This document shows, one piece after another, positions 1 to 64,000 of a stretch of 64,000 bases of DNA. The DNA is from Spirochaetota bacterium (GTDB lineage Bacteria; Spirochaetota; UBA4802; UBA5550): positions 928,001 to 992,000 of the forward strand of contig OY760686.1 in the NCBI GenBank assembly GCA_963663865.1, given 5' to 3'. Below the pieces are notes generated by a model. That model had not been told where the DNA came from. It saw nothing but the letters and a program-made list of their open reading frames with translations, and did no database searches. Within the stretch, counting starts at the first letter, position 1; each line of letters opens with the position of its first letter. The position numbers were made by a program, and so were the translations under genes.

Positions 1-12
1 GACTGGAAAGGT

Positions 13-549
13 GTGAAGTCCGGGAAAGAGTACACATTCTGCTTTATGTTTATTGAACTCGATAATCAGAAGGAGCTAAAGAAGGCATTTCACGGCCCGA
101 CTCTTGAGAGATTTACGGGAATGCTCAAGGAGTCAATAGAGAAGGCTGTAACTCCGTCGCTCGGAAAAATATGGATGTGGATGGACCTCGGGGGCCTTGT
201 GCTCTTTCCCTTTGACGGGGAAGGCTGCCCTGCAATACTTGAGGCATTCAGGCTCATGCTTAACAGAAAGATAATCAGCTATGAAGATTTTGATGCGGAA
301 ATTCTGTTAAGCTATAGAATTGCGGTTCATATCGGCGACACAGTTTATCATTCGAGAGGGGAAACCGGGGAAATAGTCTCTGATTCAATAAACTCAATCT
401 TTCATCTGGGACAGAAGTTTGCTGATCCCGGAGGCATGTATCTGACTGAGGATGCGCGCGGCTACATACCTCAGGGGCTTGAGAGAAGTTTTCTTCCTGC
501 CGGTAAATACGAAGGACGTGAAATATTCAGGCTGAGGGGGCTCGTTTGA
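13..549 (+). CDS. Class III adenylate/guanylate cyclase-like domain protein (probably 5'-truncated by the window edge)
   Basis: YRIAVHIGD...IVSDSINSIFHL...MYLTEDA resembles the C-terminal half of the cyclase fold; catalytic residues look degenerate. Confidence 0.55.
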   Translation: MKSGKEYTFCFMFIELDNQKELKKAFHGPTLERFTGMLKESIEKAVTPSLGKIWMWMDLGGLVLFPFDGEGCPAILEAFRLMLNRKIISYEDFDAEILLSYRIAVHIGDTVYHSRGETGEIVSDSINSIFHLGQKFADPGGMYLTEDARGYIPQGLERSFLPAGKYEGREIFRLRGLV

Positions 550-556
550 CAGGAGT

Positions 557-1246
557 TCATTCAGACAGCCACTTCCCGGCTGAATGGACCAGCTTTTCGT
601 TCGGGTGAAATCTGTTTTTGTACTCAAGGCTTCTGTTCCCTTTGACATAGTAACCGAGGTAGTAATAGCTCAGCCCCAGAGAGGCAGCGAGTCTGGTTTC
701 AGCTATAGCGCTGTAAGTCCCGGGGCTGTATCCGGAAAACTCAGGGTAGTAACAAAAGTAAACACTGCTCAGGCCTTTCGAAGTAAAATCGATAAAACCA
801 GCTCCAATGATTTTGCCTGCCACTCTATAAACCGATATCGCTGAGGGGCAGGATGGCGTGCAGAAGGAGGCGTTAAACTCTTCGGGTTCGGATGCAGATC
901 CGAATTTGGCGAGTGAGTGGGCCCGGTAGACTTCATAGATTTCATCTGAATACTCAAGGCTTCTCAGCTCAATCTCTACCGAGGCTGACCTTTTCATTAC
1001 TCTTCTCTGGCTTTTGCTGAGTCTCAATTCGGCGGTTTTAATTCGCAGCGGAATACAGCTGACGCATGACGGGCATTTCGGCCTGAAGAAGTACATGCCG
1101 AACTTTCTCCATCCTTCGGAGAAAAGGTTTTCAAGCTCAATAGCCCCCACCTCTGATGCAAAAAAGTATTCATATCGGGCTCTCTGACCATCAATGTATG
1201 GACATGGCGATTCAGGGCTTATAGCGGTTGGCTGATGTATTACCAT
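557..1246 (-). CDS. bpt: Arginyl-tRNA-protein transferase family (Ate/Bpt; bacterial aspartate/glutamate leucyltransferase)
   Basis: CPY, GWRKFG..FFRPKCPSCVSCIPLRI, LSSVYFCYYP, YYYLGYYV..SLEYK motifs; ATG at 1246 preferred to the TTG at 1282. Confidence 0.85.
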   Translation of the reverse strand: MVIHQPTAISPESPCPYIDGQRARYEYFFASEVGAIELENLFSEGWRKFGMYFFRPKCPSCVSCIPLRIKTAELRLSKSQRRVMKRSASVEIELRSLEYSDEIYEVYRAHSLAKFGSASEPEEFNASFCTPSCPSAISVYRVAGKIIGAGFIDFTSKGLSSVYFCYYPEFSGYSPGTYSAIAETRLAASLGLSYYYLGYYVKGNRSLEYKNRFHPNEKLVHSAGKWLSE

Positions 1247-1489
1247 TTTATCTCGTTTCAAGGGTCTTCTGCAGTTAAACAACTCTGTGATAAGCGGAAA
1301 AAACGCTTACAGAGTTCTGATCGTATAAGCTGTTTGGCCGCACAGGCTATTAATTGTTCAGCTGTCGAAGGCGAATAAGGCACAGTATTTCATCTGCAAT
1401 GCTTTTCCGCATAATATAAGCGTTACAAAGGGTCAAGAGATTATTTTGTAATAGACATCCCCGGCCCGGCCGGCTACTATTTACCGCTT

Positions 1490-2242
1490 ATGAAAACCAG
1501 GATAGAAATAAGAAAACTGTGTAAATCCTTCGGCGAAAAGCAGGTTCTCGCCGGACTTGATCTTAATATATATGAAGGTGAGATTCTCTGCGTAATCGGT
1601 AAAAGCGGAACTGGAAAATCTGTTATCATGAAACATATAGCAGGACTTCTTTCTCCGGACAGCGGAGATATACTGATAGACGGCAGGGCCTACTCAGAGC
1701 AGTCCCCGGTAGATCTTGGTGAACTGCTTGCTCAGATAGGCATTCTGTTTCAGGGAGCTGCGCTTTTTGACTCAATGAATGTCTACGACAATGTGGCTTT
1801 TGGCCTGAGAAGGAGAGGTGAATCGGAGGATAAAGTTTCATCCACAGTCAAAGAGCTTCTTGAAAGTGTAGGGCTTCCCGATATTGCTGACAGAATGCCT
1901 TCCGCTCTTTCCGGGGGGATGCAGAAACGTGTGGGGCTAGCAAGGGCCCTTGCGGTAAAGCCTTCGATAATGCTCTATGATGAGCCGACAACCGGAGTAG
2001 ATCCGATTACAGCCGGGTCGGTTGACAGGCTTATTCTTGAAACGCGGGAAAGGCATGGCGTAACTTCCATAGTCGTTACTCACGATATTGAATCGGCGAA
2101 AAAGATTGCGGACAGAATTGCTATGGTATACGAAGGCCAGGTAATACACGCGGGCCCTCCGGCATCGCTTGAAGATTCTGATAATGAAATAATCAAACAG
2201 TTTGTTGCAGGGAGAGCCGATGGTCCTATTTCAGTTTCATAA
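1490..2242 (+). CDS. mlaF: ABC transporter ATP-binding protein, MlaF/Mkl family
   Basis: Walker A GKSGTGKS, LFQGAALFDSMNVYDNVAF, LSGGMQKRVGLARA, LYDEPTTG. Confidence 0.85.
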   Translation: MKTRIEIRKLCKSFGEKQVLAGLDLNIYEGEILCVIGKSGTGKSVIMKHIAGLLSPDSGDILIDGRAYSEQSPVDLGELLAQIGILFQGAALFDSMNVYDNVAFGLRRRGESEDKVSSTVKELLESVGLPDIADRMPSALSGGMQKRVGLARALAVKPSIMLYDEPTTGVDPITAGSVDRLILETRERHGVTSIVVTHDIESAKKIADRIAMVYEGQVIHAGPPASLEDSDNEIIKQFVAGRADGPISVS

Positions 2243-3563
2243 GGTGAATATTATTCTGGCATTTATTCTGTTAAGCATCATTTCCTTTGGGTGCAGGGAG
2301 GACCGTCTGCCGGGCAAATATGTCTACAACGGAGATATAAAACCGGAGGATCACGGGCATCTGGCAGATAAAAAGATATATATTGATCCGGGACATGGCG
2401 GAAAGGGGAAATCCGACGCTTTCAGGGTTGCACCGAACGGAATAACAGAAGAGGAAATAAATCTGAGTGTTTCACTTATTTTGTCTGATATGCTTTCAAG
2501 GGCCGGTGTTGATGTCGTTATGTCGAGAACAAAAGATGAAGATATCACTCTTAAGCAGAGAGCTGAAATGGTCAGAGCCGCTTCACCGGATATCCTTGTC
2601 AGTGTTCATCATAACGGAACACGAAGAGCCGCCGACGGAGTCAATTATCCTCTTGTGTTCATCAGGGGATCGGCTGGTATATCTCCGGTAAGCTTTGATA
2701 TGGCTGAAGCATTGCTCGCGGAGTTTGAAAAGCTTCTGGGAGTCAGCGGGCAAGTCGTTTCAGACTTTGCTGTTTTCAACGAAACAGGAACAATGCTTCT
2801 TCGTGAAACCTACGATGTATGTCCGGGAATTATAGGAGAAGCCGGCTTTTTTTCGGATGATCGCTTCTGTGAAAAGCTTGCTGACAGGGATTTCAATCAA
2901 CGTGAAGCGGAGGCTTACTTTCGTGCAATATCCTTGTACTTTATAAAAGGCATGCCTTCGGCCGTCATCGCATATAATGGAGGACGAAAGTCCGGCGGCC
3001 CTGCCTATGTGATAAAAACAGATACCGGAATCAAAGACAGCCGTATTATGCCCGGAAGCATGAAAGTTACGATTAATGATGTTCCAGTCTCATTCGTAAA
3101 ACGCGGCGAAGGTAAGTATCTTGTTGATCCGGGGGGGCGAATCTATCCTGGAGAACACAGGCTTAACATTTCTTTTAAAAATATAGAAGGGCATTCGAGT
3201 CCCCTTTACTTTTTCAGGTTTAGTAGAATGATAAAGAAAGGGGATTATGATAGGCTCAACTCGGAAGGCGGGAACCTCATCAGCCGCCGTAATACAGCTG
3301 CTGAGGGATTGAAGATGCTGACAGCTGCTTTTTCTATGAATCCAACCGGAATCGAGGCCCCCGGACTGCTGAGGAATATATCAAGGGGCTTTGAGGTGTT
3401 GGGATTAAACAAAACTTCAAGATATTATCTTGAAAGCGCTTCAACGTTTTTTCCAAATGCAAATGGCAGGAAACGGACGAGTTTAATGGGAAGTGAAAGT
3501 AATTATTTTCCAGTGCGTTATTACGGAATAAAAATTCCAGTTGTACCTTTTTCGAAAATATGA
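2220..3563 (+). CDS. N-acetylmuramoyl-L-alanine amidase (Amidase_3), probable lipoprotein with C-terminal extension
   Basis: IYIDPGHGG, E..INL, LKQRA, VSVHHN, GEAGF Zn-amidase motifs; hydrophobic N-terminus ending in FGC. Confidence 0.85.
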   Translation: MVLFQFHKVNIILAFILLSIISFGCREDRLPGKYVYNGDIKPEDHGHLADKKIYIDPGHGGKGKSDAFRVAPNGITEEEINLSVSLILSDMLSRAGVDVVMSRTKDEDITLKQRAEMVRAASPDILVSVHHNGTRRAADGVNYPLVFIRGSAGISPVSFDMAEALLAEFEKLLGVSGQVVSDFAVFNETGTMLLRETYDVCPGIIGEAGFFSDDRFCEKLADRDFNQREAEAYFRAISLYFIKGMPSAVIAYNGGRKSGGPAYVIKTDTGIKDSRIMPGSMKVTINDVPVSFVKRGEGKYLVDPGGRIYPGEHRLNISFKNIEGHSSPLYFFRFSRMIKKGDYDRLNSEGGNLISRRNTAAEGLKMLTAAFSMNPTGIEAPGLLRNISRGFEVLGLNKTSRYYLESASTFFPNANGRKRTSLMGSESNYFPVRYYGIKIPVVPFSKI

Positions 3564-3694
3564 TACCCTGGATACTATTAATTAGACGAAGTAATAATTG
3601 AAGTAATAATTATTGACGCGAAAATTATATTTTGATGGACACTGTGAATTATTTTGCTATTATAATCACAGTGATATGTTTTTTCGGAGAGCAC

Positions 3695-4888
3695 ATGACT
3701 GTTAATCTTCATAATTCAGAAGAATTTTTAGGCCGCGGCAGGAAGAGGCTCTTTCTCCGCAGCTCTTCTGTAAGAAATCCCAAAGCCCTGGTTTTTATAG
3801 TGCACGGTCTTGGGGAACATTCAGGCAGATACACCCGTTTAACGGACAGTCTGGGTTCTATCGGTATGTCTGTGTACAGCTTTGATCTTCCGGGTCACGG
3901 GAAATCAACCGGGAGAAGAGGGCACGCATCAAATCTTTCAGTCTACCATGACTCTCTGACTGATGTTATTAAAAGAGCGAGTGAATCCCATCCTGATCGG
4001 CCGCTATTTCTTTTCGGGCATAGCCTCGGGGCTCTTGTAGCCTTTATCTATGCGCTTGATCATCCTGACTTGTTTCAGGGTCTTGTTCTATCTTCGCCGC
4101 CCTTTCGGCCTTTAAAAGCCAGCGGGTTCTTTCATAAGAGAATTATATCGTCCATGTCATCGCTTCTTCCTTTTGTCACTGTTTCAAACAGGATAAAACC
4201 TTCAGAGTTGACTCACGATGAAGAGGCAATTGATATCTTTGAAAATGATTATCTCGTTCACAACCGCGTTTCTTTCAGACTTGCCAGCCTTATCAATAAA
4301 AAAGCAAGAGAATGTCTTGACAGGGCGGGGGCTCTGGCCATTCCTCTTCTGATTGTGCACGGGAGGGAAGATGCGGTTGCAGATTACAGAGGAAGTGAAG
4401 AGGTTGTCCGAAAAGTAGTTTTTCCGGACAGCGAACTGGTTATATACGATTGTCTTTTTCACGAAACATTAAATGAAATTCAAAAGGAGAGAAGTGCTGT
4501 GTTAAAAAAAATTACTGACTGGTTTCAGGAAAAGCTCGCTCAGAAATCGGGCTGCGGACAGGTTCAGGAAGGAACCTCTGCGGCACACCAGATGAAGGAA
4601 GTCCCTGCTGCTGATGAGGGTAAAAAGCCTGCGGTTAAGAAGGCAGCTGCAAAAAAGGCTTCAACTAAGAAGGCGGCAGCTGCAAAAAAACCAGCCGTAA
4701 AAAAGGCTTCCGCAAAGAAGGCGGCTTCAAAAAAAGCAGCTGCTAAAAAACCTGCGGTGAAAAAAGCCCCGGCTAAAAAACCTGCTGCGAAAAAAGCTTC
4801 AGCAAAAAAGACGTCTGCTAAAAAGCCGGCTGTAAAAAAAACAGCCTCTAAGAAAGCTTCATCTAAAAAAACCTCAAAGAAAAGCTGA
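3695..4888 (+). CDS. Alpha/beta hydrolase (lysophospholipase/monoglyceride lipase family) with Lys/Ala-rich histone-H1-like C-terminal tail
   Basis: [25 protein letters not shown] nucleophile, HGRED, FHE; KKPA/KKAS repeats from ~4620; ATG at 3695 follows GGAG. Confidence 0.85.
4621..4885 (+). repeat. Low-complexity coding repeat ([10 protein letters not shown] pentapeptides)
   Basis: Degenerate ~15-nt repeats encoding (A/S/V)KK(A/P/T)(A/S). Confidence 0.9.
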
Positions 4889-4891
4889 CGA

Positions 4892-6253
4892 ATGAATTTG
4901 AACAAATGGGCACGTGAGAGCTGGAGAGAGTTTCCGGCTCTCCAGCAGCCCGCCTATGTTGATTCCGGTTCTCTTGCCGGGGTGAGGGCAAAGCTGGAGA
5001 AACTTCCGCCTCTTGTCCTTCCCGCGGAAATAGACAGGCTCAAAGGCCTGACAGCGGCAGCATCAGCCGGGAAGTCCTTCATTCTGCAGGGCGGTGACTG
5101 TGCTGAACGATTTGAAGATTGCGAAGCGGACTTAATCGCAAACAAGATTAAGATTATGCTCCAAATGAGCCTCATCCTGACGTTTGGGGCCAGAAAACCG
5201 GTGATAAGGCTTGGCAGAATTGCCGGACAGTACTCCAAACCGCGTTCGCAGCCGACAGAAAAAACGCCTTTTGGCGAGCTGTCGTCATATAAAGGGGATG
5301 CCGTAAATTCTCATGTCCAGACCGCTGAAGGGCGAAGCCCTGATCCTGAAAGACTGGTAAGCGCATATTTTCACTCATCGGCGACGCTTAACTATATCAG
5401 GGGGCTTCTTGAGAGCGGATTTGCTGATCTCCATAACCCGTATTCGTGGAACCTGCACTCAATAGAAGAATCCGATGCATGGCCCCGCTACAGCAGAATT
5501 GTGAACGGTATTGTTGACGCTGTGAGTTTTATGGAATCCTTCGGAGGGCTCAATCCTGACATTGTCGCAAGGGCAGAGTTTTACACCTCACATGAAGGGC
5601 TTGTCCTGGAGTACGAAGAGGCTATGACCAGGTTCGATGCGGGGTCGGGAAGATGGTACAATGCCGGAGCACATATGCTCTGGATAGGCGAAAGGACAAG
5701 ACAGATTGATGGCGCCCATGCCGAGTACTTCAGGGGAATTGCCAATCCTATCGGAATAAAGGCAGGGCCTGACGCTGATCCGCATGAGCTGGAGGAGCTA
5801 ATTGGCAGGCTTAATCCTTCGAATGAAGACGGACGTATTACACTGATAACCAGAATGGGAGATAATCTTGTTGCCGAGAGGCTGCCCGGGATTCTTAAGC
5901 ATCTGTCAAAGTCAAATCTCAGAATTACATATAGCTGCGATCCAATGCACGGGAATATATACAGCACGGACGAGTGCATCAAGACAAGGGATTTCAACAG
6001 AATAATGTCTGAACTGAGCTCATCCTTCAGAATACACAGTGAAACAGGCCTCAGGCTGGCAGGAGTACACTTCGAACTGACCGGAGACGATGTAACAGAA
6101 TGCGTAGGCGGATCATCAGGAATAAGCCATTCAGACCTTGCCACAAACTATCAGAGCTTCTGTGACCCCAGGTTAAATTGTTCACAGAGCCTCGAAATGG
6201 CGCTGTTGATAGCCGAACTGCTTTCAGCTGATAATGGATGTTTGCGCGGTTAA
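4892..6253 (+). CDS. Class II 3-deoxy-7-phosphoheptulonate (DAHP) synthase
   Basis: LQGGDCAE, GRIAGQYSKPRS, WIGERTRQ, CDPMHGN, CDPRLN. Confidence 0.95.
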   Translation: MNLNKWARESWREFPALQQPAYVDSGSLAGVRAKLEKLPPLVLPAEIDRLKGLTAAASAGKSFILQGGDCAERFEDCEADLIANKIKIMLQMSLILTFGARKPVIRLGRIAGQYSKPRSQPTEKTPFGELSSYKGDAVNSHVQTAEGRSPDPERLVSAYFHSSATLNYIRGLLESGFADLHNPYSWNLHSIEESDAWPRYSRIVNGIVDAVSFMESFGGLNPDIVARAEFYTSHEGLVLEYEEAMTRFDAGSGRWYNAGAHMLWIGERTRQIDGAHAEYFRGIANPIGIKAGPDADPHELEELIGRLNPSNEDGRITLITRMGDNLVAERLPGILKHLSKSNLRITYSCDPMHGNIYSTDECIKTRDFNRIMSELSSSFRIHSETGLRLAGVHFELTGDDVTECVGGSSGISHSDLATNYQSFCDPRLNCSQSLEMALLIAELLSADNGCLRG

Positions 6254-6523
6254 TAACAGCCGAGCTGTAAATATACTAATATAGTAATCAACCTGCGGGC
6301 TTTGTACACCGTCAGCTCTGATTAGACAGTGAAAATACAATGCCAACGCGTGTCTCCATTATCCCCCATAAATTTACACAATCGTAACAGAGAACGCTCC
6401 GTTTTTTTAATGTGTTACATCGCTGTTAAATTCCCGCAATAAACAGGCCCGGCGAAGATTCCAATCTTGACAGTGTTTACATAAAAACATATCCGCTTTA
6501 TAAAACATAAGCGGAGGCTATTG

Positions 6524-7741
6524 ATGATAAACTATGTAGATACGGCGTGGATGCTCGTTGCAACGTCGCTTGTAATGATTATGACGCCGACACTTGCTTT
6601 CTTTTACGGCGGCCTTGTCCGAAAAAAAAATATACTGTCGGTGCTTATGCAGACGATGGTTATTCTCGGTGTCGTCTCTTTACAATGGGTCCTTTTTGGA
6701 TACAGCCTTTCTTTCGGATCTGATATCGGAGGTGTGATAGGCGGCCTCAACCATCTTGCTCTTAAGGGAGTGGGAATGCAGCCTCTTGAAGGACAGACTA
6801 TCCCTCACCAGCTATTTATGATGTTTCAAATGATGTTTGCGGTAATTACGCCGGCACTCATCGTGGGGGCTTTTGTTGAACGGATTAAGTTTTCCGGCTT
6901 TCTGTTATTCGTAATTCTGTGGACAACATTAATCTATGATCCTATGGCTCACATGGTCTGGTCTCCGGAAGGATGGCTTTACAAGCTCGGTGCGCTTGAC
7001 TTTGCTGGAGGTACAGTAATACATATTACCGCAGGTGTTACGGCGCTTGTCATGTCCCTTATGCTCGGGAAAAGAAGGGGGTGCGGTATGGGAAGTTCGC
7101 CTCACAACCTTCCGCTTTCAGTACTCGGAGCAGGATTCCTGTGGTTCGGCTGGTTCGGATTCAACGCCGGCAGCGCTCTCGGTGTCTCGGTACAAACAGT
7201 TTCGGCATTTGTTAATACAAATACAGCGGCAGCAGCCGGTGCAGTGTCATGGATGATTATTGACTGGGCGGTGCATTCAAAGCCGACTGTCCTCGGAGTT
7301 ATTACTGGAATCGTTGCGGGGCTCGTTGCAGTAACTCCGGCTGCCGGATTTGTAACCCCGGTTTCATCTATTTTCATTGGAATTGGCGGAAGCCTCTGCG
7401 GTTTCTTCTTTGTCTCAGTTGTTAAGAAAAAGTTCGGATATGATGATTCGCTGGATGTCTTTGGAGTTCACGGCGTAGCTGGAATTTTCGGCGCCGTAGC
7501 TACCGGAGTATTTGCAGATAAATCTGTGGGCGGAGTTGACGGGCTTATAAACGGTAATCTTCATCAGTTTGGCATTCAGATTCTCGCGGCCGGTGTCGCT
7601 ATAGTTTTCGCCGCGGTCGGAACTGTAATCATCTACAAAATAGTGGATATGATCACTGGGATGAGGGTCGAAGTCAGAGATGAACAGCTCGGCCTTGATT
7701 TGTCACAGCACCGGGAAGCTGGATACACATTAATAGACTGA
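6524..7741 (+). CDS. amtB: Ammonium transporter
   Basis: [34 protein letters not shown]; followed by a PII gene. Confidence 0.97.
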
Positions 7742-7754
7742 CAGGAGATTAAAT

Positions 7755-8096
7755 ATGAAATATGTTATAGCTGTAATAAGGCCTCACAAGCTTGAAGATG
7801 TGAAGGCTGAACTTGACAAAGTTCAGGTCCACCTGATGACGGTTTCAGAGGTGCTTGGATGCGGCCGGCAGAAGGGTGTGACAGAAGTCTACAGAGGGCT
7901 CAAGGAAGTAAGCAATCTGCTTCACAAGGTGAAGATAGAAATCGCTGTTAACAATGAGTTTCTTGAGAAAACAATTGAAGCTATTGAAAAGGGAGCGGGT
8001 GAAGGTGAAATCGGAGATGGTAAGATATTCATATTTAACATGGAAGACTGTATCAGAATAAGGACCCATGAAAGAGGCAAGCTCGCTATCGGATAA
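7755..8096 (+). CDS. glnK: P-II nitrogen regulator
   Basis: GCGRQKG.TEVYRG T-loop, [14 protein letters not shown]; adjacent to amtB. Confidence 0.95.
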
Positions 8097-8117
8097 TTAA
8101 AACACTGTTTGTGATGC

Positions 8118-8148
8118 AAAAAAGGGAAGGCCTATACCTTCCCTTTTT
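8118..8148. terminator. Intrinsic terminator after amtB-glnK
   Basis: AAAAAAGGGAAGG-cctata-CCTTCCCTTTTT hairpin with A/T tracts. Confidence 0.85.
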
Positions 8149-8197
8149 AACTTGACATGACATGTGTGAATTTCATTATTCAAACCGTGATAAAATA

Positions 8198-8845
8198 ATG
8201 AAAAATGCATTGATAAAAGTATTAAAAATATCAGGAGCAGCCCTTACGGCGCTGCTTCTCGTAATCATTGTTTTCGACCTGTGGATAAGCCTGGCTTCCC
8301 GGCAGTATCTTTACGATGAAATTTCGTCTATTCCAAACAACCGCGTAGGCCTTCTGCTGGGCACAAGCCAGTTTCTTAAAACCGGGATACGGAATCCTTA
8401 TTTTGAAAACAGAATTCAGGCCGCGGCCGATCTCTATAAAGAGGGCAAGATAAGGTATGTTATAGCAAGCGGTGATAACAGGGAAATGTACTACAATGAG
8501 CCCAGGAAGATGAAGGAGGCCCTGCTTAAAGTGGGAATCCCTGAAAGGGCGATTATTCAGGATTTCGCGGGCCTGAGGACTCTTGATTCTGTTATAAGGT
8601 GCAGCCGAGTGTTTGGTCAGGAAAAGTTCACTGTTATTTCGCAGAAGTTTCATAATGAGAGGGCGGTCTTTATTGCCCGTCGAAATGGAATAAAGGCAAT
8701 TGCTTTCAACGCGGAAGAAGTGGATTTTCCGGAATCGGTAAGGACTGGATTAAGGGAGTACCTTGCCAGGTTTAAGGCCGTGCTTGATGTTTTTATCCTT
8801 GCTAAGGAGCCCCGGCATCTGGGAGAGAAGATTGAAATTAAATAG
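8198..8845 (+). CDS. sanA: SanA/YdcF (DUF218) family protein
   Basis: LLLGTS, NPYFENRI, SGDN...YNEP..M, DFAGLRTLDS, SQKFHNERA, REYLAR. Confidence 0.9.
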   Translation: MKNALIKVLKISGAALTALLLVIIVFDLWISLASRQYLYDEISSIPNNRVGLLLGTSQFLKTGIRNPYFENRIQAAADLYKEGKIRYVIASGDNREMYYNEPRKMKEALLKVGIPERAIIQDFAGLRTLDSVIRCSRVFGQEKFTVISQKFHNERAVFIARRNGIKAIAFNAEEVDFPESVRTGLREYLARFKAVLDVFILAKEPRHLGEKIEIK

Positions 8846-8889
8846 AGACGTAATGCAGCGCATGTCTCCGCTCAGCTCCCGGTATTTCA

Positions 8890-11334
8890 TCACTTGATTT
8901 CAATAAGATAGGGCATCATTGTGATTGTGCCTTCCCCGAGCAGCTTGAAATCAGAGGATGTTTTTTCAATTAGACGGATGAGTTCTTTGCTGCCTTTAAA
9001 CGCTCCCGGCATAATGAAGCCTGTGAGTTCAAGCGATGTTTTTTCCGGCCATATTCTTACTTCAAAGCCGGGGCCAGTTTGAGCAAGTGATGCAGCGTAT
9101 GCCACAGAGGCGGTCAGGCCTCCATGTTCATCGATCAGGCCGGCTTTTAATGCCTGACTTCCGCTGAATACCCGTCCTCCGGCTATCGCATCAATTTTGT
9201 TTTCCGGAATATCTCTCGCCTCAGAAACGAGTTTTGTGAATCGTTCATATATAAAGTCGACGGATTTCTGTATATTGCGGGCTTCTGCGACGCTTAGCCC
9301 CCTTGATTCAGAATACATATCGGCAAAGGGGCTAAGCTTGAAGGTCTCCTTGTTTATGCCCGCGCGACTATACAGCTCGTTGAGGTCGAGTTTGCCCGAT
9401 ATTACGCCTATTGAACCTGTTACAGAAACCGGGCTGGCGAAAACCCTGTCGCCGGTGCAGGCGACAAGATAACCGCCGGAGGCTGCGGTATTGCCGAACG
9501 AGAAGACTACCGGTTTCCCGGTACTTTTTTTGAGACGTAAAATATCACGAAGCATTTCATTTGAGGCCGAGGCCGAACCGCCACCCGAGTCAACGCGTAT
9601 AACGGCGGCCTTTACAGCCGGGTTGGAGAACGCGGCTTCGAGGCTTTTCCTGAAATCTTCAGCGCCGGTAGATGATGAGAATGGAGATGCCTTCCCGTTT
9701 ACTATTGATCCAGTGAGGCATATCACCGCGATTGTTTTACCGAATCCCCAGGCCTTCGGGCTTTGAACCTCAGCTGCATAATCCTCAATGTCAATTATAA
9801 CGGGGCTGGTGTCAAACGAGTTGAAGTAATCTTCAGGGTGAGAGACGCTGTCGGCAAAACCTGCCTTAACAGCTTCCTCCGGTGAGATATAGCCTGAGGC
9901 GAAGAGCGATTCAATCTCATGATGCGGCCTGTTTCTGCCTTCAGAAATGCGTTTTACGTATTGAGTGTTAATATTCTCAAGAAGAGAAGTTAGATTTTCT
10001 CTTGCCGGTTCTGACATCCGTTCAAGAGTAAGGGGTTCAAAGGCTGATTTGTACTTACCCTGTCTGAAAACATGGAAGCGGGCGCCGGCATTTTCAAGCA
10101 GGCCTTTGAGAAAGTAGACATTGGCAGAAAGGGCGTTAAGTGAAAATGGAGAATCCGGATCGACAAGAATCCTGTCAGACTTGCAGCATATATAGTAGGC
10201 TCTGTTTGAAGGCGCGGATATATATGAATAAAGCTTTTTGCCTCTGCTCTGGAAATAGTCAAGACCTTCGGCAAGCTCACAGCTTTGTCCGAATGACGGA
10301 GCATCTCCCGAGGCGAATATGACGATTCCGCTGATTGAAGCATCGTCTGCTGCTCTTCTGATGGCCGCCGCGGCGGCGTGGAAAGACATTACACGGTTCT
10401 CAAAGATACCTTGAGAAGGGGCTTCTTCCATCTCACCGGTGAGCCTGATTCTGAGAAAGGTATTGTTCGAAGCAAAAGTCAGCGCTCCCGGATTGTTGTC
10501 GAAAGTCATCTCAACCCCGATAGAATGCAGCGGCGCTGGAGTTCCTTCAGAGTAACGGTAAGAAGATGTGAGAGTGGAGACGCTGCTGCCGCGGAAAACT
10601 ATGGGTGCGGAAAGACCGAAAGAGAAGTTGAAATCCGAGTCGGTTTTTAAAGCGAGTGAGACGTTCCAGGGAAGAAGCAGTCTTGTGTGATAAAACATAT
10701 CGGGATTGTCATGACCGCCGAGAAATACCGCGTCGGCTCCCAGGACCACCCTGCCGTTGAATGTTTTAAGCGCTGCAGAGAGAGTGTGCTTCTTTTCGGC
10801 CTTGAGTTCAGGGCTGCCTGTATCTGGCGAACTGTACGCGTATCCGAGAGAGAGGCTTTCCAATGGCCTGAAAAGCATGCCGGCAGTTAATGACCGGTAG
10901 CCCGAGTATTCAGAAGGTCCTCCTGCCGCGAATGAGAAACCGGCGCCGAAGCCAAAGGCCCGGTTGAGAAAGAAGCCCCTCCCGAGGCTGAACAGGTTCG
11001 ACGATGCCTCGACGGCTCTGTCGTTGTATGGGTAAAGTTGTTCTGTGCGCGAGTAGTGGAACGAAAAGCCTAAAATCCTCAGAAGAAAGTGATGATTGGC
11101 ATCTTTCATATCCCCTGAAAATGCCGCGCTGTAGGCGGCGCCGTTAACCGGCGACGGCCCCGGCAGAGCCGGATTGAGAAGAGACGAGAACGCTCCCGAT
11201 TCCTGATAAGCGGCCGAAGTCGGTGAGCCCGGTATGACAAATGGGTCGTGGATAGTACTGGACAGTAGAAGTTTCGGCATGAACAGCAATGCCGGCAATA
11301 TCATGATACCTATAGCAAGCGGTTTGCATTTCAT
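8890..11334 (-). CDS. sppA: Signal peptide peptidase SppA with N-terminal beta-strand-rich domain
   Basis: GKYKSA, RVDSGGGS, AASGGY, TGSIGV, GGRVFSG; ~290-aa N-terminal extension after a signal peptide. Confidence 0.85.
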   Translation of the reverse strand: MKCKPLAIGIMILPALLFMPKLLLSSTIHDPFVIPGSPTSAAYQESGAFSSLLNPALPGPSPVNGAAYSAAFSGDMKDANHHFLLRILGFSFHYSRTEQLYPYNDRAVEASSNLFSLGRGFFLNRAFGFGAGFSFAAGGPSEYSGYRSLTAGMLFRPLESLSLGYAYSSPDTGSPELKAEKKHTLSAALKTFNGRVVLGADAVFLGGHDNPDMFYHTRLLLPWNVSLALKTDSDFNFSFGLSAPIVFRGSSVSTLTSSYRYSEGTPAPLHSIGVEMTFDNNPGALTFASNNTFLRIRLTGEMEEAPSQGIFENRVMSFHAAAAAIRRAADDASISGIVIFASGDAPSFGQSCELAEGLDYFQSRGKKLYSYISAPSNRAYYICCKSDRILVDPDSPFSLNALSANVYFLKGLLENAGARFHVFRQGKYKSAFEPLTLERMSEPARENLTSLLENINTQYVKRISEGRNRPHHEIESLFASGYISPEEAVKAGFADSVSHPEDYFNSFDTSPVIIDIEDYAAEVQSPKAWGFGKTIAVICLTGSIVNGKASPFSSSTGAEDFRKSLEAAFSNPAVKAAVIRVDSGGGSASASNEMLRDILRLKKSTGKPVVFSFGNTAASGGYLVACTGDRVFASPVSVTGSIGVISGKLDLNELYSRAGINKETFKLSPFADMYSESRGLSVAEARNIQKSVDFIYERFTKLVSEARDIPENKIDAIAGGRVFSGSQALKAGLIDEHGGLTASVAYAASLAQTGPGFEVRIWPEKTSLELTGFIMPGAFKGSKELIRLIEKTSSDFKLLGEGTITMMPYLIEIK

Positions 11335-11374
11335 CAATATCTACCTCAATAAAAGAGAAGCCGGTCTGCGGCTA

Positions 11375-11989
11375 TTAGTTTTTCGGGCGGATAAAGCCCG
11401 CAGTATAATCCTCTACAATTTTAGCGTGTACGCTTTCAATGCTGTCAGAACCATTAATGACAAAAAAACTCTCGTCCGCGAGGGAAAGATATATCTCCCT
11501 TACTGCGCGAAGAAAGTCCGCCTTTTCAAAGGAATCAGAAACGCCGTCAGATCTCTTCCTTATCCGCTCCATTGAGACTTCTGTGTCAACGTCGATAAGA
11601 TAGACGCGGTCGGGTATGGGAAATCTGTTTCGAAGGTTAAGGTCGATTATTTCTAAAGGCGGGAAGCCCATTGCACCCTGATACGCTGCGTTGGAGTGAT
11701 AATATCGGTCCATGACTACGGTGACACCCTTTTGCAGAGCAGGCATAATATTTGTCTTGACGTCGAATTCTCTGTCTTTCAGAAAAAGCTCCATCATCTG
11801 TTCAAGGCGGGGCGCTCTGTCATGAGCCAGCGCCGCTCTTATCGATTTGCCCCACTGGCTCGAAGTAGGTTCCCGGAGAAATATCGAATCAGCGCCGTGC
11901 TCTCTCAGATACCGGTAAAACATCTCTGCCTGTGTGCTTTTCCCTGACCCGTCAATTCCTTCAAATGTGATAAATAAGGGCTTATTCAT
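11375..11989 (-). CDS. tmk: Thymidylate kinase
   Basis: FITFEGIDGSGKSTQ, REP, DRYYHS..AYQG. Confidence 0.95.
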   Translation of the reverse strand: MNKPLFITFEGIDGSGKSTQAEMFYRYLREHGADSIFLREPTSSQWGKSIRAALAHDRAPRLEQMMELFLKDREFDVKTNIMPALQKGVTVVMDRYYHSNAAYQGAMGFPPLEIIDLNLRNRFPIPDRVYLIDVDTEVSMERIRKRSDGVSDSFEKADFLRAVREIYLSLADESFFVINGSDSIESVHAKIVEDYTAGFIRPKN

Positions 11990-12046
11990 TAAGTAAATCC
12001 TGGCTTTGATCGTTTAATAAAGGGAAACTGTCAGCAGTAACCTTTA

Positions 12047-13033
12047 TCAGCTCTGGGGTGAAGTCCTTTTGGAGGCCTTGATTAGCCTGTCCATAATAGC
12101 CAGACCGAGACCTTCAGCCGGGACCTCTTCGGCGATTATAACAGAAGGCCGCAAGGAGTCAAGTCGGTGAAGCTCAGAGAAAACAGCTGAAGCTGCCTCC
12201 CTGAGGTCTCCGCCTTGTGAAAGGAATCCGGTATTTGCTGTGATTCCTGCTGTTATGTCAACGGGCTTTGTGAAGAAAAGAAATGCCGCGTCCTTTATTG
12301 AAAGCATATCCCCGGTAATCTTTTTTACCAGCCTTAATGGCGTCATGGGCGAATAGTGATAGGGTAGTTGGCCGGGAGCCTCAGGTGTTTCTGATGCATT
12401 GGGGGTCAGCACCTTCAATCCTGTCGCTGCTTCAATCTCCTCTACAGAGATGCCGCCGGGCCTGAGCAAAAATATACCTGTTTTATCGGCCTTCACAATG
12501 GTGGATTCAACTCCCACCGGGCATGGACCGCCGTCTATAACAACCTCAATTTTACCGTCAAGCGCCTCTGCAACATGTGCCGCTGTCGTCGGACTCAGAC
12601 AGCCGAACGGGTTGGCGCTTGGAGCGGCAAGGGGTGTGCCGCACTTCTTTATGAGCCTGAGTGCAACATCATGGGCCGGCATTCTTACTGCTACCGTAGG
12701 GAGGCCTGATGTTACAATGTCAGGCACATCGGTATGTCTGGGCAGCACGAGTGTCAGTGGGCCTGGCCAGAATCTCTCTGCGAGCATTATGGCTTCAGGC
12801 GGGAATTCAGAGGAAAGTCTCTGGACTTCCTCAAGGCTGGAAATATGGCAAATAAGCGGATCGAAAAAGGGCCTGTTTTTTGCCTCAAATATCCCTGCGA
12901 TGCCTCTCCGGGAAAAGACGTCTGCCCCAAGGCCGTAAACGGTCTCCGTGGGGAAGGCCGCGAGACCGCCGGACTTTATTATTCCCGAGGCTAAAGTAAT
13001 ATTTTCATCTGTAGGTTTTAGTATCTTTATCAT
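12047..13033 (-). CDS. sua5: L-threonylcarbamoyladenylate synthase (Sua5 type)
   Basis: FPTETVYGLGA, KNRP..DPLICH, WPGPLT, APSAN, APG..PYHYSP, C-terminal SUA5 domain. Confidence 0.95.
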   Translation of the reverse strand: MIKILKPTDENITLASGIIKSGGLAAFPTETVYGLGADVFSRRGIAGIFEAKNRPFFDPLICHISSLEEVQRLSSEFPPEAIMLAERFWPGPLTLVLPRHTDVPDIVTSGLPTVAVRMPAHDVALRLIKKCGTPLAAPSANPFGCLSPTTAAHVAEALDGKIEVVIDGGPCPVGVESTIVKADKTGIFLLRPGGISVEEIEAATGLKVLTPNASETPEAPGQLPYHYSPMTPLRLVKKITGDMLSIKDAAFLFFTKPVDITAGITANTGFLSQGGDLREAASAVFSELHRLDSLRPSVIIAEEVPAEGLGLAIMDRLIKASKRTSPQS

Positions 13034-13190
13034 TCTAAATACAATAAAAAGTGAATCTTAGGCGCCTGATTCTGGCGCCTGTTAAGCTGGACGTTCTGCA
13101 GGGCAGATACACGTGTCAGTTATGCTGATTACAGAAGACGTATTGTTGCTGTCAAACGTAAAAAAGCTGGAATTCTAAAAGGGTGATCTG

Positions 13191-13260
13191 AACAACAGAA
13201 AGCCCGGCGCTAACCGGGCCCCTGCCAGTATGGAGGATTATTGAAAAAAACTCTGTTCTC
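13191..13260 (-). ncRNA. Candidate small RNA with anti-Shine-Dalgarno seed and terminator
   Basis: Minus strand: -10-like CATAAT (13267-72), then AAUAAUCCUCCAU, then GCCCGG/CCGGGC hairpin and a U-rich tail. Confidence 0.35.
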
Positions 13261-13278
13261 TTATTTATTATGACCCGC

Positions 13279-13300
13279 AAATGTGATAATGGTTACAAAA
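13279..13300. promoter_or_regulatory. CRP/FNR-family-like operator
   Basis: AAATGTGA-taatgg-TTACAAAA matches TGTGA-N6-TCACA with one mismatch. Confidence 0.45.
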
Positions 13301-13528
13301 TTTTACAGTAATCAGGTAAAATATTCTTTACCTCTGAAGCTATGGGCTAATATTAGTAAATACGAGTTCCTGATTAAGATATTCAGGCATGTTGACGCTG
13401 TTTTCTTCATTGATTGACAGCCGATTGCCTCAATGCCTTCTTTCATGGAATTCTAAAAGAAAGAATAAATTGCTGTTCGCACCAAAGTGCAAGCTGCGGT
13501 ATAAATTCATAATCTTGCCTGGAAAATA

Positions 13529-13702
13529 ATGAAAGTTGAAGATTGCGTAAAATGTGAAGCACATGTTGAGCTTCTTTCAGATTCGGTACTCTGCCGTTAC
13601 CGTGATGAGATGACTCACCGTGTCATATCAAACGGTAAGGTCGTCGGCTGTCCCATCCAGCCCGAGAAGAAGGGGCTGCGCCTGTTCAGGAAGAACAAGT
13701 AG
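13529..13702 (+). CDS. Small Cys/His-rich protein (57 aa), not in the ORF track
   Basis: MKVEDCVKCEAHVELLSDSVLCRYRDEMTHRVISNGKVVGCPIQPEKKGLRLFRKNK; fills the gap and converges on tadA. Confidence 0.65.
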   Translation: MKVEDCVKCEAHVELLSDSVLCRYRDEMTHRVISNGKVVGCPIQPEKKGLRLFRKNK

Positions 13703-13707
13703 ACTAT

Positions 13708-14190
13708 TCATCTATTTTTAGATCTTTTTTCCTGGAAAAAACGCTTTATTATATCAGCTGTTTCCTGCTGAAGAAATCCAAAGTGAATCTCCGGAACGTG
13801 ATTCAGTAGTACGTTGCCGCATACGTTGAGCACGGTTCCGCAGGCTCCATATTTAATATCTCTTGCTCCTATGAAAACCCTTCTGATTCTGGCATGGACA
13901 ATCGCACCGGCGCACATACAGCAGGGTTCCTTGGTCACGTACATGTCGCAGCCTGTAAGCCTCTCGTTTCCGAGAACCCGGCAGGCTTCTTCAATAGCTG
14001 TGATCTCCGCGTGTCTGACAGGGTTATTCTCAATACGGTTTCTATTCCCCGCGGCGGAAATAACTTCCCCTTCTGAAACAATGACAGCGCCTACAGGAAT
14101 TTCGTCGAGGTCGCGCGATTTTTCAGCCTCGTTAAGCGCTATCCTCATAAATCCTGGATGGTCTGTTTCTGTTATATCTGTCTGTTCCAT
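13708..14190 (-). CDS. tadA: tRNA adenosine(34) deaminase
   Basis: EIPVGAV, HAE, EPCCMCAGA, FF..KR. Confidence 0.92.
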   Translation of the reverse strand: MEQTDITETDHPGFMRIALNEAEKSRDLDEIPVGAVIVSEGEVISAAGNRNRIENNPVRHAEITAIEEACRVLGNERLTGCDMYVTKEPCCMCAGAIVHARIRRVFIGARDIKYGACGTVLNVCGNVLLNHVPEIHFGFLQQETADIIKRFFQEKRSKNR

Positions 14191-14217
14191 ATTGGCTGCA
14201 GCCGGTGTGAGGTTATA

Positions 14218-14242
14218 ACGGCAGCCGGAAATGGGCTGCCGT
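14218..14242 (-). terminator. GC-rich hairpin between guaB and tadA
   Basis: ACGGCAGCC-N7-GGCTGCCGT; weak U tail. Confidence 0.4.
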
Positions 14243-14250
14243 ACAGAAAG

Positions 14251-15747
14251 TTACATGTATTTGGGTTCTTTGTATGAGTACATGTCATGCACATGGCCTT
14301 CAAGCTGAGCAGACGGGGATCTGAGCTCAAACCTGAGGTCTCCTGATCGCAGCTTTTGATGAAGCATTTCGATGCTTTTCGTTCCCATGTCCTGAAAAGA
14401 GTGTCTAAGTCCCTGAAGCAGGTAGGGGACATAGTCGAACAGTGAGCCTTTATCCACAACAGCTCCTGAAACACCCTGAGCAACTATAATCTTGGCTTCT
14501 TCAGCGAAGTAGCGCTTGTTGCCGCCCATCTCCATCGCCTCCTGCGAGGCCATTCCCCTGTATCTTTTCAGCCTTATCCCGTTTTCGTAGAAGTATTCGC
14601 CCGGGGCCTCATGGGTTCCTGCGAACATTGAACCCATCATAACAGCTGAGGCTCCGAGAGAAAGGGCCTTGGAGATGTGTCCGATAGTGGATACGCCTCC
14701 GTCCGCGATAACCGGAACACCGTGTTTCGCGGCAAAGTTTGCCGTACGGTAAACTGCGGTTGCCTGGGCCCTTCCGACAGACATGGTTGTCTGTGTCGTG
14801 CAGATTGAACCCGGCCCCATGCCGATTCTGAGCGCGTCGGCTCCGGCCTCAATGAGGTTTTTGCTCTGTTCCTCTGTAACGACGTTGCCTCCGATAATAT
14901 CTATTTCGGGATAGTTTTTCTTTATATGTTTAATCATATCGATCTGAAAGACAGAGTTTCCCTGTGCGGAATCGATGACCACGAGATTAACACCGGCAGC
15001 TACAAGAGCGGCAAGGCGTTCCTTGTCCTCTTCCTTGGTGGAAATTGCGGCGCCGACTACAAGCTGTTTTCTGTTGTCCTTGGAGGCAGAGGGATATTCA
15101 CGGTTTTTGAGAAGGTCGTTTCTGCTCATCAGTGCGACGAGCCTTCCCTCATTGTCGATTATCGGGAGTTTGCCTTTTTTGGACTCCTTGAGGATATTGT
15201 TGGCTTCATTCAGAGAAATGCCTTTGTGCGATGTGAGAAGATCCGTCGTCATTACCTGAGAGAGAGGCCTGCTCCGGTCTGTTTCGAAGTCGATGTCCCT
15301 GTTTGTGACAATACCGACAAGCTTTGAATTTAATTTGCCGTTCTCTGTTATCGGAATGCCGGCGAAACCGTATTTACTCTTGATGTCGTCGATGTCTTTA
15401 ATGGTATGAGACGGAGACAGCACCATCGGATCGTTGATAAAGCCGTTTTCATACCTCTTTACCTTTTTAACCAGATCGCTCTGTTGTTCGATGGTGTTGT
15501 TGTAGTGAATAATTCCAATTCCGCCCATCAGAGCGAGTCCGATTGCCATTTCGGCCTCAGTAACGGTATCCATAGGGCTTGAGACAAGCGGGCTCTTGAG
15601 CGTAATATTTCTTGTAATTTTAGTGTCGAGGACAACTTCGTCTGTGCCGAAATCAATGAATCCCGGCAGTATAATAAAGTCGTTGTAGGCCCGGCCTGTG
15701 TTTTTAGTAAAAATTTCGTCCGCTGTAAATCCGTCTTTGTTTTTCAT
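14251..15747 (-). CDS. guaB: IMP dehydrogenase with CBS pair (eukaryote-like sequence type)
   Basis: [36 protein letters not shown]; start MKNKDG at 15747. Confidence 0.97.
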
Positions 15748-15796
15748 GATATTTCTCCGAATAAAAAATGACAAATAAATCAAGGGTAAAAATTTT

Positions 15797-16585
15797 TCAA
15801 TACTTTTCTTTCGGCAGTATCTGCTTCCCTGCTTCAGCGGGAAGGTATTCACCGTGTATATTTGACATGGCGCTGAACATTGAATTGCGGGCCATGGGGT
15901 TGAGCTTTTCCATTTCCCTGATTATTGCTTTAACGGAATTACGTCCTGAGCTTTCCGCAAAAGGGCACATTTTTTTTTGCGGGGGATATTGTCTTGCTTC
16001 AGCTTGCCGGGCAATCAGATCTTCACTCAGCAGAATGAGGGGCCTGATTATCTTTACTTCACCCTCAAACAGGCTGAGCTCAGCAGGCATTGATGAAATT
16101 GCCCCCTGGTAAATCATGTTTAATAAAAGGGTCTCGATTGCATCATCCATGTGATGTCCCAGAGCAAGCTTGTTGCAATTATTTTCCCTGCAAAAATTAA
16201 AAAGCTCTTTTCTTCTGTTCCACGAGCAGTAAAAGCACGGATTAGTCCCGCTCTTTTCCGGTTTATCGAAGTTAACAGAGATTCGCCTTAGATGGAACTT
16301 GAGTCCCATAGATTCGCAGAGGCCTGAGACGTAGTCTTCATCAAGCGAGTAGGGTATCTCATTTATCCCTATGTGTACAGGAAAAATCTCATATTTAATC
16401 GGTAAGAACCTGAGCCTTTCAGCAAGAGTTTCAAACAAAACATAGGAGTCCTTCCCCCCGGAAATCCCGACGGCAATCCTGTCTCCTTCCGTGATAAGGT
16501 TATACCTGTTGACAGCCTTCCCGACAGTCCTTCGGTTCTTATCGATGAGCTTTTTCTCAGCGCTTGAGAGGTTCTTTCTTTTCAT
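15797..16585 (-). CDS. ttcA: tRNA 2-thiocytidine biosynthesis TtcA-family PP-loop protein
   Basis: SGGKDS PP-loop, CFYCS, GHHMDD..ET, IIRPL, CP. Confidence 0.85.
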
Positions 16586-16591
16586 GCGGAT

Positions 16592-18085
16592 TCAGCTGTG
16601 TTCAGGCTCCCTGCTATAGTTGAGTTTAATATAGTTATTGATGTAATCCTGAGGGTTTTTTACGGCCTCCTGATTGATCGTGAAGCTTTCAAGGTTCATA
16701 AGCCTCATCCCGTGATAATAGTCCGCAAATAGCGATTTACAGAGCTTCTTTATATCGAGTTTTTTTTCACCGGCAATCTTTCCGATTTCAGCCGAAGCCT
16801 CTGGCGTGAAATCAAGAAAGGTTCCATGCTCAACCATAAACTCCTCCTGAAAGGACTTAATCCCGTCTGTGAGAAGGAGCTGTTTCAGTGTTTCGGCCGG
16901 TTCTTTAATGAGATTATTGTCAACGTGTAGCTCTTTAATATCAGTCGACGGCAGTTTCTTTTCGAAACGGATAAGCAGCTCTTCAAAGACGCTGAGCAGA
17001 CCCCGGGCTCCTGTTTTTTCCTGATAGGCCCTTTCCGCGAGCACCTTCAGTGAATCCGGGCTAAAGCTGAGCTTGATGCCGTATGAGAGAAAATCGAGCT
17101 TCTTCCCCAGTATGACCGAGCTGTTTTTGTTTTTAAGTATCTTGTAAAGGCCTTCAGCGTCGAGTTCGTTGAGAACAACGTGAACGGGAAGTCTTCCTAT
17201 GAACTCAGACTCGAAGCCGTACTGAATAAAGTCCTCTGTTTTGACAAGCTTCAGGCTGTTTGATTTCTGTGACTCGGGTGTTCTCTCCTTCTCAAAGCCT
17301 ATTGCCTGCCTGTTAAGCCTTCTTCCGATGATTTCAGTAAGGCCCTGGAAAGCCCCGGATACGATAAAGAGAATGTTCTTTGTACTAATCTTTTTTCTTG
17401 TAACACGGCCGGTCTTCTGAGCCTCCATTGCCGCTTCGACCTGTGAGGCCAGGTCATGAGGGGTTTTCAGGTCCACTTCAGAGTCTTCCATGAGCTTGAG
17501 AAGGTTTCTCTGCACGCCTGACCTTGAGACATCGGGCCCGCTCTGACCGCTTGTTGAAGCAATTTTGTCAATTTCGTCTATATATATAATACCGTATTCG
17601 GCTCTCCCTATGTCACCCTCCGCTTCATGGACAAGTTCTCTGACCAGATCTTCAACGTCGCCGCCGACATAACCTGTTTCGCTGAATTTGGTCGCGTCAG
17701 CCTTTACAAAGGGAACGCCTAACTTTGAAGCTATGAGCTTGATAATATATGTCTTACCAACACCGGTAGGGCCGATGAGAAGCATATTGCTTTTTATATT
17801 GCCTATAAGCTTCTCCTCTTCTGTAAGGGAATCCTGGAGCTTCATCTTGCTGAAGTGTGTGCATACCTTTGTCGCGATAATCTCAACAGCGTCTTCCTGT
17901 CCCACCACAAAGCGGTTGAGATAAGCCTCAAGCTCTTCCGGTTTTAAATCGAACTTGTATGTGCCTTTTACCGAATCTGAACCGGCATGATCCCCTGTTT
18001 CTTCAGGGTCTTGCTGAACCTCCTCTGCGTCCATCTTGAGCAGGTCGTTCAGGTTTTTTTCGGGATCAAAAGCTGGATTTGTCAT
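16592..18085 (-). CDS. ClpX-like AAA+ ATPase lacking the N-terminal zinc-binding domain
   Basis: KSNMLLIGPTGVGKT, GYVGGDVE, IYIDEIDKI, IGF loop, EFIGRLP, TGARGL. Confidence 0.85.
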   Translation of the reverse strand: MTNPAFDPEKNLNDLLKMDAEEVQQDPEETGDHAGSDSVKGTYKFDLKPEELEAYLNRFVVGQEDAVEIIATKVCTHFSKMKLQDSLTEEEKLIGNIKSNMLLIGPTGVGKTYIIKLIASKLGVPFVKADATKFSETGYVGGDVEDLVRELVHEAEGDIGRAEYGIIYIDEIDKIASTSGQSGPDVSRSGVQRNLLKLMEDSEVDLKTPHDLASQVEAAMEAQKTGRVTRKKISTKNILFIVSGAFQGLTEIIGRRLNRQAIGFEKERTPESQKSNSLKLVKTEDFIQYGFESEFIGRLPVHVVLNELDAEGLYKILKNKNSSVILGKKLDFLSYGIKLSFSPDSLKVLAERAYQEKTGARGLLSVFEELLIRFEKKLPSTDIKELHVDNNLIKEPAETLKQLLLTDGIKSFQEEFMVEHGTFLDFTPEASAEIGKIAGEKKLDIKKLCKSLFADYYHGMRLMNLESFTINQEAVKNPQDYINNYIKLNYSREPEHS

Positions 18086-18345
18086 TCTTTTACCTTCATT
18101 ATAAATCAGACTAAAACTGTATTTATATAAGTACAATAGATACAGATACTGTTACCACGTTTAAAAGTAATGGCTCAGGAATCAATAGCAAAAAAGGAAA
18201 AAATTGATTACAGATGCCGGTATTTTTCAAGGAAATTTGCCGGGTCTTGCATGGAAATTCCGGGTTGATTAAGGGATGCGGCGTGTCCTCAATTCAGAGG
18301 GTTGGCTGGAGTAAAACAATTTATTGATTTCATCCTGAATATATG

Positions 18346-18429
18346 TGCCGAAGGAGGGAATCGAACCCTCATGGAGTTTCCTCCGGCGGATTTTGAATCC
18401 GCTGCGTCTACCAATTCCACCACTTCGGC
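18346..18429 (-). tRNA. tRNA-Leu (CAA); CCA not encoded
   Basis: GCCGAAG acceptor stem, GGAATTGGTAGAC D-arm, GCGGA-TTCAAAA-TCCGC anticodon arm, long variable arm, GGTTCGATTCC. Confidence 0.97.
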
Positions 18430-18449
18430 AGGATGTTCTGCTTAATCTA

Positions 18450-18866
18450 TTATTCCGGCTGGGGTAGTTCGTCGAGCTCTATGTACTTGCCCTTGGCACG
18501 CGCGACGATTTTGCCCATCTCGTTTTCAATCTCGGCGCGGTTTTCGATGACTCTCTTGCTTTTTTTTACGTACCAGCCTCTGATGTAGAGGTTCTCCTGT
18601 ATAAATGCCGGCTGAAGATACCTTATAGTAAGTTCGCTCGTAATCGCCATACTGTCCATATACTTATTAACAGTTATCATTGTTTCATCAAGGATGGAGG
18701 CGACTATACCGGCATGAATAATATTGGGAGGGCCCTCGAACAGTTCGGTGGCAGTAAATTCGCCGTAGGCTGTTTTGGTGTCATCGTCAAAGCTCAACTC
18801 AAGCCTGAGGCCGTTTTCATTTTCCTGACCGCAGCCGAAACAGATTTTATCTTCAAATTCAATCAT
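18450..18866 (-). CDS. PaaI-family hotdog thioesterase
   Basis: CFGCGQENENGL, HAGIVASILDE, TSELTIRY. Confidence 0.88.
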   Translation of the reverse strand: MIEFEDKICFGCGQENENGLRLELSFDDDTKTAYGEFTATELFEGPPNIIHAGIVASILDETMITVNKYMDSMAITSELTIRYLQPAFIQENLYIRGWYVKKSKRVIENRAEIENEMGKIVARAKGKYIELDELPQPE

Positions 18867-18905
18867 ACGGTCAATAGTGTGTCATAAAGGTGTTTTTGTC
18901 AAGTA

Positions 18906-19214
18906 TTATTTGGATTTAGCATCTTTTGATGAAATTCTTTTCATAAGCATATCTATCTCCTCCTGGTCGAGCCACTCGTTGACATGATTAATCGGCCTTT
19001 CAGTTACAAGGAGAAACATCTCAAGGGCCATTATCATATCTTCCTTTGTGAGTATTCCCTGAGTTACAAGTATCTCCCCAACAAGGCGGGTTGGATTGTC
19101 CTTCTGCATCTCCAGGGCATCATCAAGCTGCCTGGAGGTAATGATTCCGTTCTGAACAAGAAATTCGCCAACCTTTACGTCATTTTCAGATATGTTGATG
19201 TTTCCTGAATCCAT
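18906..19214 (-). CDS. Small MshEN/GspE-N-like domain protein
   Basis: Tandem motifs KVGEFLVQNGIITSRQLDDALEMQ and LVGEILVTQGILT. Confidence 0.65.
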   Translation of the reverse strand: MDSGNINISENDVKVGEFLVQNGIITSRQLDDALEMQKDNPTRLVGEILVTQGILTKEDMIMALEMFLLVTERPINHVNEWLDQEEIDMLMKRISSKDAKSK

Positions 19215-19307
19215 CGGACTCTCCTTCCTTCTATTATCAATATTTTACAATCTAATCATGGCATGTGTCAAGTTCAAATTTTTAGATGTTATGGGGGGAT
19301 AATGGTC

Positions 19308-20252
19308 TCAGCAGATTCCGCACGTTCCGCCGGAATGAGTGTCGGGGCCGAGCCACCTGAGAGGTTCAGTCAGGATGAGCACCTCGCTGATTCGGCAGCT
19401 GCATTCAAGCAGACCGGCGAAGCTTTCGTCACGCATGGGGCTTTTTCCGCTGAATATGATGTTTTTCAGTGAATGGAATATGTGGGGCAGGGGGGCGCCC
19501 GCCAGGTTTTCATTGCTTTTGTAATCAGCTGTGGATACAATCCTGGATATTTTGTCTGTCACAGACTTTCTGAATAACAGGTCAAGGATGAAGCTGTAGA
19601 GTTCGTCTGTGCCGAGAATGAAATTGGTGAATCTGTTCAATCCCGAAATCATTTCATTTACAAAAATACCGCTGTCCATGTCCTTGTGGGCAATAAACGG
19701 AATGCGCTTCATTGAGGGGGACGCGTGAGACATTCTTATGAAAGCGTTGAGGTCAAAGCCGGCGCCGAGGTCAGCCGCAGAGAATACAATGTCGGATCCT
19801 TCGATCTTTGAGAAAAATTCATTCGTTCCGGGGGCGGTTTCGAGCGCGTAACCGAATGATTCAAGTATAGATTCCAGTATCATGATAACATTTGGACGCG
19901 ATTCAAGCGCCAGAAAAGTTCCGTATCTTTTATTTGTGCATCTTTTTTTTTCAAGGGCTGATATATACGCCGGTATTCTTTTGCTGCATTCAAGCGGAAA
20001 GCATCGAGCTGTTCCTGCGGCAAACAGGCTTTTTTGGGCATTTTTATCTTCGGCATCTCCTACCGCTATGACGGTACATTCCCGGCCTGCATGTCTGTTA
20101 AGGCCGGCAGATTCTTTTCCGCTGTATGGAATATAGGTTATAGCATAGTCAAAGGGCCCTGAAGATTCTTCAGTAAAGAACTGAAATTCAGGGTCAGCCT
20201 TGAAAGCTGATGAGCTGAGTATTTGCTTATGCTTGATGAGAACCTTTTTCAT
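19308..20252 (-). CDS. Hypothetical protein, possibly with degenerate receiver-like domains
   Basis: Long ORF; ILESILESFGY..ETA and IPFIA resemble a REC domain without the catalytic Asp; start MKKVLIK assumed. Confidence 0.55.
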   Translation of the reverse strand: MKKVLIKHKQILSSSAFKADPEFQFFTEESSGPFDYAITYIPYSGKESAGLNRHAGRECTVIAVGDAEDKNAQKSLFAAGTARCFPLECSKRIPAYISALEKKRCTNKRYGTFLALESRPNVIMILESILESFGYALETAPGTNEFFSKIEGSDIVFSAADLGAGFDLNAFIRMSHASPSMKRIPFIAHKDMDSGIFVNEMISGLNRFTNFILGTDELYSFILDLLFRKSVTDKISRIVSTADYKSNENLAGAPLPHIFHSLKNIIFSGKSPMRDESFAGLLECSCRISEVLILTEPLRWLGPDTHSGGTCGIC

Positions 20253-20539
20253 GGTTATAATACAAGGCGGCGCTTTTAAACAGTCAATCAGAAATAGAAA
20301 ACCCAATGGAAATATATTTAGCTCTATTCTTTTTTGTGTTTGTGGTCCGGCTGAATCAACATAATTCAAGACGGAGGTTGAAGCAGGAGTGCACAAATGG
20401 GCAGAAGATAAAAATAACATTGTATATAAAAGAGTTCTTTATGCCTTGACATTTAATTTCAGTTTGACTATAATACGCTGTCATTGTTGCCGGCTAAGCT
20501 CCGGCTTATGATTACAGAATATTTACAGGAGGAAGTTCT

Positions 20540-21262
20540 ATGGCAGAACAGGTGTTCAACTTCGGCAAGTTCATTGAAGACTCTAAAGCTGTACTTCTCA
20601 AACCGAAGCAGTATTTTACATCAATGGAGAAGACAGGCGGTTTTGGTGAACCAATTATTAAGGCTCTCATTTACGGAGCAATTTCAGGCGCAATAACATG
20701 GATAGCGGTTGCTGCTGGAGCTCAGGTAACTGTAGGAGCAATGGGCGGTCTTCTGGGAAGCGCCGTTGGAATTCTCGGGTTTATTGTCAGCTTGATCGGA
20801 GCCATAATCGGCCTTTTTATCGGCGCGGTACTTGTGCTCATCGTTTCGGCAATCAGCAATGGATCGACCGATTTTGAAGCAAATACAAGGGTAGTGGCTT
20901 CAATGATGGTTCTTTCGCCAATAGGCGCCCTTCTCGGACTTCTGGGGGTTCTGAGCCTTTATCTGGGGGCTGTGATTGCATGCGCTATTTCGCTGTATGG
21001 GCTTTATCTTTTATACAACGGCGTGACTTACGCCCTTGAGGGAAAAGAAGGCACAGCCAGGGTTGTTTCGATAGTGCTGGCGATTGTTCCCGTACTCATT
21101 CTTATAAGCTCGCTTGTATGCGCTAAGGCGGTTGATTCTTCAAGCAAAATGATGCAGGAGTACATGAAGGGGAACACTCAGTCAAAGGACATTGAAGATT
21201 TCTCCAAAAGGATGGAAGAGCTTGGAAAACAGCTCGAGAAAGAGATGAAAAAGGCCGAGTAA
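20540..21262 (+). CDS. Yip1-family membrane protein
   Basis: VLLKPKQYF..M followed by about five hydrophobic helices; strong AGGAGG RBS. Confidence 0.8.
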   Translation: MAEQVFNFGKFIEDSKAVLLKPKQYFTSMEKTGGFGEPIIKALIYGAISGAITWIAVAAGAQVTVGAMGGLLGSAVGILGFIVSLIGAIIGLFIGAVLVLIVSAISNGSTDFEANTRVVASMMVLSPIGALLGLLGVLSLYLGAVIACAISLYGLYLLYNGVTYALEGKEGTARVVSIVLAIVPVLILISSLVCAKAVDSSSKMMQEYMKGNTQSKDIEDFSKRMEELGKQLEKEMKKAE

Positions 21263-21292
21263 GTTCCAGCGGGATATTCAGGCTGAATTACG

Positions 21293-21323
21293 ACCGCAGG
21301 TTGAAAGACGCCTGCGGTTTTTT
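21293..21323 (+). terminator. Intrinsic terminator
   Basis: ACCGCAGG-N10-CCTGCGGT followed by a T-tract. Confidence 0.85.
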
Positions 21324-21457
21324 ATTTTACTGAAAATGACGGGCCGGACTAATGACTTTTAAAGCCTTTCTTGATTAAAAATTGACTTTTATGCCCTTTT
21401 GTTAAACAAAGATATTATCCCGGCCGGATAAGGCTATAATCCTCGGTAGAACGAATA

Positions 21458-22189
21458 ATGAAAGATCCCTACACAATATTATCTGAAAGCTATGATTATA
21501 TCCTCAGGCATGTCGATTATCAGGGCTGGTACACTCACATAAAGGAGGTCATGCACCGCTTTGTGCAGGTACCTCATAATATCGTTGAGCTGGGCTGCGG
21601 AACCGGAAAGTTCGGCGCCAAGTTCTCCACGGACGGTTATACAATATTTGGGATCGACCGCTCTATAGACATGCTGAGAGCTGCCAGGCCGAGGGCTTTC
21701 AGAAATTTCAGGCTCATCTGTGCAGATATGTCGGATTTCAGCCTGAAAATCAAAGCGGATTTCATTTTTTCTGTTCACGATACGATGAACTATTTTCTGA
21801 AAAAACGTGATGTGCGCAGGGTCCTTAAGTGCGTAAAGGATATTATGCATGAAAAATCAGTTTTTCTTTTTGATATTACGACCGAATTTAATATCAGAAA
21901 CAACTTTGACGGCAAGATCAATGTGTATAAAACGCGCGGCCGGGTCATCGAATGGGAGAATACATATTTCCCGCGTAAACGATATGTAAAATCATCTTTA
22001 CACTTTATGGAGCCTGACGGGACATCCCACACGGAAGTACACTGGCAGAGGATATACTCCATAAAGGAAATGACCAGGATGCTGCATGCTGAGGGCTTTG
22101 AAATTCTCGGGATATACAGCGATTACAGCTTTGATCCTCCCGGCAGAGAGACAGTCATGATAAACTTTGCAGTGAGAAAAAAACGATGA
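21458..22189 (+). CDS. Class I SAM-dependent methyltransferase
   Basis: VELGCGTG, GIDRS.DML, ADM, DTMNY, FLFD. Confidence 0.9.
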   Translation: MKDPYTILSESYDYILRHVDYQGWYTHIKEVMHRFVQVPHNIVELGCGTGKFGAKFSTDGYTIFGIDRSIDMLRAARPRAFRNFRLICADMSDFSLKIKADFIFSVHDTMNYFLKKRDVRRVLKCVKDIMHEKSVFLFDITTEFNIRNNFDGKINVYKTRGRVIEWENTYFPRKRYVKSSLHFMEPDGTSHTEVHWQRIYSIKEMTRMLHAEGFEILGIYSDYSFDPPGRETVMINFAVRKKR

Positions 22190-22494
22190 GCATTGTTCTT
22201 TATTCCGCGGGGCTTATAGCGGGAGTATCAGTCTTCCTTTATATCTATTCGCTGGTTAACCGGCCGAAGGAAAAAGCTGCCAAAAAAAATAGAATTCCCG
22301 CAGGTAAAACATCAGGTGCCGGTTCAGCCGTAAAAAAACACGCGATTGCTACGATTCCGCCAGGTGAAAGGATGTGCCCCCTTTGCAGATCCACGCTTTC
22401 TAAAAGCGAGCCGCTCTATGCATCCAGAGTAGAAGAGAAGGGAGAAGGCCGCATTCTGATTCTGGGATGCAGATATTGCTATAAGGACGATTGA
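22186..22494 (+). CDS. Small membrane-anchored zinc-ribbon protein
   Basis: N-terminal TM segment; CPLC...CRYC; ATGA overlap with the upstream gene. Confidence 0.7.
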   Translation: MSIVLYSAGLIAGVSVFLYIYSLVNRPKEKAAKKNRIPAGKTSGAGSAVKKHAIATIPPGERMCPLCRSTLSKSEPLYASRVEEKGEGRILILGCRYCYKDD

Positions 22495-23186
22495 TCAGGC
22501 TGTTCTTCATCTGCCGGGCCTGATGGCGGGTATTCTCTGTCAATCCAGCCGTACTTTCCTCTGATAGACTCCACATTGCAAAATTCGTGAAATGTAAAGT
22601 TCCGCAGCGACTCTTCATCTATGGGCCTGTTAATGTAGCGTACAATCTGCTGCTGGAAGGTCGGTCCCATGGGGAACACGGCCGGGCTCCCGTTTTTCAG
22701 AAGGGCCAACAGCTTCATTGGACGCTGGCTGCATGCCGCGTGAATAATTAAGCCGTCAAATTTCCCCACTGAATCGTCGATGCCGGACGCGTCTCCTGCG
22801 AATATCCTGATATTAAAGAAGCCATTATCAACAAGGTTTTTTCTTGTTGATTTAGCAAGATTGGCGTTAAGCTCTATGGTTATGACTTCCTTTACCATTT
22901 TCGAGAGAAGAGCTGTCGAATAGCCTGAGCCGGTACCAATTTCAAGGAGTTTCCACGACTTTTTAGGCTCAAGAAGCTGTATCATTCTTGAGAGAATGAA
23001 AGGGTCATCGCTTTTCTGGCCGCATCCGATTGAGACGGGCTTGAGGCTGTATGGAGCGAAATCGATAGTCCTTGGGAAAAATTCCGCCTGGTCAATCTCT
23101 GAAAAGGCATTGATTATGTTTTTAGATATGCCGCTCTCTTTAAGATGCTTCAGAAGCGCGGGCCGTTCATTGGTATTCTTTTTCAT
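22479..23186 (-). CDS. pcm: Protein-L-isoaspartate O-methyltransferase
   Basis: LEIGTGSGY.TALL, IG.GQ, FDGLIIHAA, FPMG. Confidence 0.8.
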   Translation of the reverse strand: MKKNTNERPALLKHLKESGISKNIINAFSEIDQAEFFPRTIDFAPYSLKPVSIGCGQKSDDPFILSRMIQLLEPKKSWKLLEIGTGSGYSTALLSKMVKEVITIELNANLAKSTRKNLVDNGFFNIRIFAGDASGIDDSVGKFDGLIIHAACSQRPMKLLALLKNGSPAVFPMGPTFQQQIVRYINRPIDEESLRNFTFHEFCNVESIRGKYGWIDREYPPSGPADEEQPDQSSL

Positions 23187-23276
23187 GATCCGTTTTTTGC
23201 TGAGTTATTATTTCAGTTTCGCTTTTCCGGGAAAGCCGGGGACCCGCAAGGGCATTATCCCCCCCATTTTCAATTT

Positions 23277-24059
23277 CTACAAGTTGATAAGAGTAAGGAA
23301 ATATGTCAAAAAATAATCTGATATGAGAATCGCCATTGAGGAAAAAACAACAGCGGAAATAGTTGCGCGTCCGACTCCCTCTGCGCCTCCTCTGGTGTTG
23401 AAGCCCTGATAGCACGATATTACCGATATTATCAGGCCGAAGAAAAGCGACTTAATGAGTCCCGACATGAGGTCGGCGAGAGCAACGTACTGTATGATGT
23501 TTTCGAAGTACTTTGACGGTGTGAGGCTCAGTCCGAAATATGCTATGAAGGCTCCGCCGAGAACCCCGACCATGTCAGTCAGTACCGTCAGAAGGGGAGT
23601 CATTGTTACGCACGCAATGAAACGTGGTACGGCGAGGTACTGCACCGGATCAGCGGAGAGAGTGCGCAGCGCGTCAATCTGTTCTGTAACCTTCATGGTC
23701 CCTATCTGGGCTGCGATAGACGAGCCGACACGGCCCGCCAGGAGCAGTCCGGTCAAAACGGGGCAAAGTTCCCTGAACATTGATATTGTGACCGCGCTGC
23801 CTATGAACATGGACGATCCGCTCATAAGCGCATCCATTGCCCGGCCTATCTGGTATGCCATGACCATGCCGGTAAAGAAAAGGGTGATGGCCGTTACAGG
23901 AATCGATTTGTAACCTATTTCGAGCATCTGGCGGATTATATTCTGCGTGTCAAAGGGGCGCCTGAAAGTCCATTTCAGGGTATCTTTCAGGAAGATCAGG
24001 TGGCCGCCCAGGGCCTCCATGGCGGAGATGAAAACATTTCCCGCGGCCGCATTACTCAT
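23277..24059 (-). CDS. mlaE: MlaE-family ABC permease
   Basis: RELCPVLTGLLLAGRVGSSIAAQIGTMKVTEQIDAL, GGAEGVGRAT. Confidence 0.92.
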   Translation of the reverse strand: MSNAAAGNVFISAMEALGGHLIFLKDTLKWTFRRPFDTQNIIRQMLEIGYKSIPVTAITLFFTGMVMAYQIGRAMDALMSGSSMFIGSAVTISMFRELCPVLTGLLLAGRVGSSIAAQIGTMKVTEQIDALRTLSADPVQYLAVPRFIACVTMTPLLTVLTDMVGVLGGAFIAYFGLSLTPSKYFENIIQYVALADLMSGLIKSLFFGLIISVISCYQGFNTRGGAEGVGRATISAVVFSSMAILISDYFLTYFLTLINL

Positions 24060-25407
24060 AGACCTGCGATGCCTCTTCGTAGTACTGGTTTTTATCGAGA
24101 TTGTCGAAGCGGGTGAACTGCTCCCAGAACTTGAGGCTGATATCGCCTACAGGGCCGCTTCGCTGCTTGGCTACGATAATTTCAGCGATGCCTTTTTTCT
24201 CGCTGTCCTTTTTAACCTTTTCCTCGCGGTAGATGAACATTACGACATCTGCGTCCTGTTCGATGGCGCCTGATTCCCTCAGGTCTGAAAGAGTTGGAAT
24301 CTGCGACGTTCTCTGCTCAACGGCACGCGACAGCTGAGAGAGGGCCAGCACCGGGACTGAAAGTTCGCGCGCGAGCATCTTAAGAAAACGGGATATCTCC
24401 GATATCTGCTGCTGGCGGTCGACCCTTGAGAGGCTCGTAATAAGCTGAAGGTAGTCAATTATTATAAGCCCGAGGGGCATTTTCTGTCTGAGGCGCCTTG
24501 CCTTTGCCCTGATCTCCATTATGCTGATTGAGGGAGTGTCGTCTATAAAGATCCTGGTTTTCTTAAGGAGTTCCGCTGCCTCATGGATTTTTTTCATTTC
24601 AGCGCCGTCAATATGTCCGGTTCTGACCCTCTGCGAGTCAACCATAGCCTGGATGCACAGAAGTCTCATTCCAAGCTGGTGAGCGGGCATCTCAAGCGAG
24701 AAGAACATTACAGCCTTTTCGGGCTCCTGCTGGGCAATGTTGTTCATCATGTTCAGGGCAATCGCGGTTTTCCCCATACCCGGTCTCGCGGCAAGGATGA
24801 GAAGCTCTGATTCGTGAAATCCGGTAAGAAGCTCATCAAGGTCTCTGAATCCGGTGGGGATTCCTGTCACTATCTTCTTCGTTTCATGCCACGACCGGAT
24901 ATTGCTGAGAGTTGTTTCCATGACCGAGTCGATATCCAAATAGTCGGATATTATCCGCTTTTCGGTAACCGAAAACACCTGTTGCTCTACCTCGTCAATC
25001 AGCTCGCTCGTATTGCGGGTGGTGTCGTAGCATTTTTCTATGGACTGGGTTGAAACATGGATGAGTCTGCGTCTGAGGCTGAGCTCACGGATACGTCTCG
25101 CGTAGTGTTCCGCGTTTGCCGATGTGGAGACGGACTGGTATATCTGTACCAGCGCCGGATCTCCGCCGATTTTATCGAGGCGGTTCTGGTCTGACAGGCT
25201 CTGTTTAAGCGTTGTTAAATCGACCGGTATGCTTCTTTTTTCAAGGTCTAATATCGATTCGAATATAACTCTGTTCTTCTCAAGGTAGAAATCCTCCGGC
25301 TGGAGGATTTCTGTTACCTTGTAGAGCGCCTCGCGGCTGAGAAGCGCGGAAGCTAAACATGCTGTCTCAGTGTCTGTGTCCTGAGGTGGAAGCCTGTCAA
25401 GTGTCAT
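24052..25407 (-). CDS. dnaB: Replicative DNA helicase
   Basis: LAARPGMGKT, FSLEM, IIDYLQL, LSQLSR, DLRESGAIEQDAD. Confidence 0.98.
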   Translation of the reverse strand: MTLDRLPPQDTDTETACLASALLSREALYKVTEILQPEDFYLEKNRVIFESILDLEKRSIPVDLTTLKQSLSDQNRLDKIGGDPALVQIYQSVSTSANAEHYARRIRELSLRRRLIHVSTQSIEKCYDTTRNTSELIDEVEQQVFSVTEKRIISDYLDIDSVMETTLSNIRSWHETKKIVTGIPTGFRDLDELLTGFHESELLILAARPGMGKTAIALNMMNNIAQQEPEKAVMFFSLEMPAHQLGMRLLCIQAMVDSQRVRTGHIDGAEMKKIHEAAELLKKTRIFIDDTPSISIMEIRAKARRLRQKMPLGLIIIDYLQLITSLSRVDRQQQISEISRFLKMLARELSVPVLALSQLSRAVEQRTSQIPTLSDLRESGAIEQDADVVMFIYREEKVKKDSEKKGIAEIIVAKQRSGPVGDISLKFWEQFTRFDNLDKNQYYEEASQVYE

Positions 25408-25410
25408 TAA

Positions 25411-25854
25411 CTATTCCTTGTCTACGATAACTTTCAGTTCAGCTGTAAGTCCTTCGTCAAGTTTAACAGGAACGGTAAACTCCCCGAGTTTCTTTATCGG
25501 GGTTTCAAGGTTTATCTTTCTCTTGTCAACCTCATGTCCGAGTTCCTGAAGCTTTTTGGCTATGTCCATTGATGTAACGGAACCGAAAAGCCTGTCATCC
25601 TCTCCGACCTGTACGGTGAATTTGAGTTCAAGCGCTGATAGGGCTTCGGAGATTTTCTCGCTTACCTTCTTGCGCTTTTCTTTTTTTATTCTTATGAGCT
25701 TTTTCTGATGCTCTAAACTCTTCTGGCTGTTGGCTGTTGCCGGTAAAACCAGGTTTTTCGGAAGCAAAAAGTTCCTGGCGTATCCTTCAGCAACTTCTTT
25801 AATGTCTCCCGCGTCTCCAAGATTGGGAATATCCTTTTGAAGAACAACTTTCAT
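25411..25854 (-). CDS. rplI: 50S ribosomal protein L9
   Basis: MKVVL..D..NLG..G, GYARNFLLP, LFGSVT. Confidence 0.98.
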   Translation of the reverse strand: MKVVLQKDIPNLGDAGDIKEVAEGYARNFLLPKNLVLPATANSQKSLEHQKKLIRIKKEKRKKVSEKISEALSALELKFTVQVGEDDRLFGSVTSMDIAKKLQELGHEVDKRKINLETPIKKLGEFTVPVKLDEGLTAELKVIVDKE

Positions 25855-25893
25855 GGCAGTCTCCTTTTTTTGATTTTTCGAAATTTGCAGCGC

Positions 25894-26766
25894 TTATTGC
25901 GGCTTCTCTGTTTTTGTCAGCTTTCTGAAATCGACCCACATATCGAGGACGCCCATTCCTGTCAGAAGAATGCCCGTAAGAACAGCAGCGGGTATTCCAA
26001 GAAAGACGATGAGAAACAGTACTCCCGGAATTATGATGACCGGAAGCCCCCTGCGGGACAGAAAAAACTTTATGACGCCGAGCGCCTGTATAAAGTAAAG
26101 CATTGACGTTATCAGCAGCGCGTTAAGCGATACCGTATGCAGCACCGGATGAGAAGGCCTCCCTGTAAAAATCAGGCCAGCCACCCCGCCGATGAGCAAA
26201 AAAACTGTATAGTCGTTAAGCCTGTACTTATCAAGGCCGGACTGTGATGTCCACTCCCCGAACCTTGACAGAAAGGCCTTTGTAGCAAAAAAAGTCAGCA
26301 GAGAAAAGAAAAGCGAATAGAGAAAGGAGCTGAAGGGGACAAGGTACTTTGCCGCTTCAATCCATTCTGCAAGCATCTGCCCGCTGTTCTCAGTCTGACT
26401 CTCAGGTAAATTCCAGCTCTCTGTAATCCTTGCGAGGTCGTTGCCTGAAAGATCAAGCATATCGACCCCTCTTACGGCTTTCATGTAATAGTACTGGCCG
26501 CTGTTTAGAAAAGTAACTGCGAGAGCGGCGGCCAGTATAAAAAACTGGAACGATTTACTGTGCCTGTGGGAGAATCCCGCAAATGAACCTAAAAAAACAG
26601 GCACAAAAAAAACGAAAAGATCTCCTGCTAAATACCCGGCAAACAGCGACAAAAGCGCGGCCGGCACAAGCGCAAACAGGGATCTGAGTTTCCATCTGTA
26701 GGAAACAACTGATGATCCCAGCACCAGCACCAGAACTATTGCCGGTATCAGTACGGCTGAGATCAC
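25894..26766 (-). CDS. DUF2232/YybS-like membrane protein
   Basis: Multi-TM protein located between rpsR and rplI; GVLDMWVDFRK C-terminal motif. Confidence 0.8.
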   Translation of the reverse strand: MISAVLIPAIVLVLVLGSSVVSYRWKLRSLFALVPAALLSLFAGYLAGDLFVFFVPVFLGSFAGFSHRHSKSFQFFILAAALAVTFLNSGQYYYMKAVRGVDMLDLSGNDLARITESWNLPESQTENSGQMLAEWIEAAKYLVPFSSFLYSLFFSLLTFFATKAFLSRFGEWTSQSGLDKYRLNDYTVFLLIGGVAGLIFTGRPSHPVLHTVSLNALLITSMLYFIQALGVIKFFLSRRGLPVIIIPGVLFLIVFLGIPAAVLTGILLTGMGVLDMWVDFRKLTKTEKPQ

Positions 26767-26769
26767 AGA

Positions 26770-27150
26770 TTACTTCTCAATAAAAGGAAGCAGGGCAATT
26801 ATTCTCGCCCTTTTTATCTCACGGGCAACATCTCTCTGATGTTTTGCGCATGTTCCGGTTACACGTCTCGGCAGTATCTTGCCCCTGTCTGTGATAAAGT
26901 TTTCAAGCAGGCTGACGTTCTTGTAATCAGCTGTGAGCTTGGCATCTTCGCAGAACCTGCACACCTTTCTTCTGAACCTGGGGTTTCTCTGCTGGGAGTC
27001 CCTGTTGTCTCTGGAAGGCCTTGTAGGGGCCGATTCCCTTTTTTCGGGCTTTTCAACAGTTTCTGAAGCGCTTTCTCCTGCGGTCTCAGTTGTTTCAACC
27101 GCTTCGGGGGCTACTTCAGTTTCATTTATATCTTTAACTTCTTCAGACAT
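26770..27150 (-). CDS. rpsR: 30S ribosomal protein S18 with acidic N-terminal extension
   Basis: [29 protein letters not shown]. Confidence 0.97.
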
Positions 27151-27175
27151 TTCTTTTACCTCTTACCTCTAAATA

Positions 27176-27619
27176 TTAAAATGGAATATCATCATCCGAA
27201 AACGGATTGTTGTCTATTTCGGGAGGAGCCTGCATTGAATGGTCATTAGCAGGAATGTCAATCTGAATGTCGCCCGAGGATGATTCCCTTGGCGAAAGAA
27301 ATTGAATGTTCTCAGTCACGATTTCGACAACAGATCGTTTGCCTCCGCCGTTGGGGTCATCCCATGACCTCTGCTGCAGTCTGCCTTCAACGCAGAGACG
27401 GTTGCCCTTTTTACTGAACTGCACTATGAGCTCCCCGAGTTTTCCCCAGGCGACACAGTTGAAAAAACTGGCCTGTTCTTTCTTCTCGTTGTTGACCGTG
27501 TAAGTACGGTTGGTCGCTATCGAAAAGTTAGCAACGGCGGCTCCGTTTGGAGTGTACCGCAATTCCGGATCTCTGACGAGTCTTCCGATTAAGATAACTC
27601 TGTTAAGGTCGCTGGCCAT
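27176..27619 (-). CDS. ssb: Single-stranded DNA-binding protein
   Basis: NRVILIGRLVRDPELRYT; DDDIPF C-terminus. Confidence 0.98.
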   Translation of the reverse strand: MASDLNRVILIGRLVRDPELRYTPNGAAVANFSIATNRTYTVNNEKKEQASFFNCVAWGKLGELIVQFSKKGNRLCVEGRLQQRSWDDPNGGGKRSVVEIVTENIQFLSPRESSSGDIQIDIPANDHSMQAPPEIDNNPFSDDDIPF

Positions 27620-27634
27620 GGCATTTCTCCCTTT

Positions 27635-27919
27635 TTAGGCGGTTGCCGGTCTGGTTTTAACGAACATGTATCTAAGGATGTCCGGTATCAGCCTGAACTC
27701 GGCAATGATCTTATCTACATTTTCTGGTAAAGCTTCGATGAGAGCAAAGAAGTAATATCCTTCCTTTTCATCATCGATTTCATAGGCGAGGCGTTTTGTC
27801 CCCCATGGGGCCTCTTCTGAAATGGTGACTTCGAATTTGGTGAGAATCTCTTTAACCTTTTCTTTCAGAGACTCAGAATTCGCAGTCCGTAGAATAACGG
27901 TGAGTTCGTAATTATTCAC
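27635..27919 (-). CDS. rpsF: 30S ribosomal protein S6
   Basis: YEL.VIL, WG.KRLAYEI, ILRYM; GTG start with AGGAGG. Confidence 0.96.
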   Translation of the reverse strand: MNNYELTVILRTANSESLKEKVKEILTKFEVTISEEAPWGTKRLAYEIDDEKEGYYFFALIEALPENVDKIIAEFRLIPDILRYMFVKTRPATA

Positions 27920-28151
27920 GATGTCCTCCTTTCTATGGAATTTACTGCTGCCTGTGATAAGACAGCAGAAAGGTATGTCAATACTTCAGTATGGCGCTGT
28001 TTTTTCAACAATATTTCTTAGTGCTGTTCATTTAAATCCGGTCAGACAGGTGAAAAGCGGTTTGACAAACCCTTGACGATTGAAGATTATCACCTTCAGC
28101 GGTGTCGAAGGGTTTCTTTTGTGCCGTGTTTAAATAACAACGGAGATATAT

Positions 28152-29810
28152 ATGAAAAAAAGAATAGCAGGTGTGATAATGGCAGCTGTTTTCACGCTGA
28201 CAGGTGTAAACCTTTACGCGGATGTTCTCGACGAGCTTCGTTATCTGCCTGAAGCTCCCGACTACATGATCTATCTTGATGCGCAGAGCTTCATCAGATA
28301 CTTTGAGAAAAATGGAATAGCCGCCGGGGATTTACACTATTTATTTGGTGAGAAGGAGGCGGAAAAGTCTGAAAAGCTTTCTGCCGAGTATGGTCTCAGG
28401 GTTGAGGACTTTGAAAATTCCCTTTTAGCCGGCTCAATAAATGGTGATACGGGCAGTTATTTCATGATAGCTCTGGTTTCCCTGAAGCAGGGCCGGTTTT
28501 CGTTTCCGGAAAATTTCGAAGGCAGGAAGATCGAGAGCGAATACGGTACTATATATAAGGTAGATGATGAAAAGGACATTTGTCTTTCGTATTCTGCCGG
28601 AATTATAGCCGGGGGCACCAGAGAGAGTGTTGAAAGATACCTCAAGGCCAGGGCTTCGGGAAAAGCGGAGTGGGCCAGCGGGCTGGGCAGCAGGGCTCTC
28701 AGAGCTTCTAAGTCGGCGATGTACGGATTTATCGGTGTAAACGATTTCATGAAATCAAAAATGGATATGGGGCTTGCCCTTCTATCAACTAAGTTGAAAA
28801 ATATTGAAAAAAATGTTTTTATAAAAGCCCTGTTTGAGGCCAGGTCGCTTGAGTTTGGCGTTGATATTGAGGGTGTTGGAACATCGGAGATTATTATCGC
28901 GGCACGCAGTGAGGCTGAAGCTGACAGGCTTGTTATGCTGAGCAGTACAGTAATTGTAGCTTCAAGCTTTGCTGTACTGTTCGTGGACAAGTTTGCGAGC
29001 GGTTATTCGGGCAAAGGTAAAGAGCTGCTTGACCAGCAGTATTTCGAGAATGTTCAGGAAAGCTTCGGAAGAATATCCGTATCAAGACGGGAGAACAATG
29101 CGGTTATCAGGGCGGAAGGAAGCCTTGAGGCGCAGGAGAAGATGCTTGCTGCTTTAAAAACCAGAATTGAGGAAGAGAAGAACAAGCGCAAAACCAGGCT
29201 GGAGCAGGAGGCGGCAGAGAAGGTTATAAGCGCAGTTAGATCGGCATCAGAAAAGGAGGCTCTGGCAGCTCTGGAAGGGTTGAAGAACATCAATGCTGCT
29301 GACGACAAAGGGAACACTGCTCTTATTGCCGCTGTTGAGTCGGGAAGGATGAAGCTTGTTCAGCAGATAATCAGCAAAAAAGCGGACGTCAATGCTCTGA
29401 ACGAGTCAGAGCGGGACGCCCTGAGCTACGCGGTTGAAATGATGAAAACAGACATCTGCAGGACGCTTATCGACAAGGGGGCGCGTGTTGACAGAGTTTA
29501 CAGCGACGGGTCGGGCCTCATTCACATGAGCGCGGCCGGCGGGAACAGCGAGATTGTTGAAATGGTGGCGTCCAGGCTCACCAGTATTGATGTCAGAAAC
29601 GCCAGCGGTGAAACCGCGCTTCATGTCGCCTCAGCTGCAGGCCATGCTTCCGCAGTCAGGGCGCTTTTAAAGCACGGGGCCGGCCATGAGGCTAAGGACG
29701 ATAATGGCCTCAGGCCGATCGACAGGGCTCAGGCTTCCGGGCATAAGGAAGTTGTTGAGATATTCAGTAAGCGTTTCAAACAGAAACCTGTTGATATCAC
29801 CAAAAAATAA
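28152..29810 (+). CDS. Secreted protein with C-terminal ankyrin repeats
   Basis: Signal peptide; GNTALIAA, GETALHVA, GLRPID ankyrin motifs. Confidence 0.85.
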   Translation: MKKRIAGVIMAAVFTLTGVNLYADVLDELRYLPEAPDYMIYLDAQSFIRYFEKNGIAAGDLHYLFGEKEAEKSEKLSAEYGLRVEDFENSLLAGSINGDTGSYFMIALVSLKQGRFSFPENFEGRKIESEYGTIYKVDDEKDICLSYSAGIIAGGTRESVERYLKARASGKAEWASGLGSRALRASKSAMYGFIGVNDFMKSKMDMGLALLSTKLKNIEKNVFIKALFEARSLEFGVDIEGVGTSEIIIAARSEAEADRLVMLSSTVIVASSFAVLFVDKFASGYSGKGKELLDQQYFENVQESFGRISVSRRENNAVIRAEGSLEAQEKMLAALKTRIEEEKNKRKTRLEQEAAEKVISAVRSASEKEALAALEGLKNINAADDKGNTALIAAVESGRMKLVQQIISKKADVNALNESERDALSYAVEMMKTDICRTLIDKGARVDRVYSDGSGLIHMSAAGGNSEIVEMVASRLTSIDVRNASGETALHVASAAGHASAVRALLKHGAGHEAKDDNGLRPIDRAQASGHKEVVEIFSKRFKQKPVDITKK

Positions 29811-29833
29811 ATCCGGATGAGGGGCTTGCGAAA

Positions 29834-30625
29834 ATGTCGATTTCACAGCAGGAAGTTACAAAGCTGATAACGAAGATCAGGGAAAAGTACAGCGAGTATT
29901 CCTCGCAGAATTCGGGATGGTTCAATCCAGAACCATTCGAGGACAGGCTCCGAATGGCAGTCAGCAACAGGATGAACATGGAAGGCTTCATCCTGGCGGA
30001 GATTGCCAATTTTGAAAAGCTTCGTGAATCATACGAAAAGAAAAAAAAGGGGAACGGTTTCTCAAAGCAGATTCAGAATATAATCGAAGAGAATACCGCC
30101 CGAATAAGAAAATATCCTCAAATTGATTTTCATCCGCGAGCCGGCTTTGAGATAAGCCATTTCTACGGAGCGATGGCCGAGTTTAGTCTGGGCTGTTTTC
30201 CTGTTTTTCGCATCCTTAAAATCAAAGCCCAGTTGAGAGACAGGGCTATTGAGATTGAGAGACAGCTCGAATTCCTCGCGGGAGAAAGGGGATCACGGCC
30301 CTCGCGAAGGATAGAAGATCATGTGATGATTCTGTCAAGAAAGGGCGTCCCTGAGCTCGATATTGAGAGGGATGCCTCTGCCTACTTAAGAGAATGCGCC
30401 TTTGTCCTTCATGATGCAGCTGATCTTGCTGAAGCGCTTATTGAGGAGAGGAGCGATGAATGGGAGTCGCCTCTGAACTTTTCCGGCCTGTATCTCGAAG
30501 ATAGCAGAAAAAAGAAGCTGATGGGGAATTACAGCGGAATGACCGGATACGGAGCCCTCATGTTCATTCGTGACAGAGCTTGTGAAATTATTGAGGACTT
30601 CAGGCTCGGAGCTTTCAGGAAGTAG
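29834..30625 (+). CDS. Hypothetical protein
   Basis: 263-aa ORF with host-like composition, co-oriented with the ankyrin gene. Confidence 0.75.
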   Translation: MSISQQEVTKLITKIREKYSEYSSQNSGWFNPEPFEDRLRMAVSNRMNMEGFILAEIANFEKLRESYEKKKKGNGFSKQIQNIIEENTARIRKYPQIDFHPRAGFEISHFYGAMAEFSLGCFPVFRILKIKAQLRDRAIEIERQLEFLAGERGSRPSRRIEDHVMILSRKGVPELDIERDASAYLRECAFVLHDAADLAEALIEERSDEWESPLNFSGLYLEDSRKKKLMGNYSGMTGYGALMFIRDRACEIIEDFRLGAFRK

Positions 30626-32279
30626 TCTTCTTAATGCAGATTACAGTAATGTCGTCATCCTGGTCAGAGTATTCCGTAAATTCGTAGAGCGAGCCTATCA
30701 CGGAATGGATGATGTCTCTTGACGCGTATGAGGCATTTTCCTGCAGGTTGTCCTTCAGGCGCGTTTCACCGTACATCAGGTCCGCGTTTTTCGGGCCGGG
30801 TGTAGCAGAGGCTGCCTCGGTGACTCCGTCGGTGTAAAGCAGAAGCACATCGTCTTCTTCCATGGTGAATTCATAGTTTCCGTATTGACAGTCCGGAAAC
30901 AGGCCGATCAGGGAACCGTTGCTCCCGATGAGTTCACATTTGCCGGTTTTTGCCCTGTAGAGAAGAGCCGGGGGATGGCCTGCGTTTGAAAGGGTTATTT
31001 TTCCTGATTCCATATCGATTCTGCAGATGATGGCTGTGGCGAAGTAGTACAGGCCCTTCAAATCAGATACAATTGACTCATTTATAAACCTTGCCAACAT
31101 TCCCGGCGGCATCATGGCGGAGGCTGCTGTCTTAACGAGAGAGCGTATCTGGTTTCCTATGAATGATGATGCTATGCCGTGGCCTGACACGTCGCAAAGG
31201 ATAATCTGATAGTTGTTTTTATCAAGGTAGAAGGCGTCGAAGAAGTCGCCGGAAATGTCCTGAGCGGGCAGGTATGAAGAGGCAATATCGTATCCATCAA
31301 GCGAGTGAAAATCGGGGAGCAGTGAGACCTGGATTTTCCTGACCTTGGATACCTCGCTCTTATATCCGTTGTTTATCTTCTCAATAGTCCGTTCAATGCT
31401 GAATCTATTGTGGATAATGCTGTAGAAGTTCGCGAACAGATTGATGATTTTCATGTCATCTTCGTTGAACGTATCATCGTTTTCAAAAAGAACATATCCG
31501 TAAAGCGTGTCAGCCGACACAAGCGGCAGAAGGACCATGTATATATCAATGCCTTTTGTGTTCATTTTCATTTTGACCGGGCGGGGATTTGGCACAAGAC
31601 AGTTGGATATTCGGCCGTATATATCACTGAAGCGCTTGAAAGGCGTGTCCGGTCTGATGGTTTTTGAATAGAGTGTGTTGAAAGTCCCGCCTGAGAACTG
31701 AACAGTCTCAATGTAACCGGCCGTGATTATGCTCTCAAGCATTGAGGCTGACTTGAGAGAATCCTCAATATTCCGAATGGAAATATTCTCTTTTACAATA
31801 TCGTGAAATGTGCTTAGCTTTCTGTTGAGAGAAAGAACCGAGTAGTACGATGACCTGATTTTTGCCCGGTGGCTTATTATTCTGCTGAATATCTGGACTT
31901 TTGATTTGAGCTCAAGCGGGATAACCGGTTTGCGGATAAAGTCGTCTGCACCAGCACTGTATCCCTTTTCTATGGTGCCCTTGTCATCTGATGATGTAAG
32001 CATTATGATGACTGTTTCGGAGAAAAGGTTGTCCTGCCTGAGCATGCGGCACGCATCAATTCCATTTCCATCAGGGAGGTTGATGTCGAGGAGCACTATG
32101 TGCGGTTTAAAAGACTTCACGACAACATTGAATTCAAAGAGGTTTCCTGTCAGCTTGAGGTCAAAATCTGTTGACAGGATTGAGGATATCGCCTCGCGCA
32201 TGAGCATGGAGTCCTCTACGGAAAGAACGCGGAGCTTATCTTCGGGGCCCGGAGATTGAGGTTCATTGTTCATTGTCAT
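30615..32279 (-). CDS. Response regulator receiver fused to SpoIIE/PP2C phosphatase
   Basis: VEDS, LLDINLPDGNG, GADDFIRKP; SGDFFD, CDVSGHG, AGHPP, YTDGVTE, DDDIT. Confidence 0.92.
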   Translation of the reverse strand: MTMNNEPQSPGPEDKLRVLSVEDSMLMREAISSILSTDFDLKLTGNLFEFNVVVKSFKPHIVLLDINLPDGNGIDACRMLRQDNLFSETVIIMLTSSDDKGTIEKGYSAGADDFIRKPVIPLELKSKVQIFSRIISHRAKIRSSYYSVLSLNRKLSTFHDIVKENISIRNIEDSLKSASMLESIITAGYIETVQFSGGTFNTLYSKTIRPDTPFKRFSDIYGRISNCLVPNPRPVKMKMNTKGIDIYMVLLPLVSADTLYGYVLFENDDTFNEDDMKIINLFANFYSIIHNRFSIERTIEKINNGYKSEVSKVRKIQVSLLPDFHSLDGYDIASSYLPAQDISGDFFDAFYLDKNNYQIILCDVSGHGIASSFIGNQIRSLVKTAASAMMPPGMLARFINESIVSDLKGLYYFATAIICRIDMESGKITLSNAGHPPALLYRAKTGKCELIGSNGSLIGLFPDCQYGNYEFTMEEDDVLLLYTDGVTEAASATPGPKNADLMYGETRLKDNLQENASYASRDIIHSVIGSLYEFTEYSDQDDDITVICIKKTTS

Positions 32280-32328
32280 AAACCCGGATTTTAACCTATT
32301 GAGCAAGGCCCGTCAAGCCTAAATAGTT

Positions 32329-33276
32329 TTACTCGAAGTCGAGCTCTGATGACTCTTCTTTCTTTTCATAGAAGACGTAAGAGAGCTCGGCCCCCATTAC
32401 AAAGATAAAACATGTGTACCAGAGCCATATCATGAGTATTACAATTGTTGAAAGAGGGCCAAAAATTGATGAGTAGTCGTTTATCTCTGTAATGTAGTAC
32501 GAGAAGAGCGTTTTAACGAGCTCGTAGATGAAAGAGGCCCATAGAGCTCCCTTAAGCAGCGATTTCCGGTCGATTTTTTTGGGTGGAACGAATCTGTAAA
32601 TAGTGAAGAAGAGCAGAGAATTTATTACAAAATTAGAAAAAGAAGTTAACAGAAAAGGTATTTCGTGCAGGTATTTTATAAAGCTGTTAATCGACGTAAT
32701 ATCATTCAGATTCCGTTCGATGAAACAGATTACAGATGTTTTTTTCGCGAGGACAAGTATATTGGAGAGCACTCCAAAAGAAACAACCAGGGAAGCGATG
32801 CCCAGAATTATACCGAAGTGTCTCAGCTTCGCTCTCCAATACTTGCGGCCCTGGGTTATCCTGAAGGCTTTCTCAAGAACTCTTTCAAAGATATCGAATA
32901 TGAAGCTTGCCCACCAGAATAAAAAGGGCACCCATATGAAGGCAAGATATCTTTTGGAGTAAAGAATTCGGTCGAGCAGACGAGTGATATCGTCGATATT
33001 TACGGCCGGCAGCTGGAGTTTGACGTGGTTCATATAAAAGGCTACCATGTCCTGGGAGTCGAACACATAGCTCATCAGGGATATTACCACAAGCGATGCG
33101 GGTATAAACGAAATTAGAAAAAAGAACGCAAGCGCGCATGTGGAAAGCTCCCCGTCGTGATCGGCGTAGGCCTTTATAATCTTTTGAGGGTACCAGAAGA
33201 AATTGCGCGCTTTGTTAACGGCCTTTCTGGCAAGCTTTACCAGCCCGCTTCTGACTGATGATATTATTTCTTTCAT
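32329..33276 (-). CDS. YihY/BrkB family membrane protein
   Basis: ALAFFFLISFIP, YRFVP, YSSIFG.LS.IVILMIWL, GAEL. Confidence 0.88.
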   Translation of the reverse strand: MKEIISSVRSGLVKLARKAVNKARNFFWYPQKIIKAYADHDGELSTCALAFFFLISFIPASLVVISLMSYVFDSQDMVAFYMNHVKLQLPAVNIDDITRLLDRILYSKRYLAFIWVPFLFWWASFIFDIFERVLEKAFRITQGRKYWRAKLRHFGIILGIASLVVSFGVLSNILVLAKKTSVICFIERNLNDITSINSFIKYLHEIPFLLTSFSNFVINSLLFFTIYRFVPPKKIDRKSLLKGALWASFIYELVKTLFSYYITEINDYSSIFGPLSTIVILMIWLWYTCFIFVMGAELSYVFYEKKEESSELDFE

Positions 33277-33404
33277 CTATGATTCCGGAGTGAAGTGGAT
33301 ATACTGCAATTTTTAATAACTTAACATGAGAGTTCAAGTCTTTTTTTGCGTTGGCGTGAAGTGAGCTCCGGATATACAGGGCCTCTGCGGCCCTGCATTG
33401 TGAA

Positions 33405-34103
33405 TTAGTCGTCGCTTCCTCCCAGCAGGCCTGAACGGATAAGGTAGTAGAGCAGGGTAACAATGGCTGATGCCGCAGCCGCTACATAGGTCATGGCGGC
33501 GGCCCCAAGTACGCTGTTTATTCCTCTCAGCTCAGCAGCTGTGACCAGGCCGCGTGAAGCCAGTATGGATTTGGCTCTTGATGAAGCGTTGAATTCCACG
33601 GGAAGCGTGATGAGCTGAAAAAAAACAACGACGCTGAAAAGGACTATCCCAACCTTGATTAATCCCGCTGCGCCCATAACAAATCCTGCGATAATGATTA
33701 TCCACGACATGTTTGAACCGAAGGAAGCCATGGGAACCATCATGTTTCTCAACATCAGGGGCTGATATGCCTCCCTGTGTTGTATGGCATGTCCTGTTTC
33801 ATGAGCTGCAACGCCAAGTGAAGAAATGCTCGTGCCCCGGTACACATCGGGGGAGAGCCTCACCGTTTTTTTTGCCGGATCATAGTGATCCGAGAGAAAG
33901 CCGCCTGTTTCAACTACATCAACGTAGGAAAGCCCGTTTATGTCGAGAATCTCCCGTGCGACCTGCGCTCCGGTTTTTCCGCCGGAAGTATATTTCTGAG
34001 AGAACTTCTTAAACGTACTTTTCACCTTGAAGGACGAGTAGAGCGAAAGCGCCAAAACGGGCGACATCATTAACCAGTACAGGGGATCCAGTCCAAAAAT
34101 CAT
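33405..34103 (-). CDS. YugP-like zinc metallopeptidase
   Basis: LSDHYDP, AAHETGHAIQ, TLPVEFNAS.RA, AAMTYVAA. Confidence 0.93.
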   Translation of the reverse strand: MIFGLDPLYWLMMSPVLALSLYSSFKVKSTFKKFSQKYTSGGKTGAQVAREILDINGLSYVDVVETGGFLSDHYDPAKKTVRLSPDVYRGTSISSLGVAAHETGHAIQHREAYQPLMLRNMMVPMASFGSNMSWIIIIAGFVMGAAGLIKVGIVLFSVVVFFQLITLPVEFNASSRAKSILASRGLVTAAELRGINSVLGAAAMTYVAAAASAIVTLLYYLIRSGLLGGSDD

Positions 34104-34197
34104 TATATTCCTCCATCTATTTCAAAACTCAAAATTAAAATGTTCGTATAAAGAATGCTTAATGAGTTAGAATTGTAGTGGAGAAAAATGTTTCATT

Positions 34198-34227
34198 AAA
34201 AAAGCGGCCCTGAGGCCGCCTTTTTTT
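34198..34227. terminator. Terminator hairpin downstream of the 34226-35467 gene
   Basis: A6-GCGGCC-ctga-GGCCGC-c-T7. Confidence 0.75.
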
Positions 34228-35467
34228 ACCGTTCGTTATCCCACTGGGTGTTGTATTCAAAGTAGCCTGCTGTCACCTTAATTCGGCCGGACTTGTTGCT
34301 GTTAACAGCGTTCATGTAGTATGTACCCTTGCCGAGCTTGTAATCCCTGAAACCCATTTTTTCGCCGGTTGGCGTATAGTCCCAGTTGCCTCTACCGGTT
34401 GATATTTCCTGTGAAAAGTCAGGGTCCCTGTACAGCTTTATATTGAAGTGCCCCTTTTGTGTCGGATCATTTACATACAGCCGGTAGTTAACCTCAGCTT
34501 GCTTTGTGATGGTAAATTTGAAGTAGTTGCTGCCCGAGTTTGTGGTTGAATCGAAGGCTGTTACGGTAACGCTGCTTCCCTTAATCTCGGTCACTGATTT
34601 TGAACCCTGGTTTGAAGGCTCGTCGCCGGCAGCGTTTTCCCGGATTGATGAAGAGTCTTTTTTGATAATGATTTGCATCTTTGCTTTAGTGCGGTCATAT
34701 CTTTCGTGAGCGCCGTTTACAGAGATATTGATGTGGGTGTATCTGGCTCTGTTGCCCGAGAGGAGCTCTCCCACTTTGAGAGTCTTTAATTTTCCCTGGT
34801 AGAGGGTCTTCCAGACCCCTGAAGATGTCCTTCCGTGAGCGGTTACGGTGTTACATCGACCTGAGACGCATTTAAAGGAGAGTTCGTCGTTATCGCCGAG
34901 GGTTTTGAGGTCGAGGGCCCTGTAGTTACCGCCGGTTTTACTTGTACCTGTTCCGAAGTTCTCCACGAACAGGCCGTCAGAGCTGTCCGACTTATCAGAG
35001 CCGGATGGGCTATTTTTACTGACTGTAATTTCCAGTCTGGCCTTTACGCGGTCGTATCTTTCGTGAGCGCCGTTTACTGAGATATTGATGTGAGTGTACC
35101 TGGCACGTTTTCCCGAGAGGATCCTGCCTGCTGTGAGGTTATCAGGCTTGCCTCTGTAGAGCGTGTTCCATACGCCGGATGATGTTCTTCCATGAATTGT
35201 TACGGTGTTGCATCTGCCTGAAACGCACCTGAAAGAGAGCTCGTCGTTGTCTTCAAGGGTGTCCAGGCTGATTGCCGTGTAGGTACCGCCTTTTTTGTGA
35301 ACGCCTGTGCCGAAGTTTTCCACATAGTATTTTTGTGCCTGGCCACGGGCTGAGATAATCCTGTTGGCAGCCTGATTTGCGAAATTGAATCCGGCTTCAG
35401 CCTCCATGTTTAGCATAATAAAGACTGACAGAATTGAAGCTGCTGCTGTTATCCTGATGAGTTTCAT
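34226..35467 (-). CDS. Secreted protein with two tandem copies of an unrecognised ~103-aa beta-rich domain
   Basis: Signal peptide; VENFGTG...CVSGRCNTVT.HGRTSSGVW...RYTHINISVNGAHERYDR repeated with a 357-nt period. Confidence 0.8.
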   Translation of the reverse strand: MKLIRITAAASILSVFIMLNMEAEAGFNFANQAANRIISARGQAQKYYVENFGTGVHKKGGTYTAISLDTLEDNDELSFRCVSGRCNTVTIHGRTSSGVWNTLYRGKPDNLTAGRILSGKRARYTHINISVNGAHERYDRVKARLEITVSKNSPSGSDKSDSSDGLFVENFGTGTSKTGGNYRALDLKTLGDNDELSFKCVSGRCNTVTAHGRTSSGVWKTLYQGKLKTLKVGELLSGNRARYTHINISVNGAHERYDRTKAKMQIIIKKDSSSIRENAAGDEPSNQGSKSVTEIKGSSVTVTAFDSTTNSGSNYFKFTITKQAEVNYRLYVNDPTQKGHFNIKLYRDPDFSQEISTGRGNWDYTPTGEKMGFRDYKLGKGTYYMNAVNSNKSGRIKVTAGYFEYNTQWDNER

Positions 35468-35724
35468 TGAACAATCCTCCATAGCCTGTATGCTTTTAAG
35501 CCAGGCAGTGTTATTGAGCTGTGATTATTTGGGCTGAAAGATTATGCACCCTCTTTCTGAGGTAGTCAAGCACAATAACGCAAAATAAAGCCCGAATGGG
35601 CTTTTTGTGTGGGTGTGTGAATTTTGAAGCCTGTATAAGCGATGAAATGGGGCGGTCAATTAAGTTTGACATTTATTCCCGACAATAATAGTATGTGAAA
35701 TAATCTGAAATATCGGGACAAATA

Positions 35725-37671
35725 ATGAAAAAACATACTCTTTTGCTTCTTTTTCCGTTCTTTATATCTCTTGCATGTACTTCAGGCACAGTTAAGGAAA
35801 ACAGAGCGCCCTCAAGTTCTGCTTCTGAAAAAACGTCACAGTCGGGCACTTCCACAGTCAATGAGTCGTGGGCTTATTACAGCCTCGGAATCGACCTGAA
35901 GAGCAGGGCGCTCGAAAACCCGTCTTCGCCGGAAGCGGTAGAGCTTATGAAGCAGGCCCTTGTTTTTTTCCAGAAGTCTGAGAAGGGCGGCGAGGCAAAG
36001 GGGCGGGTCTACTTTCAGATTTCTGACTGCTGCTACTACCTTAACAGACACGATGAGTCCATAAAATACGGCTGGATGGCAGTCGAACATGAACCTGAGT
36101 TCACGGAGCCTTACAACAGGCTTTATTCCATTTATATGAAGCGGAAGGACATGAGCAGGGCGGCTGAGGTGCTGGAGAAGCTCCTCTCGGTGAAGAAAGA
36201 CAATGCTTACAATATGTACATTCTCGGTGAACATTACTATAAGTATATGCACAATAAGAAAAGGGCCGCAGAGATTTTTCACCGCCTTGTAGAACTATCA
36301 GGAAAGAATCCTTCGGCCGAACCCTACCTTGAACATGCGTATTACTACCTGGGTTATATGGCTTTTACCTCGGGAGAGGCGGAGAAATCGGTTGAGTATT
36401 TTGAGGAGGTCATGAAAAAAAATCCCGGGAATATCCGGGCTGAGTACCTCCTTGCGATACTGTATTACGAGCTATCCCGTTTCAGCGACGCTGAGAGGTC
36501 GGCGCTCTCTTACATCGATTCTGACCCGGATAATATGGGGGCCGCATCAATAGCCGGCAGGGTTTTGTACGTTAAAAAGGACCCGCGCTGCGTAAAATAT
36601 CTGAGGATGGGAGCGTCTCTTGATAACACTGAGGGCATCATCTGCAGGGCGCTGCTCAGCGAGGTCTATGGAGAATACGCCGAGTCCGCGAAGGAGCTTG
36701 AAAATCTTCTTAAAGCCAGGCCGGGAGATGCGGCTGTTCATGCCGCAAATGCAGCCGTCAAAAAGGCAGCGGGTGATTTGGAAAATGCCTGCAAATCCCT
36801 GATCTCAGCAGGGGTCCTGATGTTTGAAGGCAGAGAGTACGACCTGGCACGCTCTTTTCTGACACAGGCGGCTGATATCGACGACGGGGCCGCCGAGCTT
36901 CATTACTATCTGGGAAGAACCTACGAGGAGCTTTCGGCGCTGTCAATGGCCATTCTGAGCTATAAAAAGGTGAACGAGCTCAAACCGTCAGTTGAGCTTA
37001 TCCTCCATATAGGATATCTTTATGGAGTAAGCAGGGATTACGACAGGGCGTACGAGTATTTCAACTCCGCGGCGCTTCAGTCTCCGGAAAGCGCAAAGCC
37101 CTATTTTATGAGGGGGCTTGTTTCCATCTGGAAGGAGGATTATACCACTGCTGAACAGGACCTGCGGAAGGCCATAGACATTGATTCCGGCAAGGATTCG
37201 CACTTCTTCTACCTTGCTGTCGCGCTTGAAAAAAAGTCTGATTTGAAGGGAGCAATTGACGCCCTTGAAAAGGCGGTTAAGATTAATTCTGATAACGCTG
37301 AGGCAAATAATTTTCTCGGCTATCTTTACGCCGATAATTCCATGAATCTTGAAAGATCGCTTGAACTTGTCGGAAAGGCGCTCAGGGCTGAGCCGAACAA
37401 CGGCGCATTTTTGGACTCGATAGGCTGGGTCTTTTACCGCCAGGGCAAGTTTCCTCTGGCGCTCGAAAAGCTTCTCGAGGCGGAGATGAGGCTCGCAGAG
37501 GAGAACAATCCTGACCCGGTTGTCTTTGAGCACATTGGTGATACGTATCTCAAGCTTGGCGATGCAGACATGGCGGTAAAGTACTGGGAAAGGGCCCTTG
37601 AGCATAAAGGCGGAAAGGAAAAAGCCAAACTTCTGGAGAAAATCAATCAGCACAAAAAACAGGAAAGGTGA
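35725..37671 (+). CDS. Tetratricopeptide-repeat lipoprotein
   Basis: SLAC lipobox; many TPRs; NFLGYLYAD...LDSIGWVFY...EHIGD.Y C-terminal motif. Confidence 0.9.
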   Translation: MKKHTLLLLFPFFISLACTSGTVKENRAPSSSASEKTSQSGTSTVNESWAYYSLGIDLKSRALENPSSPEAVELMKQALVFFQKSEKGGEAKGRVYFQISDCCYYLNRHDESIKYGWMAVEHEPEFTEPYNRLYSIYMKRKDMSRAAEVLEKLLSVKKDNAYNMYILGEHYYKYMHNKKRAAEIFHRLVELSGKNPSAEPYLEHAYYYLGYMAFTSGEAEKSVEYFEEVMKKNPGNIRAEYLLAILYYELSRFSDAERSALSYIDSDPDNMGAASIAGRVLYVKKDPRCVKYLRMGASLDNTEGIICRALLSEVYGEYAESAKELENLLKARPGDAAVHAANAAVKKAAGDLENACKSLISAGVLMFEGREYDLARSFLTQAADIDDGAAELHYYLGRTYEELSALSMAILSYKKVNELKPSVELILHIGYLYGVSRDYDRAYEYFNSAALQSPESAKPYFMRGLVSIWKEDYTTAEQDLRKAIDIDSGKDSHFFYLAVALEKKSDLKGAIDALEKAVKINSDNAEANNFLGYLYADNSMNLERSLELVGKALRAEPNNGAFLDSIGWVFYRQGKFPLALEKLLEAEMRLAEENNPDPVVFEHIGDTYLKLGDADMAVKYWERALEHKGGKEKAKLLEKINQHKKQER

Positions 37672-37677
37672 GAACTG

Positions 37678-38475
37678 GTGTATAGAACTCTTTTATTAAC
37701 GACTATATCCATGCTTGTTTTAAGCGGCTGCGGCGGATCGGCCCCGGTTCGCGCTAATGCTGAGGCCCAGGTCATACAGCCGGAAGGGGCGGCTGAGCTC
37801 ATTCAAAAGATTGAAAAAGCAAACGCCATGGCGCCGAAGAGCTTTTCGGGTGTCTTCAAGGCCGAAGGAACCGCAGGTACAAAGAGATTCACTGCAAACG
37901 CAAAGATACTTTACGAAGCCAGCGGAGACAGGATGTCCCTCAGCTTTACCGACTTCATCTTCAAGTCTCCTATTTCTTCACTTTTCCGGAGCGGCGAGTA
38001 TATTGAAGTCTACTATCCGGCGGAAAGCAAGCTATACCTTGACAGGGTACCGGGCATTAATATCAGAAATTACTCTCCGGTGGATGTTGACTTTGACATT
38101 CTGTATCAGCTGCTTACCGGGAAGGTCCCGCTGATTGCGGACTACACCGTTAAGCAGGCGGCATCAAAGGGGAAAAGTGATATTCTCATTCTCGAAAACA
38201 GCAGGTGGTTTGAGACATTATCTTTTTCAGGAGATTACGCGGAGAGGATAAAGCTGACAGACAAACGAAGCGGTGAAGCCATAGAGCTCTACCTGAGCTC
38301 TCCGGTGGAAAAGGATGGTTCCCGTTTTTACAGGGTGATCAGAATCGTAGCCGCGAAGCCGTCAGCGAAAGTCGACATAGCGTTCAGCTACCTGAAGCTT
38401 AACGGAAAGGTGCCGGCTATAAACCCGATAAGCCGAACCGTCCCCGGAAATGTGAAGGTTGTTAACCTGAGGTGA
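37678..38475 (+). CDS. Lipoprotein, LolB/DUF4292-like
   Basis: LSGC lipobox; beta-rich; follows the TPR gene as in TPR-lolB pairs. Confidence 0.6.
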   Translation: MYRTLLLTTISMLVLSGCGGSAPVRANAEAQVIQPEGAAELIQKIEKANAMAPKSFSGVFKAEGTAGTKRFTANAKILYEASGDRMSLSFTDFIFKSPISSLFRSGEYIEVYYPAESKLYLDRVPGINIRNYSPVDVDFDILYQLLTGKVPLIADYTVKQAASKGKSDILILENSRWFETLSFSGDYAERIKLTDKRSGEAIELYLSSPVEKDGSRFYRVIRIVAAKPSAKVDIAFSYLKLNGKVPAINPISRTVPGNVKVVNLR

Positions 38476-38481
38476 TATCCC

Positions 38482-39354
38482 TCAGATTTCGATACCGATA
38501 AACTTCTTGATTACAACACCTATTCCAAAGGAGACAGCGGCTACACCGATGCTAATTAAGCTCATTTCCGCGAAGCGTTTTTTAAAGTTCAGATCCTTTG
38601 CCACTGAAATGTAGTAGTTAAACAGAAAGATAATCAGAATGGCATTGAACATTGTGATACCGAGACAGACGAGATAGTTGCTGAAAACCAGATATGGAAA
38701 TATCAGTATAGCGACTGTGACGATGTATGCCGTGCCTGTATAGAGGCTCGATTTAAGCGGGTTTGTTCCGCCGTCCTCGGCCTTTGTAGATAGGTACTCC
38801 GATGCCGCCATCGACAGCGAAGCGGCAATCCCGGTAACGAGACCCGCGAGAGCGATCATTCTTGTGTTGGCAAATGCGAGTGTCAGTCCGGCCAGGGCTC
38901 CTGTCAGCTCCACGAGGGCGTCGTTAAGGCCGAGAACAACAGAGCCGGCGTATTGCAGGCGCTCTTCTTCTATCATTTCGATGAGTTCTTTCTCGTGCTT
39001 TTCTTCATCTTCCGCTATGGCCTTGACGCCGGGTATGAACTCGGCAAGCGAGTCGTAGTCAATCTGAGCCTTATCCTCGTCGCGCTCAAGAAGCTTGACA
39101 CCGAAGGTAAGTCCTAAAATCCTTGAAAGCCAGAAGAAGCGGAAAACCTTAATCATTGAGGGCTTCACTTCCACGCCTGTACGGGAGGCCCAGAAGCGGT
39201 AATGAGAGGCCTCTTCTTCGGATATTCTCTTCAGCAGGGCGCTGTTCGAAGGATCCTTTATTTTGTCTGCCAGACGGGCGTAGATGACGCTTCCGGTAAT
39301 CTCATTCTTCTGAGCCCTGAGCATCTGTTTCTTTAGTGGCCGAGTTATTCCCAT
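38482..39354 (-). CDS. Rubrerythrin-like domain fused to VIT1/CCC1 iron transporter
   Basis: EE.SH and DEEKHE di-iron motifs; VLGLNDALVELTG, SLSMAASEYLS. Confidence 0.9.
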   Translation of the reverse strand: MGITRPLKKQMLRAQKNEITGSVIYARLADKIKDPSNSALLKRISEEEASHYRFWASRTGVEVKPSMIKVFRFFWLSRILGLTFGVKLLERDEDKAQIDYDSLAEFIPGVKAIAEDEEKHEKELIEMIEEERLQYAGSVVLGLNDALVELTGALAGLTLAFANTRMIALAGLVTGIAASLSMAASEYLSTKAEDGGTNPLKSSLYTGTAYIVTVAILIFPYLVFSNYLVCLGITMFNAILIIFLFNYYISVAKDLNFKKRFAEMSLISIGVAAVSFGIGVVIKKFIGIEI

Positions 39355-39365
39355 AATTATAGCTG

Positions 39366-40460
39366 TCAGGCCGATTTGGCCCTGTCCTGTACCATGTTAA
39401 AGAACTCTTCGAAGATGTACTGGGAATCACGAGGCCCGGGACACGCTTCCGGATGGTGCTGCACGGAAAGAATCGGAAGAGTTTTGTGCCTGAGGCCTTC
39501 AACCGTAAGGTCGTTCAGGTTCATGTGGGTCACTTCGATGTCTGTGTTGCTTTTAAGCGATTCATAGTCGGCCGCGAAACCGTGGTTCTGCGAAGATATC
39601 TCAATGTTGCCGCTGGCTGAGTTCTGGACCGGCTGATTGGCTCCTCTGTGGCCGAATTTAAGCTTGTAGGTCTTTCCGCCAAGAGCTAACGCGAGAATCT
39701 GGTGACCGAGGCAGATTCCGAGAGTGGGTATGCCTGCCTTAACTGCTTCCTTCGCCAGGTCTACGCCGTAGGTTACAGCCTCCGGGTCGCCCGGACCGTT
39801 TGAGAGAAACAGCGCGTTGACTCCGTCGTTTAATATGTCCTGGAGCTTTGACTTGGCCGGATACACCCTGACAGCAAAACCGGAAGCATCAAGCAGCCTG
39901 AGAATGTTTCTCTTCACTCCGTAGTCGATAACTCCGACAAGAGGGGAACCCGGCTTTTCGCTGAACACATAGGGCTCCCTGCAGGAAACCCCGCCGGCAA
40001 GGTCAAGGCCCTGCATCGAGGGATGAGCTTTGAGTTTTTCAACGGCGCCTTCGCGATCGAAGAAAATACCTGAGCGCATTGCCCCTTTTTCACGAATGTG
40101 AAGTGTCAGCTTTCGCGTATCCACCCCTTCAATTCCGGGAACCTTTGCCTTTTTAAGGTAGTCCCCGAGAGACTCGGTGGCTCTGTAGTTGGAATAGGTC
40201 TTGCTGTACTCCTTTACGACGAGCCCGGCTGCCTGTATTTTATCTGATTCAACATCATCTGGATTAACACCGTAGTTTCCGATTAACGGATAGGTCATTG
40301 TAATTATTTGACTGTTATAGGACGGGTCTGTGAGAATTTCCTGATAGCCGCTCATGGAAGTGTTGAAAACGGCCTCTCCAAGGGCTTCCCCTTCGTATCC
40401 GAAGCTGGTCCCTTCAAATTCGGTTCCGTCTTCAAGAATGAGGTAGCATTTTTTTGACAT
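39366..40460 (-). CDS. carA: Carbamoyl-phosphate synthase small subunit
   Basis: FNTSMSGYQE.LTDPSY, LSNGPGDP, GICLGHQ, QHHPEA. Confidence 0.98.
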   Translation of the reverse strand: MSKKCYLILEDGTEFEGTSFGYEGEALGEAVFNTSMSGYQEILTDPSYNSQIITMTYPLIGNYGVNPDDVESDKIQAAGLVVKEYSKTYSNYRATESLGDYLKKAKVPGIEGVDTRKLTLHIREKGAMRSGIFFDREGAVEKLKAHPSMQGLDLAGGVSCREPYVFSEKPGSPLVGVIDYGVKRNILRLLDASGFAVRVYPAKSKLQDILNDGVNALFLSNGPGDPEAVTYGVDLAKEAVKAGIPTLGICLGHQILALALGGKTYKLKFGHRGANQPVQNSASGNIEISSQNHGFAADYESLKSNTDIEVTHMNLNDLTVEGLRHKTLPILSVQHHPEACPGPRDSQYIFEEFFNMVQDRAKSA

Positions 40461-40664
40461 AATTACCCCCTGATATTGGAAGGATTACACTTTTAACCCC
40501 CTGATGTTGTCAATATTAATTAACAAAATTATCCCCGGGCGGCAAAAGGATAAATGTGTTGTAATGATAATAACAACGGTTTAAGCTTGCCGGAATGAAA
40601 AGAGCGCCCGGCCGGTGATTTCTCCTCTAAAAAAGGGGAAATTGGTGCAGGGCGATCAGGGAGG

Positions 40665-43286
40665 ATGGTAATGCCAGGATTTACCCGGGCCACATCGGGA
40701 CTGCCCGGCCTTGATGCCGTGCTGAACGGACTGCAGATGGGGGACAATGTTGTCCTGCAGGTTGACGATATTGCTGATTACGCCACGTTCGTGACGCCCT
40801 TTGTAAGCAGCGCGCTCGACAGCGGAAGACGTGTTGTATATATCCGCTTCGCGGGCCACGCCGAGCTTGTTAAGGACAAAAGAGCAAAGGTCTATGTTCT
40901 GGACGCGTCGAGGGGGTTCGAGGCATTTTCCACTGAGGTCCACAATATCGCGACAGAAGAGGGCCGCGGGGTTTTCTACGTCTTTGACTGCCTTTCCTGG
41001 CTGCTCGAGATATGGGCAACAGACCTTATGATCGGGAACTTCTTTGTCATAACCTGCCCCTATCTATTTGAGCTGAACACAATAGCTTATTTCGCGCTTA
41101 AGCGGGGAGATCACTCATTCAAAACAGTCGCCCGCATCAGGGAGACGACCCAGGTTCTTCTCGACGTATACAATAGCCGGAGCAGGCTCTGTGTCCATCC
41201 GCTTAAGGCCTGGAAGAGGTATTCTCCAACCATGTTCATGCCTCACATTATGGAGGGAGAGGCCTTCGTGCCTATACTCAACAGCGCCGAGGCAGCTGAC
41301 TTCTTTTCATATCTGGCGGATAAAAACCTGTCTGACGGGACGCGTAATCTTGACTACTGGGACCGAATCTTCATGAAAGCCTCGCAGATACAGCAGGAAA
41401 AACCTGAAAGCATAGAGGCATCTGAAATGGTAGATGTTCTTCTCCGCGTGATGATTGGACGCGAGGAGAGAATGCTTTCGCTCGCGGAGCGCTTCCTGAC
41501 ACTTGACGACCTTCTTGAAATACGTAAGAGGATGATAGGCACCGGTTTTATAGGAGGCAAGTCGACGGGCATGCTCCTGGCGCGTGCCATATTAAGGAAG
41601 AACAGCGCCTTTAACTGGAATGACCGCATCGAGATACATGACTCATTTTATATCGGCTCCGACATATTCTACTCGTACATAGTTCAGAACGGCTGGTGGC
41701 GGATGCTGATGACGCAGAAGACCGATGAGGGATACTTCGAAACGGCAGCCGAACTCGGCCGTAAAATGCTGACCGGGACATTCCCTGACGAGATAAGAGA
41801 GCAGTTCCAGCTCATGCTCGAGTATTACGGCCAGGCGCCGATTATTGTGCGCTCAAGCTCTCTGCTTGAGGACGCGTTCGGAAACGCCTTCGCGGGGAAG
41901 TACGAGAGCTTTTTTCTTGTAAACCAGGGCTCACCCGAAGAGAGATACGCCGCCTTCGAGGACGCTGTCAGAAAGGTCTACGCCTCGACCATGTCGCGGG
42001 ACGCTCTTGAATACAGGCTGAAAAGGGGCATGGCTCATCACGATGAGCAGATGTCGCTTCTCGTTATGAGGGTTTCTGGCGTTGTCAGAGGTTCGCTCTT
42101 CTATCCCGATATGGCCGGTGTCGGCCTGTCGAGGAATATATTTCTCTGGAGCGGCAAAATGTCTCCCGAAGCGGGAATGATCCGGATTGTATTTGGCCTG
42201 GGGACCCGCGCTGTGAACAGGGTGGAGTCCGATTATCCGCGCATAGCCGCGCTTGACGCGCCTCTTGTCAGGCCCTACAGCGGACTCCATGAGCTGAGCC
42301 GCTATTCCCAGAGACAGGCAGACGTTTTGGATATTGAACGGAACTCGTTTGAGTCAGTTGACTTAAAAGATCTGTTGGCGGGGGGATATGCGCCCGGGTG
42401 GCAGTATATCTTCTCTGTTGATCCGGCAGCGGCAGAGTTTCTCAGATCACGCGGGCGTGGAGACGAAGAAGCCAGGCTTGTAACCTTCGACGGGCTTCTC
42501 GGGGAGACTGATTTTACGGAACTCATGTCGGGCATGATGAAGGAGCTTGAACTCGGATATGGATATCCTGTTGATATTGAGTTTACCGGAAATTTTGCCG
42601 CTGACGGAAGGCTGATGGTTAACCTGCTGCAGTGCCGGCCGTTTCAGGGGACCGGAAATTCCGGGAGCCAGGTGATTCCAGAAAATATCCCGGCGGAGAA
42701 TGTCTTTATCCGCCAGAACGGCAATTTTATGGGAGGCAGCATCTCCAGACGTGTTGACAGGCTGATACTGGTAGACCCGGCCGCCTACTCGGCTTTGAAT
42801 GCCCAGGGAAAGCACGAAGCTGCCAGGGCCATCGGGAGGATCAACCGTCTGTGCGGGTCTCCGGGAGAAATGAACGTGATGCTGGCGGGTCCCGGAAGGT
42901 GGGGAACAACAACGCCGGCTATGGGAGTGCCGGTGAGATTCTCTGAGATCAATAATGTTTCTTTTATCGCGGAGGTTGCCTACAGACATGGCGACCTTGT
43001 TCCTGATTTGTCATACGGGACTCATTTTTTTCAGGATATGGTTGAGATGGAGATATTCTATATGGCCGTTTATCCGGAGGACGGGGAGTGTGAGTACAAT
43101 CTTTCTGTTCTGGAAGGAGTCCCGGATGTTATGGAGAAGCTTCTTCCCGGGGATTCAGCTTTCGCGGATGTAATCAAGGTCTATGATTTTGGCAAGAGCG
43201 GATGTAAGTCTCTGAGGATTGTCTCTGACGCGGTAAAGAGTTCAATGATATGCTTTTTTGAGGAAAACGCAGGGGCGGCATTATGA
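40665..43286 (+). CDS. PEP/pyruvate-binding (ATP-grasp, PPDK_N) domain protein with KaiC-like N-terminus
   Basis: IGGKS.G, VRSSSLLED.FGNAFAGKYES, GLGTRAV, PVDIEF, LLQCRP, GPGRWG, SYGTHFFQD. Confidence 0.85.
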   Translation: MVMPGFTRATSGLPGLDAVLNGLQMGDNVVLQVDDIADYATFVTPFVSSALDSGRRVVYIRFAGHAELVKDKRAKVYVLDASRGFEAFSTEVHNIATEEGRGVFYVFDCLSWLLEIWATDLMIGNFFVITCPYLFELNTIAYFALKRGDHSFKTVARIRETTQVLLDVYNSRSRLCVHPLKAWKRYSPTMFMPHIMEGEAFVPILNSAEAADFFSYLADKNLSDGTRNLDYWDRIFMKASQIQQEKPESIEASEMVDVLLRVMIGREERMLSLAERFLTLDDLLEIRKRMIGTGFIGGKSTGMLLARAILRKNSAFNWNDRIEIHDSFYIGSDIFYSYIVQNGWWRMLMTQKTDEGYFETAAELGRKMLTGTFPDEIREQFQLMLEYYGQAPIIVRSSSLLEDAFGNAFAGKYESFFLVNQGSPEERYAAFEDAVRKVYASTMSRDALEYRLKRGMAHHDEQMSLLVMRVSGVVRGSLFYPDMAGVGLSRNIFLWSGKMSPEAGMIRIVFGLGTRAVNRVESDYPRIAALDAPLVRPYSGLHELSRYSQRQADVLDIERNSFESVDLKDLLAGGYAPGWQYIFSVDPAAAEFLRSRGRGDEEARLVTFDGLLGETDFTELMSGMMKELELGYGYPVDIEFTGNFAADGRLMVNLLQCRPFQGTGNSGSQVIPENIPAENVFIRQNGNFMGGSISRRVDRLILVDPAAYSALNAQGKHEAARAIGRINRLCGSPGEMNVMLAGPGRWGTTTPAMGVPVRFSEINNVSFIAEVAYRHGDLVPDLSYGTHFFQDMVEMEIFYMAVYPEDGECEYNLSVLEGVPDVMEKLLPGDSAFADVIKVYDFGKSGCKSLRIVSDAVKSSMICFFEENAGAAL

Positions 43287-43520
43287 GACGGGGAAAGGCT
43301 GATTGCTGTCTAATCAGTTTTTTAAACCGGCATGGAGACTTATCCTTGACAAAAAATTAACATTAACGAAAAATTCACAGGTAAAGGGTTCTTTTTTACA
43401 TGCGGCGGATCTGTTTTACCGGCACATTAATAAAGCGTTTCAGGCGAAGAAACATTCTTCTGAGGAGTTTGTGCCGATCCGATTTCGACCGGTATACTCA
43501 TAAATAACGAGAATAATCCA

Positions 43521-45818
43521 ATGAACTTTTTCTCTTTTTCAGGATCGGTTAATGATGTCTACTTCATTATCCTGATTATCCTGTTCGCTCTCGCCATTTC
43601 CGATCTGGTTATCGGAGTATCCAACGACGCAGTAAATTTTCTAAATTCCGCGATAGGTTCAAGATCAGGCTCAAGGCGTCTCATACTCTGGGTTGCCGCC
43701 ATGGGGGTTGTCGGGGGGGCAGCATTCTCCGGCGGTATGATGGAGGTTGCCCGCAAGGGGATTTTTAACCCCGGCGCGTTTGTTTTCTCCGAGCTGATGG
43801 TCGTTTTTTTTGCCGTTATGATAACGGATATCGTCCTTCTTGATCTGTTTAACACTCTGGGTTTTCCTACTTCTACAACCGTTTCTATTGTATTCGAGTT
43901 GATGGGGGCCTCCGTTGCGATGGCAACAGTCAAGATTTTCGCTGCCGGAGATTCGCTGAACACAATGGGGACCTACATCAATACCGACAAGGCCCTTGCT
44001 ATTATAGCCGGTATTCTTTCTTCGGTGATTATTGCCTTTACTGTCTCCCTTGTTGTTCAAAAAATTGTGCGTTTCCTGTTTTCATTCAAATTTGAAATCA
44101 GGCTGAAGTATTTCGGATCGCTCTATGCCGGAATAGCGATAGCGGTTATAACGCATTTTATGATTGTAAAGGGAGCCAAGGGCGCGGCCTTTCTGTCAGC
44201 CGAAAAGGCCCAGTTTCTTTATGACAACATGATTGCTATTATGATTTACAGTATTATCGGCTGGACGGTTGTATTGCAGATGCTTAAAAGCCTGTTCAGG
44301 GTTGATGTTCTTAAGGTTGTTGTTTTGACCGGGACCTTCGCGCTTGCGTGGGCATTCGCGAGCAACGACCTTGTAAACTTTATCGGGGTACCTCTTGCCG
44401 GTTTTTCTTCATTTAAAGCCTGGATTGGTTCAGGCGCGGCACCGGAAACTCTGGGCATGGATTTCCTGTCCGGCCCGGTCAATGTTCCTGTCTACATGCT
44501 GCTTGGAGCGGGCCTTATTATGGCGACAACTCTGTTTTATTCAAGAAAAGCTCAGGCTGTTATGAAAACATCCCTTGACCTTTCAAGGCAGTCCGAGGGG
44601 GAAGAGAGGTTCGCCAGCTGGCCGCTGCCCAGAATCATTGTCGGGGTGTGCGTCAAGGGTTACCAGGTTGTTCAGAAGATCATTCCCGACAGGATTGAGC
44701 GCTTTGTTGCCAGACAGTTTGAGCAGCCTCCCGTAGATCAGTGTATTCCGGTTCACGAGAGGCCGGTGTTTGACAAGCTGCGTGCCGCGACGAATCTTCT
44801 TGTCGCGAGTGTCCTTATTTCTATAGGCACATCCTATAAATTGCCTTTATCGACTACATACGTGGTTTTTATGGTCGGAATGGGTACTTCTCTTGCTGAC
44901 AGGGCCTGGGGAAGGGAGTCGGCAGTTTACCGGATTTCGGGCGTATTCGCTGTTATCGGCGGCTGGTTCATGACAGCTCTGATAGCCTTTACCTGCGCGT
45001 TTATAGTAGCGAGGGTTATTGCCTGGGGCGGGTTCGGGGTAATTATGATCCTGTGTGTTGCCGCGCTTTTCCAGCTTGTCAGAACCCAGAGGATTTTCAG
45101 GCGTAAGGAGAAGGCTAAAAAGGTCTATGAAGAGGATGTGCATGAGCCTTTCTTTAACACCCAGAAGGTGCTTCACAGATGCACGGGCAAGACGATTAAG
45201 GCAATTGATTCGGTAATAAAGATATACCAGCTGTGTTTTGACGGATTCATTAACGGGGACAGGCAGATGCTGAAGGAGGCACTTGCCGAAACCGAGGAGT
45301 TCAATATCAGGGCAAAGAAGCAGAAGGACGGAGTTCTCAAGAATATTCACAGGCTGAATGAAGACTGTGTTGACACGGGCCACTTCTATGTTCAGGTCGC
45401 GGATTATCTGAGAGAGATGGCCCATTCAGTCAGGTACCTGGCCGAGCCGATATACAGCCATTATGACAACAGGCACAAGCCATTTACCTCTGAGCAGGCT
45501 GAGAGAATTACCAAGCTGAGAATGGAGCTTGAAGGCTTCTTCACTAAGGCCAGAAGCATTATTGAGTCAGAGGACTTTGATGAGATTGACAACCTCATCG
45601 ACGAGAGAAATGAGATAATTGCCATGCTGAAAGAGCTGGAGAAGATGCAGATAAGGCAGATAAAAAACAATGAGGTTTCCACAAGGAACTCAATGCTTTA
45701 TTTCAATATTGTTACTGAAACAAAGAACATACTGCTTCATCTGACGAATGCAATGAAGTCGCTGAGGGATTTTATTGTGCTGTCACAGTCGGAAATAACC
45801 CACGCTGAAAAAGAATAA
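43521..45818 (+). CDS. Inorganic phosphate transporter (PiT-like) with C-terminal PhoU-like helical domain
   Basis: GVSNDAVNFL, PTSTT, ASNDLVNFIG, PLSTTYV. Confidence 0.85.
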   Translation: MNFFSFSGSVNDVYFIILIILFALAISDLVIGVSNDAVNFLNSAIGSRSGSRRLILWVAAMGVVGGAAFSGGMMEVARKGIFNPGAFVFSELMVVFFAVMITDIVLLDLFNTLGFPTSTTVSIVFELMGASVAMATVKIFAAGDSLNTMGTYINTDKALAIIAGILSSVIIAFTVSLVVQKIVRFLFSFKFEIRLKYFGSLYAGIAIAVITHFMIVKGAKGAAFLSAEKAQFLYDNMIAIMIYSIIGWTVVLQMLKSLFRVDVLKVVVLTGTFALAWAFASNDLVNFIGVPLAGFSSFKAWIGSGAAPETLGMDFLSGPVNVPVYMLLGAGLIMATTLFYSRKAQAVMKTSLDLSRQSEGEERFASWPLPRIIVGVCVKGYQVVQKIIPDRIERFVARQFEQPPVDQCIPVHERPVFDKLRAATNLLVASVLISIGTSYKLPLSTTYVVFMVGMGTSLADRAWGRESAVYRISGVFAVIGGWFMTALIAFTCAFIVARVIAWGGFGVIMILCVAALFQLVRTQRIFRRKEKAKKVYEEDVHEPFFNTQKVLHRCTGKTIKAIDSVIKIYQLCFDGFINGDRQMLKEALAETEEFNIRAKKQKDGVLKNIHRLNEDCVDTGHFYVQVADYLREMAHSVRYLAEPIYSHYDNRHKPFTSEQAERITKLRMELEGFFTKARSIIESEDFDEIDNLIDERNEIIAMLKELEKMQIRQIKNNEVSTRNSMLYFNIVTETKNILLHLTNAMKSLRDFIVLSQSEITHAEKE

Positions 45819-45866
45819 TAAGCAGGGCCGTATCGGATATCAATCTGATACGGCCCTATTGCTTAT
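45818..45866. terminator. Hairpin between the convergent phosphate transporter gene and hisD
   Basis: AGGGCCGTATC...GATACGGCCCT inverted repeat. Confidence 0.7.
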
Positions 45867-45879
45867 CAAGGTATTTTGC

Positions 45880-47175
45880 TTAATCTTCAAACCTGACGTT
45901 TATTGACCCGCCATGCTTGTCGTCAAAGCCCTCGGCTCCGGACATTATATTTACAGGCCCCCGCGCTTCTGAGAGCGCTTCTCGGTTCAGAAGCTGAAAG
46001 GTGGTCCTTCGGATGAAGGTGTCCACCGACGTGCCAGAGCTGAATCTGGCCGCGCCTCCCGTGGGCAGTATGTGGTTTGTTCCCGAGTAGTAGTCGCCGA
46101 CTGAAACCGGAGAATGGTCTCCAAGAAAGAGAGAGCCTACATTCCTTATTCTGTTAAGATATGCCATTGGATTTTTCACGGCGAATTCCATGTGCTCAGG
46201 GGCGTACCTGTTGGAGAACTCAATAGCTGATTCTACGTCAGGCATAACAATGATATCGGAACGCGTAAGGGCCTTCTTTTTTATTTCATGTCTGCCTGCA
46301 CCGGACTCAATATCCTTGATGATTTCTGCCTTTACGGCTTCAGCTTCGCGGATGTCTGTGGTGAGCAGAACAGCGGTTGCCATTTCCTCGTGCTCTGCCT
46401 GTGAAAGCAGGTCCCAGGCAATCCATTTTGGATCGGCTGATCCGTCGGATATTATCAGAACTTCGGAAGGTCCGGCAAGTGAATCAATCTGGATAAGGCC
46501 CAGGCTGAAAAGATATGTCTTTGCCGCTGTGACGTAGATGTTGCCCGGCCCCACTATAATATCCGATGCCGGAATAGTCTCCGTGCCCAGGCCTGCCGCG
46601 GCGATTCCCTGAGCGCCTCCGCTTTTAAGGACACGCGTGACACCGAGCATTTTACAGACCGCGCAGATAATATCAGGAACCATGCCGTCTTTGCCCGGAG
46701 GTGTGATTACGGTGATGTCTTCTGTTCCCGCGATTTTTGCAGGTATAACGCCCATCATCACGGATGAAGGGTAGGATGCCTTTCCTCCGGGAACATATAC
46801 GGCGGCCCGCTCAATGGCCTCGTACTTGACTCCGAGAGTTATTCCGTTTCTGTCGTACTGGATATCTTCCCTCTTTTGTCTTAAGTGGAATTCCTCGATG
46901 TTTTTTGCGGCCGCCGAGAAGGCTGACAGCAGTTCGCCGGGTGTGTTTTGAAAGCCCTTTTCAATTTCATCTGGCGTTGCAGTTATTGAGCTGATATCTA
47001 CACCGTCAAAGCGTGATGTGTACTTTTTTACCGCGCTGTCTCCGTTGCTCTTCACGTCCTGAACGATGGGGGCTACTGTATCTATCATGATTGAGCTGAA
47101 ATCGGTGCCGAAGCGGTTGAACAGACGGTCAAGGTCTGTTTTGTCAAGCTCAGTGTATTTTCTTATTTTGATCAT
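45880..47175 (-). CDS. hisD: Histidinol dehydrogenase
   Basis: YVPGGKASYPSS, GPGNIYV, AGPSE, DLLSQAEH, APEH, GDY.SGTNHILPT. Confidence 0.97.
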   Translation of the reverse strand: MIKIRKYTELDKTDLDRLFNRFGTDFSSIMIDTVAPIVQDVKSNGDSAVKKYTSRFDGVDISSITATPDEIEKGFQNTPGELLSAFSAAAKNIEEFHLRQKREDIQYDRNGITLGVKYEAIERAAVYVPGGKASYPSSVMMGVIPAKIAGTEDITVITPPGKDGMVPDIICAVCKMLGVTRVLKSGGAQGIAAAGLGTETIPASDIIVGPGNIYVTAAKTYLFSLGLIQIDSLAGPSEVLIISDGSADPKWIAWDLLSQAEHEEMATAVLLTTDIREAEAVKAEIIKDIESGAGRHEIKKKALTRSDIIVMPDVESAIEFSNRYAPEHMEFAVKNPMAYLNRIRNVGSLFLGDHSPVSVGDYYSGTNHILPTGGAARFSSGTSVDTFIRRTTFQLLNREALSEARGPVNIMSGAEGFDDKHGGSINVRFED

Positions 47176-47389
47176 AAGGCGCCTCCGATATGTCAGAAAA
47201 ATTCTGTTTAACTTTGATATCCGTCAAGTAGTTTTATTTTGTGTTTGCCGCCCGGCGGGGCGACACGCTTTTTGGCAGGGAGCCTGTTCGTCTGTTTTGG
47301 TACTTTGTTTATTCGGGACGGTCTCGACCGTCCCCTACCTCTGTTTATTATGCGAAGCGCACGTGCTTTTCATTTGCCGCTATGTTGCG

Positions 47390-47666
47390 TGATACACATT
47401 TTTGGAAGGGAGCCTGCATCCATTTTCATGCTGAGAGCGTGGTACTTATTTTGCCGCTTTTTGACCGGCCAAAAAGCGGCGGTAAAAAGCCGTTCCTCAG
47501 GCGCCGGAAAGGCTTAGCTTTTGAAGTTACTCGACCATTGCAGCGCCGTTATCATCATCCTGATGAAACGGCGCCCGGGCGATTTTCATCCGTGAAAATC
47601 GCACTGGTTGAGGTGTTGAAGTAGTGTGCCTGCAGTTTCTTAATTCCGCCATTATGTTCCTGGCGA
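47390..47666. repeat. Structured multi-hairpin repeat, left copy (a partial copy also at 47260-47286)
   Basis: Colinear diverged direct repeat of 54710-54985; several hairpins. Confidence 0.9.
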
Positions 47667-47811
47667 CGCATCGTAGTCGGCCGCGGAAAAGGGGCGAGTC
47701 TGTCTGAGTCTGCCGGTAGGCAGAGGAGTTACGAGCCCTCCGCAGATGACAAGATCAAGAAAGTTTGTTGCTAATACCAGAAAAGAAATACACACTTGCA
47801 TAAAGAGAAAA

Positions 47812-47837
47812 CGTAACCTATGTCCTGAAACTGGACA
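47812..47837 (+). mobile_element. Probable IS481-family terminal inverted-repeat remnant
   Basis: CGTAACCTATGTCCTGAAACTGGACA, ending ACA, resembles IS481-type right ends. Confidence 0.4.
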
Positions 47838-47890
47838 AATTAAATATTGTTTTATTAACAATTTATATCAATAATCACAGGAAAAAAATA

Positions 47891-48619
47891 ATGCGTTTTG
47901 TTACTTATGTTATTTTTATAATACTGGCTATTACATTTATACTTTGCATTACTTCAAATGAAGCAATGAGTCAAAATAATATAAACTATGAAATTGGTAC
48001 CGAATGTGAAGTGCCAACTTTAATTCAATATGGAAATATTATACCGGGATTATTCAGCAATACATTGTATTTAGGTATTTCAAAGAATAGAGAAGATTCT
48101 TCTTCGCATGTATTTATGTTAACTTTTAATACTATGATTTATGAACTTGCAAATGTGAGGACAGAATTCGGATCAAGCAGAGACTGGTCTACTGCTGGAT
48201 TTGGTTGGACACCTGCTAATCTTTATTCGTGCGGATATGTTCTCACTGGACATAAATTAGAAAATAGTATAGTCATATTTTCTCCCGGGTTAGGTTATTC
48301 ATATAGCTTTAAAATTTATCAATTTTTTGAAATTTCATTGGGAATAAATTTTGGGATTTCATATGGTTGTGTAGATAAGCCGGAACTGAAAATTTCAGAA
48401 GATGAAGCTGTTGATAATTACAATAATCGATTAAGAGGATATGAGAAAATGAATGGAGTTAATAATCATTATGGATTCAGGAATAATGAAAAAATAAAAA
48501 TTTCATTTATAACAAACTCAATAAGATTGGGTATTAGCATTGGTTATTCTCATTATGTTTTCAGCCAAAATAATTTCAATTCATATGATATTGGGACTTT
48601 TTATTCAATAGTTTTTTAG
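47891..48619 (+). CDS. AT-rich secreted protein, probable outer-membrane beta-barrel
   Basis: Signal peptide; alternating aromatic beta strands (PGLGYSYSF, ISIGYSHY); C-terminal Phe. Confidence 0.6.
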   Translation: MRFVTYVIFIILAITFILCITSNEAMSQNNINYEIGTECEVPTLIQYGNIIPGLFSNTLYLGISKNREDSSSHVFMLTFNTMIYELANVRTEFGSSRDWSTAGFGWTPANLYSCGYVLTGHKLENSIVIFSPGLGYSYSFKIYQFFEISLGINFGISYGCVDKPELKISEDEAVDNYNNRLRGYEKMNGVNNHYGFRNNEKIKISFITNSIRLGISIGYSHYVFSQNNFNSYDIGTFYSIVF

Positions 48620-48624
48620 TTTAA

Positions 48625-49239
48625 GGGCGGTTTGAAAAACTCAAGAATTAATTGCCAAAATGATTGGGCTAATTTAATGCTGTAATAATTAAATCTGAGT
48701 TTGAGCGAGAATAGACCATGTCAAAACACCGATCACTATTTGAATACGAAGAAAGGATGAATAAGCTGTCAGCGATAGGTGACCCCCTGGAAAAGTTGAA
48801 TGTATTTATTCCATGGGAAGAGATATTTTCTGGAGCTATGGCTAAGATAATTAAGTCAGCCGCCAAAGGTCCAGGCGGTCGTCCTGCGTATAGTTGTGAG
48901 ATGATGCTTAAAGTTCTTATTCTTCAACGTGTGTATAATCTGTCAGATGAGCAGGTTGAATTTCAGGTTAATGATCGTTTGTCATTTCAGAGATTTTTAG
49001 GCTTGGATATCAGTTCTTCCGTGCCAGACTACTCAACGATCTGGAAGTTTAGAGAAAAACTTGTTCACACAAATGCGATAGAAGAGATTTTTAGAAAGTT
49101 GATCAAATATATTGAGAAGCAGGGAATTGTGATGAAGAGCGGATCAATTGTTGACGCGACTTTTGTTGAGGTACCCCGGCAGAGGAATAGCCGTGAAGAC
49201 AACGAAAAGATAAAGAATGACGAGATACCATCTGACTGG
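48625..49239 (+). mobile_element. IS5-family element, left part only
   Basis: TTAA followed by the IR-like GGGCGGTTTGAAAAACT, then the transposase 5' half; cut by the IS3 element. Confidence 0.8.
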
Positions 49240-49242
49240 TGA
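48718..49242 (+). pseudogene. IS5-family transposase, truncated
   Basis: GGRPAY, LQRVYNLSD.QVE..DRLSF.RFLGL, PDYSTIW.FRE, IVDAT; ends at the IS3 left end. Confidence 0.92.
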
Positions 49243-49309
49243 ACCTACCCCGAAAAAGTGGACACGAAGTTAGGCGAATTTAACGATAATAAACTTAACG
49301 GAGAAACCC

Positions 49310-49612
49310 ATGACTAACAGAAGAACGTATGATCGTCAATTCAAAATTGATGCAGTAAAATTACTGAAAGAGAGCGGCAAAACAGCTTCTGCGGTCGCCG
49401 ATAATCTGGGGATTAAATCTGATCTCTTGTCACGCTGGAAAAAGGAATTTGCCAATGAAACCAAAAAAGTTTTTCCAGGGAAAGGAAATCCGCGAGATGA
49501 AGAAATAACACGTTTGAAAAAAGAGAACGCAGATCTTCGTATGGAGCGTGATATATTAAAAAAAGCAATGGCCATCTTTTCACAACCCGAAAGGAGAAAT
49601 TCGAATTCATGA
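49310..49612 (+). CDS. IS3 transposase OrfA
   Basis: RRTYDRQFKIDAV HTH; LKKENADLRMERDILKKAMAIF zipper. Confidence 0.93.
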   Translation: MTNRRTYDRQFKIDAVKLLKESGKTASAVADNLGIKSDLLSRWKKEFANETKKVFPGKGNPRDEEITRLKKENADLRMERDILKKAMAIFSQPERRNSNS

Positions 49613-50469
49613 AAAACAATGAATCGATTTATCCGGTGAAGAAGATGGCTGAAACATTTAGAATACCCAGAAGTCAATATTACAAATGGCTGAATTCAAA
49701 ACCTTGCTCTCGTGAGCTTCGAGATCAGGAATTACTTGTTATAATCAAAAAGAGTCATGAAGAAAGCAGAGAAACATACGGCAGCCCCAGGATCTTTAAA
49801 GATATTAAGAAGAAGTGAATCAAAACCTCAAAGAAACGAGTAGCTCGACTCATGCAAAGGAACGATCTTAAAGGTGCACAAAAACGCAAATTTAAGGTTA
49901 CTACCAATTCAGTTCATGAATATCCAGTGGCACCAAACCTTCTCAATAGGCAGTTTGATGTGCAGCAACCCAACACCTATTGGGTAAGCGATATCACCTA
50001 TATATGGACGATGGAAGGATGGCTGTATCTATCTGTTATAATTGACCTGTTCTCTCGAATGATTGTCGGATGGGCAATGGAGTCTCATATGCGGGCAGAG
50101 TTGGTAATTGATTCATTAAATATGGCTGTCACTCATCGCAATCCTGATGATGGATTAATATTCCATTCTGATCGGGGAACTCAATATGCCTGTGATGATT
50201 TTCGAACAGCACTTAAAGGATACGAGATGATTCAAAGCATGAGCCGGAAAGGTAACTGCTGGGACAATGCATGTGCTGAAAGCTTTTTTGCAACATTAAA
50301 GACTGAAGAAGTTTATCGTAGAAAATATAAAACCAGAGAGGAAGCAAGGTCTTACATATTTGAATATATAGCTGTTTTTTATAACAGAAAAAGACAGCAT
50401 TATTTTCTTGACTGTTTAAATCCTGTGGAATATGAAATAAATATGCTCAAACTTAAAAATGTTGTTTAA
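49609..50469 (+). pseudogene. IS3 transposase OrfB with in-frame TGA at 49816-49818
   Basis: YGSPRI, WVSDITYI, FHSDRG.QY, CWDNACAESFF DDE core; the two ORF pieces are in frame. Confidence 0.9.
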
Positions 50470-50499
50470 CTATCTGTCCTATAAATCGGGGGAGCTTCA

Positions 50500-51113
50500 T
50501 TTTTACACTGAGGGTGTGAGACCTTTTTTCGTTATTTTTTTTTCGATCCAAAAAGGGGTGTTGCCGAAGGCTTTTGCAAAGCTGTACTTTGCTATACTCA
50601 TTTTCACAGGGAGCCTGTGTGCATTTTCTGTTACTTTCTTTTTTCGATCCAAAAAAGAAAGTAACCAAAGAAAAAGGGATCTCCTGCGCGGAGGGCGATG
50701 GGACATCCATGTCCAAAGAATTAGTCACTGTGAATTAATCCATAGAGTGATAGCTTTATTATGTCAGGCGCCTTCGGAGCCGGAAGGCGCAGCATCCTGC
50801 TGCGCTTGAGTTATTATACATTTTGTCATATTACATAATCATATTGATTTAATCGTCATTAGGTTTCGCCACCCTGTAGAGCCGGCCAATTTGGACGGCT
50901 CTACCTCGCTACGCCCCCCCACCGCGGATGACAAGATGAGGAGAGCCGAAGGTCGGAACATTGGCGGCAGATTTCTTTTGACCACTTTTCTTGCTAAAAG
51001 AAAAGGAGTGAGGAAACTCTGACGAAAAGGCCTAAGCCCCCTCCTGGGCGGCTTAGGCACTAGTTCATCCTGAACGTCGGCGCCAGGGCGATTTGCTTCC
51101 ATGCAAATCGCAC
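50500..51113. repeat. Cluster of structured repeat modules, internal copies
   Basis: T-tract/hairpin/A-tract units at 50510-50535, 50630-50675 and 50970-51010; hairpins with TCC-containing loops at 50701-14, 50787-805, 51030-58, 51063-75 and 51088-111. Confidence 0.8.
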
Positions 51114-51208
51114 CTTTTCATCTTCTGTTTCGGAATCGGGTATTTTAGTAAAACGTACGGCATCGGGGAAAATTAAAAAAAATTGAATCAGATTAAAAAA
51201 AGTAAAAG

Positions 51209-51268
51209 AACGAAGGATAACGAATACATAACGAACATATAACGAAAATATAACGAACAAAAAACGAA
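51209..51268. repeat. Six AACGAA motifs phased at 10-11 bp
   Basis: AACGAA at 51209, 51219, 51230, 51241, 51252 and 51263. Confidence 0.9.
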
Positions 51269-51415
51269 GGGAAATAGGGCTGTTGAGGGGCTGAAACGCC
51301 CGGAAATGAGCTCTTCGAGCGAAAATCTGGCGGGGAAAGTACAACGTCAGCAATGAAGGGATAGGTTTTTGGGAAGGAGTGGGGTATGTTGCAGGGCGGA
51401 GTTTCTTTTTTTACA

Positions 51416-51565
51416 GGTGGCTTTATGTATCGAAGTTCAATATCTTTATACAAAGCCCATTTTAAAATTTTATCACTGATGTATTCAGGGGCATTATCGG
51501 AACGTATACTTCCAGGTTTTCCACGCAAGACTATGACATGCTCAAGAGATGTTAGTACCCGATGA
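51416..51565 (-). pseudogene. IS3-family transposase (integrase core) fragment
   Basis: RVLTSLEHVIVLRGKPGSIRSDNAPEYIS..LKWA....IELRYIKP. Confidence 0.75.
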
Positions 51566-51772
51566 TAAAGTCATGGTGAGGAAACTGTGAAAACCTCAAT
51601 GAATTATTTAGCTTATCCGGCAGATATTCTAAAGCAATTTATACAACCAGCAATTAAACGAAATTTTTATGCAGTTTATTTTACTTTTTTCAGAATATTA
51701 ATGAATATAGTTTGATTTTTATATGTGTTACCTTCAACGATATTGGATGAAGTTTTTGTGCAGAGAAGGATA

Positions 51773-51779
51773 GTTAGGC
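51773..51779 (+). other. Integron recombination core site (GTTAGGC) starting cassette 1; possible attI
   Basis: GTTRRRY; 51773-51793 is the reverse complement (20/21) of 53327-53347 at the cassette end. Confidence 0.7.
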
Positions 51780-51820
51780 GCAATATTTCACATGCGACAT
51801 TATTGAAATAGAATAAAACG

Positions 51821-53323
51821 ATGAATACATTAGCATTTTTAAGAAATACATCTGGGAAAATAGATCCATTTCGATTTCCAGCAAAAATTGGGGAACTAGC
51901 CCAATTGCTTCTGCTTTATGATAATATTACTATTGTTACTGACAATTTAAACGAATTAACATGCATAATAGAATGGCTTGGAGAGGATGCATTCAATCGC
52001 TTATTACTAAACAAGACAATTAAAATAATATTGATCCCATGGGAATATGCTACTTTTAACCCAAACCAAGATAATAATTCTATTAACATAGGATTATACA
52101 AGCTATTATCAGAAAATATTGATTTAAATTTAGAAAATCTTAATGATAGAAATGAATATTTACATAAAATAATAATAAGAAATATTTTTCAATCTCCATC
52201 ATCCAGTATCTCACCAGATACAATTACAAATATTGCAAATAAATTAGATATTGTTCAATCATCTGATTTTTGTAAATTATTAAATAATAATTCTCATCAA
52301 ATGTTTACTTGGCTCTTCAGCATGAAAGAAACAAGCGACATTCAAGAATATTTTGATCATAATTTTCTATTAACTAAAGCAACTAATTATAGTTCATTTA
52401 ATTCATTGGAAATTAATGAAGAAATTATTACAGAAATTGAATATGACTATATAAAAAAATATTTATCTGGAGATTTAAATAATTTATTATATACTGTAAG
52501 GGAAATATCTATTGCATCATATCTTGATATTGGACATATCAATATATCTGATTTTACACCTTTATTAATGCAAAACATGGTTCATGACAATAAATCAGAT
52601 GTTATATCTCCATTTTTCAATAATATTTTAAATGTTCATGAATTCCCTTTGATTCATGCAGGTATATATAATAAAAGCATTAGTGCTGAAAATGTTTTAG
52701 CAATTAGAAATTCAAAATCTGGTGTCAATTTTAGAAAATGGCTAAGTGAATGTTCATCAACAAATAAAAATCCTGATCAATTAATATCAGAATATGTAAA
52801 ATCAATAACAGACCAAATACCGAAGGAATCTACTAAATTTTCAGTATTTAAACTACTGTCATTAGCATTATTAGGTATTGTCGATTCGGGTTCTGGTTTA
52901 GTACTTTCAATTGCTGATGTATTTCACACAAAAATTAAAAATACTTGGTCCCCAATATTATTTATAAGGGATGATTATGGTAAATTTCTTAATCAAACTT
53001 CATATGACTATCCATCTATACCGATAGATATTTTATTCTTATTGAATTGTGGATTAAGAATATGCAGTTTTGAATATCATGAAGATAATACTAAAATTGA
53101 ATTGTTCAGAGATACTAAAGATAATTTATTCAATATTACTTATGGTAAAAGTAAAGAGGAAATATCGATCTTAAAATCAACTATTCATGAAATTATTGAA
53201 TTGTCTCCTGGAGTAGAATTTTATTTTTATTGTCCATCATGTAACAGTAAAAATCAAATTAAATCCTTAGGAAAACAAACACAAAATATTCGGTGTGGTT
53301 ATTGTAAAAATAAAATTGTGTAA
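51821..53323 (+). CDS. Integron cassette gene: unknown 500-aa protein with C-terminal zinc ribbon
   Basis: Very AT-rich ORF between a core site and attC; CPSC...CGYC. Confidence 0.8.
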   Translation: MNTLAFLRNTSGKIDPFRFPAKIGELAQLLLLYDNITIVTDNLNELTCIIEWLGEDAFNRLLLNKTIKIILIPWEYATFNPNQDNNSINIGLYKLLSENIDLNLENLNDRNEYLHKIIIRNIFQSPSSSISPDTITNIANKLDIVQSSDFCKLLNNNSHQMFTWLFSMKETSDIQEYFDHNFLLTKATNYSSFNSLEINEEIITEIEYDYIKKYLSGDLNNLLYTVREISIASYLDIGHINISDFTPLLMQNMVHDNKSDVISPFFNNILNVHEFPLIHAGIYNKSISAENVLAIRNSKSGVNFRKWLSECSSTNKNPDQLISEYVKSITDQIPKESTKFSVFKLLSLALLGIVDSGSGLVLSIADVFHTKIKNTWSPILFIRDDYGKFLNQTSYDYPSIPIDILFLLNCGLRICSFEYHEDNTKIELFRDTKDNLFNITYGKSKEEISILKSTIHEIIELSPGVEFYFYCPSCNSKNQIKSLGKQTQNIRCGYCKNKIV

Positions 53324-53340
53324 AAAATGTGAAATACTGC

Positions 53341-53443
53341 GCCTAACAAAGCATATAAGCTGCGTCGCTTCGCTCCTTGGCCTGCGGCACATTTTGCCTT
53401 CATTTCATTACGGCAAAACGTCTTATATGCTTGGACGTTAAGT
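53341..53443 (+). other. attC site 1
   Basis: GCCTAAC...GTTAAGT; perfect inner stem AAGCATATAAG (53349-59)/CTTATATGCTT (53422-32). Confidence 0.88.
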
Positions 53444-53485
53444 GGCATTGCGAGTTAGTTATCTATTTATTAGGAGTTTGTTATA

Positions 53486-54163
53486 ATGAATACAACTCAA
53501 ATAATTATTGAATTCATTAAAACTATATTTTCTGCGGCAACACTAATTATTGCCATATATGGAATAAATACATGGCGCAAACAGTTGAAAGGCACAAATG
53601 AATTTGAACTCTCAAAGGAAATATTGGAAAATGTTTATAAAGTAAAAAGAGCTTTTGCTTATGTAAGAAACCCTGGAATTTATAAATCTGAATATCCAAA
53701 GGAACTCCAAGATAAATTAACTTTAAATATTGAACAAAAAGCTTATGCAACACAGTACTATTATAGTAAACGATTAGAAATACTTCATAATGAGTTTGAA
53801 AAACTTGAAAATTCATTTTTAAAAGGAATTGTATTGTTTAATATAACTGATGAGATTATTATGCCTTTACGGAAATGCAGAGCATCATTAATAGTTGCAT
53901 TGCAAGATCTTTACGAGTTTACTAAGAATCCTGAATATACAACTTCCGAAAGAAAACATGATGTTTATAAAATCATATATGATAATTTAAGCTTAAATGA
54001 AGATGATAAAGATCAGTTCTCAAAATATATAATAGAAGCAGTTGATTTGATGATTCATTGGTTAAAGCCGATGTTGTTAAAGTCAAAAATCAATAATAAA
54101 GAATTTCAAAATATTCTTAGGAGAACAAGAAGCTTTGAAATTATAATTCACAACGACGTATAA
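53486..54163 (+). CDS. Integron cassette gene: N-terminal TM helix protein of unknown function
   Basis: AT-rich; TAGGAG RBS; TM segment followed by WRKQLKG..EFELSKEIL; stop codon lies inside the attC R'' site. Confidence 0.8.
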   Translation: MNTTQIIIEFIKTIFSAATLIIAIYGINTWRKQLKGTNEFELSKEILENVYKVKRAFAYVRNPGIYKSEYPKELQDKLTLNIEQKAYATQYYYSKRLEILHNEFEKLENSFLKGIVLFNITDEIIMPLRKCRASLIVALQDLYEFTKNPEYTTSERKHDVYKIIYDNLSLNEDDKDQFSKYIIEAVDLMIHWLKPMLLKSKINNKEFQNILRRTRSFEIIIHNDV

Positions 54164-54233
54164 CTGCGGCTAAAAGCTACACTCCGGTTCCGGTTTGCTT
54201 CGAAAAAACGTCATTTAGCCGCGTTCGTTGTAC
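54158..54233 (+). other. attC site 2
   Basis: GTATAAC...GTTGTAC; inner stem GCGGCTAAA (54166-74)/TTTAGCCGC (54214-22); R' deviates from GTTRRRY. Confidence 0.75.
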
Positions 54234-54399
54234 GAAAGGCAGAGCGCCAGGACAGTGAAGAGAAAATGAGTTGAGGATAAATATATTTCTTAACACCGCC
54301 TCACAAGAGCGAGCCAAGTCCACTTCGACAGGCTCAGTACCCTCTGTATTTCATAGCTTTCTCCTGAATATTTTAGGCGACAGCTATGTTGACACAGAG

Positions 54400-54985
54400 G
54401 TGTTGCCGTAGGCTTTAACTCGCTCAGCTGTGCAACACGCTTTTTGGCAGGGAGCCTGCCGACCATTTTCACACTGGGAGTGTGGCACTTCTTTTGCCGC
54501 TTTTTGACCGGGCAAAAAGAGGCGGGAAAAAGCCGTTCCTCAGTCGCCGGAAAGGCGGAGTTTCCGCGGGTTTTTGTTCAGCTGCGCTGCGCGACTCGCA
54601 TTTTTGGCAGGGAGCCTGCCTGTCATTTTCACGCTGAGAGCGTGAGACCCTTTTTCTTCGTCACTTTCGTCCGGGTTTTTTGCCGTAGGCTTTAACTCGC
54701 TCAGCTGAGCGACACGCATTTAGGCAGGGAGCCTGCCGTCCTTTTTCACACTGGGAGTGTGGCACTTCTTTTGCCGCTTTTTGACCGGCCAAAAAGCGGC
54801 GGGAAAAAGCCGTTCCTCAGTCGCCGGAATGGCTTGGCCTTTACTGTTACCAAACTATTTCAACGCCGTTATCATCATCCTGATGAAACGGCGCCCTGGA
54901 GATTTTCATCCATGAAAATCTCACTGATTGAGTTGTTGAAACAGTGTGCCTGCAGTCTCTTAATTCCGGCATTATGTTCCTGGCG
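54400..54985. repeat. Three tandem structured repeat modules; the last is the full right copy of the island-flanking repeat
   Basis: GGCAGGGAGCCTGC cores near 54445, 54606 and 54723; TGCCGTAGGCTTTAACTCGCTCAGCTG occurs twice; 54710-54985 matches 47390-47666. Confidence 0.9.
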
Positions 54986-55022
54986 GCTATTTCGACCTCC
55001 TGTCGGCCGTCGGCCCTCTGTG

Positions 55023-58000
55023 TCAACATTCTCTCTCCCTCTTTTCCCAGAACTCATAGAGAATCGGCATGATAAAAAGGGTGAGCAATGTTGAAGTAGT
55101 TATTCCGCCGACAACAACCACGGCAAGCGGCTTCTGTACCTCTGAACCTATACCTGTGGCAAGCATCATCGGCAGAAAGCCGAAGATGTCAGTCAGCGCG
55201 GTCATCAGAACAGCACGGATCCTCATACTTGCCCCTTCTCTGATCAGTGCAGGTCCATGAAGACCGTCACGCCGCAGAGAGTTATAGCAGCTGATAAGCA
55301 CAATGCCGTTCAGGACGGCAATGCCCGATACAGCGATAAAGCCTATTCCGGCTGAGATGCTGAAAGGAAGCCCCATTATCGCCAGATTTATTACTCCGCC
55401 GGCTATGGCGAAGGGTACTCCCAGGAATATTATGAGTGACTGCTGTGTGTTTTTGAAAACGGAATAGATAAGCATGAAAATCAGAATCATCGCTACCGGC
55501 GCTGCAACAGCGAGACGCTTTCCGGCTTTGCTGTAGTTCTGAAAGAAACCCTTCCAGCGTGTAAAATAACCATCGGGCAGATGAAGTTTTTCGTTGAGAA
55601 GCTTCTTTGCTTCTTCGACGAAGCTCTGAGTGTCCCTTTCACCGCTCATGTTGATGAGAACCCCGGCGCGCCGTCTGGACTGTTCCCTGTTAACCTGGAT
55701 ATAAATATCATCAATAGTGAGCTTTGCGACATCAGAAAGAGGGACGGTAAAGTTTTCAGAAACTCCAACTGGTATCGTACCAATGGCGGCAATGTTGTTA
55801 CGGTAGCGGTCAGGAAGTCGTATTTCTATCGGAAATTTCCTGTCCTGATGATAGATGTGCCCTGCCTCGGCCCCGCCGAGGGCTATTCGTACAGTCTCAA
55901 GAACATTTCTTTTTTCAATACCCAGCCTGTTTATCACATCCATGCGGGGCGTAATTTTAAGGAGGGGCGTTTTACCGTTAATTGAGGTCTGCACTGAAGC
56001 CGCACCTGGTAGCGACCTGAGAAGTTCAGCCGCATCCTCTGCAATGTGTTCAAGCTCTTCAAGATCGGAGCCGTAAACGAGCAGTGTGATGTCTGAGTCA
56101 AATCCTTCGATAAGATGATTGAAGCGCATTTGAACCGGCTGGGACATCATGGCCTCCTGGCCTGGCACTGCCTTTCGCAGCTTTTCACTGATTGCATTTT
56201 TTAATTCTTCGAATGTCCTGCGTTTCCCGTTTATAAGAGGCCATTTCTCGACAGGTTTTAGGGTGATAATGCAATCTACATGATCAACTCCAACCGGATC
56301 TGTTGATATCTCAGAGGCGCCAAGTCTCGAAAAAACATCACGGACTTCATCGAATTCCATTATGGCCCTGTCGGAAATTTTCTGCATTTCAACCGACATG
56401 TCAGGTGAAATATTAACCGGACGGATCATTTTGGCCGCAAGGGTGCCTTCCGATAGATTGGGGATAAACTCAGCCCCCATCCTCGAAAAGATTAACGCGG
56501 ATGCTGCAATCGTAAGTATTGCCGTAAGAACAACCTTGAACCGATGCTTGAGGCAAAATTCCAGCGCGGGCATGTACAGCCTCCGGAAAGTCCGCATCAG
56601 AAACGGCTCGCGCAGGTCCGGTTTACCGGAGAGAAATCTTCCGGCGAGGGCCGGTACAACGGTGAAGCTTAATACGAAGGATGAGGCCAGCGCGAAGCAG
56701 AAGCCTGTAGCCATGGGAGAGAACATCTTGCCTTCAATGCCGGTCAGCATGAAGAGCGGGATGAATACGATAATGATAATCAGCTGGCCCAATCCTGCCG
56801 CGCCCCTGATGTTGACTGCTGATTCCCCGACGGTCTCTCTGATCTCAGCTCTTGAAAGAGAGCGTCCCTTCGCGCGTGCCCGCTCCGAGATGCTTCTCGC
56901 GCAGCTGTCCATTACGATGACTGCCCCGTCTATAACAATGCCGAAGTCGATGGCGCCGAGGCTCATAAGGCTGCCGGGAATATTGAACAACTTCATCAGA
57001 ATGAAAGTACCCAGCAGGGAGAGAGGCACAACAAAGGCAGTGATGAGGGCAGCCCTGAAGTTGCCGACAAGCAGAAACAGAAATACTATGACAAGTCCGG
57101 CGCCCATGAGGATGTTCTTTTTTACGGTTTCAAGGGTGCTGTTGACCAGATCAGATCTGCTGTACAGCACATCTATCTCTGTGCCGGCGGGCAGGTTTTT
57201 CTTTATCTCATTAATCTCTTTCGTCACGTTATCGGAAACAGTCCTGCTGTTTTCTCCCTGGAGCATCATGACCGTACCGATTATTGATTCCTCGGCATTG
57301 TGCACAGCTGCTCCGGTCCGCAGCTCTTTTCCGTAATCAACCGTTGCTATGTCTCCAACGGTAATAGTTCTGAAGTTCTGAAGCATCTTAACGGGGATTT
57401 GCCTGATGTCTTCCGGGGATGTATATATCCCCCTTCCCTGAACGAGCAGCTGCTCTGCTGACTGTTGGATGTATCCGCCGGCGGAGTTGTATGAGTTGTC
57501 TTCAACTGCCCGCAAAATGTCGTCAAAGTGAATGCCGTAATGAGATGTCAGTGACGGGTCTGGAGTGACGTGGTACTGACGGGGATATCCCCCGATGGTA
57601 TTTACTTCATTTACTCCCTTGACGCTCATCAACCTGGGGATAATCTCCCATCGGTGAAGTGTGTCAAGTTCCTGAAGCAGGTCCAGTTTTTTCCGTTCGC
57701 TGTCAGGAGACTCCCTTACTCTGAGAGTGTAGTAGACTATCTCGCCGAGGCCGGTCGATATGGGCCCCAGTTCAGGAGACACAGTTTCAGGAAGATCAAC
57801 AGATTGAAGCTGTTCTGAAACCAGCTGGTGCGCCATGTAAATATCGGTCCCATCCTCAAATACAACAGTTACCTGGGAAATGCCGTATCTTGTTACTGAA
57901 CGGACTTCCTCCATTCCTGGAATGGAGTTCATGGCGCTTTCAATAGGGTAGGTGATGTTTGACTCAATTACATCGGGTGTCTGTCCCGCAGCTGCGGTAT

Positions 58001-58151
58001 TTACTGTGACCTGAACATTCGTAATGTCGGGGATGGCATCTATCGGCAATGTTGAGAAAGCCGTTATTCCTGCAGCGGCCAGGAGTATGGTGAACAGAGC
58101 CGGATAAAGAACATTGTCGGTCGATTTTTTTATTATAGTATCAAGAAACAT
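55023..58151 (-). CDS. czcA: CusA/CzcA-family heavy-metal efflux RND permease
   Basis: LPIDAIPDITNVQV, GPISTGLGEI, MSLGAIDFG..IDGA, GIEGKMFSPMA, GFIAVSGIAVLNG. Confidence 0.95.
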   Translation of the reverse strand: MFLDTIIKKSTDNVLYPALFTILLAAAGITAFSTLPIDAIPDITNVQVTVNTAAAGQTPDVIESNITYPIESAMNSIPGMEEVRSVTRYGISQVTVVFEDGTDIYMAHQLVSEQLQSVDLPETVSPELGPISTGLGEIVYYTLRVRESPDSERKKLDLLQELDTLHRWEIIPRLMSVKGVNEVNTIGGYPRQYHVTPDPSLTSHYGIHFDDILRAVEDNSYNSAGGYIQQSAEQLLVQGRGIYTSPEDIRQIPVKMLQNFRTITVGDIATVDYGKELRTGAAVHNAEESIIGTVMMLQGENSRTVSDNVTKEINEIKKNLPAGTEIDVLYSRSDLVNSTLETVKKNILMGAGLVIVFLFLLVGNFRAALITAFVVPLSLLGTFILMKLFNIPGSLMSLGAIDFGIVIDGAVIVMDSCARSISERARAKGRSLSRAEIRETVGESAVNIRGAAGLGQLIIIIVFIPLFMLTGIEGKMFSPMATGFCFALASSFVLSFTVVPALAGRFLSGKPDLREPFLMRTFRRLYMPALEFCLKHRFKVVLTAILTIAASALIFSRMGAEFIPNLSEGTLAAKMIRPVNISPDMSVEMQKISDRAIMEFDEVRDVFSRLGASEISTDPVGVDHVDCIITLKPVEKWPLINGKRRTFEELKNAISEKLRKAVPGQEAMMSQPVQMRFNHLIEGFDSDITLLVYGSDLEELEHIAEDAAELLRSLPGAASVQTSINGKTPLLKITPRMDVINRLGIEKRNVLETVRIALGGAEAGHIYHQDRKFPIEIRLPDRYRNNIAAIGTIPVGVSENFTVPLSDVAKLTIDDIYIQVNREQSRRRAGVLINMSGERDTQSFVEEAKKLLNEKLHLPDGYFTRWKGFFQNYSKAGKRLAVAAPVAMILIFMLIYSVFKNTQQSLIIFLGVPFAIAGGVINLAIMGLPFSISAGIGFIAVSGIAVLNGIVLISCYNSLRRDGLHGPALIREGASMRIRAVLMTALTDIFGFLPMMLATGIGSEVQKPLAVVVVGGITTSTLLTLFIMPILYEFWEKREREC

Positions 58152-58171
58152 GGATTATCCTCATGATGTTG

Positions 58172-58741
58172 TCAGTGTGTGTGCTTTAACGAGGAAGCAT
58201 CGAACGCTGCGACGTGGACCAGCCTCAGTAGAGGACCCCCCTCTGTGACGACGAGGCCTCTGTGCAGCTCGGGGCTTATGCTTGCTGTTATCCGGCCGGC
58301 CCTGTCACAGAGAGGGTGCACGTGTTCAAGCCTGTACCAGCCGTCGATTTGTATGAACACGGCGTGTCTGTTGCGGTACTGTACCACTGAAGATTCCGGC
58401 AATCGGAACCGGTTGCTTTTCAGGCGGCAGCTGGAAAGAGGCACCGAGGACAGGCCGATTGAAGCAGACGCTTCATCGGAAAGCTGAAAGCCCCTCTCCG
58501 GTTCAGCGGCTGTTATGGCCATGCCATCTGCTGTGTGAGAATGGTGCTCATCCTCCGAATGCGGGGAGGCTTCATCGTGCTCTGCATGTATTTCCGCCGG
58601 AGCGGAGACGACATGCTCTTCGGCATGTCCGTGATCATGATCGTGATCATCATGGCTGTGCGGGCCGCATGCAGCAAGAAACAATAGAGCGGCCGTCAGC
58701 GAAATAGCTGAAAGCATTGTTTTTCTATTTTGAGTATTCAT
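58172..58741 (-). CDS. His-rich lipoprotein, miniature CzcB-like adaptor
   Basis: LAAC lipobox, HSHDDHDHDHGH, GFQLS.EA...IGL, LPESSVV, VVTEGG.LL; located between czcC and czcA. Confidence 0.65.
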   Translation of the reverse strand: MNTQNRKTMLSAISLTAALLFLAACGPHSHDDHDHDHGHAEEHVVSAPAEIHAEHDEASPHSEDEHHSHTADGMAITAAEPERGFQLSDEASASIGLSSVPLSSCRLKSNRFRLPESSVVQYRNRHAVFIQIDGWYRLEHVHPLCDRAGRITASISPELHRGLVVTEGGPLLRLVHVAAFDASSLKHTH

Positions 58742-59963
58742 TGTGTATCTCCTTCAGTACAGTTCCGTCGATATGCCGGATAGACCAGAGAGCCTCCAGA
58801 GCGGATAGCTCGTTTTCGTGGAATGCCCGCAGCAATTCAAATTCCTGCCGGTGGCTTTCTATCGCGAGCGACGGCGGTATCAGGCCTCTTTGCATGAGCT
58901 GGTGAAGACGTTTGTGCCCGTCTCTGCCGGAATAGGGGAAGGGCAGAGTCCGAGTTGAGTTTATTAAGCTGCTGTAACGCGAAACGGACGATTCTCTTGA
59001 CAGTTTCAGCGTCATCATAAGTGTCTCTTTTTTTATACGCGCCAGTCTGACTCCGGCCTCGGCTTCGGTGCGCTGGCCCTGATTCTGATTGAAAAGGGGC
59101 AATTCGATTGAGAGTGACAGCCCGGCGCTGAAATCGGTTTTGCCGTCCGCGCTATTGTGCCCAACTGACGGGCCAATGGCCAGATCGGGCCAGACGTATG
59201 AATCTGCTATCCGCTTTTCACTGAGTCCGATTTCAATTTTCCGCTCAGCGAGAAGCAGGACGGGACTTTCGGAAATATTAAAGGCTTCCAATTCGGGCCA
59301 CTGGCGCACAGGCACCGGGTAGAGTTCGCTGAGATCAGCGGCTGACATGCCGGCTGCTGAGAGAACTCTCTCTTCGAGTCCCGCGAGCTCTGCCTCAAGC
59401 TGGGCAACGCGGAGAAGGGCGTCCTCGCCGGCTTTATGGTAAATATCACGGCTGATTTCAAGCTCGGGATTCAGCCGGGGCATCCTTGAGTAAAGCGAGA
59501 CCATTCTGCTATATGTCGCGGCGCTTTCCTTAAGAACTTCAATCTCTGCCGAGCGCTGACGCATGCGGTACAGGTCGAGCAAGACCTTCCGCGCGATATC
59601 CTGTTTCCTGATTTCCAGAGAAAGCTCAAAGGCAGCCGATATCTTTCCGGCATGGCTTTTGCGTGCTTCGCGCTTTCCGCCTGTTTCAAGCTGATGCCTG
59701 ATTGAGTATTCTCCGGATATTCCGCCTCCGGAAACGACGCCGAGGACGCGGGAATCAAGTTCGGGATTGGGCATCTGGTTCGCCGATATCTCTCTGGCTC
59801 TGAGGACTTCTGCCCGGGCAGTCATGTCCTTTATTTCAGGGTGGCTTGAAATAACAGCATCAAGCAGGTCGGCTACTCTGAGTAACCGGTCTTGTTCTGC
59901 CGCGCTTGATGCAGCTGGAAGCGCGAACAGCAAGAGCAGCAGTATATTGGCATGTCTGTGCAT
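58725..59963 (-). CDS. czcC: TolC/CzcC-family outer membrane efflux protein
   Basis: Signal peptide; MPNPEL, LETGGKREAR, WPDL.IG, IELPLFNQNQG. Confidence 0.9.
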   Translation of the reverse strand: MHRHANILLLLLFALPAASSAAEQDRLLRVADLLDAVISSHPEIKDMTARAEVLRAREISANQMPNPELDSRVLGVVSGGGISGEYSIRHQLETGGKREARKSHAGKISAAFELSLEIRKQDIARKVLLDLYRMRQRSAEIEVLKESAATYSRMVSLYSRMPRLNPELEISRDIYHKAGEDALLRVAQLEAELAGLEERVLSAAGMSAADLSELYPVPVRQWPELEAFNISESPVLLLAERKIEIGLSEKRIADSYVWPDLAIGPSVGHNSADGKTDFSAGLSLSIELPLFNQNQGQRTEAEAGVRLARIKKETLMMTLKLSRESSVSRYSSLINSTRTLPFPYSGRDGHKRLHQLMQRGLIPPSLAIESHRQEFELLRAFHENELSALEALWSIRHIDGTVLKEIHNEYSK

Positions 59964-60007
59964 GGCATTGCTCCTTAAGTGTCGTTTAATGTGTTTGAAT
60001 GAAGCTT

Positions 60008-60406
60008 TTAAGAGTAAAGGAGCTGCGCAGGGGGGGCCCTGCCTGCAAGTTCGAGGCAGAAACGGGCTGTCTGAGGTTTGATGTTATGAAGAGGAAATCC
60101 TGTTCTGTCGGGGAATGCAGTGATTGAAAGACAGCTGCACTGTATTTGCTGCGTATCAAATTTTTTTAAAGGGACGTCTTTTTTTTCGATCAGGGCAGTG
60201 TCTTTGAGCGCATGTTGAAGGGGAAGTTCAAAGCAGAATCCTGAACCGCAGCAAGTGTCCCTGTCTTCCGCCTGACTGCAGTCCCGGTCCGACCATTCAT
60301 AATCAGATCCATGATGATGAATGTGCACGCCTGCGGCGCCTGCCGCGGCAAAGACGGCAAAGAGCGCGAGAAGCACGGATGATATTAGATTTGCTGATTT
60401 TCTCAT
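60008..60406 (-). CDS. Secreted His/Cys-rich protein (CzcI-like position)
   Basis: Signal peptide, HIHHH, DTCC, C-terminal RAPP motif typical of metal-operon leader proteins. Confidence 0.55.
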   Translation of the reverse strand: MRKSANLISSVLLALFAVFAAAGAAGVHIHHHGSDYEWSDRDCSQAEDRDTCCGSGFCFELPLQHALKDTALIEKKDVPLKKFDTQQIQCSCLSITAFPDRTGFPLHNIKPQTARFCLELAGRAPPAQLLYS

Positions 60407-60588
60407 AAAGGTTTTACTCAGAAGCGACCGTATTATTCTGCGATTTTCCTGTCAAGTTAAACCCAACTAATTTGCGGGGAATAATCTGATAGAATTGAAT
60501 AGACAAAAGAACAATTATAATACAAAATGCGTGAGAGTTTTCGGGGGCCTTCCGGAGATTATTACATTGTGATTGAGGATGATGTCTT

Positions 60589-62031
60589 ATGCCATATAAA
60601 AATCTGTCGGATTTTATTCAAAAACTTGAGGAGATGGGGGAGCTCAAACGGATTACTGCGGCCGTAGACCCTTACCTTGAGATAACGGAGATAGCGGACC
60701 GCACGGTCAAGAAAGGAGGGCCGGCCCTTCTTTTTCTGAATGTCAGGGGATCGGAATATCCTCTGTTGATAAACGCCTTCGGGAGCCCGCGCAGAATGCA
60801 GGCGGCATTGGGTTGCGAGTCGTTTGATGAGATCGCGCTTAGAATTGAGACGCTCCTCAAACTTCAGCCGCCCTCAGGGCTTATGGAAAAGCTCAGGGTA
60901 ATGTTGACACTCAAGGACGTTGCTTCGTATTTGCCGGTAACTGTTAAAAGCGCCCCCTGTCACGACAGTGTCATAACCCAAGGCCCGTTTCTTGACAGGC
61001 TGCCCATTCAGACCTGCTGGCCCGGAGACGGCGGGCCGTTTATAACGCTGCCCCTTGTCTTCACGAGGGACCCTGAGACCGGGGTACAGAACATGGGCAT
61101 GTACCGAATGCACAGGTATTCTGACAGCGAAACAGGCATGCACTGGCAGTACAACAAGGACGGGTCACGCCACTTCAGAAAGTATAAAGAACTGGGTAAA
61201 AGGATGCCGGTATCCGTCGCGCTCGGAGGCGTTCCTTCGGTGACATACAGCGCGACCGCGCCGCTGCCGCCTGACATCCCTGAGCTGCTCTTTGCCGGTT
61301 TCCTTGAGGGAAGAGGGATAAAGCAGGTAAGATGTGTGACGAATGACCTGCTTGTGCCGGCTGAATCTGACTTCGTTATTGAGGGCTATGTTGACCCGGC
61401 AGAGGAGAGAATCGAGGGGCCTTTTGGAGACCACACAGGCTTTTATTCCCCGGCTGATATATATCCTGTATTTCATGTCACGTGTATTACTGCGAGAAGG
61501 GACGCGGTTTACCCGTCAACGGTTGTCGGAAAACCGCCGATGGAGGACTGCTTTATGGCCAAGGCGACGGAGAGGATTTTTCTTCCCGTGCTTAAGATGA
61601 TACTTCCCGAGATACATGATATAGAGCTGCCGATAGAAGGGGTCTTCCATAACTGCGCGCTGATATCCATAAAAAAATCTTACTCCGGGCAGGCGAGAAA
61701 AGCCATTCACGCGCTGTGGGGACTCGGGCAGATGGCTTCAACAAAAATGATCGCGGTATTCGAGGATGATGTCGACCTCAGGGACGGGAGCACCGTGCTC
61801 TGGAAGCTTCTCAACAACGTAGATCCAAGACGCGATGTTATCATAACCGAGGGCCCTCTTGACGCACTGGACCATTCAGCCCCTTATTTCAACTATGGCG
61901 GGAAGGTCGGTATTGACGCGACCAGGAAGACGAGAGAGGAGGGCATGGGACGCGAGTGGCCTGATGAGATATCAATGAGCGATGAGATACGGGCCCTGGT
62001 TGACGGGAGGTGGGATGAATACGGTATTTAG
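60589..62031 (+). CDS. mqnL: UbiD-family menaquinone biosynthesis decarboxylase (futalosine pathway)
   Basis: CWPGDGGPFITLP, QNMGMYR, MHWQ, EGPFGDHTGFY, LDALDH, GGKVGIDAT. Confidence 0.9.
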   Translation: MPYKNLSDFIQKLEEMGELKRITAAVDPYLEITEIADRTVKKGGPALLFLNVRGSEYPLLINAFGSPRRMQAALGCESFDEIALRIETLLKLQPPSGLMEKLRVMLTLKDVASYLPVTVKSAPCHDSVITQGPFLDRLPIQTCWPGDGGPFITLPLVFTRDPETGVQNMGMYRMHRYSDSETGMHWQYNKDGSRHFRKYKELGKRMPVSVALGGVPSVTYSATAPLPPDIPELLFAGFLEGRGIKQVRCVTNDLLVPAESDFVIEGYVDPAEERIEGPFGDHTGFYSPADIYPVFHVTCITARRDAVYPSTVVGKPPMEDCFMAKATERIFLPVLKMILPEIHDIELPIEGVFHNCALISIKKSYSGQARKAIHALWGLGQMASTKMIAVFEDDVDLRDGSTVLWKLLNNVDPRRDVIITEGPLDALDHSAPYFNYGGKVGIDATRKTREEGMGREWPDEISMSDEIRALVDGRWDEYGI

Positions 62032-62851
62032 GAAGTTTTCCGAGCTTATCATGATTGAACAGACGATCTTTGCCCTGCCATTCGCCTACACGGGCATTCT
62101 CTTTGCGGGAGGCGCGCCTCTCAGAGTGTGGGTGCTTGTTACCCTCGCGCTTTTTGGAGCCAGGACGGCGGGCATGTCGTTCAACAGGGTCCTTGACGCG
62201 GATATCGACGCCCGAAACCCGAGGACCAGCGACAGGCACATTCCCGCGGGGAAGGTGACCCGCTTCCAGGCCTGGGCCCTCGGCGCCGCCGCCTCCTCTC
62301 TTCTGGTGCTGTCCGCCTGGATGCTCAATCCCCTGTGTTTCGTTCTTTCGTTTCCCGCAGCGGCGATGCTTCTGACATATTCACTGTTCAAGCGTTTCAG
62401 TTCAGCCTCTCACTTCTATCTCGGTCTGGTGGAGGCGGCGGCGCCGATAGGGGGCTATCTCGCGGTGAAGGGCTCATTCGATCTTACTCCCTTCTTCCCC
62501 GGAGCGGCAATCATGTTCTGGATTGCCGGATTTGATATTCTCTACGCGCTCGCCGACGAGGAGTTTGACCGCAGAGAAGGCCTTCACTCCGTACCTGCGG
62601 CGCTTGGACGAAAAGGGGCGCTTGCCGTATCAGCGGCCTGCCATGCCGTATCAGTTGCGGCGCTGATGCTCGGCGGGCTGTATCTCAAGGCCTCTCCGGT
62701 ATATTACGCGGCAGCGGCAGCCGTTGCAGCTGTTTTCGTTCTACAGCACTACAGGACCCGAAGGAAAAGCGGAGATGAACGGGCGATCTTTAGGCTAAAC
62801 CGCCTTGTCGGGCCGCTGATTTTTGCGGGAGCCGCGGCTTCCTCATTGTAG
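62015..62851 (+). CDS. mqnP: UbiA-family polyprenyltransferase (MqnP-like)
   Basis: TIFALPFAY, ARTAGMSFNR.LDA.IDARNPRT.DR.IP, WIAGFDILYA..D.EFD. Confidence 0.9.
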   Translation: MNTVFRKFSELIMIEQTIFALPFAYTGILFAGGAPLRVWVLVTLALFGARTAGMSFNRVLDADIDARNPRTSDRHIPAGKVTRFQAWALGAAASSLLVLSAWMLNPLCFVLSFPAAAMLLTYSLFKRFSSASHFYLGLVEAAAPIGGYLAVKGSFDLTPFFPGAAIMFWIAGFDILYALADEEFDRREGLHSVPAALGRKGALAVSAACHAVSVAALMLGGLYLKASPVYYAAAAAVAAVFVLQHYRTRRKSGDERAIFRLNRLVGPLIFAGAAASSL

Positions 62852-63116
62852 AGCTGTCAGTCTGAAAAGCCGGCCGGCTCAGAGACGTGGTCGGTCAGGA
62901 TGTTATCACAAAATATGACATCCAACAGATTATTTGTTCATCTTTTCAGATGTACAGGAGGCACAGGCCTCAGGCAGCTATTAAGCGTGCGGGGAATTAA
63001 GAAAAAACGATACGAATTTGTTATGAATAATACTGACTTTTTCGGATTAATGATGAAACTGCTTGCAATATAAGAATTGATAGTGATAGTATAACCGGGT
63101 TGCGCAGGAGGCCGTA

Positions 63117-64000
63117 ATGAAAGATGGTCTGAGCAGGGATTTGTCGCTCATTCAGAAGTCGCTTGACCTTGAGAACCCGCTATTGCGTTACTATATCAAG
63201 AAACACAGGCTGGGAAAAGAGGACATTGTCGTTCTGGGAGTTCTTCTGGAAATGACCGGCCAGATGAAGAGCGATGTGCGCACACATTACAACATCATCG
63301 CCGAGCAGACCGGGCTCTCCGCGCTTGAGGCCTATCATTCCGTAAATTCTCTTCACCGCAACAGAATCATCGACTCTAAGCCTGTAGGGAATTTCGTACA
63401 CATTTCATTCCGTGAGATTGAAGAGAAGATTGACGAGCTTGAGCTCGCTGCTCGCAATGCGCGAAAGATAAAGCGCATAGAGGCAGAGCTTGAGTACATG
63501 CGTTCGAGAAATTATGTGCCGGGTGCCGAGCTTGAGGACATTATCACTCCGGTTCTCGGAAGAATTATCACCCGCAAAATAGCCGAAGCGCTTTCAGCCA
63601 TAATAAACTACATTAACGCCCGAATTAATAACACCATCAGCTTCCAGATGTGGAGGTGTCGATGGCAGTCAATCCGCACGGGTGTTCCACTTGGGGATAT
63701 AGTGTTCAGAAATTCGCTGCCCTACCTCATTCAGGAGGTGCTGCTTGTCGAGAAGAAGTCATCCATGCTTGTAGCTCACACCGCAAGAGAAGCCGGCCCG
63801 GAGACGGACCGTGATGTTGCCGCGGCGCTGCTTTCCGCAGTAACCGACTACATCCGGACTTCCTTCAGGAAGGACGACGCTGTGCTGAACTCAATCTCGT
63901 TCGGAGATTCAAGCATTATCGTTATTGAGGGAAGAAACGTTTTCGCCGCCTTCGTCGTATATGGGACTCCGGCTTCGGCGTTCTATGAGGACGCGGAGGC
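63117..64000 (+). CDS. Partial protein: N-terminal winged-helix-like region plus roadblock/longin-like domain (runs off the window)
   Basis: AGGAGG RBS and ATG at 63117; frame open to the end; IAEQTGLS..EAY..V.SL; IQEVLLVEKKSSMLVAH...DRDVAAALLSAVTDYIRTSF. Confidence 0.7.
   Translation, partial: MKDGLSRDLSLIQKSLDLENPLLRYYIKKHRLGKEDIVVLGVLLEMTGQMKSDVRTHYNIIAEQTGLSALEAYHSVNSLHRNRIIDSKPVGNFVHISFREIEEKIDELELAARNARKIKRIEAELEYMRSRNYVPGAELEDIITPVLGRIITRKIAEALSAIINYINARINNTISFQMWRCRWQSIRTGVPLGDIVFRNSLPYLIQEVLLVEKKSSMLVAHTAREAGPETDRDVAAALLSAVTDYIRTSFRKDDAVLNSISFGDSSIIVIEGRNVFAAFVVYGTPASAFYEDAE

Follow-up and report, generated by a model that had tools for sequence, protein, structure and literature searches.

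Mosaic intergenic boundary repeats of a spirochaete carry GGA-tipped hairpins that may bind CsrA

Introduction

Between about 47.5 and 54.9 kb of the window (the whole stretch of 64,000 nucleotides analysed here) the intergenic DNA carries hairpins which, read on the minus strand, display GGA at their tips. The question raised by this locus is whether such hairpins work as RNA, and on which strand, or as a repeat at the level of DNA. A preliminary description had proposed a multicopy, modular, possibly mobile structured element that titrates the regulator CsrA. In bacteria possessing FliW, control of CsrA is ascribed to this protein partner, and the principal target known for CsrA is flagellin mRNA. 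Decoys of CsrA made of RNA are known mainly from proteobacteria.

Results

Composition of the element family

The hairpins belong to composite intergenic boundary elements made of strand-specific modules, with a left part, a hairpin D and a right part. The three double hairpins of the preliminary description were located in the sequence where it had placed them. They are two modules, F and G, of a larger intergenic element, about 300 nt long, that is modular and rich in hairpins (Table 1). A profile search of the genome with nhmmer gave 77 matches at approximately 14 loci, of which some 15 span the full length, and the alignment of 15 copies gave the module order A-H, in which the palindromic hairpin D is central between the left part (A-B-C) and the right part and all modules within an element are co-oriented. 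Truncation is frequent, and the make-up of many copies is mosaic: modules are exchanged for alternative ones, and copies break off at the apex of D. Module K, which has 10 genomic copies, joins mosaic arrays together with other GGA-tipped modules, and module J, a GC-rich palindrome starting with GTAG, recurs behind many copies. One hairpin G has a group II intron inserted in its apex.

The multicopy, modular and structured character is thus borne out, while mobility is not, given that the element lacks terminal inverted repeats and a linked transposase and that its copies are 75-94% alike, which gives no sign of recent spread. Repeat analysis found no inverted repeat joining the two ends of the element. 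The element was rejected as a MITE, as the aligned ends differ and are without a common flanking duplication, and an Rfam search returned nothing at the gathering threshold. With no Rfam family, REP/RAYT or MITE match found, the earlier view that this is not a described family is supported.

Table 1. Features of the element arrays, their cargo and the flanking core genes (window coordinates)
Feature	Position	Strand	Basis and details
Core flank: histidinol dehydrogenase	45880..47175	-	Pfam
Degenerate partial copy, left modules A/B	47247..47295	+	nhmmer, profile 17-65; direct repeat D4
Full element copy 1, modules A-H	47373..47671	+	nhmmer 337 bits, profile 14-313; 15-copy alignment; sequence
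Copy 1 hairpins C, D, E	47426-47442, 47453-47480, 47488-47514		
Copy 1 hairpins F, G	47543-47574, 47579-47602		tail H ends 47671
Cargo ORF, 242 aa	47891..48619	+	GC 0.29; no Pfam family
Cargo: IS5-like DUF772 transposase fragment, then IS3-family element	48718..50469	+	Pfam (HTH_Tnp_1, HTH_21, rve)
Partial A/B-like module and 18-bp-arm palindrome (50630-50665)	50591..50665	+	repeats D4, I9
Module K	50666..50835	-	on minus strand, in order: -10-like TATAAT, CAGGAUG (50787-50805), AUGGAUG (50701-50714), covarying hairpin and U-run
Module J	50876..50904	+	GC-rich palindrome starting GTAG
Three-hairpin group	51030..51111	+	nhmmer, profile 197-246; sequence
First hairpin of group	51030-51058		minus-strand tip CAGGAG
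F-like hairpin of group	51063-51075		tip CAGGAUG
G-like hairpin of group	51088-51111		tip AUGGAAG
rve-type transposase remnant	51193..51528	-	weak Pfam match, E 0.0067
Cargo ORF, 500 aa	51821..53323	+	GC 0.25; no family above cut-off
Canonical-looking attC-like site with RYYYAAC/GTTRRRY boxes	53341-53437		inside cargo, separate from the element
Cargo ORF, 225 aa	53486..54163	+	GC 0.27; no family above cut-off
Partial element, modules A-E	54404..54556	+	nhmmer, profile 2-155, 150 bits
Partial element, A-C and 5' half of hairpin D (variant 2)	54572..54672	+	nhmmer, profile 11-112; breaks at D apex
Full element copy 2	54681..54991	+	nhmmer 344 bits
Copy 2 hairpins B, C, D, E	54723-54737, 54746-54762, 54773-54800, 54808-54834		
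Copy 2 hairpins F, G	54863-54894, 54899-54922		tail H ends 54991
Putative minus-strand unit H'-G'-F'-E'	54785..54992	-	two GGA-tipped hairpins, E' (-11 to -12 kcal/mol), UUUUU
Core flank: AcrB-family transporter, convergent on copy 2	55023..58151	-	Pfam

Covariation of the stems and conservation of the loops

The compensatory stem changes described earlier were recovered in a set of 21 genomic copies of F and G, drawn from 26 motif matches; the five left out were one chance match, one copy interrupted by the intron, one with a deletion and two with another module after F. In this alignment 95.0% of cells pair (27-42% in slid controls), and both sides have changed in 5 of 24 pairs (18 cells), a level reached by none of 500 shuffles, although this count is not a probability because the copies are related. 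The hairpin of module C, for which the forms CACACT and CACGCT had been noted, also covaries (AT 21, GC 22, other 5; n=48). The loop core TCC, GGA on the opposite strand, is found in 20/21 F loops and 19/21 G loops; in the latter the base beside the core varies (CATCC, CCTCC, CTTCC, CGTCC) around the fixed TCC/GGA. The apex CATCC(N)TG is common to at least seven unrelated stems. It is enriched in the genome as a whole, being borne by 86 hairpins, against 6-29 for eight control cores, and 63 of the 86 lie at most 600 nt from element matches; seven strict-apex hairpins fall within 47.5-54.9 kb. The minus-strand tips read as the preliminary description gave them, including both tips of module K and that of the first hairpin of the three-hairpin group, and the GGA loops are conserved in other genera too.

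These data bear on the idea that the copies are decaying selfish or junk repeats without present function. The many truncated and mosaic copies and the failure to find an associated enzyme would fit such an idea, which we nevertheless judge to be quite improbable, as compensatory changes maintain the stems and both the apex motif and the module order are conserved across genera despite differing stems.

Strand of the putative RNA

On the minus strand the GGA hairpins, with tips CA(N)GGAUG, are followed by hairpin E', which folds at -11 to -12 kcal/mol, and directly thereafter by five U residues. The variable N of the loops sits where the A(N)GGA motif permits variation. In helix F1, 18 pairs wobble on the minus strand only, compared to 2 on the plus strand. 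Summed over all helices, wobble pairs number 63 for the plus strand versus 39 for the minus strand, with B and C leaning to plus; folding is similar on both strands (z -3.85 and -5.27), and module K folds no better than shuffles (z -0.47). A sigma-70-like promoter with a usable -35 box was not found upstream of H', and a -10-like box precedes module K in only 5 of the 10 copies. In the window, the putative H'-G'-F'-E' unit lies 32 nt past the stop codon of the convergent acrB-like gene.

The opposite assignment, in which the plus strand is the working RNA and provides the co-oriented upstream gene with a long 3' UTR or an array of terminators, has several observations on its side. The left part A-B-C, with terminator-like hairpins that precede T-runs, begins approximately 0-60 nt from the stop codon of that gene at 11 junctions, so that the 5' end of the element abuts the stop codons of co-oriented genes, all of the terminator-like sites at 47200-55100 (19/19) are on the plus strand, and the wobble pairs of B and C favour it. 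The UCC loops would then have a stabilising role, or would base-pair with other mRNAs at their GGA loops or ribosome-binding sites, the flagellin leader hairpins being an example, and the G variant apex CATCCTTG, present in two copies, is the exact complement of the flagellin-leader loop. However, the T-runs after B and C begin 4-5 nt from the stem, which makes them weak terminators that would halt transcription before F and G, the mismatches of helix F1 would be A-C on this strand, and no role is given to the conserved A-run 5' of E. We judge a working plus-strand RNA to be quite unlikely.

The proposed link of the minus strand to CsrA comes from the genome itself, where csrA is present, as the preliminary proposal demanded, and adjoins fliW. 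Three of the refuting conditions set by that proposal were examined, namely a missing csrA, GGA loops lost in further copies and a match to a known repeat family, and none of them spoke against CsrA. Two flagellin leaders of this genome have hairpins of the form CA-N-GGA-UG, with CA/UG closure and an AGGA loop, situated 19 and 44 nt 5' of the start codon, with a GGAGGA ribosome-binding site behind them. For Treponema denticola, a published study reports CsrA sites close to the ribosome-binding sites of flaB (PMC9481697). The leader hairpins of the present organism probably bind CsrA as well. The minus-strand hairpins of the element have the same GGA-tipped form, so the element may soak up CsrA. 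The PrrB/RsmZ family was the only bacterial small RNA model of Rfam to recur, matching both full copies on the minus strand with 18.0 and 16.5 bits, far below its gathering score of 44.

Orientation, cargo and relatives

The orientation of the element equals the direction of replication in 73 of 77 matches, and two of the four exceptions come from hairpin D, a palindrome, read in reverse. Of the genes, only 60% are on the leading strand. Most neighbouring genes are opposite in strand to the GGA-hairpin side. The arrays bracket low-GC cargo, comprising type I restriction-modification with OLD/UvrD genes, RHS toxins, toxin-antitoxin pairs and insertion sequences, and such bracketing is seen in relatives as well. 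Replication polarity and the bracketing of cargo point to a DNA-level side that was absent from the preliminary description.

Among 61 genomes of the family, csrA is present in 58, as compared to 24 for the core module of hairpins D and E, which is patchily distributed across 17 genera or more. The surroundings of 44 D-E matches in relatives show TCC-apex hairpins 32 times downstream and on the same strand as the match, 6 times downstream but on the other strand, and 4 times upstream. The apex motif and the module order are kept across genera and the stems differ. At least four As match the E' U-run in 43 of 47 matches from relatives, a count that is partly circular because the search model includes the run. 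In the relative G016, the hairpins and E' come 110-230 nt after toxin-antitoxin genes of minus sense. The polarity of the element relative to local GC skew is mixed in relatives (17 agree, 19 disagree).

A serious rival is that the element is a DNA-only repeat in the manner of REP/BIME, the neisserial NIME or the pneumococcal BOX, with a merely coincidental likeness to CsrA sites. A protein of the host or of a mobile element would recognise the hairpins as DNA, either in duplex form or as single strands at the fork, and the hairpins would serve as portable homology or recombination sites for gain and loss of accessory cassettes. The polarity of the 73 matches against 60% of genes, the bracketed low-GC cargo here and in relatives, the mosaic make-up with alternative modules and breaks at the D apex, the intron in one hairpin G apex and the patchy distribution among genomes all favour it. 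On the other side are the failure to find a RAYT/Y1 transposase or an integron integrase, the lack of terminal inverted repeats, copies that are 75-94% alike with no sign of recent spread, and the mixed polarity in relatives; this reading also leaves unexplained why nothing in the loops but their GGA/TCC core is fixed, and the conserved A/U-run beside E. We regard it as possible yet somewhat doubtful.

Another reading would be an attC-like site for cassette recombination, belonging to an integron-like system spread over many loci whose recombinase has escaped identification. Here and in relatives, cassettes are separated by direct repeats at a spacing of 1.2-3 kb, hairpin E retains an unpaired G (G-G, G-A or bulge), and orientation is uniform relative to replication, as it is in chromosomal integrons. 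Against this, the best pieces matching the integron integrase model TIGR02249 reach 114 and 95 bits versus a cut-off of 265, a sub-threshold level of match also shown by all 14 control genomes; GTTRRRY/RYYYAAC boxes are absent from the element ends, the arrays share no common recombinase and the element is three times the typical attC length. We consider an attC-like function very improbable.

Discussion

The reading that we prefer, with a probability of about 0.4, is that of a boundary or terminator repeat whose putative minus-strand unit binds CsrA. The stop-codon abutment of the left part and the plus-strand position of all 19 terminator-like sites also count in its favour. The unit would be transcribed from its own promoter or by transcripts of a convergent gene, in the window the acrB-like one, of which it would form the 3' end, and its GGA hairpins would bind CsrA as decoys in competition with the look-alike flagellin leader hairpins. 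The element would thereby have two roles, as a CsrA-binding RNA and as a device that insulates inserted genes or terminates transcription in both directions. Replication polarity and patchy distribution count against the CsrA reading, being unexplained by a role as RNA.

The proposed unit bears similarities to CsrB/CsrC and RsmX/Y/Z in having several GGA loops followed on the same strand by a terminator-like hairpin and a U-run in a genome with csrA, and both full copies match the RsmZ model weakly over its full length. Membership in the CsrB/Rsm families of Rfam was rejected, since scores of 16-18 bits against a gathering score of 44 do not make the element a member. It also differs in having only 2-3 GGA motifs per unit, tens of copies embedded in mosaics instead of one to three dedicated genes, no recognisable promoter, and a host with the FliW-type CsrA system. 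A FliW-type system in Campylobacter is described as working without antagonising small RNAs (PMC4894983), and our literature search found no description of a sponge RNA in spirochaetes. CsrA-binding hairpins are also known from flagellin mRNA leaders (Bacillus hag, Borrelia and Treponema flaB). The flaB leaders of this organism share the C-G and A-U closure and the (N)GGA loop with the element hairpins, which differ in lying outside 5' leaders and opposite in strand to most neighbouring genes.

Among DNA repeats, pneumococcal BOX elements form modular arrays with a variable number of inner modules beside variable genes, and a part in recombination has been suggested for them. The same arrangement, near variable genes and with a proposed aid to recombination, is described for NIME (PMC3184786). 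According to the same review, REP/BIME occur between genes in many copies, as imperfect palindromes of high GC content grouped into mosaic clusters, often between convergent genes and targeted by mobile elements (PMC3184786). The present element resembles NIME/dRS3 and BOX in its modular arrays, variable inner-module repeats and position beside variable genes, but has no sequence likeness to them, and differs in an apex carried on unrelated stems, a core module in at least 17 genera and a polar orientation. With REP/BIME it shares intergenic position, multicopy occurrence, GC-rich imperfect palindromes and mosaic clusters, and it differs by co-oriented rather than alternating modules, longer units, a conserved loop motif and an orientation that follows replication. 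RAYT (PF01797) had no match in the genome (98% complete, 1 contig), while 6 of 14 genomes gave a match in the control search; a RAYT-associated REP/BIME was rejected on the lack of this gene and of alternating orientation. The attC sites of integrons, such as the VCRs of Vibrio, are likewise structured direct repeats between small cassettes, many of them toxin-antitoxin, and have one hairpin with an unpaired base, whereas the element is without IntI or R/L boxes and its arrays are dispersed over about 14 loci.

It is tempting to speculate, and we do so tentatively, that the preferred reading would define, for spirochaetes of this family, a previously unseen class of CsrA decoy in which GGA-hairpin modules are carried in tens of copies on replication-polar mosaic boundary elements flanking horizontally acquired cassettes, and not in dedicated small RNA genes. 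Acquired DNA might then supply 3' ends that bind CsrA, or recruit them, and flagellin translation might be tuned by the number of such elements alongside FliW. It would be the first case of an RNA that antagonises CsrA in a system of the FliW type. If this is true, RNA titration occurs in spirochaetes as well, with a dose set by the repeat content and the adjoining accessory genes. Should the CsrA link fail, there is still a repeat whose orientation tracks the replication fork far beyond the strand bias of the genes, and whose core module marks, across those genera, the edges of defence, toxin and toxin-antitoxin cassettes.

Architecture and copy number

The three double hairpins of the preliminary description are present where it placed them and correspond to modules F and G within a larger intergenic element of about 300 nt, whose ordered modules A-H were defined in an alignment of 15 genomic copies (see the table). 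In the window, a 288-nt direct repeat, 83% identical between 47378-47665 and 54698-54985, brackets a stretch of low-GC accessory DNA (the cargo). The 3.16-Mb genome, a single contig, holds 77 profile matches, about 15 of them full length, distributed over some 14 loci and two isolated fragments, and together with the alignment these matches bear out the earlier view of a multicopy, modular and structured element. Tandem repetition is frequent for the left modules A-C, some repeats break at the apex of hairpin D, and further modules (I, J and K) occur 3' of H in varying combinations; the family is therefore a mosaic.

Two isolated module-K fragments (G000:C1:2372249-2372407 and 2636842-2637186, in the source genome) have the orientation opposite to all other copies. 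At one locus (L005) a group II intron (G000:C1:1038034-1040001) with a minus-strand RT ORF at 1038140-1039561 and a visible domain V interrupts a hairpin G at its apex, on the GGA-carrying strand. In the window, 3-4 tandem copies of an 11-nt unit of the ATAACGAA type occupy 51217-51260, in AT-rich sequence beyond the third hairpin unit.

Modules of the element and features of its surroundings (G000:C1, source genome)
Feature	Position	Description
Module A	leftmost	followed by hairpin B, then hairpin C
Hairpin D	after C	three stem versions, wholly different from each other
A-run and hairpin E	after D	constant unpaired G in E
Hairpin F	after E	long stem, TCC loop
Hairpin G	after F	
Tail H	after G	about 60 nt, conserved
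Flanks of the window array		histidinol dehydrogenase gene and AcrB-type gene, both minus strand
IS insertion	window 48718-50469	IS3-family element inside IS5-like DUF772 transposase gene
attC-like site	window 53341-53437, inside cargo	GCCTAAC box and GTTAAGT box, imperfect palindrome between
Defence island between two element arrays (L016)	G000:C1:2857469-2871862	HsdM, HsdS, HsdR
Genes between arrays (L004)	G000:C1:771587-778649	large RHS-repeat and SpvB/FG-GAP proteins
Genes between arrays (L007)	G000:C1:1178345-1185200	large RHS-repeat and SpvB/FG-GAP proteins
flaB leader hairpins	G000:C1:142832-142847, 2959542-2959563	AGGA loop

Covariation of stems and conservation of loops

Pair counts for hairpins F and G were made on 21 copies, five of the 26 motif matches having been dropped. 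The stems pair in 95% of cells, against 27-42% in a control with slid partners. Compensatory changes had been proposed for these stems, and changes on both sides are found at 5 of the 24 pairs, which 0 of 500 shuffles reach, a count that is not a probability since the copies are kin. The covariation suggested for a second hairpin, module C, is likewise seen, one pair alternating between A-T (21) and G-C (22), and in hairpin E one copy has CG/CG in place of TT/AA. The loops vary less than the stems: TCC (GGA on the minus strand) is kept in 20/21 F loops and 19/21 G loops with a variable neighbouring base, so that the loop conservation noticed at first extends to more copies. The apex CATCC(N)TG is formed by 86 hairpins genome-wide, compared with 6-29 for each of eight control cores; 63 of the 86 lie within 600 nt of element matches, and the apex is common to at least seven unrelated stems.

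Genomic setting and cargo

The copies in the window enclose 7.3 kb with a GC content of 22-41%, against about 50% in the backbone. This cargo comprises three family-less ORFs, an IS5-like fragment interrupted by an IS3 element (orfA then orfB, the latter broken by a stop near 49818), a transposase remnant and one attC-like site, the bottom strand of which folds at -18.7 kcal/mol (z -2.3). The 500-aa ORF is framed by the two arms (51773-51793/53327-53347) of a 21-nt inverted repeat starting GTTAGGC. Searches of the genome found neither an integron integrase nor a RAYT, and the impression that the element is not a described family agrees with the tests run, by which it belongs to no REP/RAYT, MITE, attC or Rfam family. 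A RAYT-like gene in a relative's genome (G046) was rejected as a partner: a different, GC-rich palindrome flanks it, so the gene is not linked to this repeat family. That gene, an interrupted Y1 transposase gene at L081 (G046:C201) 289-1650, is followed by what we take, by eye, to be the start of a Cas12a-like ORF.

Other loci enclose a type I restriction-modification system accompanied by OLD-family, UvrD-like and Schlafen-like genes; toxin genes of the RHS/SpvB type; ParE, RelB, HigB-like and DUF4160/DUF2442 pairs; a C10 peptidase together with its inhibitor; and IS66, IS110 and IS256-type elements. Besides its type I restriction-modification genes, the defence island at L016 has a Schlafen/AlbA_2 gene and a Gabija-like pair, formed by an OLD-family ATPase/TOPRIM gene and a UvrD-like helicase gene. 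At L004 and L007 small low-GC ORFs follow the RHS-repeat/SpvB/FG-GAP genes, and the gene sets look like polymorphic toxin and immunity sets.

Eleven junctions have the element's 5' end -7 to +61 nt from the stop codon of a core or cargo gene in the same orientation, and a convergent gene faces the array end in 9 of 14 arrays. Contigs of four runs were mapped (contigs only, likeness 90). In one contig set (X6) the flanks are covered to a depth of 40-53 with 4-5% differences, and the only contigs over the cargo (47.8-54.2 kb) have a depth of 6-17 and are identical to the window. Joints skip about 7.3-7.45 kb (47272>54723, one contig, side 55; 47345>54725; 47519>54844); one side of each is repeat sequence with a likeness below 95, indistinguishable from other element copies, and no empty site is deduced from them.

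Replication polarity

By GC skew, the replication origin is near 0.34 Mb and the terminus near 1.93 Mb, and 73 of the 77 matches have the element's plus sense on the leading-strand sequence; the four exceptions are two matches that read the palindromic hairpin D in reverse and two isolated fragments. Since the leading strand carries only 60% of the 2209 long ORFs, this polarity is not passive co-orientation. The apex hairpins obey the same rule (70/86), and where the heptamer occurs outside elements it more often has the opposite orientation. Among relatives, judged by local GC skew, 17 cases agree, 19 disagree and 4 are weak; by clade, the genus g17 has the same sense in 7/7 and the genome G002 in 0/5. 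The octamer GGGCAGGG has a leading-strand skew of 116:15 over the whole genome, resembling that of FtsK-orienting motifs, and GGCAGGG occurs within module B in the same (permissive) sense; both are too weak to account for the polarity, and such a motif was rejected as its cause.

Polarity and the bracketing of cargo are DNA-level traits. They count against a role in CsrA binding, for which the main rival is a repeat that acts at the DNA level only, like REP/BIME or NIME, and serves as a recombination scaffold, an explanation we consider somewhat less probable than CsrA binding.

Distribution in relatives

The presence of FlaA sheath genes identifies the organism as a spirochaete. The whole element was found nowhere else by 20-mer scans with a profile check or by BLAST against 41 genomes. 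A 20-mer from the core of F occurs at 12 places in genome contigs, 11 in metagenome contigs and 0 in viral contigs, in none of which the profile finds the element, although these collections may lack records close to the source genome, and BLAST with the 311-nt element against the 41 genomes gives only pieces of at most 66 nt, all from the core module D-E, in 8 relatives. A covariance model of D-E has matches in 24 of 61 family genomes (17/25 genera), with 1-9 per relative, and BLAST finds D-E in two further families of the order. In relatives it again divides small cassettes, with MqsA-like, DUF4160/DUF2442, PIN and HicA genes and RHS pieces. In the surroundings of 44 such D-E matches, TCC-apex hairpins occur 32 times downstream on the strand of the match, 6 times downstream on the other strand and 4 times upstream, always with different stems. 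Because they recur at the same place with different stems, the module order and the apex are older than the sequences. A DUF4160/DUF2442 cassette present here and in the relative G016 was dismissed as a recent transfer, the proteins being about 50% identical and DNA being shared only in D-E.

Possible binding of CsrA

The single csrA gene, whose presence the preliminary description had left to be confirmed, lies beside fliW. On the minus strand the element reads, in conserved order, GGA-tipped hairpins, hairpin E' (-11 to -12 kcal/mol) and a U-run. The run has at least 4 residues in 43/47 matches from relatives, a count that is partly circular because the model was trained with the run included. 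Precisely this unit follows minus-sense toxin-antitoxin genes in G016, and in the window copy 2 starts 32 nt past the stop codon of the AcrB-type gene that converges on it.

The most telling result for CsrA comes from the flagellin genes. Two of the five flaB leaders have hairpins, at distances of 19 and 44 nt from the start codon, with long stems closed by CA/UG around an AGGA loop and followed by a GGAGGA ribosome-binding site, the same form as the minus-strand element tips. These two hairpins are likely CsrA sites of the organism, as predicted from their form; in Treponema denticola, CsrA sites near flaB ribosome-binding sites are reported (PMC9481697). A permissive scan for GGA hairpins before genes gave 194 matches, mostly within genes, and is uninformative beyond the two flaB leaders.

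The minus strand of each full copy matches the RsmZ model weakly over its full length, at 16-18 bits where the gathering score is 44, and in helix F1 the pairs that are wobbles on one strand alone number 18 for the minus strand and 2 for the plus strand. Over the whole element the wobble test is mixed (63 plus vs 39 minus), modules B and C favouring the plus strand, and it counts against the CsrA reading, as do fold energies, which do not separate the strands. Apex hairpins offer too few wobble pairs (1 plus vs 3 minus in the own genome, 1 vs 0 in relatives). The promoter scan, also counted against it, found 33 sites where 28.5 were expected, none convincing and none conserved in the element; a -10-like box precedes module K in 5/10 copies. 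So, too, was the occurrence of csrA in 58/61 genomes against a patchy element, a profile made uninformative by that very ubiquity.

In a limited literature search, neither such a repeat family nor a CsrA-binding sRNA was found described in spirochaetes. Tentatively, with a probability of about 0.4 and judging from sequence features, we suggest that the minus strand is transcribed across this unit and that the RNA binds CsrA. We read the element as a composite boundary unit of three parts, in which terminator-like hairpins on the plus strand follow the upstream gene, a palindromic spacer comes next, and a unit of GGA hairpins on the minus strand ends in a putative terminator.
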